Source: Marsupella aquatica (lineage: Eukaryota > Plantae > Marchantiophyta). From it: a DNA stretch of 64,000 nt. The notes below the pieces were generated by a model. That model did not search any database, was not told where the DNA came from, and saw nothing but the letters and a program-made list of their open reading frames with translations. The translations under genes and the position numbers were made by a program. This document shows positions 1 through 64,000 of this stretch, piece after piece. Position 1 is the stretch's first letter. Every line of letters begins with the position of its first letter. Where the stretch lies: the NCBI GenBank assembly GCA_973895155.1, contig OZ316897.1, positions 21,675,455-21,739,454 of the forward strand, written 5' to 3'.

Positions 1-1056
1 CCTCTTAAAGATTTCAAAGTGGGCATACTAAGAACAAACCAACGTTGTATTGCTTTTGGAGATTGTGGCGAAAGGTACTGCCAATTTCCTCGTTGCTACT
101 GTGAAAGTAGAGCTTCTTCATAGCACGTTACATTCTGTCGTAGTTTCTCGTCGCTATCTTCCTTACTGCTGCAATTACTGCTGGCCTGCATGATCGAGAC
201 ATGTACAGGCATAAATGGCTGTAGTACTTCTTCTACCCGGGGATAGAACAATCGTTGTGGATGCAGCCAGAACGATATTCTCTTAAGCTGGAGACGCTCG
301 ACGGCTAGAAAGCAACTTTCAGTAGGTTCTGGTTTAGTCGATCAGCTAGCTAGAGTGGCAGGCCCAGAAACTTCCAGCATTGCACTTCAATGCAATTGGA
401 ACGCACATATACACCAGGAGTGATAGCTAGACAGCCGTGGCGTGCTACCTTGCTCACGTGCATGTCAATCTGGGTAGTTGGCCACAAGCAAGGGATGTTG
501 ATGAAAGGTAGTTTGACTCAGATATCATTCGTCTTGAATTGGCAGGAATCTCATACTTTAAATAGATGACATCTCAGTCGAGCGGAATATATCCGCAAAC
601 GTAGCACGTTGCAGAGTAGTTCAAGCATTATGTGTGGATACAGAAGATCAAATGGAAGCAAGCTGGCATTAATTGAGGTATACCTGCCTTGCCTGCAAAG
701 ATTTCTGGACGAGTGCTATATGATCCTCCCTCCGATGAATTATCCAGGGTGCCTTCTCTGTCTTCTATCGGTCAGTCAAGACTTGTGTTCCCTCCTGCCA
801 TCGCATTCCTTCCTGGAGTTGATTGAAAAATGTGCGACCAACAACTTATTGAAAAGGGAGCTCTCAGCATGACATTTCTGCTGATCTGAGAATCTGCAGT
901 CACTGACCTACTTAGATAAGAAAAGATCGAATTGCCGCTGGCTCATATACCTTTTGTTTGGTCTTCTCAGGCACTCTGGAATTTAGTAAATCTAGAGCTC
1001 AGGAGTCCGGCAGTGAAGTCAGCTGAGCTAAAGCGATCGTGGCAAAGATTGAATTG

Positions 1057-4000
1057 ATGGAACTGCTCAGACTTTGGGAGGAGGCGATGGCAGGACTCGT
1101 GCACCGGTTCAAGCCGATAATAATGCAGGGACTCTTCAGCGTGCCGGCACTGGGACTAGCGGTGGGATTGTTCGTATCGTGGGTGTGGCTGCATCGGTAT
1201 CGGCAGCGACACTACCTTGGACCCAAGACTTGGCCGATACTGGGATGCTTGGTTGAGCAAGCCCGGAACTTCGATGTGCTTCATGACTGGCTTCTTCAGT
1301 ACTTCCGGAGAGGGGTACTCACATTCCCCGTTCCCATGGTGAATATCAACAACACATTCACAGCCGACCCCAACAACGTGGAGCACATATTGAAATCCAA
1401 TTTCGTCAACTATCCAAAGGTAAATGGACAGTAATTGAGCTAGCCATAGCCGAGCTAGCTGAAGTTTCTTGCGTTCAAGGCAGTTCATGCACAGACTTTC
1501 GTCAATTTGAGGTCACTTATTCCTAGAAAGAAAAAGACTGTCGGAGGAGAAAACAGGCAGGTCTACGTACTTACAGGCGATTGTTCTTGCAATCTGGTCG
1601 TTGGAATTGAGCTCACTTAAACGAAAAAATGGAATGTATGCTCCACATTCATAAGCACTTTATGAGCGTTGACAATCTACATCTGGAGCAATTGCTGTCC
1701 AAAACTATCCTTCACTCTCTTCGCCAAGGACTTCGAAGTTTCATCATGGTCGTTGACTGGCTACAGTAGCTAAGGTGCAAGGTCTATGCATGCGGACACG
1801 TACAGCTGAGCGCTCGTCAAGAGACAACAATTTAGTAGTCATTTCTAATTGAATTCAATTGTTCCAAGTCCTCTTTAACAATTATGGGCAAGAGCCGAGT
1901 GAGTTTCATTTGTTTTATGGGTGTCTGGTGTCATCTCGTGAATGGCCTTAGTTAGCCATATATTGCAGGAATGATTCATTGTAGCAAGCAGCTAGCGCTC
2001 CGGAGTCATAATCAGCAGTTCTCTCACTTTACAGTGCCTCGCATTTATTAGAACCGCCATATGGATCACTCGATTGAATTCCAGTACATCATTCATCTCA
2101 CTTTTGCTACTTTCTTGTGGTGTCCCTTCCGGCCCTGCCAAATCCGTCTCTTGGAAAATTAGATTTCATCATTGAAGGATTAAAGTAATATGGTTTCTTT
2201 TGGTGTTCGTCAATATTCCATGTCCTATCTAACGGTGCAGGTGGGTTGGCTAAATTAACGGAGATTTGGTCGGGTGGTTCTTTGATTTGTCATCCACACA
2301 TGCAGGGGGAGAAAATACGGGAGCGGTTCATTGACTTGGTGGGGCTAGGAATCTTCAACGTAGATGGGGAAATGTGGAGGCATCAGCGCAAGGTAGTGAC
2401 AGTGGAATTTTCATCGTCCAAGCTCCGTGAGTACAGCATCCATACATTTCGAGAGGAGGCACTCAAGTTGGTGCAGGTCCTCGCAATCGCTTCCGCGCGT
2501 GGGCAACCTATCGACATGCAGGTAAGTCACTCTGCATACTTACATACATATGATAAATTACACCAGGCAGCTTCATTTAACTGTAATTGTTCGGACTGAG
2601 AGTAACAACTTACTCACATGTGCATGCTAAGCCCTTGGAATCAATCAAAACTAAGTGCTCTTGGAGTCTCGGGTCGAAGCCATGATGTTGTAACCTACTC
2701 AGCAGAGTTACAACAAGTATGGCCTCTTCTCGGGTAGTCACGCGGATCTGAGTGTCCCAAGCCAGAGCTCTAGTCCTTGAACTTACTGCTGCTGGAAGTG
2801 AAACAGTCATTTCGGACGTCCTTTGTATGTGTGGCATGCCACGAGGCCAACAGTGGACCTAGTCAGAGAAACCGATGAAAACTGTAAAAACCGCTTGAAC
2901 TGGAGATATGAATATCTTGGTCGAGTATGCCCTCTGCTGATGAAAGACTATAGATACCTGGCATCAGGATCATGAGAAAGGTCGATACCACTCTTTGTCA
3001 CCTCCATTGTGACTGGCTCTTAGCTTCAGTCATCGAAATCTATGTCCACTGGTGTCCCAAAGTCGATGTGGTCTGGGTGTTAAACCAACTAATTCATAGT
3101 TAGTTTATTCATTCTAAATTGTAATGCAGGATTGTTTCATGCGACTCACTCTAGATTCGATTTGCAAAGTCGGTTTCGGAGTCGACATAGGTTACTTGAC
3201 ACCAGAGCTTCCAGCTCTCCAATTTGCCACCGCCTTCGACGAAGGACAGCGTCTGATTATCAGGCGCTACATAGATGTGCTTTGGAAAATCAAGAGGGTC
3301 CTCAATATCGGCGACGAAGCGCAGCTGAAGAGCTGCATTAGTGTGATGGATACGTTCCTGTACGACATCATAGATAAACGTAGAAGCGAGTTTCAAGGAG
3401 ATCAAAGCAAACAGGTGTGTCCTACTTATGTACTCGAACACTTCTGCAGTTTCCTAAGCTCCCGTTCAAACTTTATCTGTTGATGCGCTCCCCGATCGTT
3501 GGTTTAAATGCGGTGACTTATAATTGCAAGTTATTTTATCTCCAGGGAGGGATGGACATTCTGTCACGTTTCATGTCGTTGAGCGACAGCGACGAGGCGT
3601 ATAGCGATGAGCGTTTACGTGATGTTCTGGTCAACTTCATCGTCGCTGGCAGAGACACGACGGCCCTCACTCTTTCGTGGTTCTTCTACGAGCTATGCAG
3701 AAACCCACAGGTGGTGGAAAACATAGTCTCCGAACTGAAGACTGTTCTGGAAGGAATTCCAGATGAGAATGACGATGTGCCCGATTTCGGGTCTCCCGGA
3801 TTTTTCGACAGAGTCGTCGAACTCGCAGATCAGCTCACTTACCAAAACTTGAGCAAGATGTATTATCTTCATGCTGCTCTTAGTGAAGCTCTTCGGCTCT
3901 ACCCAGCCGTGCCCCTGGTGAGTAAAGGCTAACTGTGTAATATTTTCAGCTTAAGTTTCGAGACCTTTCAATTCGTTGAAGGACTGTACTACTGTGTGCT

Positions 4001-6367
4001 AGTATTTGCTGCGGATTCATCTTCGATAGTACGTAGTATAGTACAAGTATTATATTATTGTGAGTGAGATCGTAGTTCAATAGTAGAATTGTAGCTCCAG
4101 GTTGAATGTCCATTTCGGTCGTAAATGCTGGAAGCTAGCTAGGGGCAGATTCGAGATCCTTCGGAAACGCAAGACTGAGACTGCACCTTCAGCTCCAGAT
4201 CGTTACAATAATAATTCAATGAATCGGACATGAAGCTGAAAAGCTGATGTATGGTCGGAAAGATAGTCTGAATACAACGGGAGTAGTTGAGTTCCAAGAG
4301 TTGGTAGTTGATATATTCAAAAGCACTCTTAGGGTCTCGTCTCCTTTGATCTTGAACAGCCAGCCAACGTTGCGATGCGTACGAAAGGTTTGATATCTAT
4401 ATATACATAAAAGTAGCCCTGACTTGAATGGTACCATCTCGGTCCCGACAAAGTGTGTGGGCCCAAAACATGCAACTACTTGAGGAACGGATGGTAGACT
4501 GGCAAATATAATTAATCGTACCTTTGGAACCACAGTTATCTGTTCCTTCCATAGTAAAAGACGAGCGAACTTAACTTTAGGCAAGATTTCGATGGACGTA
4601 CTGAGCCGCATACGTACTGAAGTACTTTTGCTGCATGGATTCAGGAGACAAAAGAGGCAGCTGGAGATGACATCTTTCCTGATGGCACGCGAATCAGGCG
4701 AGGAGAGTTCGTGAGCTACTCATCTTACTCAATGGGAAGGTTGAAATGTATCTGGGGTCCAGACGCGATGGAATTCAAGCCAGAGAGGTGGCTCAAGAAC
4801 GGGGTGTTTCAGCCACAATCCCCCTTCAAGTTTACGTCATTCCAGGTGGGTACAGCTCTATTGCTTGTTGCAACTGACTATCTTCCTCTCGTCGATCACA
4901 ACACTCATTCGAGTGTTTTCTTCTGGAATGAAATAATGTTGCCTTAGCTAGTACGCTGATCGAGTTAAGACGCGCCAAGAATCGTGCTGTTCGCCTTAAA
5001 TGATATCTGTACCGATCGATCATACTTTGGAGTACAGTATAATTATGTATATTCCGCGGTTGGCTGTGCAACGTTAACGCTATCAAAAACGTTTTCTACT
5101 CACCTTGAAAATATGTCTAATGCACCGTCCTTCCGTTGTATCCGTTTGAAGGACTTGTGTATTGTACAGAGAGGTATAAATTATACATGTACTATACATT
5201 CTGTCGGGCTTGCTGGTAACCCTGAAGCCGTCCTTTTCAACTTCATCTCTCATGTCCCATATCACTTCCCTGCAGCATTTAAAGAATAGGACTAATTTAC
5301 TTTTCGGCAACTGAACATGCAAGTTAGGTAAGGAATGCCTCCCAACATTTCATTATTTAATGCTAGCGATTGCCTTCCGATCCCTTTCCTATCAGATTTG
5401 GTACAGTAGTTGGCTGAATCAACCTAGCTCTAGCTCCTTGTCAGGAGATCTGCCTTGCCCACTATTTATGCGTGCATTCAATTTAGCTTGGTAAGGCAAG
5501 AAACCAATGGCTTTGAGCGGCAGCTATATCGGTACTGTATAGTATGTCGTAGAGGCCGTCCCTGACTAACCAGCAGGATCACCGACGCGTCATAGCCCGG
5601 GCTCCGAATCCATCGCTAATGCCAGTACACATAGAGGCCAGGTGGTGCTGCGAGCACGAGCGAGCAGCCTCTAAGGGATCCGGCGTCCAGGCCAGTGATA
5701 TATATAGAGGAGCTCAAATGAAACCTGCATGATTGAGCAGAGTCTTGATAACTTGAAAACCGTCATATCAATTATAGAGCATTTCGATCCGATTTAAAGC
5801 CACAAGAGGGAGAAGAGGAAAAGCGGGTGATAAACTGTGATGCAAGGAAGATGTTGATGTTCCGAAAGAAAGGCCGAGTTGTATGAAAAGTAACGTCTAC
5901 CTCAAAAAACAGAGAGCGTGAATAGTTGCAATAAATATAGTACCTTAAGATGGATGGCTCACAGATTTTATCGGTATCACCAAAAACAACAGAAACAACT
6001 TCGGAGGGAGTGTTCATCTGTCAGAAAGACTTTAGGAGTTGAGAATGCTTGCAATTACAGTAGACTGAAATTGATGGCAGCCAACCTTTCTGACGACCTC
6101 CTTGTCCGGCTTTGATGTTGAATTGCACGTCTTACATCGACGAATGACTCCAAAATGGTCGCCGATCGATGATTAATCAAGCAGGCAGGCCCGAGGATAT
6201 GTCTGGGGAAGGACTCAGCGTACCTCCAGATGAAATTGACGACGGCTCTCCTCTTGCGGTTCTTCAGATTCCATCTCGTGCCAGGCGACGCCCCACCCAA
6301 GTACGTCATGATGGTAGTTCTCTACATAGCGAACGGAATACGCCTCAGAGTCTCCCCGAGATCATAA
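1057..6367 (+). CDS. CYP704: Cytochrome P450, CYP704 family (CYP704B-like fatty-acid omega-hydroxylase, clan 86), 6 exons, ~539 aa
   Basis: Exons 1057-1419, 2306-2521, 3130-3414, 3546-3917, 4645-4845 and 6185-6367, all with GT..AG phase-0 introns. Motifs: N-terminal TM plus GPKTWPILG, ADPNNVEHILK..F.NYPKG, GIFNVDGEMWRHQRK, I-helix AGRDTT, K-helix EALR, PERW, and heme motif FQ/AGPRICLGKDSAYLQMK. Exon 6 is not in the ORF track in this frame and was translated manually. Confidence 0.93.
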
Positions 6368-7724
6368 ACGGATCGAACGCCACCCATCTCTCTCCTTCGT
6401 CGAACTTCATGAGTTGCACCCAGCCGTCTATTCCCTATTTATTATTAAGCCCATTACAACCACCAGGTGCTGCTATGCTACTGAGTTGCCCAGCCGGGTG
6501 GCTGTATGCGGCCCTTCATACATATATTCAAATCTCTGGAACAGCTGACACTACAGCTGACACACAGTTCAGATGATTCTCGTTCGAGCTTGGGATTCAG
6601 TTTAGCTCTACACCTTCTGATAAATTTCCACCCATAGATAAATATGAAATACTTGTCAAATGCCAGTGCGCAAGATCAGCTAGGGCTAGCCACGGAAGGT
6701 GACGGATATGGAGGCGAGGAGCAGAGGGCTGGCACGGACGGCAAGACACGGTGGTGTCACAGGCAGATCGAATGGTGACAAGAAAAACAGTTTTTTCAGC
6801 TAATGACCAGGATTTCTTCGTAGATTTCTCGGTTGACAGAAGATTGCATTGGCACAATGGGCGGGATTGAATATAACAGTGTCTAGATATTAAGGTGAGA
6901 GAGCGACTGAATATCGTAGTGTGTGATATTAAAGTGTGAGGATAAAGCTCTACATTTATTTAGCTCTCATAGACAGCTTAATTCCCCAAACCACTACCAT
7001 ACATACATTGCATTTCATGGAGCTTGTGGTCCCGGCAAAGGGTAGGAGAATAACGTGATCCTGATCGAGCAGGACTCTGCTAAGTTTGTATCTTGAAAAT
7101 TATAGCACTTGGATGATCTCCTCGAGCCCGAAGGTGTACATGGTCCGCCTATGCCACCCCCAGATGATCTGGAGGGGGCTAGAATTTGAGGCGGTGCTTT
7201 CAGATACAAATAAAACTCCGCCAGTTTGCCGAGTACAATTAGTACCGTGTACAGTCAGGATTGGTGGCCGGCGGGTCTGCAAATAGGACTGCTCATTCAA
7301 TAGCACAGTACGAGAGCTATGAGAAGGAATCGAAGGCATGGGGAGCGAGACTCGGCATGTGCTTCTTCAACATCAGTCAGGATGCATGGAGAAGTCCGAC
7401 CCTGCTGACATGAATTCACGAGGGCAGCATCGATGGCGTCCCATCTATCTGTCTTTCCGGTGGTAGCTAACTGGATGGGCTCTAAGCTGTACAAATACGT
7501 CCAGCTCAGACAACTTACCTTGCTGGTACAGCTTCTAAGCATGCGCCCCTGCGTGCTGAACTATTTAATAAATGGATTAGGTGGGAGAAGACTGCCTGGT
7601 GTAAGAGATGTATAAATATCTGCTGGAGTAACTACAGTTGAAGGAGATCGATCTGCTATAATGGAAAAGTAGGGATTGTAAGAAATGAACTAATGAACAA
7701 ACATTCATCTACTATTATAATAAC

Positions 7725-8908
7725 AAATCCCGCCAGTTTTAGTTTTTCAATACAAAAATGAAAAAGACGGGAACAATACTAAGCCATCAAATATTCTCTA
7801 AAATTATTTATAATGACTCTTGGATTGAGTGAGATGGGAACCTAAAATTGACTATAAGTTATACTACAAAATAGATATGTAAGTTATAGTACAAGGTAGA
7901 TATAATATGTTATAAAATACTTGCATGTGATACTGTAATAATTTTGTAGGTTACTTATAATATTTTTTGGCATGAAATATTAAAGTGAAAGTATATTATT
8001 TTATGGTCTATTAATTTAGAGTACATTTGGCATGGGGCATGAAAGTGAAAAGATTTACTTGAGATAATGGTTTTGGTAGGGATCAAGCACTAAGGGGAAG
8101 AGAGTAAGTTGACATTATATTATTTTTCCTTTTTGCTCTTAAAAAGTAGATTTAACTCATTGGAAGTTAGTTAATTTTTAGTTATCTTGCATGGACCCCA
8201 ATTTCTATTTTGCGCAATGATATCTTTCACTCAACAAAAGTTTCTGTGTAATAATGTATTTTAACAATTATTATTTTTATTCAACGATTACCTTTTGCAC
8301 CACGTACGATCTATTAAATCCCGCCAGTTTTAGTCTTTCAATACAAAAATGAAAAAGGCGGGAACAATACTAAGCCATCAAATATATATTCTCTAAAATT
8401 ATTTATAATGGCTCTTGGATTGAGTGAGATGGGAACCTAAAATTGACTGTAAGTTATACTACAAGATAGATATGTAAGTTATAATACAAGGTAGATATAA
8501 TATGTTATAAAATACTTGCATGTGTTATTGTAATAATTTTGTAGCTTACTTATAATACTTTTTGGCATGGAATATTAAAGTGAAAGTATATTATTTTATG
8601 GTCTATTAATTTAGAGTACATTTGGCATGGGACATGAAAGTGAAAAGATTTACTTGAGATAATGGTTTTGGTAGGGAGCAAGCACTAAGGGGAAGAGAGT
8701 AAGTTGACATTATATTATTTTGCCTTTTGCTCTTAAAAAGAAGATTTAACTCGTTGAAGTTAGTTAATTTTTAGTTATCTTGCATGGACCCCAATTTCTA
8801 TTTTGCGCAATGATATCTTTCACTCAACAAAAGTTTCTGTGTAATAATGTATTTTAACAATTATTATTTTTATTCAACGATTACCTTTTGCACCACGTAC
8901 GATCTATT
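7725..8908. repeat. Tandem duplication of a ~591-bp AT-rich unit inside the Helitron
   Basis: AAATCCCGCCAGTTTTAG...CACCACGTACGATCTATT occurs at 7725-8315 and 8316-8908, with scattered substitutions and small indels. Confidence 0.95.
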
Positions 8909-9129
8909 TTTCAACAACATCTTTAACCAAACAACATCTATTATGCAACGCACGGGGATTGAAAGGATATCGAGAAAATGGTCATCTTTGCTAAACCCTA
9001 AAATACTAAACCTGAAACCGATAATATAACGTTACTCCAATTTATAGTGGTCGTCATTCAAATGCATGGGCATTTTGGGTAAAAAAACAAAACAAAGAAA
9101 AAAACTGACTCCTTAGTTTCCTTGATTTT

Positions 9130-9947
9130 TTATTTCATAACATCTTTCACAGAACAATAGCTTGGGTGAAACGACACCATTTTTCTTTTAACATCTTTTA
9201 CTTCACGATATCTTTGGCAAAATGACATCTTTTTCTTAATAACATTTTTCACACAATGACATGTTTGGCAAAACTACCCTTTTTTAAGACATCTTTTTAT
9301 TTTGTGACATCTTTCACTTAACAACATCTTGGGCAACACGACATCTTATTTCTTAACAACATCTTTTGTGCAACGCACGGGTATTTTCCGTGAACGATGT
9401 CTTGGCCGACACAACTTTTTTTTCTCAACAACATCTTCGCCAACATGACAATTTTTTCTCAACGACATCTTGGCCGACACAACGTCTTTTTTCTCAACGA
9501 CTTCTTGGCCGACATGACATTTTTTTGCTCAATGATCTCTTGGCCAACACGACATCTTTTTTTCTCAACGTCTTCTTGGCCGACACGACATCTTTTTTTC
9601 TCAATGACCTCTTGGGCGACAAGACATCTTTTTTCTCCACGACCTCTTGGTTGACACTACATATTTTTTTTCAACGACCTCTTGGCCAATACAACATCTT
9701 TTTTTCTCAACGACATCTTGACCAACACAACTTCTTTTCTCTCAATGACCTCTTGGGCGACACGATATCTTTACTCTCAACGACCTCTTAGGCGACACGA
9801 CATCGTTTCTCTCCACGGCCTCTTGGGCAACACAACATCTTTTCTCTCCACGACCTCCTAGGCAACACTACATCTTTTTTCTCCACGACCTCTTGGCTGA
9901 CACTATATCATTTTTCTCAATGACATCTTGGCCGACACAACTTCTTT
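9130..9947. repeat. ~32-33-bp minisatellite (TTTTTCTCAACGACATCTTGGCCGACACAAC-like) in the Helitron 3' part
   Basis: Many degenerate tandem copies are visible, most regular at 9400-9945. Confidence 0.9.
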
Positions 9948-12900
9948 TGTGCAACGCACAGGTATTGAGCTAGTAAATGCATAAATGTCCTCATATGAGA
10001 AACGTCTCACGCATACGGAATGCTCTGGAGTTCCAATGACGGTCCCACGTCAAAATCCCCACGTTGGAATCTCACAAATTCCGTTGGTGGTCACCGGAGC
10101 ATTCTCTATCACGCCAGACATTCCAATTTTCAAACCCACAAATTCAGAGCCAGACATTCCAATTTTCAAACCCACAAATTCAGATTTAAGGTCCATTCCG
10201 GCCTCGCACAAAAAATGTACAATGATATTATGTAACACAAGCCCTATACCAGTGCACTGTGCAAGGAGGGTCGGTCCCATAGGGAGAAAGTGCATGGAAT
10301 GTAAACGTGGGTCCCGAAGCCCTATGCGGAGGTCCTTGCTGCGGGTGGGGATGGAGGGGCATAATGAGTGCACGGGGGTGCACGAAAGGGAGCAAAATTT
10401 GATGTTTGTCTCGTTTCACGATCGGATGGATATGAAAAAAGAGATCATTTAGTCTGACAGTTCAGTTTCATTCCCGCTGATATTCAAATTCGTAACGGGA
10501 CTACGAAGGGAAGTTTAGTGTTAGATGTAAATTGCAGAGTGGCAGAACAGAATCGAAATTTCCATCCAATCTACATAGTACTTTTTGATGAAAAGGGATG
10601 CATAGCCCCGGAAAACTTGATATGGAGCAAATTCAGGGACGTATAATTTATCGTCCGCCATCACACAGCAAGTTAAAGGAATTCTTCGACGATGATGTGC
10701 ATCTTATGAATGTCGGGGCACAGAGCTCCGGACAGCAGTCGAAATGAATACAAAAGTTTACGCTGTCCCAAATCTCAACCTTTCTTTCCTTTACGAATTG
10801 CCATTGCATGCACAATGCGGAAGTTGTTTAAGTTTTTGAGTTCTGCTCTACAAGTTTCCAAGCAGAAGTTGCTTAGGGTTTTTCTGTTCGGACAATGCAA
10901 CCAGCACTACCTTTTATCACAAAAACAGTCAACTCGGTGTGGCAGTTTTCGGGGACAATTACCGAATCACCTCAGGCCCAGAATTGTTGTTCTGAGGGCG
11001 TCCCTTGGTAGATGGCGGCAACTACTCTTGCCTTCCACGACGCCTCTCCCATAACAGGAAAAGGAGGGCAAGTACAACCAATGATTGGTTTGTGTACCCA
11101 GTTCAAATTAGCAATTGCAGAAGCGTCCTCTAGACTTCCACAAAACTCATCGTCTCCGTTGGTGCTTTATGATGGTTAAGAATTCGCATGTCCCTCAGTC
11201 GGCTCAATATAATATTGCCTGCACAACTATATGTGAATTTCTAGGTAATCATTCTCTATGAGGATGCTTCGTAAGTGCTCCCTATGGTCGTCAGAACTTG
11301 ACAATATTGACAAGCCCTTGGTCGAACGAATAAGGTATCAATCTGCGTGCATAGACGTTTTCTCGAATTCACATCTCACGAAGGCAATCACAGTGCTTGA
11401 ATTGGCACTCAATTCTCTACTCAGTTTCACATCAAGACAAATTGGTAACTGTCACCCACCCAAATTAGGCTCACTGGGACAATGCAATTGAAAGAAAACA
11501 GAGTAGAGCATTCACAATTGAAGGCAAGGACGAAACTAAGTGAAAGCGAACTGGATGTGGACAAATTGCCTTGCTTGCGTTAGTCCGTGACTGGGTTTTG
11601 CTTCTTAATTAGCGTCACATGTGTGTGACTATATCTCAAACGAATCGTGCCCAGGGAGACTTCATACTAGTCATCGTTCACCACAGCACCTACATAGAGT
11701 AGATCATTCCTGTTAACTCTAACTTGTACACGGGCCTCACCGAAGATCCAACGCCATGATTAGGATGAATGAGTTCACAAACAAATTTGAAGTGATAAAC
11801 ACTCGAGTAATTTGAATAAATCAATCAAGTTAGTGATCGAGCAGACCGGCCAATATATTTAAGGCTTGCTAGATCACCTTCTAGCAGGAACAGCATGTAC
11901 TTGAAGTTCCTCTCTAACAATTGAAGCTCTGCTGGATCGAAGTCACTAACCCTTGAACTTAATAAGACGTAAGCTTGAATTAAAACTTCCTAACTCGGTC
12001 TTCTCAACTATGGCTATGATATACTAGCTAACAGGGAATTAGAAATTGGAGTTGGGAAAGTCCTACTAGCCTGACACGTACCCTTTCGTAATTATCTATT
12101 TAGAGCCTAGGGTCTCATGATATTATGAAGTGTCTTTCCAGGCATTGCAGATACATCATCTGCAATTACAAGTTGGTATGTGAGGACAGTGTATTCACAG
12201 GGAGTGACACCTCGCGTAGCCAAACTGAGACAATTTTCAAAGCTCTAGACAACCTATAGCTGAAGAGTTTATCAGAGGGTCCTATGAAAAAGGCGACAGC
12301 ACTGCTGTAGCCATTAGAAGAAAACTGTCAAAAACTATGCTGATGAACAAGATGAGACATGTTGCTCTCGATAGATAATACAACCCTCAACGAACTGTGA
12401 AACGTCGTCTTTTTTTGGCTCCCAAAACCTTAGTTTGCATTGAAGAGGATGGTCTACTCTTATCTCTCGAATGGTGGTCCCAATTCACTGTTTCTAACTA
12501 GTTCAAGTTCGTGATCGAGAGCTAAAGTACTGTACCACTCGTAGTCAGCAGCTACGTCAAACGGCAGTGTGGCCCCCTCATGGTCGAGTCAGGACGACCA
12601 CTTGCGTGCAGTTTATAAAGCTCAAGATTTTTCCCATCTGGAGGCCACTCGCGCATCTTCCTTCAGACGAGCAATCGTACAGAAACATCAGAATGACATC
12701 AATTTTTCTACAATGCATCCAATTCTGTGCGCGATTAGACTTCGAGTACGTCGGGATTACTAACTAAGAATGTTGCTACACCGTTAAGTTTTTCTAAACT
12801 ATGATATAGTTCTCGGCGTGTACGAATTGCTCGGAACGGATTAAGTCCGCTCCGTAGCAATCGTCCTGGTAGCTTTAATGCATAATGGTTGCTGTAACTA

Positions 12901-13129
12901 GAAAAAACTGGGATCCTAAATACCAATCACACCAGGTCGGTGACCAAGCTAGGGCTACTGGTCACACACCAAGCTAGAGGTGGTCACACTAAATGAAACA
13001 AAACTCTCTCTTTTTGACCTCGTTCTAGCCTTCAACCACTACCCTACCACAGCTCCATTACTAGGCCTTCGTTTCATAGTAAAGCACGAGCGAGCTTCCA
13101 GGCGAGATTTCGATGGACTTAATGTGCCC

Positions 13130-14215
13130 CGAGGAGAGTTTGTGAGCTACTCATCTTACTCAATGGGAAGGTTGAAACGTATCTGGGATCTCGACGCGAT
13201 GGCATTCAAGCCAGAGAGGTGGCTCAAGAACGGGTTGTTTCAGCCCCAATCTCCGTTCAAGTTACGTCATTCCAGGTGGGTGCTACTCTCTTGCTCGTTG
13301 CAACTGACTCTATTCACCTCATCGATCACACCACTCATTCGAGCGTTTCCTTTCGGAATGAAAAATAAATGTTGCCTTAGCAACTACGCTGAGATGCAAC
13401 CTTGAGAGTTAAGACGAGCCAAGAGTCTTGCTGCTCGCCTTAAAAAGACTTGTGTACAGATCATACAGTTGAGTACAGTATAATATATTGTCCATTCAGC
13501 CTTGGCTGTACAACGATACCGTTTTCAGAAGCGTTGTTTACTCAACGGAGAGTATGTCTACATGCATTGTCCTTCCGTTGTGTCGGTTTGAGGCACTTCT
13601 GTTTTGTACAGAGAGGTATAAATTGTTCATATACGTTCGATCTGTCTGGCGTACTGGCATAATCTGACTTGGGAGTAACCCTTAAACTATCCTTTTCAAC
13701 ATCAGCTCTCATCTCCCGCACCACTTCACTGCATAAGTGAAGAATTCGAATAATTTACTTCTCGACACCTTATGCTTCCCGACACCTTGGAAAGGTATAT
13801 CAATTTAATGCTGGTGAAATCTTGCTTGCCGATGTCTTACTGTACAGTGTAATGTCGTAGATGCCGCCCGTGACTGACCAGCAGGATCGCCGACGCGTCA
13901 TAGACCTGCAAATCCTTTTCTCCGAGGAATGCAGTACACTCAAAGCCAGGTTGGGTGTCCAGGCCAGTGCCAGGTGCGCGGAAATTAATGAGCATGAGCC
14001 CGTGACAACTCGCAAATTATTAGGAAGGCCGCAAGAGGGACAAGCGAGTAATAAACTGCCATGATGTAAACAACATGTTGATGTTCAGAAAGAGAGGATG
14101 AGTTGAACCAAAAGTGACGTCTAACTGAAAAAATCGAGAACGAAAGTGCTTGCAATTGCACTAGATTGAAGATGGATGGCAACCGCACTGACCACCTCCT
14201 TGTCTGTGATGTTGT
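13130..14215 (+). pseudogene. Partial duplicate of the CYP704 gene (3' part of exon 5 plus intron 5)
   Basis: 13130-13275 encodes RGEFVSYSSYSMGRLKRIWDLDAMAFKPERWLKNGLFQPQSPFK, matching 4699-4845, with a 1-nt deletion near the end. The following sequence parallels intron 5 (4846-~6120). No exon 6 follows. Confidence 0.9.
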
Positions 14216-14424
14216 TATGCACACCGTATGCGTGAGCACGTCTACGAATTTATGCACAACAACATCACAGCCGTCTTGTCGACGAGGATGGTAGCACATC
14301 AAACTTTGGTAGTCTGAGTTCAAGTTGGGTGCGGTCATGTGTGTAGACCTATTCGCATTGCGAGCATTCGCACAATAAAGTGGAAATCTGGTTGGGATCA
14401 AAAGAAGAACTTCTTCATAAAACT

Positions 14425-14930
14425 AAAAGTCCCACGCCTGAACCTCACAAACTCCGTTGGTGGTCACGGGAGCACTCTCCTCAAGCCAGACGTCCTAACT
14501 TTCAAACCCACAAGTTCAAAGTAAAGATCTTCCATTCCCGGCCTCCCATAAAGTGTATTATCATAGTATGTATTGAACATGTATTGCAGAATGGCCAAGT
14601 TCGCCAAATTTCAATCGGGAGAATTCTGATATGGGGAGTACTTTTTGATGAAAGGGAACACTGGACATGAAGCAAATTCAGGGACGTGTAATTTATCGCC
14701 TTCCGTCCATATAGCAAATTAAAGGAATTCTTGGACGATGATGTGCATAACAGACTCTCGTTGAGCAATTCCCGGAGCTCTGGACAGTAGGCGAGATGAA
14801 TGCAAAAGTTTACGCTGGCCGACATTACCAGTTTTCTTTCCTTCACGAATTGCAATTGGATAATGCAGAAAATAGTGGGTCAATCTAATTCACAAATCTT
14901 TTCTGCTCTTCACGTTTCCAAACAGAGTTG
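14425..14930 (+). repeat. Diverged duplicate of the non-coding segment ~10050-10870
   Basis: Shared blocks such as CTCACAAAyTCCGTTGGTGGTCAC, GTACTTTTTGATGAAA, AGCAAATTCAGGGACGT and TTAAAGGAATTCTT appear in the same order. Confidence 0.85.
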
Positions 14931-15274
14931 TAGCCCTTCATAAATGTCAATTCCGCGACATACTATAGAACGATGATCCCAAGCTCCGACATGTTCATTC
15001 ATTACCACTGTAAAACTACTCGAGTATTTCGTGGGTCAACACGGTAAAGCTTTACAGCTACCAAAGTCTCTGAAATGCTATAGAACAGAGTGATTTGGCC
15101 ATGCAATGATATCAGTGACGGTAGACGATGAAATTGACGTGACCTTTTATTGCCATGTCAAGGCAAGCAACGAGTAGCCAGCCCGTAGGAAAGGAGATTC
15201 AATCAATTATTTAGAAACTGAAGCGGAATGCGGAGTTTGGGAATAGGGGAACCTTGAGACCATTATCCTTAGAA

Positions 15275-18200
15275 CTACCGTTCCACTCGTGTGTTCGTAA
15301 ACTTTGGATGGCACGAAATTGCTTGAAGGTATACGGGGCTTTCCATCTCTATCATTCGTGACACCTGCAGTCAAAACATGAGAACGTCTAATGAGCAGCA
15401 GAACAATGAAGGGCAACTTTCTATCCATTTATAAATCAAACGCAACTATTTGCGGAGAGTTTATGGTCCGCTTACTGCTCGTCGAAAGGCAAACAGTTCC
15501 TCTCGTCCTGACAGCAATGACTCAATACTGGATTTTGCTGCACTTGAGGCTCCCAGAGGAGCCACATTCCCTGAGAGAAGAACATCTCTCCTTAATCGAC
15601 TGCCTTCGGCTTCTGTTTCAAATTGTAGGCTGGAGAAAAATTCCAAACATTAGTTCTAATCATCAAACGAATCTGCCTAAATATTTGCACCAGGCATTGG
15701 CTTTCATACTAAAGAAAAACTCGAAGTGTCTTATTGTTTCCATCTTACATAGGCGTGCTCCATTTGCTCTTTAAAATTCAGCGATAAAAATGAACACACA
15801 GATCAAAGCGTTCAAATAAATCTTGATACCATACTAAGAGTACTTCATGGTCCAAAACTAGACCATGATAATAAATCTTGATACCATACTAAGAGAGTAC
15901 TTCATGGTCCAAAACTAGACCATGATAATGAGACAGATCGGATATCTACCTCTCGAGATCAACCAGAGGACCCTCGTCGGTACCCAAGAAGAGTTCGTCT
16001 ACAGGGGCGGCTGTTGTACAGATAAGCCGGCAATGATGATTATAAAGCTCATCAACCAGAGTTATGAACCTGCGCGCCTATGAAATGATGTGAGTCAGAC
16101 ATACAGAACTGTGATGTAATGCCGCTTACTAGACGAGTAACAACAACGTCATCTTCTGAGCTTGAGTGACAATACTAGCATCTTTCTTTATAGGAACAAT
16201 GCAATCATATGGCTAGAATTTTCCGTACCTGATCAGAATTCCGCATACTCATGACCGGAATATCAGTGATAAACACAGTATGGTAGTTTTGTGCAATTGA
16301 AACATAGTCGGCCGCTCCAAGCTGAAACATCAAGTTTGTAAAATATGATGACGGACACTAATATGATTTCGTATCTAATATATCTGTATGTGGTATTCAA
16401 AGTTCTTTCAGAAAACCTCGTCCCATAACTAATGTGTGGTGATGTGAAGGTATGAATCCCCAGTCAAACTAAAAACAAATCACAGCTTCAAATCTGGGAA
16501 CCTCAACCTTGACAGATCTCACATTACGACCTGAATGAGGTCGTAAAACCAATGTTAAGGAACTGCATGCCGTCCTATCCATTTTACTGGTTGGCTTCAA
16601 AACACTGGCAACCAAGAGCTGGGGATAAAACTTACAGGGCGACTGCATAATTCCTCAAATGAAAATCGTGCAATGCCTTGGCAACTTTGCGGAACCTCCA
16701 GAATCCTGACCCCAAGATCATAATAAGTATAACCACTGAACTGCAAAGCAAAGATTTCGTCGATCCTTAACTAGTGCACTAAGGAAGCAAGACTTACTGG
16801 ATCTCAAACAACGATAACTACAACGCTCCAAAATGTGTGAGGTAGAAATTCTACCTTCCAAACATCACAGGAATTGAAGACGTAGTCGGAACGTTTTGTT
16901 CAGACGAAAGCGCAAACTCATTCCAGAGTTGGCTGAGCCTTTCCTGAGATTGATCTCCCAGCGGCCAAAAATAATGTACTTGCTTTTCCTGCAAATGAGG
17001 GAAGTTTGATTATCTACATTTATTCCAAAGTCTTATCGAATTATGTCCTTAATGTGCATCCAAGTGACACGTATGATATCAATAATAAGAAGAAGAACCC
17101 ATAGTCACCGATCACAGCCTCACAAAAGATACAGTCTCACCCTGTGCTCTCATCAATATAACCAAACAATTAGGGAAAGCAACATGCAAATCAATTCATC
17201 AACCGACAGGAATCAAGAAAGACATTCTATGTGTTAGCATCAAACCTTCGCATTGTGCAAAGAAGCAATGACACGTCGATAATCCTTGCCCACTCCCACC
17301 AAAACTGCTTGGCAGTGTTCCTCCAGTTTTGCAATGAATGTATTGAATATCTGCTTTTGTAGCCCATCCTATACAGAATGTGGCACGCATCTACAAACTT
17401 CAGCATCATCTTCAGAAAGAGGCATTCGTGCATATACCGCACCACGACAAGAATACTTTGTGTAGAATTTAAGGAGAGTACCTTGTTCAAGTCCCGTGGA
17501 GCTCGATTGCTTGTTGCTACTATCACTGTACCCGTGCTGAGAAGTCTGCCCAGAATGGCAGAAAGAGCAAGTGCTGTAAACACATCTACCACCTGGACAT
17601 CATCAAGGCCATTCGTTTGATACCATTCAAGGAAGTTACCATTAATGATGGGTTTTGGATTCCTCTAGGTCTCAAAAGGAAAAGTGCAACGCCTATAATT
17701 TCTCTACAAAGTAATAATACCGTTTCCAAACTCTTCGATTTCATTCGAAAATTGGATATACAGCATGCCTTTTTATGATTCCCCTTGGAGGCAAAAGTGC
17801 AATTTGAACAAACAGAATATTGTGATGTATAACCGACATTCCAACCTGCACTTCATCAAAGCAGAGTAGACTGGCACCCTCACTATCCTTCGCCCCATGA
17901 CCAAAAAGGTCATCGGCAACAGCATATAGGACAGACAAATTGGACTCCTGCTCTTTTGCCCATTGTTCCTCTGCAGCGAGCCACTCCTTTGCAGCAGTCT
18001 CCAGTGTCATGGAATCCGTTCCAGTGAGAGATTTCGAGTTGGACTTGGCATCGTCTATCACTTTCAATGTCTCTTTCTGCTGCTTCCATAGTTTATGCAT
18101 CCGGTCATGTACTTCCAGCATAGCCTGCGTTGCAGAAAAATCATTAAAATATAGAAACATAGTTCCGAGCACTAGTCCATCGATGCAAAATGCTCACCGA

Positions 18201-20032
18201 ATGATCCATAATTTGACTAAGACAGTGAATTTAGAGCCAAGTTTATGTAAATGACAAGTACGAAATAGAGGACGATGGACAAACGACCAAAACGATTGCA
18301 CTTACCGCATGGAAGTGCAGTCTCCGGCGGTACTTTACAACCCCATCAGAAGAATGAAAAAACAAATCCATCAAAAATGTCTTCCCTGGATTATTCACCA
18401 ACCAAGAATTCACACAAGCATTACAAGCAGATTTCAGAGAGAATGCTCAAGACCATCTTGTCATGGACGGAAAATGGACCGACTACAATTACATGCTAGC
18501 TAAGAAATACGATGACAAAACAATTTAGCAATTCTTCTAAAGATACCCGACCCGACCCACCCCCAGCCCCCACCCACCCACCCACCTTCTTACGAAAGAC
18601 AACCTCTAAAAGACAGTACATTGAATCAAAGCAAAGTTGGTGTCATCTGTATTGGCTGAATAAGCTTGACGTGCAAACGATAAGAAGGAAAAGCTGATTT
18701 ACCACACCCAACATTTCCATAGAGATAGAGCCCTTGAGGAGAAGACGGCAGAGGGGGTCGAGGACCCACCAAAGAGTCCAACTGCTTCTCCCTTTTGATG
18801 CGCGCCACCATTCTACCAGCTCCAGGTTCAGCTCTTACATGCCGGGTCTTCCTGACTAGCACGTACAACATAAAACGAGAAGTGAATGATTTTGTTTCTA
18901 CTTTTACGTCATTTCCAGGCTAATTATCAGAATCCCGTCTTTTATATTGCTGACCATGTATTCCGATCTCTTTAAATCAAGAACTTCCAAAAAATTCAAA
19001 ATGGGTGGTTGTCAGTTTTCTGCATTACAGCCAGACCTTGACCACCAGCCCCATACACCACTCCGATTCTCCTGAGCGATGCGCTGAAGTCTTTTTCTAC
19101 CCTCGATTTCAGATTCCTCTTTCAAGAGGGTCGCCCTGTGTCGCTCACGTTCTCCAGTCCATTTCTTGAGGATCACCTGGGACAGACCAAGGTCAACTAT
19201 CCATCAGAATCTTCTCTGCTCATGATTGGACGGAGCATGACACTGAGATGGAATCCGAGTTGAGCACCTGGTATTCTTCCATTTCTTTTTGATAATGCTT
19301 CATCTGTCCCAGAAGTTTATCCAGCATTTGAGCCACCACTTCCTGTTGAGCATCGTGCTGGAGCAATCCTTGCTGGACCATTGCCTGATAGCGACGCAGT
19401 GGACCAATATTTTCTGAAGCAATCCACCCGGCCCAACCAAATTCAGAACAGATCATGGCCAGTGGCTCCAGTGCACTAGGGAGGACACCTAAACGCTATA
19501 AAATATACCTTGCATCTCTTGTCACTTGCCCCGACTGATTCACTCCCAGCTCAAGATACTACCGAATCATTTCTTTGGAAACGTAAAAATTCTGAATTAT
19601 GCCCCAGAGCAACACCAACGAAGCAATTTCAACTAAAATTACATCAGTCGGAGAGAAATATAACATAATTCCTGATACTCATGAATTAAGGATACTGGTG
19701 CCAGTCGATGACAAATCAGAGCATAGTAGTGAGGTGCAGTCCACGAGATGAATCACACCAAATCATATGAAACGAAATAAATAGAGTTGACGTACTTTTC
19801 AGTCAAATTGGTTTTGAAAGCAAGTTAATTTTATTTTATTAATCTCAGAGGACTAAATAAAATTGGAGGTACCTGGCGATTCCCGCGTTTTTGGTGACGA
19901 GAGTCTCCTGCACTGAATCCATCTCAAGGATCTATCGCAGGAAGGACCCAAAACGGATGATCTCTGGCTACTACGTGACCCAACGAGGGCCCCGTATACG
20001 GCCCTCGAGAGGGTAGTTTGACGAAACCGCAT
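15275..20032 (-). CDS. AFG1/LACE1/ZapE-family P-loop ATPase, multi-exon, with a probable mitochondrial presequence
   Basis: First exon 20032-19873 (MRFRQTTLSRAVYGALVGSRSSQRSS..., Arg/Ser-rich). GPLRRY..MVQQGLLQHDAQQ (~19270-19410). Walker A GLYLYGNVGCGK|T (~18700-18735 and ~18385). RRRLHFHA. Walker B LLCFDEVQ (~17850). VIVATSNRAPRDLN. ARRFITLVDELY (~16040-16075). FETEAEGSRLRRDV exon 15476-15629. Last exon 15275-15364 (VSRMIEMESPVYL...*). Not every internal boundary was resolved. Confidence 0.92.
15818..15929. repeat. ~55-bp tandem duplication in an AFG1 intron
   Basis: AAATCTTGATACCATACTAAGAG(AG)TACTTCATGGTCCAAAACTAGACCATGATAAT occurs twice. Confidence 0.9.
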
Positions 20033-21695
20033 ATTAATCAGTCTACTTCTCGTAGTTTCAGTTCACAATTCTCACAGATGCAACAGAGATTCAATGTCGG
20101 GGGAAGTGAGGAAGCCACATCGTCTCTGACCGTCGTCCTCATGCAGACCAGCTCGGATTGCTCGGTTTCTGCAGGAACTGACTGTTACAGCCTCTTCCAC
20201 GATATCTTGACTGGGATTTCCCTTCACGGCACTCCTTGTTTCAGCTGTAATAGAAAACCCTTACGATTAGACAAACAGGAGAATGGCAAACATGAGAATG
20301 GCATTGCTCCATGACTAAAGAGCTTCACAACCCTACACAACGCTTTCCCCTGCTATTTAATTCTGAATTTTTTGAAGACCAAACCTTGACAATCATATTC
20401 CATGCTCATGTGTGCAAAGCCGTGCATGGTAGTTTGGGTCGCCCATCTATTCATCCAAGAAACCCTAACTAGTTACCATCATTAGGATACCGTTTCTCTG
20501 TAATTGAAAATGCCAATCTGAACAAAAGATAACTTTGAACAGGGCTTTTGCCAATAATTGTGCGATCTAGGTAACAGACAAATCATTTCTGCAATCTGAT
20601 TACAATACCGGCTCCTTTGCAATGTGATTCAGCTCCTTTCAAAATTATCTACTCATCATCAGGGCCTACATCAAACCATAAAAAGGAGAGGCCTTCATTT
20701 CTTCTGTTATGTCCGTCACTTCTGCATTGTGTGTAACGAAACTCGACGTAACCAATCTCAGGAATGCGAGGTGCTTTCTTACCTTCCAGGCTTCCCCATC
20801 CACAGATGAAGAAGAAGAATTGTGAATTCTTCAAAACCCAACACCCAAGATTGCACAGCCTCTTGGGTGTCACTAAAATGACACTGTCAGTAAGGCGCTT
20901 CACAAGAGTTGGGTGCGATATAACCGAATCATGGATCTGGCTATAATTCGGTCACGTGGTCGCCTCCTCACAGTACGAAATCTCCTACTAATAACTCCTT
21001 CCTGTTCTGCGTGTCATCGTGAAAACAAGTCTCCTCTGCATAGATAGATCTTCGTTCCTGTATTTCTGTGTCGACACCGCTTCACCACTTCTTCTGCTAA
21101 TCACGCTGACAGTGTCACCCCCCCTAAAGTCAGTCCCTACCTCAAACCTCAATATCCTGCCCCACCCCCCAATGTGACAACCCCACCCCCACCCCCCCAG
21201 CCTATTTTTTTAAGGTTTTTTTGTTTTTAGCAAGTGTGGCAAATGTCAGCCTCTAAGGAAGGAGATGCTAGTTATATTCTTTATCACTTTTGCTGGATTA
21301 TATACTCACCTTCTGATATCCCTACATTTACTGAAGAGGGGTTGGATTCTGGCAAATGGGGTCCATGATTTGGTGAGAAAGTGGCTAATGGCATACAAAG
21401 GATTTAGCCAATTTTAGCCAAAAGGGGGAACACTTTGGGGTAAGTGGAATTTGGCAAAAATCACCCCACCCCCCCTCTTATTTCAAAGTAGGCAATACAT
21501 CACAACACAGTGCTTTGCTAGAGAACAACATCAGGTGGCCTTAGGCTCCATGGTCCACCTGGACCAAATGTTTATTTCTTCACATTCCCTGGGTCCTCCA
21601 ACTAATTAACCACAGTAGAGTTGAGGTATTTGCTTGATCTACCCCCAAAATGAAACTTGTTGGTTGCTCGAGCCCTGATGTCTATCAACAGTCCA

Positions 21696-21851
21696 GTTCT
21701 GAGATCAAAAGGTCCATCAACTGGCCAGGTTGGGAAAAGCATGGAGGGTTCTGAGATCAAAAGGTCCATCAACTGTCCAGGTTGGGAAAAGTATGGAGGG
21801 TTCTGAGATAGAAAGGTCCATCAACTGTCCAGGTTGGGAAAAGTGTAGAGG
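21696..21851. repeat. 52-bp tandem repeat x3 in the intergenic region between divergent genes
   Basis: GTTCTGAGATCAAAAGGTCCATCAACTGkCCAGGTTGGGAAAAGyATGGAGG at 21696, 21748 and 21800. Confidence 0.92.
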
Positions 21852-22819
21852 GGGTTGATTAAGCAAACTTTTTCCGGAAGGGGTCTAATAAGCATATCTC
21901 TCCAGTAGAGTTTGAGGCCTGCTTATGAGCAAGGAGCACCCAAAGAAAACTCATTGTAGAGCTTGCCACGGTGAGCTCGCAAATGAGCGCAAGGTGGCGA
22001 TCTCTCATGGCTCCATTTGGCGACCCCCTACTAGCTGATGGGTCTCACAGGACTGGAGAATGCCCTCCAACGATTCGGGCAGCCATGTCTCAATCTACCC
22101 ACCCACACACCCACCCCTCCCTTCAAGCAGCCGAAGAATTTCCCCTTTGCCGTCCTGTACAATCTTCGCCCAAATCGACTTTCGGCACAGGGAACTTGGT
22201 TTATCTCTGGATTGAGTGGTTTGCATTGTGAACTGGATCCAGTCCTGCCCTGACTTTGTGGCGAGACCAGTTGAACCAGCCGAAATTAGAGGAATGTTCT
22301 TCTGTCTTGGGAGGTACCTGTGGCAATTGTAACTTGGTGGTAAAAAATTATCGGCCTATAGGTGGATGAATTCGTTGCTGCGTATGGGGCATTGATCAAG
22401 CTTCGTGTTGTTGTTGAGGCAGCAGTGAGCTCGGTTTGGTTTCTTTCATTACATTGTTACTATGTCTAACTGATTTGACATTATTTGAGGCGCTCTTTTG
22501 AATTTGAGGTGCAGTCCTGAATTTGGGATATTAGCTTGTTCTCTTTGATGAGAGGTTCTGATTCTATTACCTCGGTCTGGCTGTTTGAAGCTCCCTCATG
22601 GAGTTAAATGAGTGAATGGATGTTTCAAGTCACGCCTCTTTGTGCCAGCACCATTGGGATATTTGATCACTTCCGCAAGAAGGTGCATTCTGTCCAGTCC
22701 CACCAACTAGAGGTGGGAAAACAATCTTCGACAGTATAACACATTTTGTGTCCATTCGCTAATTCTTCAGTCGTCCTGCTGCTTCAGCGCTTTCACATTG
22801 GTATACAACGGGCCCAGAT

Positions 22820-25800
22820 ATGGTGAGGGCTCTCTTCGTTTCCAGGGGGCTTGCATGGAAGGCGTTTTCCAGCCCGTTGGAGATTGAAAGTGAGCTCTTC
22901 TCAAATAGCTGGGACGGAGGAATCGGGGAAACTACAGAAAGTAGGATCAGGCGGCGGGTTGAGTTAGTGACGAGAGTTCAACAATGGCGTTCTCGCCGGT
23001 TGAAGGTGGCGACCTGTGCCTGGAATCTGGAGTTTAAGCTGGCTGCGAGCTGGCGGAATGGGGATCTGCTCATTAGCTATCCGAGGAAATTTAGGAGGAG
23101 GTCAAAAGTCGAACCTCTGATTGTTTTCTGTGAGGGTGGAGATTCAGGGGAGAGTAATGATAAGGCAGAGGACTTGGGCACGCAGGTCGATGAGAAGATT
23201 GAATCCATTGTCTCAGCTTCAGGGGACGAAGGGGTCGGGCGTTCCGAAGGGTTCTTGGATGTGAAGGAGAAGATAGAAGTGTTGAAAGATTTGGAGCTGC
23301 AGCCCGGCGTTAGTAGAAGAGGATGGTTGGCTCAAATGAAGATGGCTTTTGGAGCTCTGATAGGGTTCTTGCCTTTGATCCCTGTCCGGGTATGTCTATT
23401 TGTGCCACCCAAAGATCAAGCGAGTGGAAGTGACTTGGGATTGAAACAATATGAATTGAATTAATGCCCCTTCGTCCATTTTGGATTATCTTTTTCCAAA
23501 CGAATGATCGGAATTTTAAAATTGTTTCGTCCTTGAGATCAAGCCTTTGGAGTACTTGACCTCTCGTCTCCTTTGGTCATGTTTGTCTAACGCTAACGCC
23601 AGTTTTTTGCGTACCAGATTGTTACTTTTCCAAAAAGGTGGGAAATAAGGTGTACAAGAGTTTGATGTCGGTTGGGAATTCTCAAGGTTGATGGAATCCG
23701 TCATTTTTGTATGATCCTTCCAGGAGGAGTACATGGAAGTCCCTAGAGAGCAAAATGGGCCAATCATTTTATGGGAAGGGTGGGGGACCTCACTATGCTG
23801 GTCAGCAATACTGCCCCATGAATGACTCGATCGTCTTGTTTTACTTTTTCTTCTCAGGTGTTTCATAAACTCATATTGCTGCATACGCATGACAGGTGGG
23901 CGAACTTTGTGGGAGGATTGCCTGAGGTTGACACAGATTATGTCGTAGATTTGATCTTTGATCAAACTAAGGGTTTGGGGTTTAACATTGCCCGCTATAA
24001 TATCGGAGGTGGAACAGACTTGAAATTCGATACAAACATGAGGCCATTTGCCGATGTTCCTGGCTTCAAGGCCAGTGCTGATGTAGACTATGACTGGTCA
24101 GCAGATGAGAGGCAGCGAAAGGTACTCTTAGGAGCAAAAGCGCGAGGAGCGAATCTATTTGAAGCTTTCTCCAATTCCCCTCCCGGATGGATGACACGTA
24201 GTGGATCTGTTACTGGTAAAGTTTCTTTATGAACCTGATTATTAGAGGTTGAATTATATGCTCAAGATACAGATTTGCAAGATTTTCATTCTGAAATTTG
24301 TTTCAAATGGTGCAATCTACCTGTTATCTCCATAAGTACTTTACTTACGGTAAGTGATAATACTGGGCTGACAGGTAACTGGCAGAGAGGGCAAGACAAT
24401 CTCAAACCAGAGCACTTTACCACATTTGCGGACTATTTGACAGATGTGGTACAGCGATATGAACAGCACTGGGATATCCACTTCGATTACCTTGCTCCTT
24501 TCAATGAGCCAGTGGAAGGGTTTTGGAACTTGGATCGCAAGAAGGCTGCCCAAGAAGGATGCAACTTCTCAGTTTCCTCTATAAATAAGGTCTGATCTCT
24601 GTGGTGAGCAGACAAATTGCAAGGTTGACTGGTGTCCGGTCAGCTCTGCGGTATAGAATAATTTTTCTACTTAATTGTCATTTAAAGAATCGTTTTTTTC
24701 TAGCTCTTTGTCATCTAATAGTTAATAAAGAAACATATCAGCAGTACTAACATGGGAGTCGTATTGCAGTTGCTTCCACTAGTACAGAAATCTCTCTCAA
24801 GCAAAGGCATGTCAACCCAAATCACAGCTGCTGATGCGTGGAGTCTGAACACACCTAAAGTTCTTCGAGGATTGGGGAAAGAAACACTGGATATCGTCAG
24901 CCAGATAAACGTCCACACTTACATTCCTTTCGTACAAAGAGAGGGTGATGCAAAACGAAGTGAGGTACTACATCTTGAAATGATTAACCCTATCTTACTC
25001 CGATATTGTGTCTCGTATTTTAGAATTGCCCTAGTATTTCCAATTACTCTGATACCCTTTCAACAGGATATTTTAGTTCCAACCTTCCACGATCCACCCG
25101 CCCCTAGTCTTTTCCACACCTACAATTAAGAAACGAATGTTTTTCACATTACAATCATATTCTGATTCCCTTAAATTATAACAATGACGATTATTTCTTT
25201 TTCATTTTCTTATTTAAGATACATGATACACCTAAATTGGTACTACTATCGTAGAAGTGATGTAAATGTTTGACAATGGTGAATACTCGACTTCATTTTG
25301 AATAGACTGCAGATAGATAGATTTCACTCAGAATGTAGTCCAGGGGTAAGAGGTTTTTTTCCGAATCTCCCATCATTCTTGATTTTTGAATTCGCTGTCC
25401 TGTACCTGAGACTTAGAGCACATGCACGTGCAAATGTCTATCAAGATTTATTATGTACATTTGTTGTTGTCTTCAGGTTAAGCGTGCTGTCCATGGAATT
25501 GGAAAGAAGCTGTGGATGTCAGAATATGGACCATTGAATTGGGGAGGATCAGAATTGGACGTTGCGCTTGCAGTGGGTAGGCATATCACACTCGACATAA
25601 ATGAGCTGCAGGCCTCAGCTTGGTGTTATTGGCAGGTGCTGGAAGTTCCTGGGAAGAACTTCTATTGGGGATTGTTGCATGCAGAATTCAAGTATATGTG
25701 GGATCATTCGGATCCGTTTAGAGTTCAAATCAAGAAACAGTATTACATGATGATGCATTTCAGTAGATGGGTTCGCCCGGGTTTCACCATTTTTTGTATT

Positions 25801-26088
25801 AGCGAGGGACAGTTCAGGGACTGGCTTGTGCTTGCTGTGGATCCTTCGAAATCTATTGTTGTGATGGTGTTTACAAACACCTCACAAAGGAACATAGATG
25901 TTAGTTTTGATGTATCGGGAGTAGCAACAGCCTTAAAGGACAGCCCTATTCAGGCTGCTCTAATTAGAACATCAGAGACTGAAAACCATTTGGAGCTTCC
26001 AACCATCAGCTTCAAAACACCAGTAGTTGTCGTCAGAATTGTTGCGAAGTCCATTAACACCATTGTTGTATCCAAGGCAGTGGAATGA
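22820..26088 (+). CDS. Glycoside hydrolase family 30 protein (endo-beta-1,6-galactanase-like, GH30_5-like), 6 exons, with a ~190-aa N-terminal extension
   Basis: Exons 22820-23389, 23724-23800, 23896-24215, 24375-24589, 24770-24964 and 25477-26088 join in frame. Motifs: WEGWGTSLCWWAN, GLGFNIARYNIGGG, YDWSADERQR, FEAFSNSPPGWM, acid/base PFNEP, INVHTY, nucleophile LWMSEYG, AWCYWQ, KQYYMMMHFSRWVRPG. Confidence 0.88.
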
Positions 26089-26452
26089 AGTTAAGTTCCG
26101 AGACGGAGCTGAAGTACTGAGGCTGCTCTAAGTAGAACAGAAGAGACTGAAAACCGTTTGGAGCTTCCAACCATCAGCTTCAAAACACCAGTAGTTGTCG
26201 TCAGAATTGTTGCGAAGTCCATTAACACCATTGTTGTATCCAAGGCAGTGGAATGAAGTTAAGTTCCGAGACGGAGCTGAAGTACTGAGGCTGCTCTAAG
26301 TAGAACAGAAGAGACTGAACCGTTTGGAGCTTCCAACTATTAGCTTCAAAACACCGGTTGAGTCAGAAGTGTTGCGAAGTCTATCAACACCATTGTTGTA
26401 TCCAATGCTATGGAGTACAATTCAGTTCCAAGACGGAGCTAAAGTGCTTAGG
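25952..26452 (+). repeat. 168-bp tandem triplication spanning the GH30 C-terminal codons, stop codon and start of the 3' UTR
   Basis: AGGCTGCTCTAAkTAGAAC...GAAGTACTG units start at ~25952, 26120 and 26288. The third copy is more diverged. Confidence 0.93.
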
Positions 26453-29026
26453 CATTGGAAGTGATTTTTTTCTAATTCGGCATACTCTGTTCAGGCATCA
26501 GCTTCATAAGCTTACCTTTCCTCGAATGGTAATAAAGGTCTTGCCCTCAAAACCCGAGGGGATAATGCAATAGTGGGACTTGGTCAATATTCTTACTCAC
26601 AATACTTCCGTCCATGTGCTCTGCATGGGAGGACTCGAAGCTTGAGGACTTAAAGCTCCAGAATCTTGATTGTTCCCACCTTTATCACTGATTCAACATC
26701 TTAGACTGTTGGATGCTGGTGGAGGGTTAAACTTTTCCATGGCTACTTTGAAGAGGTCTAGAATCTGTGCTAGCCTTAAAACTGTAGTAGACGAGGTCCT
26801 GGTCAATATTCTGAGACGCCCGATGCAAAGGTGGTCTTAATGATGGGTATGTGTTCTTGTTCATTCGTGAGTTTGATTTTCATATCTGACGGTTGCATGA
26901 ACGCCAGGTCACTTGAGATGAGATTGTCCTTTCCTGGCAAGAATGACAGATAGCATCCTGAGCTTGAAGGCACTTCTTGAAGGTACCTTTCGAGTATGCT
27001 CTCCCTCATCCGGTTAGACAATCTTTCCTTCCGCTCGACCTTTACATAAAATTCTCTTAGTTTAAAGATGGTTTAGATTCCCATAGTAGGAGGCCAACGC
27101 AAAACTCTTCTGAAGTAACTCTTCGGAACGAAACAAATACCGATTCTTTTACAAATGGCGAATTGGAGAGAATGTGTTTACCACAATGTCCATCCCCGCA
27201 AATTACAGTTCTGGCTGCATCAGTCATAGGTCGGTCATACCATTTTCATCTCACCTGGGAACTCAGAGCAAACTATTGTGACTGACCACACGAACAAACC
27301 AAAATGCAATGCGATTCCATTGAATCTGGAAGGGACGAAGTAAGTCCCCGCCGTGCCAGGACTGCCTTTCAATAAGAGAGATACCTACACTAAAAGGGGT
27401 GCGCAAGTCTTACCACGATTCAGCGATCGAAACGGGAAAAACTATGGTATTCTCTCCAAGCAGAACTTCGAACCAATGTGGCAATTATTGCACTCGAGCG
27501 ATATGACTTGTCCTCGACGTACTGTTTGGCACCTTCAGTGTACCTCAATCCCGTTAAGGACAAATACTCGGGGTCAACTACTATGATCTCAAACATAGTA
27601 CAAATGGACCGAGATTTACAATTCACCTCCAACGCTGCAATTCGAGAGTATAAGGTGGTGAACACTACTTATTCACATGCTACCTAGTTAGTACAAATTC
27701 GACTATGTGTGCCAGCGACTCTACAATGGGCTCGATGGACAAAATCTACCGGCAGTAGACGAAATCTTCGGAACTGGGGAACTGAATAGTCGAACATATC
27801 CAGGAACAATTCAGCAGTTAAGTATTCGGACAGGAGGGTCCTTAGTGCACATAGAAACTGGAGTAACCTTCCATTTCCTATCGCACTGTTGAGAGAATCG
27901 AGAATTCATCTACACACATGTGCTCGATGTCACCCACGGCGAAGCCAAAGGGTCTTGCTTGCTTAGATATTTAAACACTGCCTCACGATGTTTAAATCAT
28001 TCTTCTCTGCCACGGGCGACTCTTCAGAGCCCTGAAATTATTCGATAGTCACGCCTACTACGATTAGCGCCTTATTAGTACGCTAGAAGGTGAACGCCAT
28101 ACTCACTTGTTGAAGAGCAAATCTTCTGCAAGATGAAGCGGGCCGGGGAAGGAATTAGCAAACTAGATGGGAGAATCGGATACTCTCGCTGTAAAAAAAC
28201 CTTCCCGGGTGATCGCTAAACTAGCGAACGTTCACGTTCACAAACACGTCCTGAACTATCCCCATATTGCCACCAATCCACACTACCTTATAGAAAGGCA
28301 GTGATTTCTCCGTGGACTTTTTGGTGCACAGTGTGACACGCGGGGAAGAAATAATGAAGAAGCTAAATATGTTTTCAAAGGCCTAGCCCCTAAATCCCAA
28401 GTCTGTAAATCCAAGCTCCCACTTAGCAACAATCCATGTTATTCCACTACGTAAAATTCTCATGACCTGAAAAGTTGCCCAGGATCTCCTATACACTAGG
28501 GCGTCTCAAATATGAAGATTTTCCGTGCGGGACAGCGCCCGGGAGCATCGCGGGTTGGGGCAGCGGGCGAGACTGGTCGGGCGCCGAATGTGTCACCCGA
28601 CCAGTCATGCCCGAGAATATGGTCTGACCCGAATAGTCGGACCGCGTGTAACCGTGGTTACCATAGGGTTGACAGTGAAGGTTGGATGAGCCACGCAATG
28701 GATCGGGGGGAAAGCTGTCTACCTCACGACTCTGCGTGCTGCGAGCACGAGACAGCGTTTTTTGCGAACAGCTTTGGGCAGGTTTCGAACGCCATCGATT
28801 AGGTGCAGCTTTGTGAGTTTCGTTGTGAGAGCTGGCTCGAGGTGGGACAGCTTCAGCAAACGAGGAGCGGGCGCTTTACAGTGTGAAGGTCGCAGCTAGT
28901 TTAACGCAAATCTGTAAGGTGCTCTACGGTCATCAACATTTTCATCCCGGTTGCTTCTCATGTGATTTGCAATTTGTGTTGCGTCCTCAAATGCTATGAA
29001 TGTTTGTCTTGCTGCCATTCCAGGCC

Positions 29027-29635
29027 ATGGGGGACTGGACACCCCTTGCAGTTGTGGAGGATGCTAGACTGGCTGGAAAACTCGAGTCATTCCCACCCTC
29101 TCTAGTCTGGGCAGGGAACTATGTCGCCAGAAATCCTTTTCCAAGGCGTTTTACGTACTCTGCATGTACTGAGCCCCGCGAGCCAGGCGTTCCTTGTAAG
29201 AAGTCTCTGGAGTTTGGTCGGAAATGTGGGCATTCCGCCCCTGGAGAGCCCAAGTATCGATTCCAACTCATTTTATTTGATGCTGCGAATGGTGGCACAC
29301 CCCCACTAAGAGCTCTCATCTGGGACCAGGCAACTGTGCTCCTCAATTTGCAGCCAAGGGCGTTCAGCCTTTTAGATGAGCAAGAACAATTAGTCACTGT
29401 TCAAAAAGTGATGCAGAAATGTCATAAATTTCGTGTTTGGCTTTCTGTAAAAGACCCGGAGCTACACATCGACCGCCTTGCATTTGTGCATGAAGCTGCT
29501 ACAAGTAGTCCGTCCATTCATTTACGTAGCAGTGTAGCAATTCTCCCAGCCAGGGTACACCAATTAAACAGGCTGTACAATTTGAATGCACTCCCACAAA
29601 GCCAAAGAGTGCCAAAAAAATCCTGGCTGATCTGA
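29027..29635 (+). CDS. RPA1 C-terminal-like OB-fold protein with Zn ribbon (probable Harbinger cargo)
   Basis: FTYSAC-x9-CKKSL-..-CGH...PKYRFQLILFD...LRALIWDQATVLLN matches the Rep_fac-A_C pattern (YxAC..CxKK..C..YR..lxD....l[FW]D). The ATG at 29027 follows a splice acceptor (TTCCAG, ending 29023). The 3' end may be spliced differently. Confidence 0.65.
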   Translation: MGDWTPLAVVEDARLAGKLESFPPSLVWAGNYVARNPFPRRFTYSACTEPREPGVPCKKSLEFGRKCGHSAPGEPKYRFQLILFDAANGGTPPLRALIWDQATVLLNLQPRAFSLLDEQEQLVTVQKVMQKCHKFRVWLSVKDPELHIDRLAFVHEAATSSPSIHLRSSVAILPARVHQLNRLYNLNALPQSQRVPKKSWLI

Positions 29636-29920
29636 TAGTGCCTCTTCAGGACACCGACCTTACAGACTAGGTTCCTTATGACAGTGATATGCATTCACAG
29701 AGTGTCTCAAATATGTAACCAAGTAATGTAGTCCTCTGCCATGATTTTGTCATACCTTGGCATAGGAGTTGTTTTTGCATACTGTAAATGTGTACTTTAC
29801 CTAATGTATACTTTATTTTACATTGTATTTATGGGAATGGTGCAATGGGTGTACTAGTATGACTCTGAACATGCATTTCTTTGGCTTGTACCTTTTTCCA
29901 GAAACCATACATCGCTTATT

Positions 29921-31530
29921 ATGCCTCATGTTTCAAAGCGCCACATACAATTGAGGGAAGTCAGACATGAACTTCAACTAAACATTGCTTTGGAGTCTAT
30001 TGACTCTTCATCTGAGGCAGACTCACTTGACCTCTATGTGGGCTACCTGGAGGCAAAGGATCAGGGCAATTTGTCTATTTTGTCATCCTCAGCTGGTGAC
30101 TTCCATATGGACTCTACTTCAAATGAAGAGAACTCAGACATCTCAGACTTTATTCAGGACAACAAAGTTCCTACTTCACTGTTTGAACTTTACTTTTTAA
30201 TGTACAACACCAGGTTCTTTGTCCCAAGGCACATTACTAGCAAGTCGAATGAGTTTGTCACCCAATACTTCCACAACTTGCCTGGTACATTGTTCAGACA
30301 GCTTACCAGAATGGACAAGCCCACATTCTTTGGCCTGGTAGATAAAATTGAGCAGCATCCCATTTTTGAGAACCATTCTAACTATGGGCAAGCCCCCATC
30401 ATTACCCAATTAGCAGTATGTCTTGATAGACTAGGCCATGATGGTAATGGGGCCTGTATCAACCATTTGATTCCTACTTGGGGAGTTAGTTGTGGCTCCC
30501 TAGTGAATTTCAGCAAGCGATGTTTTACTGCCCTAGAGGCAGTGTTGTCTGACCAAATTGCTTGGCCAGACATGAATGAGAGAGTCACGATTTCGGAAGC
30601 TTTTGCAGCACACGGCTTCCCTGGCAGTGTTGTCTGACCAAATTGCTTGGCCAGACATGAATGAGAGAGTCACGATTTCGGAAGCTTTTGCAGCACACGG
30701 CTTCCCTGGATGTGTAGGTCTCATTGATGGGTCCCTCATGCCATTGACATAGCAACCAAAGCAAGATGGAGAATGCTACTATGATAGAAAGAGTCGCTAT
30801 TCTAATAACACTCAAGTGGTGTGTGACCACAGGTGGAAAATTATTTTCATGTTCTCAGGTACATCAATTTCTACACTCATACTATTACTGGATTGTATAT
30901 TGTCATTAATTATTACTTTAAAAGTAAGAGGACTCACAGACAATTGTGTGTGAAATTCTTCAGGAATGCCAGGGTCGTGTGGTGACCTCACAAGTATTAG
31001 GAGGTCTCCATTGTGGGCCTATTGTAACGAAGTGGTGCAATGTATTGTTCCGGGAAGGACAGTACTTATTGGGCGACTTTGGCTATCAGGCTGCTCCTCA
31101 TTTAGTATGTTCCTTTAAACGTGCTGATATTTCAGAGAACATAGAGGACTTCAACACTTGTATGGCAAAATACCATGTGACAAATGAACATTGTATTGGA
31201 GTCCTCAAGTCACGTTGGCATTCACTGAAAGAGGTTCGTGTGCAACTGAATCAAAAAAAAGATTCAATCTGGATGGTGAGATGGATATTAAGCCTTTGCT
31301 GTAAGCTGCACAACTATGTTATCAATCAGAATGATGAGTGGACCGAGCAGGACCAGATGGAGAACCAGGATTCAATGGAGGGCGTTGACCCTGTTGAGTA
31401 CGGAGGTCTTCCCAGGGCATCAAGGCGTGCAACATCACAGGCCGGAAATGCCCTTTTATTGCAAGTCATGGATTATGCTCATCAATTTAATAGGGCCCCA
31501 GGGCATATTTTGTGGACTGCCTCTGAGTGA
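29921..31530 (+). pseudogene. Harbinger DDE transposase (HARBI1-like), disrupted
   Basis: FRQLTRMDKPTF, GFPGCVGLIDGS, YYDRKSRYS..QVVCD, YLLGDFGY and EHCIGVLKSRW, with an intron at ~30859-30963. An 85-bp tandem duplication (~30539-30709) causes a frameshift, and there is an in-frame TAG at ~30750. Confidence 0.9.
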
Positions 31531-32660
31531 TATAGAGTTTAAATTTTGAGCATGACCCTTCGCAGGTTAGGTCATGTGCTTCTCATGTGAGACCTGTAAA
31601 TCCGGTACTGGCTTGTTGGAGTTAATGTGCTTAGCAGTGGTACGTGTGGTACCACCTTCTGTGAACGATCTTACATGTGACTGCAGCACATGCGCTTTGT
31701 GATTCATGTGAGGAGGCAGGCGACATCTTCTTCCATGAAGTTTTGATGGATCTTGAGTCTAGTAGCAGTGAGACTCCACACATTACTCATTCGGCAATTT
31801 TGCGAAGTAGGGTAAGCTTTCGCGCAACACCCCTGCAAGGATGATTGCATTGTGAGAAGCGAGGGCAATGGAGAACTCTTGGCTTTGGCTTGTAGGGGGC
31901 TTGTAGGGCGGGGAAATACAGAGTCCACAATGTGGATAGCAATTCGGGCATTTCCGACCTGGCCAGAGGGGCCTCATATTGCGTTCCAAAGGCTGTATCC
32001 GGTCATTGAGAATTTTGATGTTGCTTGGCCAGGTGTGCAAGTCCTTGAAGTTGAGGCAAGGCGAGCCCTAATGTTTAGCGAGGCAGTGCTTTTTGGGAGG
32101 GAAGACATTGTGCCTGATGGCCAGGTTCCCATCCATGATTTACCAGTGATTAATTTGGCCGATTTTGATGAGTCTGAGGCTGCAAGCAGTTGTGTGACAA
32201 GCGCAATTGTTGGAACTGGGGACTTGGAGAGCACAGAGGTGTCATCTGTGCGAGATGGCCATGGAGATTCACATGCCACACCAACTCCTGGTAGTGGCGC
32301 ACCGTAAGCTTCAATTGGGTAGTACATAGCGGTAGTTGGGGCGAACCGAGATTGAGCAAAATAGCCCATTTTTGTATGTGAAGGGCGTAATCTTGCAGCT
32401 GAGTAGTATCGCAGAACTCCAATTTGAGGTGGATTTTTTGGCTGGACCTTGGTACCTGAGTAGCAAGGTCCCTGTTCTTTCGATGCATATTGAGACAAGT
32501 ATTAAGAACCGATTGAGAGGCAGTCATCCACAATGATTGAGGTGTAGCCACAGATATTTATTGAGCAAAATGTGTGTGACAAAATCACACAACACTTGTA
32601 CGCAAGCGTTTTCACCTGGTCGACCTATGGGCTAACCAAATCAGGGACATACGAAGTCCC

Positions 32661-34180
32661 TCACTCTATAATGTTCATCATTTCCCTAAAATGTTGTGGT
32701 GACCGATTTTGCTTCAGAAGTTCTGTGAGGAGCACTGTAGCTTGTTGAGCTTTGATAATACCGAGCTGATGTTTCAGCTCGGTTCTCGCCCTCTTATCTT
32801 CTTGTCTGCGCTGAAGGCGTTCCCTTTTGTCCAGGTGTGCTGATTGGGCATCTTGAAGTATCTTCTCTCTTAACGCCTCTGTTTGTCTAGCTTCTTTCCT
32901 GTCAACCAATTCTTGTGCTCTCCATCTGTCCTTGGCGTCAATCATTTGAATTCGGAAAGCATTCTTATCTTGTAACTACTCTGCATACACCTCAGCCAGA
33001 TTGGGCCTCGACGTGCATTATGTTGTTGATGGCCTCTTGCCTTGTCGTGCCCGTTGACTGCCTCGTTTGGTTGTCATTGTTGGGTGAGCAGATGTTGTCC
33101 CTCTGCTTTGACCTTGTGAACGGATCGGTGCTGCTGTCGGGATAGATGTTGGAGTTGCGATTGGCTCTTCAACGGTCGGTATGCTAGAACCATGAGGCTG
33201 GGATTGGGGCGAGGGTGCTCTTGGAGGCAGCAATTCATCCGCAGAACTATTTCCAGTAGTAGGAGGGCAAGAGGGGTCAAGGTCATCCTCTGCATTTGTC
33301 TGGGCAAACTGAAATTCGAAGTCACCTGCATTGCAAACTCCAAAGTAAGCACGTCATTTGTAATTGCAATTGCACATACTTGCGCAACCTATGTACTATG
33401 TGTTGTGGACATTCAAAAGACATTCAGAAGACATTCAGAAGTGAGTGGACATTCAGAAGGCAATGAAAATGAAGTTGCGTCATAGCTTGTCTTACCAACT
33501 TCACGGTAGTTGGGGTCCTCTCGGGGGTCCTCTGGAAATGGGCATTTGGATTCTGGCACCTCATCTTTGTCAAAACCAACATCGATGTATAATTCTGCAT
33601 GGCCAGGCAAACCAACAGCGATTGTGCTAGGAGGAGAAATGTTTGCTCTCTCCCCATAAATTGCGTGCATATGCTCAAAATGGGGGCAAATTTTCTCGTA
33701 CTTGTCAGCTAGTGTTAGACCCTGTCTCAACTCAGCGTCTGTGAGTCCGGCACCAGAGTCCCGCTTCATTGCCAATGCCTCTTTGTATTTCTTTAAGAAA
33801 CGCTGGTCAGGAACCTTTTGCCAAGATTATCGCCTGTTGTCACAAACTTGGGAAAGCCATTGTCATGCAAGTCGATCAACATCTTTTTGAAAATAGTCTT
33901 CTTTGGAGGATGCTTACCAGTGATAGATGGGCGACTACTAGTGCCATTGAGCATAGCAAAGTTCTCAGGCACCTCCAACCAATCCACGATGATAGCAAGG
34001 TGTTGTGGCAAGAGCTTCCTGTTATCGCTGGCTGGACCCATAGCTGCAGCTTGCGAGACCATTTCAGTGTCGGATTCAGGAAGCTGGGAATCAAGGATGA
34101 CACCTTCAGACTCTAAATACCGAGGGTGACTTGGAAATTGAAACTGATTGTTCATATGCAAAATGCCCTGTAAGATGTCC
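32661..34180 (-). pseudogene. Harbinger second gene (Myb/SANT-like DNA-binding protein with C-terminal coiled coil), frameshifted
   Basis: AIIVDWLEVPENF...KKYKEA...SGAGLT...YEKICPHFEHMHAIYGERANISPP, then a low-complexity middle and a charged coiled-coil exon at 32661-32945. Frameshift near 33800. Convergent with the transposase. Confidence 0.75.
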
Positions 34181-35546
34181 ATGTTTAATGTTGCTATTGC
34201 CGTCACCTAAATTTTCATGGACCTCGCGACATTCAGCGAGGGAATGTTGATTTGAAATGTTGAAAGAATAAGCAAAGCACTGACCTTGCAAAATATTACA
34301 ATGCGTTTGAAAAATCCAGGGGGAATTGGCCTCGTGTTCCTGTTGAGCGTAGTACTCAGGTTAACCGTGGTTAGAAAGATAACCATGTCACGCATATCGC
34401 CGCACAACAACTCAATGCTAACTACCCCAGCAAAGACTGGGCCGTGTATACCTAGTTTCGGTCTGCCCGACACTAATGAAATTACTTACGCACTTACACA
34501 AATGTCTTATGCATCTATTTCTCATACCCATAATCCTCATAGTGCATAGTTCAACTAGATAAGTGCATGAAACTACAATGTGTACTATAGTTGTTTGTTG
34601 CACTTATCAGTAAATGCTTCTAACATATGTGTTGCAGTCATTGATTAATGCATCTGTACTCTTAAAGACCAAAAATGCCCTTGTATAATTGTTATTTAGT
34701 GACAAGCAATTGCACTTATATACGGTGCCTAAGAAGAGATGGCTATCTCATGTTTCCATGCATCAGGAGGGGTGGCGACCTCTTGCCAAGGTATGTTTTA
34801 GCGAGTAGTTGAACCCATCTATAAGGATTGTGTGGTGACAAGTCTAGGCAAATTTGAACTAGAGCCTCTAACTAAGAAGAATAAGTGAGGATAACTAAGG
34901 CTGCATAAGAGATACCTGAACTCCCGCCTGAACTAAATCTCAAACCAATGTTAGCCAGGTTGTCAATGTAAACTAATTGTGTGTAGGGGAATTGAATCTA
35001 TTGCTTGGTAGATAGCCCAATCACTACCTAGGTATGTAAGTACACCTAGTACTTAGTCTACACTGGTACGAGAACACACCTAGTACATAGCCCAATCCAT
35101 ACGTATGTGTCTATGTGAGCTGGAGGTGTTGTAGTACATTCTTGTGATGGAACACTGGCACTGAAATACATTTTTGTGTTAGAAAACTGGCAAGCAAGCC
35201 CAACAATGGCTTGGGAGGAATGGCAAGCCTACACAGTCACCCTTCAAGAGTGCTCGGACTACTAGACAATTGTGTCACCTCATTATTTGGCAAAATTTTC
35301 AAAAAACAAATCATAACTTCCCTTTGTTAAAGTAGCCATAGCTAATCCCAAGGCAAGAGTTGGCAAATTTTTTGTTAGGAATTGACTCTCAGTTCCCGAC
35401 TTCTAGTTAGTTTGGCCTTACTAGGGTTAGTTGGCCCTTGGTTAGTTTAGGATATTAAGATCCACTTATTTAGGCTAACAAATTTGAGTTCCCTTTGGGG
35501 GGTATAGGTTAGAGCTGTTTGTTTTTAGCTGAGTTAGCCTTCATAT

Positions 35547-38500
35547 CACTACTACATATTGGCCCCTTTTGCGAAGGTGTTTTTTGACATCCGGAAGGTC
35601 TTGCAATGTCAGCACCTTCAGATAATTTGTGATCAAACACACATCTCAATATCCCATGCTCTAACTATCACAACTTGATGTTGAGAAGCTAAATACATCG
35701 CACTCCATTTGGGATTGTATTGACTTCGCAACGTGTTTAGATACTAGTTGTCTTGCAATGGATTTGTGAATCTGTGACCATCGCAACCGTATTCGAATAC
35801 CTTTTGGTTCATAATTTAGTGATACTAATGTAATCAAATTTGTATTATGAACCTATTAGCTTCAGAAATGGTTGTGAATCATATAGAGTCGCAAAGTACC
35901 GGAGCCATGTTGTTCACAAATTTGAGAACCTATTGTTATCACACTTACTGATGTAATGTGATTCACAAGAGGTTCAGAAATTCCTTCCCGACAGGTTCAA
36001 AAAATGTTTCACAAAGAGAGTTGTTGAAAAGTTTTCAAAATGGAAATGTTTGAGAGAAAACTTTAGAAGATGGAGAATGCATGTTTTTAGGGTATAAGCT
36101 AGGGTTTTCAAAAAGGCGGCATGCATGAGGATAGTTTTTCTAGCAGCTAGGGTTGCATATATAGCGGTAAAATGAAATTTCAAAGTCTAAGTGTTTGTAA
36201 GACAAAAGAAGAAAATAAATATGTAAATATAAATAAAACCATGATAGTTAATATAATTAATTACAAATTATACGCCCACAACAAGTTTGACTACTAGTGA
36301 TGCATCAAACTTGGTCCTCATCCTCTCCTCTGTTTGACACAATAATAACTTCAGGTTTTTCCGAGATAATGGAACTAGACCGTGGCACATATGGTATTAA
36401 TAACAACTAACCACTCCTCTGGGTCTGGTGGGTACGGAATATAGAAACACTGCTCAAGGAGACTTGGGAATATAAATGGTTCAGATGTTTGTCAATTCGA
36501 GTAAACCCACAGTCATCAAGAAGTACCGTGCGATTTTCACCAACCAAGTGAATTTTGAACCACTCACACTTGAAGACACACTCTTCAAATTTTGTATCCG
36601 CATCATAGGATATGATCAAGATATCTTTTTTTCCATAGTGAGGCACCACATCTCGGATGACATTGGTGTCATGGCGGCTACTTTGTGAATCTTGCATGAA
36701 CTTCCCTTGAACTCCACAGTCAAAAGTTCTACCCCTCTTCTCATCAAGGTCAGAGATTCTAAAATATCTCCCTTGTGTCCACATTGTTGTTCTGGTCTGA
36801 ACAAGTCTCAAAGGGCCATGAACAATTGTTCAAACCACATGAGTCATATCTGGAAATGTGATACACTCTCACCTTGGGCCACCATAGCATCCAACTGAAG
36901 TACTTTCTCCTTCATATACTCAAGGAACTTTGGAAAAATCTTTGGGCGACGACTCTTCCTCTTTGCATCCTCATAAAACTCTCTCCATTCTTCCATCATA
37001 GTGCTATTACTCAACATGAAAGTAGTCATTTGTGTCAATTCCACTATGGTCAGTAAGCGTGTTTTTTTGGCTCCTGTTAAGCGATCCTCCTCCATTTCCC
37101 TCTCTTCCATCCAACTGCGTGGACAACTAGGATCAACGGTAGCTAAGATGTTGCTACACTAGAACATACTCTCAGCTGCCAAGTATCCTATTGCCATGCT
37201 CCCCTCCACTCGTGCATGATTCCGTACATAAGCCTTTAACATAGCCATATACCTTTCTAGCCAATACATCCAACGACAATGCACTGGACCAACAATGGCA
37301 ACCTCCCTCACCAGATAAACAAGTAGATGCACTTGACAATCAAAAAAGGAAGAAGGGAGGGCCTTCTCTAACTTGCACACTACCTCAATCTGTTGCATGC
37401 CAATACCTCCATACGTGGGACCTCTTCTTTGATTTTCCTTTGAGCATATCCATCTCAACAAAGTGCCCAATGACCAGAGGGCATCTTGCACTTCTTCACT
37501 GCCCAAGCCTATGATTGCCACAGGAAGTATATATTGTATTAAATGGTGATAGTAATGTGGCTTTAGATACATTGGCCACTTATGATTGTCCTCCATCCCA
37601 AAAGCTTTCCGGAGATTGGCACCATAGCCTGTAGAAAACCGCATCTGTCCTATATGTTGTCAAAACTCTCTTCTTTCACCAACACTCAAAACCCAAGGAG
37701 CTGAAGGACGGTATTCCATCCTTGTTGATTCATCAACTGTTTTCCATACATTTGGATGTTGTTCTAGATCCTGGCATGCCTCCCTAAAATTATGGTCCTT
37801 TTCTCCATAAAAATGCTTGATCAAAGCCTTCCCAACATTTCCCTCTATATGCATGGGGTTTAACAAGTGATGAATCTTCAACTTAGGCCAATACGGCAAA
37901 GTGGCTAGTATAACTCCACCTCGTCAACCCACTTCCATCAAATGTCATGGGGTCATCAGGGTTTTCCACCCTATTAGCTATGGATTTCCAATGTGCAAAG
38001 GATGTACACTTGAGCAGGTATGTCATGCTCATCCCCATTGATCATGTCAAAGTCTGAAGATAGAAGGGGGTCGGGCCTCATCTCGTGTCCAAGTGAAAGA
38101 AACTTGGTGTGCCCAAGGTAGATTATCTTGTGAAGCCATCTTGAGTACTTGGCCATATCCTCAAGGCTTGGACCACAAGTGGAGCATGTCTTATACCCTT
38201 GAGTTTGTAACCCTGAAACAAACCCAAACCCTGCTCACAAAACAACTTTCTCAATTAGAGTCAAAGGATTTTAAAAAGTTCATGTACATACATAAATATG
38301 AGGGACTTCCTTCCAAATAAACTCTTTAATCCATGAACAAAATACCAATCCATACACCTTACCAGGATAGTCATGCATGGTCCACATATTGATTCCCTTC
38401 GATTTGAAGACACGTGGTAATTCCCTTGTACTTTTCTGACCATCATAGGCCCACACACCATCCCATCATTTCTGGAGTTCCCCAACCAATAGTGCCAAGT

Positions 38501-38870
38501 AGGGGTCCATGTTTTTTAACTTAGATGGACCTGGGATAATCAATGATAGCAATAAGAAATCTTTTTTCATGGACAACTATGGTGGAAGGTTGTAATTCAT
38601 AACAACCACCGTCCAAACTGAGGTAGGGCTCCTTTCCCACCAAGGGAGTGAGGGCTGACCCCATCAGATGCCAACCCCAACCTCATATGACGAGGGTCAT
38701 GTGCAAACTCTGGTCATTGTGACTCCACATGCTTGTGAGCAGAGGAGTCAACTGGCAACCGCATGACACCGGCCTCTGATCAATGTGTCTTATGTCATAC
38801 CGTCAATTTTGCCAAGTTAGAACATCTATACATATGCAACAATCAAGGAATAATGGGAAACCCTGGGCCC
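35547..38870 (-). mobile_element. CACTA (En/Spm) element 1, degenerate, truncated on the right
   Basis: CACTA terminus at 35547 with TTGCGA/TCGCAA/TCACAA subterminal repeats. Minus-strand Tnp2 fragments: MHIEGNV, FFDCQVHLLVYL, GPVHCRWMYWLERYM, FKCEWF. Confidence 0.8.
36330..38830 (-). pseudogene. Tnp2/TnpD-type CACTA transposase remnant
   Basis: ORF fragments 37660-37899, 37159-37644, 36844-37110 and 36407-36811 carry Transposase_21/DUF4218/DUF4216-like motifs, with many stops and frameshifts. Confidence 0.88.
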
Positions 38871-39677
38871 CCACTCTTAGGTAAAATGGGTCGGACGTGA
38901 GAACAATTCTAGGGTCGATTTAATTCATATTGAAGTAATTTTTAGAATTGGCTTGTAACTAAGCAACCCACTCTTTTATAGAAATGTCATTTTTTAAATA
39001 AGGAAGGGCACTTGATATTCCTCTCCCATTTGTTTTTGGGAAGGGGGTATAAAATTATCTCCGCCACACGGCATTATCTTAGTGGTACACATGGCATCAT
39101 CTAATAGGTACACATTCTATGCCTTTTGGTATGCCGAACGTTGTAATTTATGGACGAGGTTGTGGGATTTAGGGTAGGGTATCACTAGTAGAAATACCCC
39201 CTATTTTTTACTATAAAATACGACTGACTATGACTAAAACCGGTCATGTATGACTGAAAATCACTGACGTCGTTCTTGCAACTAGTAGTCGTAAAAGTGG
39301 TGACTTGGATTAACTTAGTCATATTATTGACTAGTGTCATTAGTCATTTTAGTGACTAGAGGGTCAAGTATTTGGAACCATACATCAGTCAAACATAAGT
39401 GTTTAGAATGACTTAGTTCGAGTCATATGGGGTTTTCCGTGAGTGATTGATAACACTCAATTGACCGCACTAGTTTCCGTAGATAATGCTGTCATTCATA
39501 GTCGAGACTGAGTCATTAATGTCACAAAAGCACCAATCCAACTAACAATGGCATGATAATAACTCAAAATATGAGCAATCCATAAAAAAAGAGTATTACC
39601 CAACATCATGTACTCCAAATTGTGGTCATATATTGAAACAATCCTTCACATTTTGAGTCTCAAATTGTACTTGGTAC

Positions 39678-42538
39678 CTAACACTCTACAAATTTCTCAG
39701 GCCACATCACAAATGATTCCACAGCATCCACAAGATGGATGTGTGGCGGATCATCTCCCTTGTTTGGAAAGGGTAGAAGATATTTGGGCTTACTGACAAC
39801 AGTCAACAACAGCACAACATGATCAGCAAGTACCTTCTTTCCATGGAAAGTACTTGCTTCAATTTGAAGTATGCCTTGCCCAACACAAACACCAGAATTA
39901 TCAGTTGCCATTAGCCTATCTGAAGACTGTGCTACAATGCTCACTGCTGTCCCTTTTGGAGAAGTGTTATTCCTCTTCTTCTTTGGTGCCTTGTAAGGCA
40001 AAGTCTCCTTCCCACTGTTTCTGGTCCTCATCTTTCCCATGTTCATCAGTGGTGGGGATTGAGAAACTCATCTCCAATACCTGGGGGAGGCTGAGAGTCT
40101 ATGAAAATCACATCATTGTCATCACTCTGCTTCTCCTGTGAATCTGAAAATTTGGTAGCCTCTAAGTTTCGTCTCCTCTTCCTGTCTGCTGGATTTGGTA
40201 TGCGCACCTCCTCCTGTGCTGGCTCTGTACCTCAATAGTAGCCACAAATTCCTTCATTTACAACTAAGCATATAGGCACTAAAGCTATCAACAAACCATC
40301 AAGTTTGCACTAATTGAACGTACATGGCATAGATACTCAACCACATTAACAGGCCAGACAGAGTCTTCAAACCAACATTTACTTACTCTCAATGACAGTT
40401 ATACTAGGTTCGATGATCTTTGGATCTGCTGCAGCCACTGCAATCTGATCACCTGATACACAATGTAACAAACCTTCAAGGTCTAGAACCTGAACCTGAA
40501 CCATCCTGCATCCATGAACCTCAAATTCCTAGGTAAAGTCACACTACACTAAACATGATTTCAGATGACACGTACCACTCTTCTTTGTAGGCACAACTTC
40601 CACAATATTTGCAGGCTCTTAATATGGATGTGCAATTGGGTGCTCAACCCTGCCAGCAATGTGCATCGCCCGCAACTCACGTAGTTCAGCTTGTACTTCC
40701 CTTAAGGCTGATCCTTGGCTTTGAAGAAGACTAGCTATGTCCTTGAATTGACTCTTGATCTCAGTCTCTACTGATGGCCAAGCGTTCTCCACAGTCTTCA
40801 ACCGGTCTAATATCTCTGTAAGGGTAGACACTGCTCCCTGCTATATATCACATACACCAACCAAACGGCTCTTCTCAGCAATTTTATAATTGCATAAGGG
40901 CTGACAGTACTGTACATCTGAAGAAGGACTGTATAACAGATTGTCCATCAATAATGCTCCTAAATTACCTGTTTAGATCCAATGCTGCCTTCATCACACT
41001 TTACCCTTTTGATTTCTGCCACAACCTCCTCTTTTGTGGGTTTCTCTCCAGTAAGCTTTTTCTGGAGCACATAAATATGCAAGACACGTTTCTCAATGTC
41101 AATCTTGCCTAAACGTAGTGTGCTGCTACAACTACATATAGTCCACTCAAATATTGAAATGTAAATAAAGATATGTATGGCATGGGAACCCAACCAATTT
41201 GGCTACTACTGGTGCATGTCCTCCCCTCCTTGTAAGCGTAGGATTCTTCACTGCATTTCTAGCAGCAATCATTTGTGCAGACTTCTCCTGTCCTGCCCTA
41301 GATAGGAATGTCCCTCTCAGTCGAGCCCATTGTTCTACATGAACACTTGGGGGTGCTTCAGCATGTGGTTTACTACCATCAGCAATCCATGCTTTGTGCA
41401 ATCGATGCCTCTATGTTTTCATGATAGTTCGTCCATACTCTGCAAGACAATCAACACTGACCCCTTTCCCAGAATTCCCCAAATATTCCCACTTGTCTCG
41501 CATATATTTGCAAACCAGTTTCCAGTCAGATGGATGTTGACAATTAAAGTTAGTACAACTAATGTCCAACCACCGTAGACACTCCATTCGCAAGTCATTG
41601 TGCCATCTATTCTTTCCAGCACTCATCGTTGTGATCCGGCCTTCATCATCAACTTCAACAGTACCCAGCTTCACATTCTCACCTCTCCCAGTGCTCCCTG
41701 ACGCACTACTTGGTGTTGCAAATCCAAGAGTTGCTCCCCCATGGCCTGACCGGGGTGTGATAGGGTTATCTGAAAAGAGAAACGCAATTAACACCATTAA
41801 TATCATATGGTCTCTGTGAACTACCTGATTTCAATACTTTACTTAGAACTACTGTAGAAAATACCTCCTCCCCTCCGCAGACTCTGTGTCGGTTGGACTG
41901 AAGGTGCTGGTGCTGGTGCTGGGTTCCCACCATACCCACCATAACCTTGCCATCCTGTCGCCATTGGGAGAGGACCTCCCATGAATTGCCCCGATGGCCC
42001 CATTGACCCTCCTTCATACATATTTGTGGGCTGCATACGGTCCCACATTGGGTCTGCCATTCACATCAGACCAGGAAAATTGTCATACTCAGACCCACAT
42101 CTATTGAGGAACACAATCAGCCAATTTGAGCTCAAAATACACTTGTCCACATGAAACAAATTAAAATGTTCACACTTACTTGGCCAACTTGGACCCATAT
42201 AGCTGGCAGAAGCGCCTACATCCATAGACCCGTCATAGTTATTGCCCCCCTGTCGTGCTTGTGGCCAGTTATAGTTGGGGGCATTAAATTGCGGGTTATT
42301 GCAATTGCTGTTGCTTGGGGCTTGGGCTGAGTATACAGAGGGCGCCGGTCGAGATCTCATAGAAGTTCCCCCAGTTGCCTTACTGCAAGCAGGCTTTGGT
42401 GGAGGGGTAGGATTTGGCATGTCATCATCCTCTGACATGCTAGCACTTGCATTCGGATCTTGGTCAAGATCATATTCTGTATCACCAACATCAGGCATGC
42501 AATCCTCTACCTCATTCTTATCAAGAGATTCAGCCATT
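39678..42538 (-). CDS. CACTA second ORF (TnpA/Ptta-like), multi-exon, possibly degenerate
   Basis: VEQWARLRGTFLSRAGQEKSAQMIAARNAVKNPTLTRRGG (Transposase_24-like), a coiled-coil exon at 40619-40831, and C-terminal FHGKKV..DHVV...LLPFP......L.DAVESFVMWP (Tnp1/En-Spm-like). Confidence 0.7.
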
Positions 42539-43171
42539 GAAAAAGGGGTCTTTGAAGTCAACCTCTCACTGCGTCGCCTAGGTCCGTCAGGATTATAGAA
42601 GGTCTTCCGTCTACACTGACTTCGCTTTGACAGTGTTGGGATACTTTTGTTACTGCAACACCCACATGAAATTCGACACAGGTTATGTATGTAGTAGTCC
42701 ATTACAGAAGCTACACAATGAACAGACGCACACAACGAGATACACATACAGCTCATACTATGCACAGTCCCTTACATATCCGAAATAGCCTCTTGCACAT
42801 CACCCAACAGGGCTGCGGCACATTGGCGAACCCATGCTCGGTGTTTCACAGCCTGCTTCTCATACTCACACATGCCATTTTTGTCTGGCATCCTACTCAC
42901 CAAGTTACTGCGGTTGCACAAACAAGTCATCCATTTATTGCTCATACTTGCTACTCATTGCACTTCAAAGAGTCACCTACTCACAACAAAACAAAGCCAA
43001 CTACTCATCATCTTCGTCCATGTCAGCTTCAACCTCTCCCTCATAAGTCTGTCTCACTGTCAAGGGGATGTACTCCCTGGTCCCCTGGCCCCGATGTACA
43101 ACGTCTACTGCCGGCTGTTCAAAGGCCCCATGTGCATCCAAATTGAACTCTATTTTAGTACCCTCCATCCT

Positions 43172-46100
43172 TCAAACTCTAGGTGAGCTATGGCAGACTA
43201 CACGCCAACCACGAGACTCCTCCACATCTAAAAAAAATACTTGCTCGACTTGACTTGGGAACACAAAAGGCTCCATCCATTCTGCCAGTCTTTGGTTAAA
43301 ATTGACCATTAGAAAGCCATCCATATCCCGTTTCATGGTCGCTCTTGGCCCATGCCAATCTGGCTTCACCCATGAACCTTTCATTAGGATGATTTGTTGT
43401 GATGTGTTCCCATAATTCAGTGCCCAGATGTCTGCCAACTCCCCAACATATCCCATCTCCATCCAGCCCCTGTTGCTCTGAGCATCTATATGCTCAAACA
43501 CAGATATTACCCCCGAATTATATGTCACTAAATGCTTGTCCTCATCATCATGCACACGGTACTGATTCCCATATGCTTTCATCCATTTATACCGCTGTAC
43601 AATACGTCTGGGAGGCATAGACAAGAGGAGAACATCTCTATCCATGTTTGGGTTCTGCCTGCTATGCTCTCGAATTGTTGTCCTGATCCACTCAAGAAAA
43701 GTTGCGAATGCCTGGTGATTTAACCCTAATTGGGCGGCCTTCTGCACATTGTATTCCCTGCATGATGATAATGAGAACAATTTCTCAATACAATGTACAT
43801 ATCCTACCAAAATGGATATGAATAAAGAAGGAATGCAGGGAGGGTGCGGAAACATGAGTACTCGATCACTGCCACCAAGGTTGCATCATGACTGTATTGT
43901 GTAAGACATATAAGTGTGCTGCATCACAAACTTCTGCAGACAATTGCAAGGAAGTAAAAGCGCCTTGAAGAACCTCTCCAGCCACCCCCTCTTCTTCCTC
44001 AGCATCCCACACCCTACTCCTAACACTGTCTACACCAGCCATGTACTCTGTAAGGAACCCCAAGGTCTCTTCTTGAATGTAACCGAGAGCCATGCTTGCT
44101 TCAGGCCTGTAATAAGTACGTACATGGCCTTTTAGCAACTTCATGTACCGTTCCATCGGATACATCCACCTTGTACTCACTGGGCCGTAGTGGCCCAGAT
44201 CTTCAACCGCATGGATGATCAAATGAGTCATGACATCAAAAAATGCTGGCGGGAAATAAATCTCCAAGTCACAAAGCACACGCACAGTATCTGCCTTTAA
44301 CTGAGGAAATGTTGTAGGGTCCCACACCTTCACACAAATACGACGAAAGATCTGACACAGTCTCAAAATGACATTGCAAACTGGTTTTTGCATCAATCCC
44401 CTCAGACATACTGGTAGAATGTCTTGCATCATAACATGGAAGTCATGAGTTTTCATGCTTCCCAACTTCTTCTTCCTTATATGCTTTGCAAAGGCTCCAG
44501 CGTACCTAGAGGGTACTCTGAATGAACTCAGCCTAGACAAAATTGTGTTCCACTCATTCTGGGTGCAAACATATGGAGCTTGGTACTTGAAAACCACACC
44601 CGGCCTATTCTGGGATTCTTGCAGCCAAAGTTGAGGACGAATGCCCTTCTCCTGAAGGTCCTTTCGTACTGCTGCAGTATCATTGTCCCCTGACAGAAAC
44701 TTCAAAAGACTTTCGCATACATTCTTCTCAATGTGCATTACATCAATGTTATGTTTGCTTGGCTCAAAATCCTGCACCCATGAAGTAAGCATGATTGCCA
44801 CAATTAGGTTCAGACACAAGAACTAAAAACTGTTGTGCATAGGATCTGAAGAGGTTCACTGAGTACAAGTGAATATGCAAATGTTACCTTCCAATACTCC
44901 AATGATGTGTCCATCATTGTGTGCCTTTTGATGCCATGAGTCTTTGCTGGGTCGTCTGGCACGTCTCTACAAGCACCATATTCATCATAAGACACCTTGT
45001 TCAATCCCCACTGCAGAAGTTGGTCTCTACTAACCAACACAGGAGACTCTCGAAGCTCCCTCTGGTTGTTGAAGCGGGCTATGTGGGATTGCCTGTGCCT
45101 GAAAGGGTGGTCGGCAGGAAGATATCGCCTGTGGCCCTGGAATTTGATACTGCCCAAGGAAATGGACCGTTCAGATGTAACATCTGGGCCACGTCGTGTG
45201 CAACCCAGATATCCCTTCCCTACCTGCCCAAATATCATGCTATGTCTAGGGTAGTTTGCTATTGAATTAACACACATTGCACGTAGGTTGAATGTCCTCG
45301 GTTACCAGGTCCACAAAGTGCATCAACTGTCATAACTCCATGTGTCCATAGAGTAACCCATTCCTCCACCGCAGGGGCCAACCAAACATCTATGTTTGCA
45401 CTTATAGCAGAGTTTAGGCTGGGAATCATAAGTAAGACACAAGATCACAAAAAAACGCTTGGTGGATATCCAAGGTGGGAGATTATAATTTATCAAAGTC
45501 ACTGGCCAGCAAGAATACACATGTTCTTGTCTCCAAAAGGATTAGCACCGTCAAGGCTTAGACCAAACCTCACATTTCTGCTCTCTGCTGCAAAGTTCGG
45601 CCACTTCTCATCTATGTACTTCCAGTGGTTGGAATCTCCAATGCGACGTTGCAAACCATCTGTACTCTTCTGATCAGAGGTCCAAGTCATCATCTTAGAA
45701 ATGGATGGACACCTATAGAGGCGCTGTAATCTTGGAATGAGAGGGAAATGCCGTAGGACCTTAGCAGGTTGAGTTGACTTCCCCACGTTCTTATATCTGT
45801 GCTTTCCGCAGATAGGGCAGGATAGGCAATCAACATATTCTTTTCTGAAAAGTACATGGCCATCTGGGCATGCATGGATGGACACATAATTCAAACCAAG
45901 TTTGCTCATCACCTTCTTTGCCTCATACATGTTCTTAGGAGCAATGTTTCCAACGGGTAGTACTGTCCTCTGTAGGAACATCAACAACTCTGTTACACAT
46001 ATGTTGGGCACACGGTGACATCCACATATATTGAGGAACATCACTATGAACCCTAGTTTGGAGCAATTTGCACCACCATACAATGGGGACGTAGCTTCCT

Positions 46101-46719
46101 CCAAGTAGGCCCCAGTTCCCAAGAATTAACCATCATCTCCAGCTCCTTCTCCAATGTCAAACTCTTCTTGGTCCGATGGATCTGCACCATGCATGTCTGG
46201 TTCTTCGTCCCCATGTGCCTCTACATCTTCATAAAGTGCATCCAGGTCTTGAAAAATGTCTGAAACCATCCTAGGAACATCTGCCCCGTCCTCATTAGAA
46301 GTCTTGGGACCTCCCTGTGGAACATACTCATCTTTGGCATTGTTGCCTGCATGACCAGTGACGTTATGAAAGAATGCAGAGCGTCTTGCTGTATTCACAT
46401 TTTCAAAATCTGCTCTCCATTCATCATCCGATGAATCCTCTTCCTCTGGCACATTCCACACCCTGCGGATTGGATGTCTTCCATGCCTTTGAAGATGAGA
46501 ATGCACTTGGTTCAGGGTCATCGAGTGGTATCCTCGACATTGCATGCAGGGGCATCTCATCCGGGCATTTATGCCCCGGCTTGCTCTAAGCACCTCTCTA
46601 TTCCACAACTTGGAGTCATGACGTGTAATTCTCAGTGGGTGATGCAAAGGGAGTCGCAGTTCATTGGTATGTCTCTGATTCCTTTGCCCCAACTGTCCAT
46701 CCTCATTTGCTTGATCCAT
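43172..46719 (-). pseudogene. Tnp2/TnpD CACTA transposase with stop and frameshifts
   Basis: MRCPCMQC, IHACPDGHVLFRKEY..C..CPICG..RY, KVLRHFPLIPRLQRLY, RNVRFGLSLDGANPF, SCWPV...YNLPPW, DVMHIEKNV, FFDVMTHLIIH, WMYPMERYM, EPFVFPSQVEQVFF. TAA at ~46126, frameshifts around 45300-45500, introns at ~44775-44888 and ~43762-43869. Confidence 0.93.
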
Positions 46720-47134
46720 ACCTTCAGCTCTCGTAGGCACCCCTTGGCTATGTACCCTTTGCAGTACTAGACAGGCTTATACAATTGCATATTCTAAGTA
46801 CATGGAGGGGACACATGCAAGTTTCATGAAGAAAATATCACAGACGCTAAACACACTCACTATCAAGTCCGCTCTGTGCTGGTGCCCGACCTGCTCACGT
46901 ATCATGTGCTCACTGCAGGCAGCAACATCATAACATACTTGCTATAATCAGTGAAGTGCTTGGTCGTTGACCAGTCAATGGTACAACGTACATCATACAC
47001 TGCCATACATCTCCACATGCAAAACCAAGACATTTGGAGGATGAAAAGGAGTAATGTCTTGTAGACCAAAAATAACACACAAAAGTTTATTTCAAAAATG
47101 TAACCGTCTAGCATACAGACAGTTGAGACCTTAC

Positions 47135-48061
47135 TTATTCATAATCATTAGGGCTAACAGAATCATACGCACTATCAGAAAACTGTTCATCCGTGGTCTG
47201 GAACTCAGAAGTAACATATTCTGGGTCATCATAGGGAATGAATGGCTTTGCTGGCCATATTTCATATAAATCATATTTATGCTCATCTAATCGCATATTT
47301 GTTGAAAGTGACTGCCTGACCCATTCAAGGCAGACCACACACAGCCCATGTGTGATGAGCCATTGTACTGTGGACTTTCCATACTCTCGGCATGCCTTAG
47401 AATATGAATGAGCAATGAGATGGGTGGTCTCATTAGTGAGCTTCTCAATCACTGTACCACCTCTTCTACTGATCTCCCTCTTGAAATGACAGACCCTATA
47501 TGGCTTGATAGACTTGTCAAGTATAACAGCCCTCACACCTCTGAACATGGTTCGGTCTGGGATGGGTTCTGTCTCATATGGGATAATGTTGTTGTATACT
47601 TTTGTGATCTGGTCAATAGACGGAACCCTACTCCCACCTCTCCCTGCAATTCTACGAGCCTTGTGCCAACCTCGACTGTCTTTCATCATTTGGACGCTAT
47701 TGTACTTGCTCTCAAACAAATTGTAATCATCAGGATCTTGGACACTCCCTTTTCTAAGGCAGTCAGACATCCATTCTACTGAAAGTATTTTGACATGCCT
47801 CAAGAAGACTTTGTCATAGAAAACTGACCAAGATGCCATTTTCAGACAATGTTCCCATGTTTCTGCAATAATATGGGTGACTTCAGTGTCCTGTAGTTGA
47901 GATTGTGTCTCTGTACCGTGACACTCAATGAGTTTTCTCCTAAAGATATCCAATCTTGCACTCTGAATACCTGGGACAAAAAAGACTCTGACCCCTTGGA
48001 AGATGGGAGCACATTGGGAAGTTGGAAGGGGGACAGGTTCACGCTTCCGTTTGGAAGGCAT
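47135..48061 (-). CDS. Tandem BRCT-domain protein (both repeats DNA polymerase lambda-like), probable CACTA cargo
   Basis: Uninterrupted ~308-aa ORF with basic N-terminus MPSKRKREP. BRCT1: IFQGVRVFFV..IQSARLDIFRRKL...VTHIIA...LSVEWMSDCL...Y.L. BRCT2: MFRGVRAVIL...GGTVIEKLTNETTHLIA...VCLEWVRQSL...YDLY. Acidic tail. A splice acceptor (TTACAG) lies just before the ATG. Confidence 0.8.
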   Translation of the reverse strand: MPSKRKREPVPLPTSQCAPIFQGVRVFFVPGIQSARLDIFRRKLIECHGTETQSQLQDTEVTHIIAETWEHCLKMASWSVFYDKVFLRHVKILSVEWMSDCLRKGSVQDPDDYNLFESKYNSVQMMKDSRGWHKARRIAGRGGSRVPSIDQITKVYNNIIPYETEPIPDRTMFRGVRAVILDKSIKPYRVCHFKREISRRGGTVIEKLTNETTHLIAHSYSKACREYGKSTVQWLITHGLCVVCLEWVRQSLSTNMRLDEHKYDLYEIWPAKPFIPYDDPEYVTSEFQTTDEQFSDSAYDSVSPNDYE

Positions 48062-48976
48062 GATGCCTCCTGTAATAAAAGCCAATAGAGAAATACCAGT
48101 GCCCGCGTTGCCTGTCCCTCAATGCTTCAGCCCAATGCTCTCTGATGACACAAAGTGCACTCTAGCTCCCTGATTGTGGCCCACATGACAGGATCGAAAG
48201 TCAATACATGCAGTAAATCCCAGCACGGAGTTATAGGACAAACCATATACTCTTTAGTCAAATTATTTTCACCATGTGTTCATGTAATTACATTGATGAA
48301 AGTAGAGCAACAACCTACTTTAGTATACACATAGCATACATGTGACCCTTTATATTGTCTTGTCTGCATATAGCCTGAATTCACATTTGAATACCTGTAT
48401 CTTACGTGACAGTGATGGGGACTGAGAATGATATCATTCAACTGCACAATTTCCAGTCACATCTATAATTGTACAAATGTATGGGTCAGGCACACAACTT
48501 AAGATGACCTTTGTTAAGAGCAGAAACAAATACATAATTTGAGCTATATATGTATTTTCATACTCCAATGCATGGATGTTGTTTTACTCCAGGTAACAGT
48601 CTGCTTGGAATCTTTAGTCTTTCACAGTTATGGTCTCTTACCATACACATGATTCACTCAAAGTGGAAAAAACACAGACATCCTTGTACGTGTAGGCCCT
48701 AACTTTGAAATTGCAATTAACTTAATCAGTCTTCAAAAAATAAGTTAACTTAGTTAGTTTTGGAGTGTTGAGCATAGACGACATTCGCAACGGCAAGCCC
48801 ATGAACCATCCAACGCACAATAGTCGACACAGAGAGATACGTGGTTCACCTCCACATGAGGCTACGTCCGCGGGAACACACAAGAGCTTTACTGCACTCT
48901 AGGCCGACCGGCCATACCAAGCATCCACAGCACAAGCTCTCCCTATCTCTCAACTAACTCCGTAACAATGAGCCTG

Positions 48977-51460
48977 TGACGCCAATGACATGGTCCTTAT
49001 TTTGTAATCTGATTAAGTAGGTTGTTGTATGCAAGGAGTAGCTATTGATATTACATAACAATTAGCAAGATGGCAAGAATAAGGGCAATCATGGCGTTAA
49101 GAGTAGGGAAATAAAAACTATGTCACGGGTGGTCGACGACCATATCTCTTTCAATATGTCACCAAATCCGGATCTGTAAAGAGCATTGGAAAGATCTGGT
49201 CAAGGCGAGTAAAATCGATATAAAACACTCGAGAAACAGAGGTGTATTAAGAGAGATACGGCCTGATTAGTGTGACGGGTTAACTTATGGCCGGAATTAG
49301 CGGATTCGGCTTCAGTTTCGGGTTAACCCAAGCTCGACCACGACTTAGCTTATGTGAGCACGGCTTCAGCTTAGCTCAGGTAAGCACGGCTTCAGCTTAG
49401 CTCAGGTGAGCACGGCTTCAGCTTAGCTCAGGTAAGCACGGCTTCAGCTTAGCTTAGGTCAGCACAGCTTCAGCTTAGGCTTAACCTAGGTTCGGATTAG
49501 ATTGAACTCGAGTATGCCTAAACTCGGGCTCAGGTTAGCATAGGTAAGCTCGGGTTCGGGCTCAGCTTAGGCTAGGTTAGCGGATAGCGGGTAGCGGCCT
49601 AACCCGAGACCACAGGTTAGCTCTACTCGGGTTAGATAGGATAGCTAGGTTAGCCGAACTCGGGTTAGCTATGTAACTCGGGTTAGCGCAGCAGTGAGTA
49701 CCCCCTCTCGGTTGCGGGGGCATAACTCTCTGTGTATTTGACCAAATTGGCTATAATTGACCTCGTTGGAAAGAGGAGCTCAAGCCGCTTCCAACGCTGC
49801 TATCCACGCAGCAAATGGTTGAATACAGAAATCGGGAGAGGAGGCGTAAGCTCGCAAAAACCATGGAGGAGGGCCAAATCCGAAGTACATAGCCAATTCG
49901 AGATAGAAATAAAGCTGCGAGTTAGGGTTCAGTAGTTAGAGATAGTGGCGGCTCTGTTAGGGCTGGGATGGGGCTCCAGCAGCGTAGTACCCAGCCATTT
50001 GGGCTCAGTATGAGAGTATATAGAGCAGCCCCCCGGTAGAGATAGGGGGGGACTTCAGTTGTGTGATCTCACTTAGACTGAGCAGCAGGGAGGAGCTCTG
50101 TGCAAGCAAGGCTGGACCTGGATGCTGCGTGTTGGGGAGAGCTTGGTTGTGCTATTACTCAGGGAGTAATCAGCCAAGCTTCACAGCAACGGGTTGCTAG
50201 GTTTGCGAGCTGGATTGTGACTCTTTCTAGTGGGCAGCACAACTGGGTTCTTTTCCCCCGATACAGAGCCTTGGTGATAGGTGATGTGTTGGTGATTGTA
50301 AACTGTGGGGAGGATTTCAATTTGATTTGCGGTGGGCACATTAGGGAGGCTGAGATACTGATTAAGGGGCAGCAGGAGGAGCATTTACAGTTCAGTCTGG
50401 CAAGACTACGTGATCCATGGGGAGTCCCGGCCTTTGTCTGGTGGAGAGCACTAAGGGATCTATGGCCAGAGCTGAGCTTGCAGGGCAAGCGTGAGGCCGG
50501 GCCTCATTGCAGTCTGGGGTAGATCGCCGTTAGGCCTGGTACCAACTTTGAAGTCGAGTCAACTGTGCATGTGTAACTTGACATTCTGAAATGGAGGTGT
50601 GAGATCTGTACGTGTCCCCAAGAATTAAGTGCAATGAAGGAGGTTGAGTTCAGGATTGAGTTTGCAAGGCAAGTACGGGATTGGTTCGAGTCCAATCTGC
50701 CGTCGCAATCTGGAGTGAGCCGGGCTCAGGTTCAGGATTGAGCTTGCATGGCAAGCACGGGGCTTGCGGGGCAAGCACGTCGCAATCTGGAGGAGACAGC
50801 CTTCGGGCCTAGTGTTCGGATCAAGTGTTCTCAGTGAACTATTGTGCACATCGTTGAATCTAATTGAGTTTTCCTCTCAGGCCTCATTTCTCTCATGGAT
50901 GTGTATGTGTGTGAGGCAATCTGAGTGTATGATGAGACTAGCAGCGCCACTGAGAGGTGTACCGGGTGCATTGAAGTGGGTTGGGTGAGGGCTATCACAG
51001 CTCTGATTGCTGAGAGTGGAATGGCAGAGTGGTGGGGCAATGGCTTAGAAGTCCCTAAGCCGGGAATCAGTCAGGAGTCACTGGTTTATGGATACATTCC
51101 GGCGGTGGAATAGAAACATACCTATGACAGTAAGCATACGTATAGACCTATGCGCACCGTAGCGCTGGGCCCTATGTGTACGGGCCCGATATGACGACCC
51201 CTTCTCACCAGAACTATCATGAGCACAGGATCTGATTCCCAACCTTGGTTCCTAGGAATTGAGCTTGGGTGATGTGTGACAGAGTCTTGCTATGATAGTC
51301 TGGTGTTAAGGGTATAAATTGGTGTTTACCGGCCTTCACAGCATCCCTTCGTGATCCTTAGGTACAAGGAGATGGTTTTGGCACCCATAGTGACGTCTTT
51401 GGTGTTAAGACCCATGTCAATCGCGTGACAGAGCCTAAGTTCCACCAGGGTCTGGCATCA
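48977..51460 (+). mobile_element. Probable solo LTR (~2.5 kb) nested in the copia 3' LTR
   Basis: Termini TGACGCC...GGCATCA (inverted), imperfect 5-bp TSD (GCCTG/GCCCT), TATA-like TATATAGAG at ~50017, internal tandem repeats, no credible ORF. Removing it rejoins the copia LTR. Confidence 0.72.
49345..49480. repeat. 26-bp tandem repeat (AGCACGGCTTCAGCTTAGCTCAGGTr) x~5 inside the solo LTR
   Basis: Directly visible. Followed by degenerate CTCGGGTTAG repeats to ~49690. Confidence 0.9.
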
Positions 51461-51777
51461 GCCCTGGCTATATGCACAACAGCACTACCGCTAACCTTAG
51501 CTAGGTCCTAACCCGAGTTAGCCTAACTGTGGTTAGCACAAGAGTCACAAGACTAGAGCAATATCTAACAAACTCCCCCTTGACTCTTGTCTTGGGGACT
51601 GGACTAAATGCTACCATATAGAATCCTCAGCGGGAAGTTCTAGACAATCACCATACCAGGTCTCCCCCTAAAAACCACAAGGGTTAACTAAGGGTTAACT
51701 AGAACTAAGCCGTAGCCTAACAGGAATGAGTAATCCATATACAAATAGTCACACATTGCTAAATAACTCTACTTGCA

Positions 51778-54700
51778 CTACAACTGCAAAACCTGCAAAG
51801 TAGCACGGTGTCTTGAGAAACTCTCCAAAGGAATCACTTTGGTAAAGGCATCAGCGGGATTGAGCTTTCCATCAATCTTGACTAGCTCAAAAGTTTTATC
51901 AGACACTGCTTGCCTGATAAAATGGTACCTGATATCAATGTGCTTCACCTTGCTATCCATCACCTGGTTAGCAGCCAAGTGAAGAGCACTCTAACTATCA
52001 CAGTTTAGAGTCATTTTTCCATGTTCTAAACCCATCTCCGCGATCAACTTATCCAACCAAATTGCTTCCTTTGCAGCTTCTGCTGCTGCAACATACTCTA
52101 CTTCTGTAGTAGACTGAGATATGCACTTTTGCAAGGTAGATTTCCAACTGATACATCCTCCTCCAAGAGTGTATACAAACCCAGTTGTAGATCTCCTTGT
52201 ATCCAGACAGCCTCCATAGTCAGAATCTACATAGCCAACTAACGTTCTATTTGATCTATTATCAAATAGTAATCCATAGTCCTGTGTTCCCTTCACATAC
52301 CTGAGAATCCATTTCACAGCTTCCCAATGTAGCTTCCCTGGATTTGACATGAATCTGCTAACCTTGCCCATCGCTAGGGCCAAGTCAGGCCTAGTACAAG
52401 TCATCAAATACATCAGACTGCCTACTGCCTTCTCATAAGGAATCTTAGCCATCAGACCTTTCTCCACAGCATCCGTAGGAGAGAAAGCCGATGATAACTT
52501 GAAATGTGAAGCTAAAGGAATACTCACTGGCTTACAGTTCTCCATGTTGAATCGTGCAAGTACTTTCCTCGCATACTAGCCTTGACTCAAGCACAACTGT
52601 CCAGTCTCAGAGTTCCTAAAAATCTCCATCCCTAAGATCCTCTTGGCCTTACCAAGATCCTTCATCCTGAATTCAACGCTCAATTTCGCCTTGAGACTGT
52701 CAACCTCAGATTGATCTTTAGCCACAATTAGCATGTCATCCACATAGATCACCAGAATGATGAAACCAAATACATCATTCTTTACTGATTTCGCATACAC
52801 ACAAGGATCATACACCATCCTTGTGAAACCTTGAGCAAGCATGAAATCATCAAACTGTTTATTCCATTGTCTGGGAGACTGCTTCAATCCATACAAGGAT
52901 TTGAGCAATCTGCAAACTAAGTTCTCTTGGCCCTTCTTCATAAAGCCTAGTGGCTGTCTCATGAAGATCATCTCTTCCAAGTTGCCATAGAGAAAAGCAG
53001 TAACAACATCCATCTGATCCATCACCAGATTAAAAAATACAACAAGCTGACACAAGATCCAAATTGTGGAATACTTAGCCACCGGTGAAAAGACCTCATT
53101 GTAATCCACTCCTTTCTCCTGAGTGAACCCCTTGGCAACAAGCCTTGCCTTGTAGATCTTATCTCCACCCTCTGAAGGACTGTCCTTCAACTTGTAAATC
53201 CACTTGCTGTCCACCACTTGTTGACCTCTTGGAAGCTCCACCAGCTCCCATGTCTTGTTGTCACTCAAAGATTGCAACTCCCTCTGCATTGCTGCATTCC
53301 ACTCATGCTTTTGTTCTGAAGCACAAGCCTCACTATACGAAGAAGGCTCTCCTTCTTCCAAGATCAAAGCCATATCATCTTCATTAGGTGTAATGTCAAT
53401 ATCATCTAGCTTAGATGAGTCTGCCCATTGACCATACCTGGTAGGAGCTCTAGTAGAACGACTGGAAGTTCTTCTAGTAGATGACTCAGGCTGATTTGTT
53501 GCTGCTGTTGGTTGAATTTGAGGTACCCCAGCAACAATTTACTCCTCTTGTTCCATCACAGGAACCAGCTCCAAGCCCGGAGCTTCTCCATCTCTCCTGT
53601 CATGAATTGCATCATGACTAATCTCCCCCTCAACCCGGTCCGGGATGGGAGATTTCCCCTTGTCAGTATGGGAGTCCTGAGAACTCTCCCCCTCCTTTGA
53701 TGATCTGGATTCATTAAAGGACACATCTCTACTGACAATTAGCTTACAGGTTATTGGATCCCATAACCTATAATCCTTCACACCTTTCTGATAACCAAGG
53801 AAAATACACTTCTTCGACTTGGACTCCAGCTTGGATCGAAGCTGGGAAGGTGTAAGCACATAAGCATCACATCCAAAAATCCTCAGATGTGAGTAATCTG
53901 CTAGACGCCCGTACCTCATTTCAAATGGCGTCTTGAATCCAATAGAACTGGATCGAGAAAAATTTACCAAATAAGCTACAGTGTTGACAGCTTCAGCCCA
54001 AAACTCATGTGGTAAGCATGATTGACTCAACATACTTCTCGAGTGGTCCAATAGTGTTCGGTTGAGTCTCTCAGAAACACCATTCTGCTGAGGAGTATAG
54101 CTTGTTGTGAGATGGGGGGTAATCCCCTGCTCCTTACAATACATTCCAAATTCACCGGAACTGTATTCACCACCATTATCCGATCGAAGATATCTCACCT
54201 TATTACCAGTCTGATTTTCAACTTGGGCTTTCCACTCCTTAAAAGTGGCAAAAACATCAGACTCATTGTGTAGAAAGTATATCCACACATACCTTGAGTA
54301 ATCGTCAATGAACGTGACATAGTATAACCGTCCAGAATGTGAGGGAGTAGGGGCGGGACCCCACACATCACTATGTACATACTCAAGTACCTCCTTGCTG
54401 GTGTGAGTTCCAACTCCGAAGGGTTTCCTGTGCTGCTTCCCTAGCACACAGTGCTCACAAAATTCCAACTTACAAGATTGCAAATTAGAAAGTAATCCTT
54501 TCTTCTGAAGAATAACCAAACCTTTTTCACTCATGTGGCCCAAACGGAAGTGCCACAGCCGGGCCGTCTCCTCGTGAGATAAGGTTACATTGGCTTCATC
54601 ATAGATTACACTGCCCTCCATAACGTATAGATTGCAATGTCTCTTTCCCTTCAATACAATTTTAGTACCAGTTGAAACCTGAAGGACACCATTAGCAGAA

Positions 54701-56060
54701 CTCCACTGATGGCCATTTGCCTCTAAAACTCCAAGTGAAATGAGATTTTTCATCATGCTGGGAATATGTCTCACATTCCTCAATGTTCTCACAGCACCAT
54801 CAAACATCTGAAATCTTACAGATCCAAGTCCAACAACTTGACATGGGATTCCATTTCCCATCAACACTGACCCGTTGGAAACCGTGTAAGAACTGAAACA
54901 ATCTCTTCTAGAGCAAATGTGAAAAGTACATGCACTATCTAGAATCCAGTCATCACTACCTGGATTTGACACTATGTTGAGAGCATAACCTTGACATCAC
55001 AATATGTCATCATCATCGAGTAAATCTACCTCATGCGAGCTCGATGCTGCGTTAGTAGAGGCAGTAGGGACCTTTACTCGACAATCCCTTTTCATGTGGC
55101 CTGGCTTGCCACAATTCCAACATGCAAGAGGCTTCCTTTCTTGCGATTTTCCTCTGGATTTAGATCTCCCCGTGATGTAGATCTAAACCTGTTCTGCCCA
55201 TTCGTGCGCTGTGTTGCTCTTCCCTTGTTCACATTGAGCGCAGTGCCAGAAGAAGATGATGTCTGTGATTGACCCAACTTCTTCTGAGCATCATCAGATA
55301 GTAAAGAGCTTACCACCTCATTATACGAAATGGACTTCAGATCTCTATACAAGAGCACCTGTTTCAAGCCCTGATATGATGGTGGTAAGGAGCTTAGCAG
55401 AAGCAAGGCCTTATCCTCATCTTCAACTCTTTTTCCCAGGTTTGACAGATCAACCGCTAGACTGTCAAACTCATCCAGGTGATCCTGCATCTTGCTCCCT
55501 TCCTTGAGCCTGAGGCTCATCAAGAGAGACTTCTTGTACAGCCGATCTGATGCATCTTCCCGATAGTACTTCTCTCTTAGAGCTTTGAATAGTGACGCGC
55601 AATGTGCATAATCATCCAGTTGCTTGATGATGTGCGGCTTGAGATATAGCATCACTGCATTGACAGCAATCACCTGCTCCTGTCTCCATTGCCTCACTGA
55701 AATCTCCTCCTCTCCATCATATTGCTCTCGCGATGAAAGCAGATGAGCTAAGCCCATGGCCCGTAGAACACCCTTCACTTGCTTCTCCCAGAGCAAGTAA
55801 TCACTACGACCATCGTACTTCTCCACCTCAAACTTCACTCCTCCAAATCTAGCCATCTCCCTCTTCTTCCCTACTACCGACAGCTCTGGTAGTAACACAG
55901 CTTCATCCACTGCACGCCGCACCGGTGATCGTACCGGTGTTATAAGTTCCTCCTCAAACGGTAGCAACTCCTCCTCAGACTCTCCCTCTGACCGTCGCGA
56001 TCCTGAAGCTCCACCGACGCCAATTCTTCCAGTATCCTCCGAGTCACTCATATGAAACAA
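51778..56060 (-). pseudogene. Copia gag-pol polyprotein, disrupted
   Basis: Gag KFEVEKYDG, protease WILDSACTFH, LWHFRLGH, integrase VHSDVWG/LRSDNGGEY/QQNGVSER, RT YKARLVAKG/QMDV/YVDD, RNase H GYVDSDY..D, KHIDIRYHFIR. Stops at ~52576 and ~51991 and a frameshift at ~55110. Confidence 0.95.
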
Positions 56061-56669
56061 TCATGAAAAAATGTCTTTTTTTGAAACTTCTCATAAAACT
56101 CAAAACTCAACACCGCCGCGTAGCCCACGAAGCTAGGAGTCCAATACTGAAAGCCAAAATCAATATCAAAATTCGACAGAAAAGTTATTCAAATTTCGGT
56201 CGGGGTGGGTAAAACCTTGGGAAACTCCCCCATTTTGACCACCTCGGAGAATAACCAAAATACCAAGTACAACCTGTCGTCGGAATCGCGATGTGATCGG
56301 TGCGCCGCGTTGCTAACTCCAGTGGCAACGTCCTCACCAAAAAAGAACCAAAAAAGTTACCGTGCGGCGGACGAAATCTTTGTGTGACGGCTGAAAAACA
56401 GCTCTCTGTTTTTCAGGAATATTCTCGCACAGTCCAACAAGACTCACAGGGGGCCGTTCCCCCTGTCGAAGCGGTTAAAACGAAGGGTCACAGGGTCCGG
56501 GATGAGGCACAACCAATGAGGAGGAGAGAAAAAAATTTCAGAAAAACTCACTCTAAAGGGGTCTTAAAGCCCCTGGCAAATGCGCGCATATTCGCGGCCA
56601 GAATTGCATATAAACAGCAAAAAACGGGTTTAAAGGGGTCAAAACGCACGTATTTTCGCGTTTTTGGGC

Positions 56670-58623
56670 CGTTCTATAGGATCTGGATTCCTCACTTTGC
56701 ACATATTGCTGATCCTTTGTACGGATTATTGAGGAAGAATGCGCACTTTATTTGGACAGAGGCACATAAGGAGGCTATGCAAAGGTTAAAGGAGGCCTTA
56801 CTTAGCCTCCTTGTTTTACGTCCCTTATGCTATGATGGAAGACCCATCATTGTCACTGTAGATTCAAGTCCTGATGCTGCTGGATGGGCGGTAGGGCAGG
56901 ATGATGAGGAGGGGAGAAGATTTGCAGCAAGGTTTGGAGCTAAGATCTTTTCAGCAAGGCAAAGGCATTACCCTCAAATCAAGCGAGAGTTGTGGGGAGC
57001 AAGGATAGCCTTGTGTCAAGAAAAAGTCTACTTGATTGGAGCACAAGTCATTCTTGAGATTGATTGTTTACCACTTTTAGGGATGATTGCTAACTGTGAT
57101 ACTCCAGACATTGCTATGCTACGTGGATAGCTTTTATTAGGATGATCAACCCCGAGCTTCGACACATTGCTGGAAAAGATAATTCAGTAGCAGATATGCT
57201 TTCAAGAGCCCGCTATGATCAGAATGAAGTGGAGGCAGTTCAAGTGATGAATGGAGAGTTTGAGGTCTTAACATTTCGAGAGAAGCTCTATTCTGGAGAG
57301 TTGCTCTTGATTGGAAGGTACCTTAGTACTCTTCAAAGGCCTGTTGAAATGATAGAAGAGAAGTTTCAACAATTACGGAAGAAGGCTTACAAGTTCATGC
57401 TCAAGGATGGTGTTTTATGGAGAAGGTCTTTGAAGAAAGGACATGTTCCTTGTAGAGTTCTTGATACAGATGAAGAGAAGAAGAGAGTCTTATGGGATTC
57501 TCATGATGTTGTTGAAGCAGGACATCGAGGAGTTAGAGCTACCTATGAGTGGGTTCAAAGGTGGTACTGGTGGTCAGGCATGTATGTGGATGTAAAATCC
57601 TATGTTGGATCTTGTGAAAGTTGTCAGTATTACTCTAAAGTTCGGTTTAGAGATGGACTTAATCCCACTAGTCCTCTTTCTTTACATTTTCAATGGGCAG
57701 TAGATGTGGTGCACATGCCACGGGGAATAAGGGGGGCAAAGTATCTTGTCCTTGCAAGAGAAGATTTATCTTCTTATGTTGAAGGAAGGGCTTTAACCGC
57801 TAACACTACAGAAGCAGTATGCAGGTTCATACTTGAAGACGTTATAGCACGTCATGGTTGTTTTGTGCAAATGAGAGCAGATAGAGGAGAGCTGAATTCT
57901 GAAGAGGCTGCAGAATTTTTCGACCGGTTCAACATCAAGCTTAAACTCACTACTGCCTACAACCCAGAAGGAAATGGAAAGATTGAGCGAGGGCACCCAC
58001 CGATAGTGAATGCCTTGGTAAAATCTTGTCGAGGAAAACCATCGCTTTGGCCCAATCTTCTACCATTTGCTCTTTTGGCAGATCGAATGACATGCACTAC
58101 CACAACAAGAATTACGCCTGCCGAATTAGTCTCTGGACATTTGCCTTTGATGCTGATTGAGGAAAATGTTCAGAGTTGGAGGATGATTGAATGGCAAGAT
58201 AGAATCTCCCGAGAAAAGTTGCTGGAGCGAAGGATTGAGCACTTTAGCCAGACCAAGGAGAAGATTGAGGAGGCGTTACTAAGGCTAAAGGAGGCTCGTG
58301 AGAAGAATAAGGAACGATTTGACAAGACCCATCGTTTGAGACCAATTCCCATCCAGAATGGAGATTGGGTCTTGATCTATGAGGGAGGGTTGGAACAGCA
58401 ACATTCTACTCTAAAGAAGTTTGTACGTCGTTGGAGAGGACCATTTGTGGTGGAGGAGGTTCGTCCTAATGCAACATATGTGGTAAGAGAACTTGATGGA
58501 GCAATTCATCGTAATCCCTATGCAGGGAAGCGAGTGAAATTGTTTAAACGACGAACTCGATTTGTGACAGAGAAAGAATTTGAACCCGACGACTATGAGG
58601 CTTTAGATGAAGAAGACATGTAA
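56670..58623 (+). pseudogene. Ty3/gypsy pol 3' part (RT connection, RNase H, integrase), 5'-truncated, 1-nt frameshift at ~57123
   Basis: FYRIWIPHFAHIADPLY.LLRK, IVTVDSS, H.AGKDN.VADMLSR, integrase HHCC (H....GH...C..C), AVDVVHM, ADRGE, YNPEGNGKIER, and GPY/F motif WRGPFVV. Confidence 0.93.
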
Positions 58624-58676
58624 CGATTCTAGGTGTGGTGCATACCGGAGGATGCACAGGTTTGGTAGGGGTGATG

Positions 58677-59815
58677 TGTCGTGATTTTCTCTTAAGTTAT
58701 AAAAAATTGTTTGTTTTAATATGCTATAGATTATATAAGTAATTTAGTAGTTAGATTATTAAATTTAAACTTTATTAAACTTCTTTAGCTATATTAACGG
58801 ACTATAGAAGTTCCACCAATGCATGTGAGTAGTTCCACCAACTACAATAATATTCACCAACGCATAGTGGTTCTACCAACGCACAGTAGTTCTACCAGCG
58901 CATAGTAGTTCTACCAACGCATAGTAGGTCCACCAACGCATAGTAATTCCACCAACGCATGGTAGTTCCACCTACTAAAAGTAGTTTCACCAACTATGAA
59001 TAGTACTAGCACACTCTTAGGTATTAGATGTTTGACACTTGGCCTTCATCCAAGTGCTTGGGCTTGATCCATGCCCTCTTGGTGTGCACTATAAATAAAG
59101 TGGTGAGGGGCACTCTCCCCTCATTCCGCAGTGTTTATCATTCAAGGTTGTGAAGCTCTTTTGTGCCTTGAACATAGTAGTGGGGCGTCCTTTGGCCCGG
59201 ATAGCAAAGGAATGAGTGGTAGACTTATAGATGGGACCTTAGGGAATAAGGTTTCTTTGGGAATATAGGGGTGGGGTGTCCTTTGGCCCGGATAGCAAAG
59301 GAATAGGAGAGTCATCATGAATCCAAGAGAGAGAGTTATCCCTGATCTTCCCCTTCGTAATCCGTTTTTGATTAGAGTCCATCTTTTAGACAAACCATCT
59401 ATAAGGCAACATCTAACCCATCATTTTGGAGCTCAGTTTGCAACTGCGGTTATGGTTTCTAACGAGCCAATAATATACCCAGTGGTGTCGTACCGAGAGG
59501 AGTGGGAGTGCATCATCTTTGTCCTTTATTGAAGTCATGGATCTGAATAGGAGTCCGGATGATATTCCTGTTTCATTTTCTCTTGGAGATATTAGAATCA
59601 TATGTCGTAAGAAAACTAATTTTCGTGATGTGTTGGTCCGCAAGTATGGTGAAGTAGGGTTTAACAGTATTTTAATTTCACCTGAACCTTTCTTAATACC
59701 CACTACCCTTGTTACTAAAATTATCATTTTGATTTTAGTGTAGAACTTATGAGCATGCAAGGTTAACTTCAAAAGAGCCAACATGCTCTTGCCAGAAAAT
59801 ACGGTCACCCGGACA
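58677..59815 (+). mobile_element. Gypsy LTR (~1.14 kb)
   Basis: Follows the purine tract GGTAGGGGTGA. Termini TGTC...GACA. ~20-bp TTCyACCAACGCATAGTAG repeats at 58810-59000. TATA CTATAAATAAAG at ~59089. Followed by PBS-like TGGCAACCATACTGGGGA at 59820. Homology with the inverted copy at 62647 ends exactly at this CA. Confidence 0.82.
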
Positions 59816-59960
59816 TAAGTGGCAACCATACTGGGGAACCGCTGGATTTGGAAGTTAGCTTGTGCATGTTTGAGTTCTAATGGATGAAGAGAGATATGGT
59901 TTTGGAACTTTGAGTTCTTAACTTGTTTATATTATTAAGTCAAGAGGGAAGAATTGCAAT

Positions 59961-60445
59961 CATGGGAACTGAGATGAATCCAACTGACATGGAGAGGTTT
60001 TCATCATTGATTGCTGCTTACTTACATGGAATGAAGGAGAAGGAGATGGAGGAGAACAAGAAGGAGTTGCTTGGTAGGACCACGAAGTACCTACACTCGG
60101 TTCTTACCAAGCAAGGAGAATTTGATGGGCGAAATGTAACCAAGTATCTCAAGGGGTACTGGACGGAGGCTACAATTCATAAGATTGATGCAGAAGTTGC
60201 AGTCAAGGAGTTTGTATCTTTAGTAGAACCTGAACTCAAGGGAATTGTTACTACCTTGATAGATGGAGCTACTGGGGAGAAAGCATGGAAGGTCTTTGAG
60301 TTGAAGATGAAAGAAGAATTTCAGTTTGAAGATCCAGATCGGGTTACTCAAGCATCTTTCCTTGATTGGGTGGCCGATAGAAGCAAGAAGTTGGGACCTC
60401 AAGAAGTGGAACTGATAAGGGAGTTTACGAAGAAGTTCTTCACGG
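59961..60445 (+). pseudogene. Gypsy gag N-terminal fragment
   Basis: Downstream of the LTR and PBS. GEFDGRNVTKYLKGY...W..FELKMKEEF is gag-like. The ORF ends abruptly at a junction near 60445. Confidence 0.7.
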
Positions 60446-60549
60446 ACGTCTATCGTCGATGAGATTTGGAAGAAGGACCTTTACACCGAGGAGAAACTCG
60501 TTCGGAATAGGTGGTACTTTAGGGATGCCCGGGCGATGGATAAAACTTG

Positions 60550-61180
60550 TAATGCAGGTGTAGAGGCTGGAATTTGGGAAAAGCCAAATGTACATGCTCA
60601 TCCTTCAGGGAATCGATTAGCTTGGGCTTTTGAAAATTGGTCAATCGGATATTATCACGAGAGTGGTATTAGGACCAGAGACATGTACAATTTTGAACAT
60701 GATGAGAAAAGGGTAAACATCATAAAAGTCCCTTGTGTTACAAAGAAATGTGTAACACCATTGGGGGAAATAGTGAACCCTTACCAGAAGCCGATAGCTC
60801 TAGCAGATTGGTTCATTCAATATTTTAGTGAAGCCGGGGATTGGGTTGCTGATTTATGTGCGGGGAGTGGTTCGACCTCATGCGCTGCCTTGTTAGGGAA
60901 ACGTCCGGTGACAGCCGTGGAGCTCAGTTCAAGCCAGGTGGATTGTATCCAGACTCGACTTGTCACGCTGGATGAATCGTGGGACTTGAATGATGAAGCA
61001 ACAGAGGAGGGTACAGGACCCATGAGCTTCGAGGTTCAACCACCTATTGGTGGTATTACGAGCACCCTGACCACTGGAACTTGCATCATTACAACCGCGG
61101 AGGAGAACGACAATGATGAGGATGAAGAGGATGAAGTTGAACATGAAGCTCCGGCACTTGATCTTGGCTCATTCCTTGAG
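60550..61180 (+). pseudogene. Beta-class N4-cytosine/N6-adenine DNA methyltransferase (N6_N4_Mtase), C-terminal two-thirds
   Basis: GIWEKPN..SGNRLAWAFENW, motif X NPYQKPIAL (60776-), GDWVADLCAGSGSTSCAA (motif I, 60851-60877), then VTAVELS...I..RL and an acidic tail. Catalytic motif IV (DPPY/SPPY) is absent; it would lie upstream, where a gag junction now sits. Confidence 0.8.
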
Positions 61181-61298
61181 GTGTAGACTTTAGTTTCATT
61201 AGTTCTCTCATGTTGTATCGATTGATCCAAACTTGTGAAATATTGAGGAAGATTATGATTGGACTATGTTCTTATTTCACAAAGTAATGTCTTTGCAG

Positions 61299-61526
61299 GA
61301 ACCAAAGGAGGATTTTGTATTGAAACATGTTCTACATAGATTCTCACACAATCCTTCTAGTGGGTTTCTTTTGGACAATAAAATATTGAGCCAACTTGAA
61401 CCCGATCAATATTTGGGTGATGAAATAATGGAATTTTATCCACAATTAATAACCGAGGAACATGGAGATCTGGCTCCCCCAGTAAACACATTATCCTCCA
61501 AGTTCTCGGCAATATATTGTTATTAG
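61299..61526 (+). pseudogene. Ulp1/SENP (peptidase C48)-like N-terminal exon, truncated
   Basis: ILSQLEPDQYLGDEIMEFY..LI........V..LSSKF matches the start of the C48 fold (L..L.p..wL.DevInFY...ffsSfF). Preceded by acceptor TTTGCAG (ending 61298). The catalytic His-Asp-Cys region is missing. Confidence 0.62.
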
Positions 61527-61529
61527 GTC

Positions 61530-61990
61530 ATGGCAAATTGCAAATAGATTTGATAATAGGGCATTGTTTGCCTTGTGTTTTGCCTAAAGATTCATCAATG
61601 CTAAGATAGTAGAGAGTCTATTCAAACGAGCACCCCCATAAATAGGTGTTCTAGCATGTGCCTTCGCTTCTTCCCATTGTTGTTGACCCTCTGATGTATG
61701 TTGAGGTTGGGGATCATATGCAGCATTTGGTGGAGGAGCTCCTTCATTGGGTGGTCCATGTCCTTCACCATCAACGTCCACACCAAACCAATCTTTCATG
61801 ATGTCATCCATGGCTATCTCCTGGTCCTACATGATCTCATAATCTGTCCTAGGTGCCCTTTCATCCAAACCCTCAATGTCACTGTCACTGATAATGATAT
61901 GAATTTATTATAATAGGTTTAAATGCCATAGACACTTACAATTTTCAGTTTAGTCCAAGACAATCTTGCTCCCCTCCATGCAAAGAACCC
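61530..61990 (-). pseudogene. Third CACTA Tnp2 N-terminal remnant
   Basis: CKCLW..., then EEAKAHARTPIYGGARLNRLSTILALMNL, parallel to EEATSPLYGGANCSKLGFIVMFLNI in the Tnp2 at ~46100. Confidence 0.7.
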
Positions 61991-62646
61991 AATCCCTGGG
62001 GAATCACTCGTTGGATTATTAGAACAGGGTGCGAACAAATGAAGGTTATTTTTAATCTTGTTAAAGTAATAATTATAATCAAAAATTTATACTAAAGGCA
62101 TTTAAAAATCCAATTTTGGTAAAAAAATTAGTTTTTATGTTCATGAAGGTATTTAAGAATTGTCAAAGTCATGTTATAAATGGTGTGAGATAAGGATGTT
62201 TATGAAGGAAGGGTTAACTAGCCATAAATTTGACTACTTCCTGAAATTGTTAGTATCGAAAATTTTTCTATTTAATTATGATTTGCAAACTTATGATGAA
62301 ACATCTAAAACAATATACCGAAATAATTTTTTTTCAGGATATAGATATCTAAAGAAAGCTAAGAGATGGAAAATACTCTATGATGCTAAGATATGGACAT
62401 TGTTATCCTCTATGTTGGAAACACGATATGCAATGGACTTGCTACCTAGAGGAATGAAAGAAAGTATTAAGAAATTAAGAAAATATCAACATAGTTTTGT
62501 TGAATTTCAAAAACAACATTTCAATACTTTCTTAATACCACGGTTGCAAAAAAATGGAGGTATTAAAATATTTGGGAAACATAATGAAGAAAATTGTAAG
62601 TCCTATGATGAGACATATTTGATATCAAGTTACATGAAAAAACCAC

Positions 62647-63320
62647 TGTCCGAGTGACCGTGTTTTTTGGTAAAAGCATGTTGGCTCTTATGAAGTCAAC
62701 CTTTCTTGCCCATAAGTTCTACACTAAAACCAAAATGATAACTCTTGTAAAAAGGGTGGTGGGTATTAAGAAAGGTTCAGGTGAAACTAATATACTATTA
62801 AATTCTACTTCACCATACTTACGGATCAACATATCTTGAAAACTAATTTTTTCACGACATACAATCCTAATATCTCCAAGAGAAAATGAAATAGGAATGT
62901 CATCTGGACTTCTATTTAGATCCATGACTTCAATAAAGGACAAAGATAATACATTCCCACTCCTCTCGGTAAGACACCACTGGGTACACTATTGGCTCAT
63001 TAGAACTCATAACAGCAATTGTAAATTGAGCTCCAAAGTGATAAGTTAAATGTTGTCTCATGGATGGCTTGTCTAAAAGATGGACTCTAACCAAAAATGG
63101 GTTACGAAAAGGAAGATTAGGGATATCTCTCACTTCTAAATTCATAATGATTTTCTTGTTCCTTTGCTATCCGGGCCAAATGATGTCTCACTACTATGTA
63201 CATAAGGCAAATAATAGAAGAGAAAGATGAGAGAAGACAAGAAAAGAAAATCGCTTTGAAGCAAAAATTATCAAAATGTGGGAATGAGGAGAGAGTGTCC
63301 CTCACCATTTTATTTATATT
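62647..63320 (-). mobile_element. Partial gypsy LTR, inverted, same family as 58677-59815
   Basis: Its reverse complement matches ~59089-59815 (TATA region to the terminal GGACA). The ORF track shows near-identical spurious peptides MSFIEVMDLNRSPDDIP in both copies. Confidence 0.88.
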
Positions 63321-63718
63321 GAATCCCTATCTTCCTCATTCTGGCTCCATTTGAGGAGCGCTGCCTCTTGTTGGAATCAGCTCCACGAGCTCTTTTCAAC
63401 AAGCCCATGAGTGCTCACTTTCAAAAATTTCAAAATCAAGAGGTCGTACAACCAAGGCCGTACGGCCACCCTAGTCCCCTCCTCGTCACTGACGGTGTCA
63501 TGACTTGAGCCCTGACGTGGTTAACCCATCACTCTCTTGAGTGAATACCACCCCGCTTCTCTTCTTCTTCACCGGGGTGCTCTTCTAACTAGTGTTCCCT
63601 TGCTTCCTCAATGCGGCCAAGGCTTGCCAAACTTTGACATACCCCTCACCAGTAGTGTCCTTCCACAAGGTAGCCTCCGCACCAGTTTGCAACTCCAACG
63701 ATAAAACCTGCCTGATGG

Positions 63719-64000
63719 TGTCATGGGGATTCTTTATTTAATCAGATCCTCATAAGTATAGCTTATTAGTAAAGGATAGTAGTTTGAATTTTGGCATAAT
63801 ATGCATGTATGCATGCTACATTGCACGGTCTATAGTGTGCATGCTATAGTGTATGATCTACAGTGTGCATGTTACAATATATTGTCTACAGTTGCTCCAC
63901 TCACGTAACTACACTACTAGCACACTTATTTACTTTGGATATGTGACACATGGCTTCCATTCGTGTGCCATGCTTGATCCGTGTGCTCGAGGTGTGAATA
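63719..64000 (+). mobile_element. Start of another related gypsy LTR, running off the window
   Basis: TGTC start, AT-rich then short tandem repeats, and ACTAGCACACT...GACAC.TGGC...GCTTGATCC resembling 59005-59070. Confidence 0.6.

What the first reader, a model, noticed from the sequence alone, without database searches (positions are those of the whole stretch)
60550..61526. Prokaryote-type N4C/N6A DNA methyltransferase apparently spliced to a Ulp1 SUMO-protease exon, beside a CACTA transposase remnant
Seen: an ORF with beta-class amino-methyltransferase motifs (IWxKPN, NPYQKP, DLCAGSGST, AVE) and an acidic linker. A phase-0 GT donor at 61181 and a phase-0 AG acceptor at 61298 join it in frame to LSQLEPDQYLGDEIMEFY, the start of a C48 peptidase. 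A convergent CACTA Tnp2 remnant follows immediately. Known: Ulp1-like proteases are common cargo of plant CACTA and MULE elements, and bacterial-derived 4mC methyltransferases occur in only a few eukaryotes (Marchantia DN4MT1, bdelloid N4CMT). Inference: a DNA-transposon family encodes an MTase-deSUMOylase fusion that might mark its own DNA with 4mC/6mA and counter SUMO-dependent silencing. It could also be a vehicle by which 4mC enzymes spread in plants. This copy is truncated at both ends and probably dead.
Basis: partly seen in the sequence, partly recalled or inferred. Interest (0 to 1): 0.85.

Follow-up and report, generated by a model that had tools for sequence, protein, structure and literature searches.

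The report
Plant transposon methylase with SUMO-protease exon
This is a broken piece of a repeated plant gene, likely carried by a jumping gene, in which a bacterial-type DNA methyltransferase is followed by a SUMO-protease exon that is likely spliced to it; intact relatives are predicted to put a methyl-adenine mark on their own DNA to resist silencing, a design already proposed for algal transposons.

Summary
60542-61186 is the 3' half of a beta-class amino-methyltransferase (PF01555 above cut-off); 61299-61498 is the start of a Ulp1/C48 domain (61-71% identical to two PF02902 proteins). In public runs of this organism or close kin, one high-depth contig runs from the MTase into the C48 exon and beyond, so that pairing is not peculiar to this copy.

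(1) Relatives carry D-x-P-Y, not SPPY: 6mA is likelier than 4mC, and this is not DN4MT1 or N4CMT. (2) Relatives are ParB-fold + MTase genes with palindromes in non-coding DNA, tail-to-tail with a DUF7869 transposase-like gene. The CACTA link rests on one break at 61498 in a four-piece mosaic. (3) The TAG at 61184 is the family's ancestral stop; none of 178 relatives carries C48; no RNA was available. The splice sites are better than chance, but the fusion is about even odds.

ParB-MTase accessory genes are published for algal transposons, and Ulp1 capture for plant MULE/CACTA. This scan already noted ParB-MTase-Ulp1 elements elsewhere in this genome. New variant of a known kind; this copy is dead.

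The parts
59914..60438 (+). Flank: gag-like ORF of an LTR element, cut at 60438
   Evidence: ORF, no Pfam hit, gag label recalled from position after LTR; X1, X2 contigs continue with other letters behind 60438; X4 contig of 1078 nt leaves here
60437..60542 (.). Flank: about 105-nt piece of a third, unidentified repeat; it supplies the first 41 codons of the stop-to-stop ORF, which are not MTase
   Evidence: Loose ends before 60437 (X2, X4) and behind 60542 (X1, X4); no Pfam hit
60542..61186 (+). 3' half of a beta-class N6/N4 DNA methyltransferase exon: SAM-binding half, acidic tail, terminal D-h-x-x-h-L motif and TAG; catalytic motif IV missing in this copy
   Evidence: PF01555; 58-62% identity to 13 proteins; alignment A1; other copies continue upstream of 60537-60542
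61181..61298 (+). Candidate 118-nt phase-0 intron; the donor overlaps the last codon, so retention would end the protein at the ancestral stop
   Evidence: Sequence and composition; shuffles; splicing itself inferred
61299..61498 (+). First 200 nt of a Ulp1/C48 protease exon; breaks before the catalytic His, Asp and Cys
   Evidence: 61-71% identity to PF02902 proteins; X3 and X4 contigs match to 61498, and the X4 contig goes on with letters that read as the next C48 motif
61499..61865 (-). Decayed N-terminal piece of a probable CACTA Tnp2 gene (one stop, one frameshift); membership in the same element not shown
   Evidence: 32% over 38 aa to the window's PF02992 gene; frames; loose ends at 61525-61528 and 61865

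Best explanation
This is a doubly truncated, dead piece of a repeated gene, likely the accessory gene of a plant cut-and-paste transposon, whose intact form likely joins a ParB-fold DNA-binding domain to a beta-class methyltransferase and, in this lineage, a Ulp1 protease exon likely spliced on at the last codon. Mechanism, by step. (1) Shown in relatives: ParB-like exon, phase-0 intron, MTase exon with D-[IV]-P-Y, family-specific palindromes in non-coding DNA, convergent transposase-like gene. (2) Inferred: the ParB domain binds the element's own palindromes and the MTase writes N6-methyladenine there. (3) Inferred: the captured Ulp1 domain strips SUMO from silencing factors at the same place, as an add-on like the Ulp1 on VANC/KIU. 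(4) Inferred: because the donor overlaps the last codon, intron retention gives the ancestral MTase-only protein and splicing gives the longer one. My odds: MTase-C48 linkage beyond this copy 0.9; ParB upstream in this family 0.85; 6mA over 4mC 0.8; in-frame splice at 61181 0.5; CACTA as host 0.35; self-marking function 0.5.
For: PF01555 above cut-off. The model of full-length relative P0005 matches CcrM Z 19.4 (rmsd 3.5, 212 aligned) and M.MboIIa Z 19.0. The upstream exon of L005 matches ParB/Noc: best Foldseek E 2.7e-4, and the 15 best rows shown are ParB, Noc, Spo0J, KorB or PadC; HTH_ParB E 8.6e-4, below cut-off. A profile of that exon hits 23 of 186 fetched proteins, among them Chara, Ginkgo, Riccia and Adiantum records. 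Palindromes: 15 in L005 and 6 in L002, against 0 in 200 shuffles each. A convergent ORF ends 323-476 nt behind the MTase in 3 of the 6 close loci; DUF7869 confirmed for the two scanned, L001 and L006. One X4 contig (945 nt, depth 242.5; two identical-match contigs in that run have depth 11.2) covers 60971-61498 with 15 changes and no gap, and has 417 more letters beyond. A second X4 contig matches to 61187 and again from 61392. The eighth residue of the terminal motif is D, E or N in 22 of 22 relatives printed; it is V here unspliced and would be E if spliced. Precedent: Sola1-1_Ec32 (PMC12477816, passages); VANC with Ulp1 (PMC13317346, passages).
Against: The TAG lies at the ancestral end: 11 of 22 relatives printed stop at exactly that position and 9 more within four residues; five loci checked have TAG there. 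No C48 in any of 178 MTase-search proteins or in the six frames of 9 loci, nor in 30 long hits by Pfam. A search for longer C48 relatives gave 3 distant flowering-plant proteins with PF02902 only, among 5763 candidates. The donor's intron side (GTGTAG) is a weak match to the recalled plant consensus. The ParB exon, motif IV, the catalytic triad and any repeated palindrome are absent from the window piece, so steps 1-2 rest on relatives 58-67% identical. P0179 and P0180 hold His and Asp but end before the Cys. No biochemical activity is shown for any member.
Confidence: 0.55

Rival explanations
1. Same element, but no MTase-Ulp1 fusion: the MTase exon ends at its ancestral stop and the Ulp1 exon is an alternative last exon spliced to the ParB exon (skipping the MTase), or an unused captured fragment.
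For: Ancestral stop kept. The ParB-to-MTase intron of relatives reads as phase 0 at donors in L002, L003, L005 and acceptors in L001-L005, the same phase as the acceptor at 61298. X3 contigs diverge right behind the stop at 61187, as a 3' UTR would. No fused protein found.
Against: AG|GT exactly in the last codon has shuffle chance 0.006, and it replaces a D/E/N found in 22 of 22 relatives. Divergence behind 61187 fits an intron equally well.
Confidence: 0.3
2. One reading: one CACTA element with an internal deletion, encoding a 4mC writer related to DN4MT1 that spread 4mC enzymes in plants.
For: The Tnp2-like piece is tail-to-tail with the MTase gene, as the transposase-like gene is in relatives. 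CACTA elements with ULP domains are published (PMC2528002, passages). Adineta N4CMT is among the fold matches, Z 17.7, and the top sequence hit in the PDB at E 0.004, level with the 6mA enzyme RsrI at 0.007.
Against: Motif IV begins with S in 1 of 112 domains, whereas DN4MT1 has TSPPY (bioRxiv 2021.02.12.428880, passages) and N4CMT has SPPY (PMC8885841; PMC10406627). The window is a mosaic with breaks at 60438, 60542 and 61498; the first two join unrelated repeats. No listed contig bridges 61498 (32 pieces shown, 930 not shown). No CACTA end lies between the Tnp2 piece and the next LTR. Fold Z-scores do not separate 6mA from 4mC enzymes cleanly.
Confidence: 0.1
3. The MTase fold in this subfamily is inactive or passive cargo; the protein only binds the element, or the pairing has no function.
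For: This copy lacks motif IV and the triad. About a sixth of relatives carry altered motif IV variants. No activity data exist.
Against: Most relatives keep D-x-P-Y and the SAM motif. Of 14 variant sites shown in the MTase, 8 are synonymous, 1 restores the family His and 5 change the residue, 4 of these in one X1 contig that also has a frameshift (most rows were not shown, so this is weak).
Confidence: 0.15
4. Bacterial contamination or a chimeric assembly.
For: Prokaryote-type domain; three breaks within 1.1 kb.
Against: No relative in prokaryote genomes or viral contigs by pattern scan (0 of 20 and 0 of 58 candidates). Named relatives are Chara, Riccia, Adiantum and Ginkgo. Relatives have GT-AG introns. 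The piece is repeated in four runs that also hold the flanks.
Confidence: 0.03

Closest known systems
Sola1-1_Ec32 accessory protein of Ectocarpus (PMC12477816; passages, supplement table rows; FASTA supplements not seen)
   Same: ParB-like domain plus N4C/N6A methyltransferase, on the strand opposite the transposase, proposed to bind and modify its own element. Its transposase's best hit is listed as Sola1-1_PPa_tp.
   Different: Brown alga; 'Ulp1' and 'SUMO' have 0 occurrences in the main text. Sequence homology to our family was not tested.
Plavaka accessory genes PAG2 and PAG3 of red algae (bioRxiv 2025.02.11.637652; passages)
   Same: PF01555 methylase and a ParB-like protein with inverted-repeat arrays, moving between transposon superfamilies including EnSpm-type Plavaka.
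   Different: The methylase is fused to SET and the ParB to a 2OG oxygenase, in separate genes; 'Ulp1' and 'SUMO' have 0 occurrences.
VANDAL VANC/KIU with captured Ulp1 (PMC13317346; review passages)
   Same: Self-targeting anti-silencing accessory protein recognising motifs in its own non-coding DNA, in some families extended by a Ulp1 domain of unknown function.
   Different: Non-TIR MULEs of flowering plants; VANC causes loss of 5mC and is not described as a methyltransferase or ParB fold.
Marchantia DN4MT1 and bdelloid N4CMT (passages)
   Same: Beta-class prokaryote-type amino-MTase fold in a eukaryote.
   Different: Host genes with SPPY and shown 4mC activity; ours has D-x-P-Y, is repeated and travels with ParB. 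17-18% identity to N4CMT in structural alignment. DN4MT1 was not available for a tree.
CACTA-ULP and MULE-ULP elements (PMC2528002; passages)
   Same: Ulp1/C48 domain captured by a plant DNA transposon.
   Different: No methyltransferase in the passages read.

Membership tests
Beta-class N6A/N4C DNA methyltransferases (PF01555) | Pfam hit above gathering score | tested here: met
   32.5 bits vs 26.7
Beta-class N6A/N4C DNA methyltransferases (PF01555) | Motif IV before motif I, beta-class fold | tested here: met
   In relatives: DIPY precedes DLCCGTG; fold Z 19.4 to CcrM. Motif IV is deleted in the window copy.
Beta-class N6A/N4C DNA methyltransferases (PF01555) | Methyl transfer to DNA and target base | not testable with these tools
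   Needs an assay
Eukaryotic 4mC writers (DN4MT1, N4CMT) | SPPY catalytic motif | tested here: not met
   S first in 1 of 112 filled domains (SIPF), D first in 105
Eukaryotic 4mC writers (DN4MT1, N4CMT) | One clade with DN4MT1 or N4CMT | not tested
   Neither sequence was in the tree
Ulp1/C48 peptidase (PF02902) | Homology to the domain | tested here: met
   61-71% to P0179/P0180, which pass the cut-off; the window piece alone has no hit
Ulp1/C48 peptidase (PF02902) | His-Asp-Cys triad | tested here: inconclusive
   His and Asp in P0179/P0180, Cys beyond their ends; none in the window
ParB + amino-MTase transposon accessory genes (Sola1-1_Ec32 type) | ParB-like domain in the same gene | tested here: met
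   In relatives L001-L005 and 23 proteins; outside the window fragment
ParB + amino-MTase transposon accessory genes (Sola1-1_Ec32 type) | Opposite strand to a transposase inside terminal repeats | tested here: inconclusive
   Convergent DUF7869-type ORF in 3 of 6 close loci; contigs too short for ends; that DUF7869 is a Sola-type transposase is recalled from its motifs, not shown (0 papers hold the term)
ParB + amino-MTase transposon accessory genes (Sola1-1_Ec32 type) | Own palindromes in the element | tested here: met
   L002-L005; no repeated one in the window piece
CACTA/EnSpm element | CACTA ends, 3-bp target duplication, Tnp2 in the same element | tested here: inconclusive
   No end motif right of the Tnp2 piece before 62647; junction 61498 not bridged by listed contigs
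Spliced MTase-Ulp1 fusion | Transcripts joining 61180 to 61299 | not testable with these tools
   No RNA holder listed

The most novel reading that the evidence does not exclude
An active land-plant transposon family makes a ParB-guided adenine methyltransferase that gained a SUMO protease through a new splice donor in its last codon, and switches by intron retention between a writer-only and a writer-plus-deSUMOylase form. It would be a self-targeted 6mA system in plants that reached the same Ulp1 add-on as VANC/KIU independently.
Probability: 0.25. Interest if true: 0.8.

Novelty: new variant of a known kind. Interest (0 to 1): 0.5.

Why it matters
Whether land plants have real, enzyme-written 6mA in DNA, and why plant transposons keep capturing Ulp1, are open questions (the first from my own knowledge; the second stated in PMC13317346). 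A streptophyte-wide ParB-MTase family with its own palindromes gives a named enzyme and a predicted target for long-read tests. A subfamily with and relatives without Ulp1 gives a natural comparison for what Ulp1 adds. The general design is already proposed for algae, this scan has noted it repeatedly in this genome, and this copy is the least complete kind of example, so the locus adds mainly the last-codon donor and the read evidence for linkage.

Tried and rejected
No whole genome is held for the window, so full-length copies and element ends could not be sought. No RNA holder listed. The four runs laid are contigs of unrecorded kind, hold at most 42% of the sampled words, and show no joint 61180-61299 (3 joints listed); this says nothing on splicing. 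Summed depth is higher over the Tnp2 piece than over the C48 exon in all four runs, but the tool warns it is no copy number, so it is not used as evidence. Pfam gave nothing for the C48 piece, the Tnp2 piece, gag, the 105-nt piece or the ORF at 62157. ESM Atlas: Tnp2 piece 0.75, uninformative; DUF7869 region returned only DUF7869 or unnamed clusters. Scans of viral and prokaryote contigs found no relative; these use two exact peptide patterns and miss distant kin. The tree is the quick search, 75 rows restricted to domains covering the window's half, with one long-branch bacterial-like outgroup; it places the window in a 28-row clade (SH-aLRT 98) with unnamed metagenome proteins, nearest P0030 (67%), and says nothing on donor or order of events. 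The wide fold search of the ParB model gave Z only 5-6, though its top four rows are ParB-family. Paper searches: Ulp1+CACTA+methyltransferase+transposon, 3 papers, none on topic by listing; N6_N4_Mtase+transposon+ParB+plant, none of the 20 listed holds the first term; transposon-encoded+adenine methyltransferase+DNA transposon+bryophyte, 4 listed; Sola+Physcomitrella+methyltransferase, 3 listed, not read; VANC+Ulp1+anti-silencing, 1. None showed an MTase-Ulp1 fusion. The library lacks most subscription journals, Repbase and the Cell 2025 DN4MT1 paper; Iyer 2011, cited as precedent in PMC12477816, was not read. Iyer 2016 (PMC4738411, section 8 and passages) describes no such plant transposon clade in the parts read. 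Sequence look-ups in earlier findings returned nothing, so the notes on other pieces of this genome may concern other subfamilies.

Full report
Observation. The stop-to-stop ORF 60419-61186 holds the stated motifs and passes the PF01555 cut-off. Only 60542-61186 is MTase. In four public runs that share up to 42% of the stretch's words, contigs leave the window at 60438 (gag-like ORF goes on elsewhere), enter at 60437 and leave at 60542 (a third repeat), and enter at 60537-60542 with letters that read as more MTase. The copy therefore lacks catalytic motif IV and is dead. The locus is a mosaic of four repeat pieces with breaks at 60438, 60542 and 61498.

The MTase family. A search for longer relatives gave 13 proteins of 282-398 aa at 58-62% identity. 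A profile search gave 1809 hits at E 0.001, of which 150 were listed. Of 18 of these hits looked up, the named ones are from Chara braunii (5), Ginkgo, Riccia sorocarpa and Adiantum nelumboides. Motif IV was filled in 112 of 191 aligned domains: DIPY 49, DVPY 10, DPPY 10, DAPY 9; D first in 105, S first in 1. The model of P0005 (mean pLDDT 56.7, core mostly 70-95) matches beta-class enzymes: CcrM Z 19.4, M.MboIIa 19.0, N4CMT 17.7, PvuII 17.2. DN4MT1 and N4CMT have SPPY. D-x-P-Y points to N6-adenine, but PMC8885841 notes that this domain has switched specificity repeatedly, so 4mC is not excluded.

Context in relatives. The metagenome scan gave 9 loci from 145 candidates; six (63-79% identity) share one contig-name prefix, so they are not independent samples. 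In L001-L005 an upstream exon encodes a protein whose model (pLDDT 66) matches ParB, Noc and KorB. The intron to the MTase exon reads as phase 0. Palindromes recur mostly outside these two exons: 15 copies of one in L005 and 6 of another in L002, against none in shuffles; the L002 type recurs in L003 and L004, and no exact repeat was found in L001 or L006. In L001, L004 and L006 a convergent ORF ends 323-476 nt behind the MTase; L001 and L006 hit DUF7869. I take DUF7869 for a Sola-like transposase from recalled motifs; no call showed it. None of the nine loci has a C48 match.

The Ulp1 exon. 61299-61496 is 71% and 61% identical to two Logan proteins with PF02902, which keep His and Asp and end before the Cys. 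One X4 contig of 945 nt covers 60971-61498 without a gap and continues for 417 nt; its next letters, read in frame by eye, give the S-F-F-Y motif that P0179 has at that place. Its depth is 242.5 where two identical-match contigs in that run have 11.2, which suggests roughly twenty copies. A second X4 contig (depth 19.4) matches to 61187 and again from 61392, and three X3 contigs diverge behind 61187. So the order MTase, spacer, C48 is kept in at least two subfamilies while the spacer drifts. Chance adjacency is rejected for this pair.

Is it a fusion? For: a near-perfect in-frame acceptor (shuffle chance 0.0045), an AG|GT in the very last codon (0.006; 0.37 anywhere in the tail), a T-rich 118-nt spacer, and too little room for a separate gene (inference). 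The GT replaces a D/E/N present in 22 of 22 relatives printed, and splicing would put E there. P0180 starts M-Q-D near the same place, which would fit the same acceptor (inference from codons). Against: the stop is ancestral, no fusion was found among 178 MTase-search proteins or in a search for longer C48 relatives, two in-frame ATGs lie in the spacer, and skipping from the ParB exon is phase-compatible. I put the splice at 0.5.

Is it CACTA? The minus-strand piece resembles the N-terminus of the window's own Tnp2 gene weakly. Its tail-to-tail position fits an internal deletion of one element, and CACTA-ULP elements are known. But two of the three breaks join unrelated repeats, no listed contig bridges the third, no CACTA end lies nearby, and relatives go with DUF7869. 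I put CACTA at 0.35.

Known systems. [quoted passage not shown] The red-algal PAG2/PAG3 cassette is similar. Ulp1 has been added to the self-targeting VANC protein in KIU elements. My searches showed no MTase-Ulp1 pairing or land-plant ParB-MTase element by listing or passage; supplements other than five files of PMC12477816 were not seen. The leads to the algal papers and the palindrome reading came from earlier scan notes. Those notes report ParB-MTase elements, several with Ulp1, on other pieces of this genome; I could not check those loci.

Verdict. Real, repeated, dead fragment of a likely transposon ParB-MTase gene with a lineage-specific Ulp1 exon. New variant of a known kind; interest 0.5.

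Noticed in passing
window 47138-48118 (-), next to 43175-46125 (-): An ORF with BRCT domains lies just upstream of a decayed CACTA gene (PF02992, DUF4218, DUF4216) on the same strand: possible BRCT cargo.
   Followed up: no
window 62157-62654 (+): 166-codon AT-rich open frame without a Pfam hit, in a low-depth stretch between the Tnp2 piece and an inverted LTR.
   Followed up: partly
window 59252-59815 and 62647-63210: Inverted pair, 84% alike, of the same probable LTR family flanking the mosaic; recombination between them may explain the breaks.
   Followed up: partly
window 58828-59017: 19-nt tandem repeat inside the probable LTR behind a gypsy-type integrase at 57100-58623.
   Followed up: no
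P0032 (Chara braunii GBG86584.1): One annotated protein holds two ParB-like + MTase units in tandem; may be a merged gene model.
   Followed up: no
L002-L005, non-coding parts: Subfamilies differ in palindrome: CGAGAC-N2-GTCTCG in L002-L004, CCGAT-N6-ATCGG in L005, a handle for testing ParB-site co-evolution.
   Followed up: partly
L002 403-1779 (+), L005 138-1235 (+): A further unannotated exon upstream of the ParB exon, without Pfam hit.
   Followed up: no
window 3384-3929, 30928-31527, 51994-56060: P450 piece, DDE_Tnp_4 piece and a copia-type element; ordinary.
   Followed up: no
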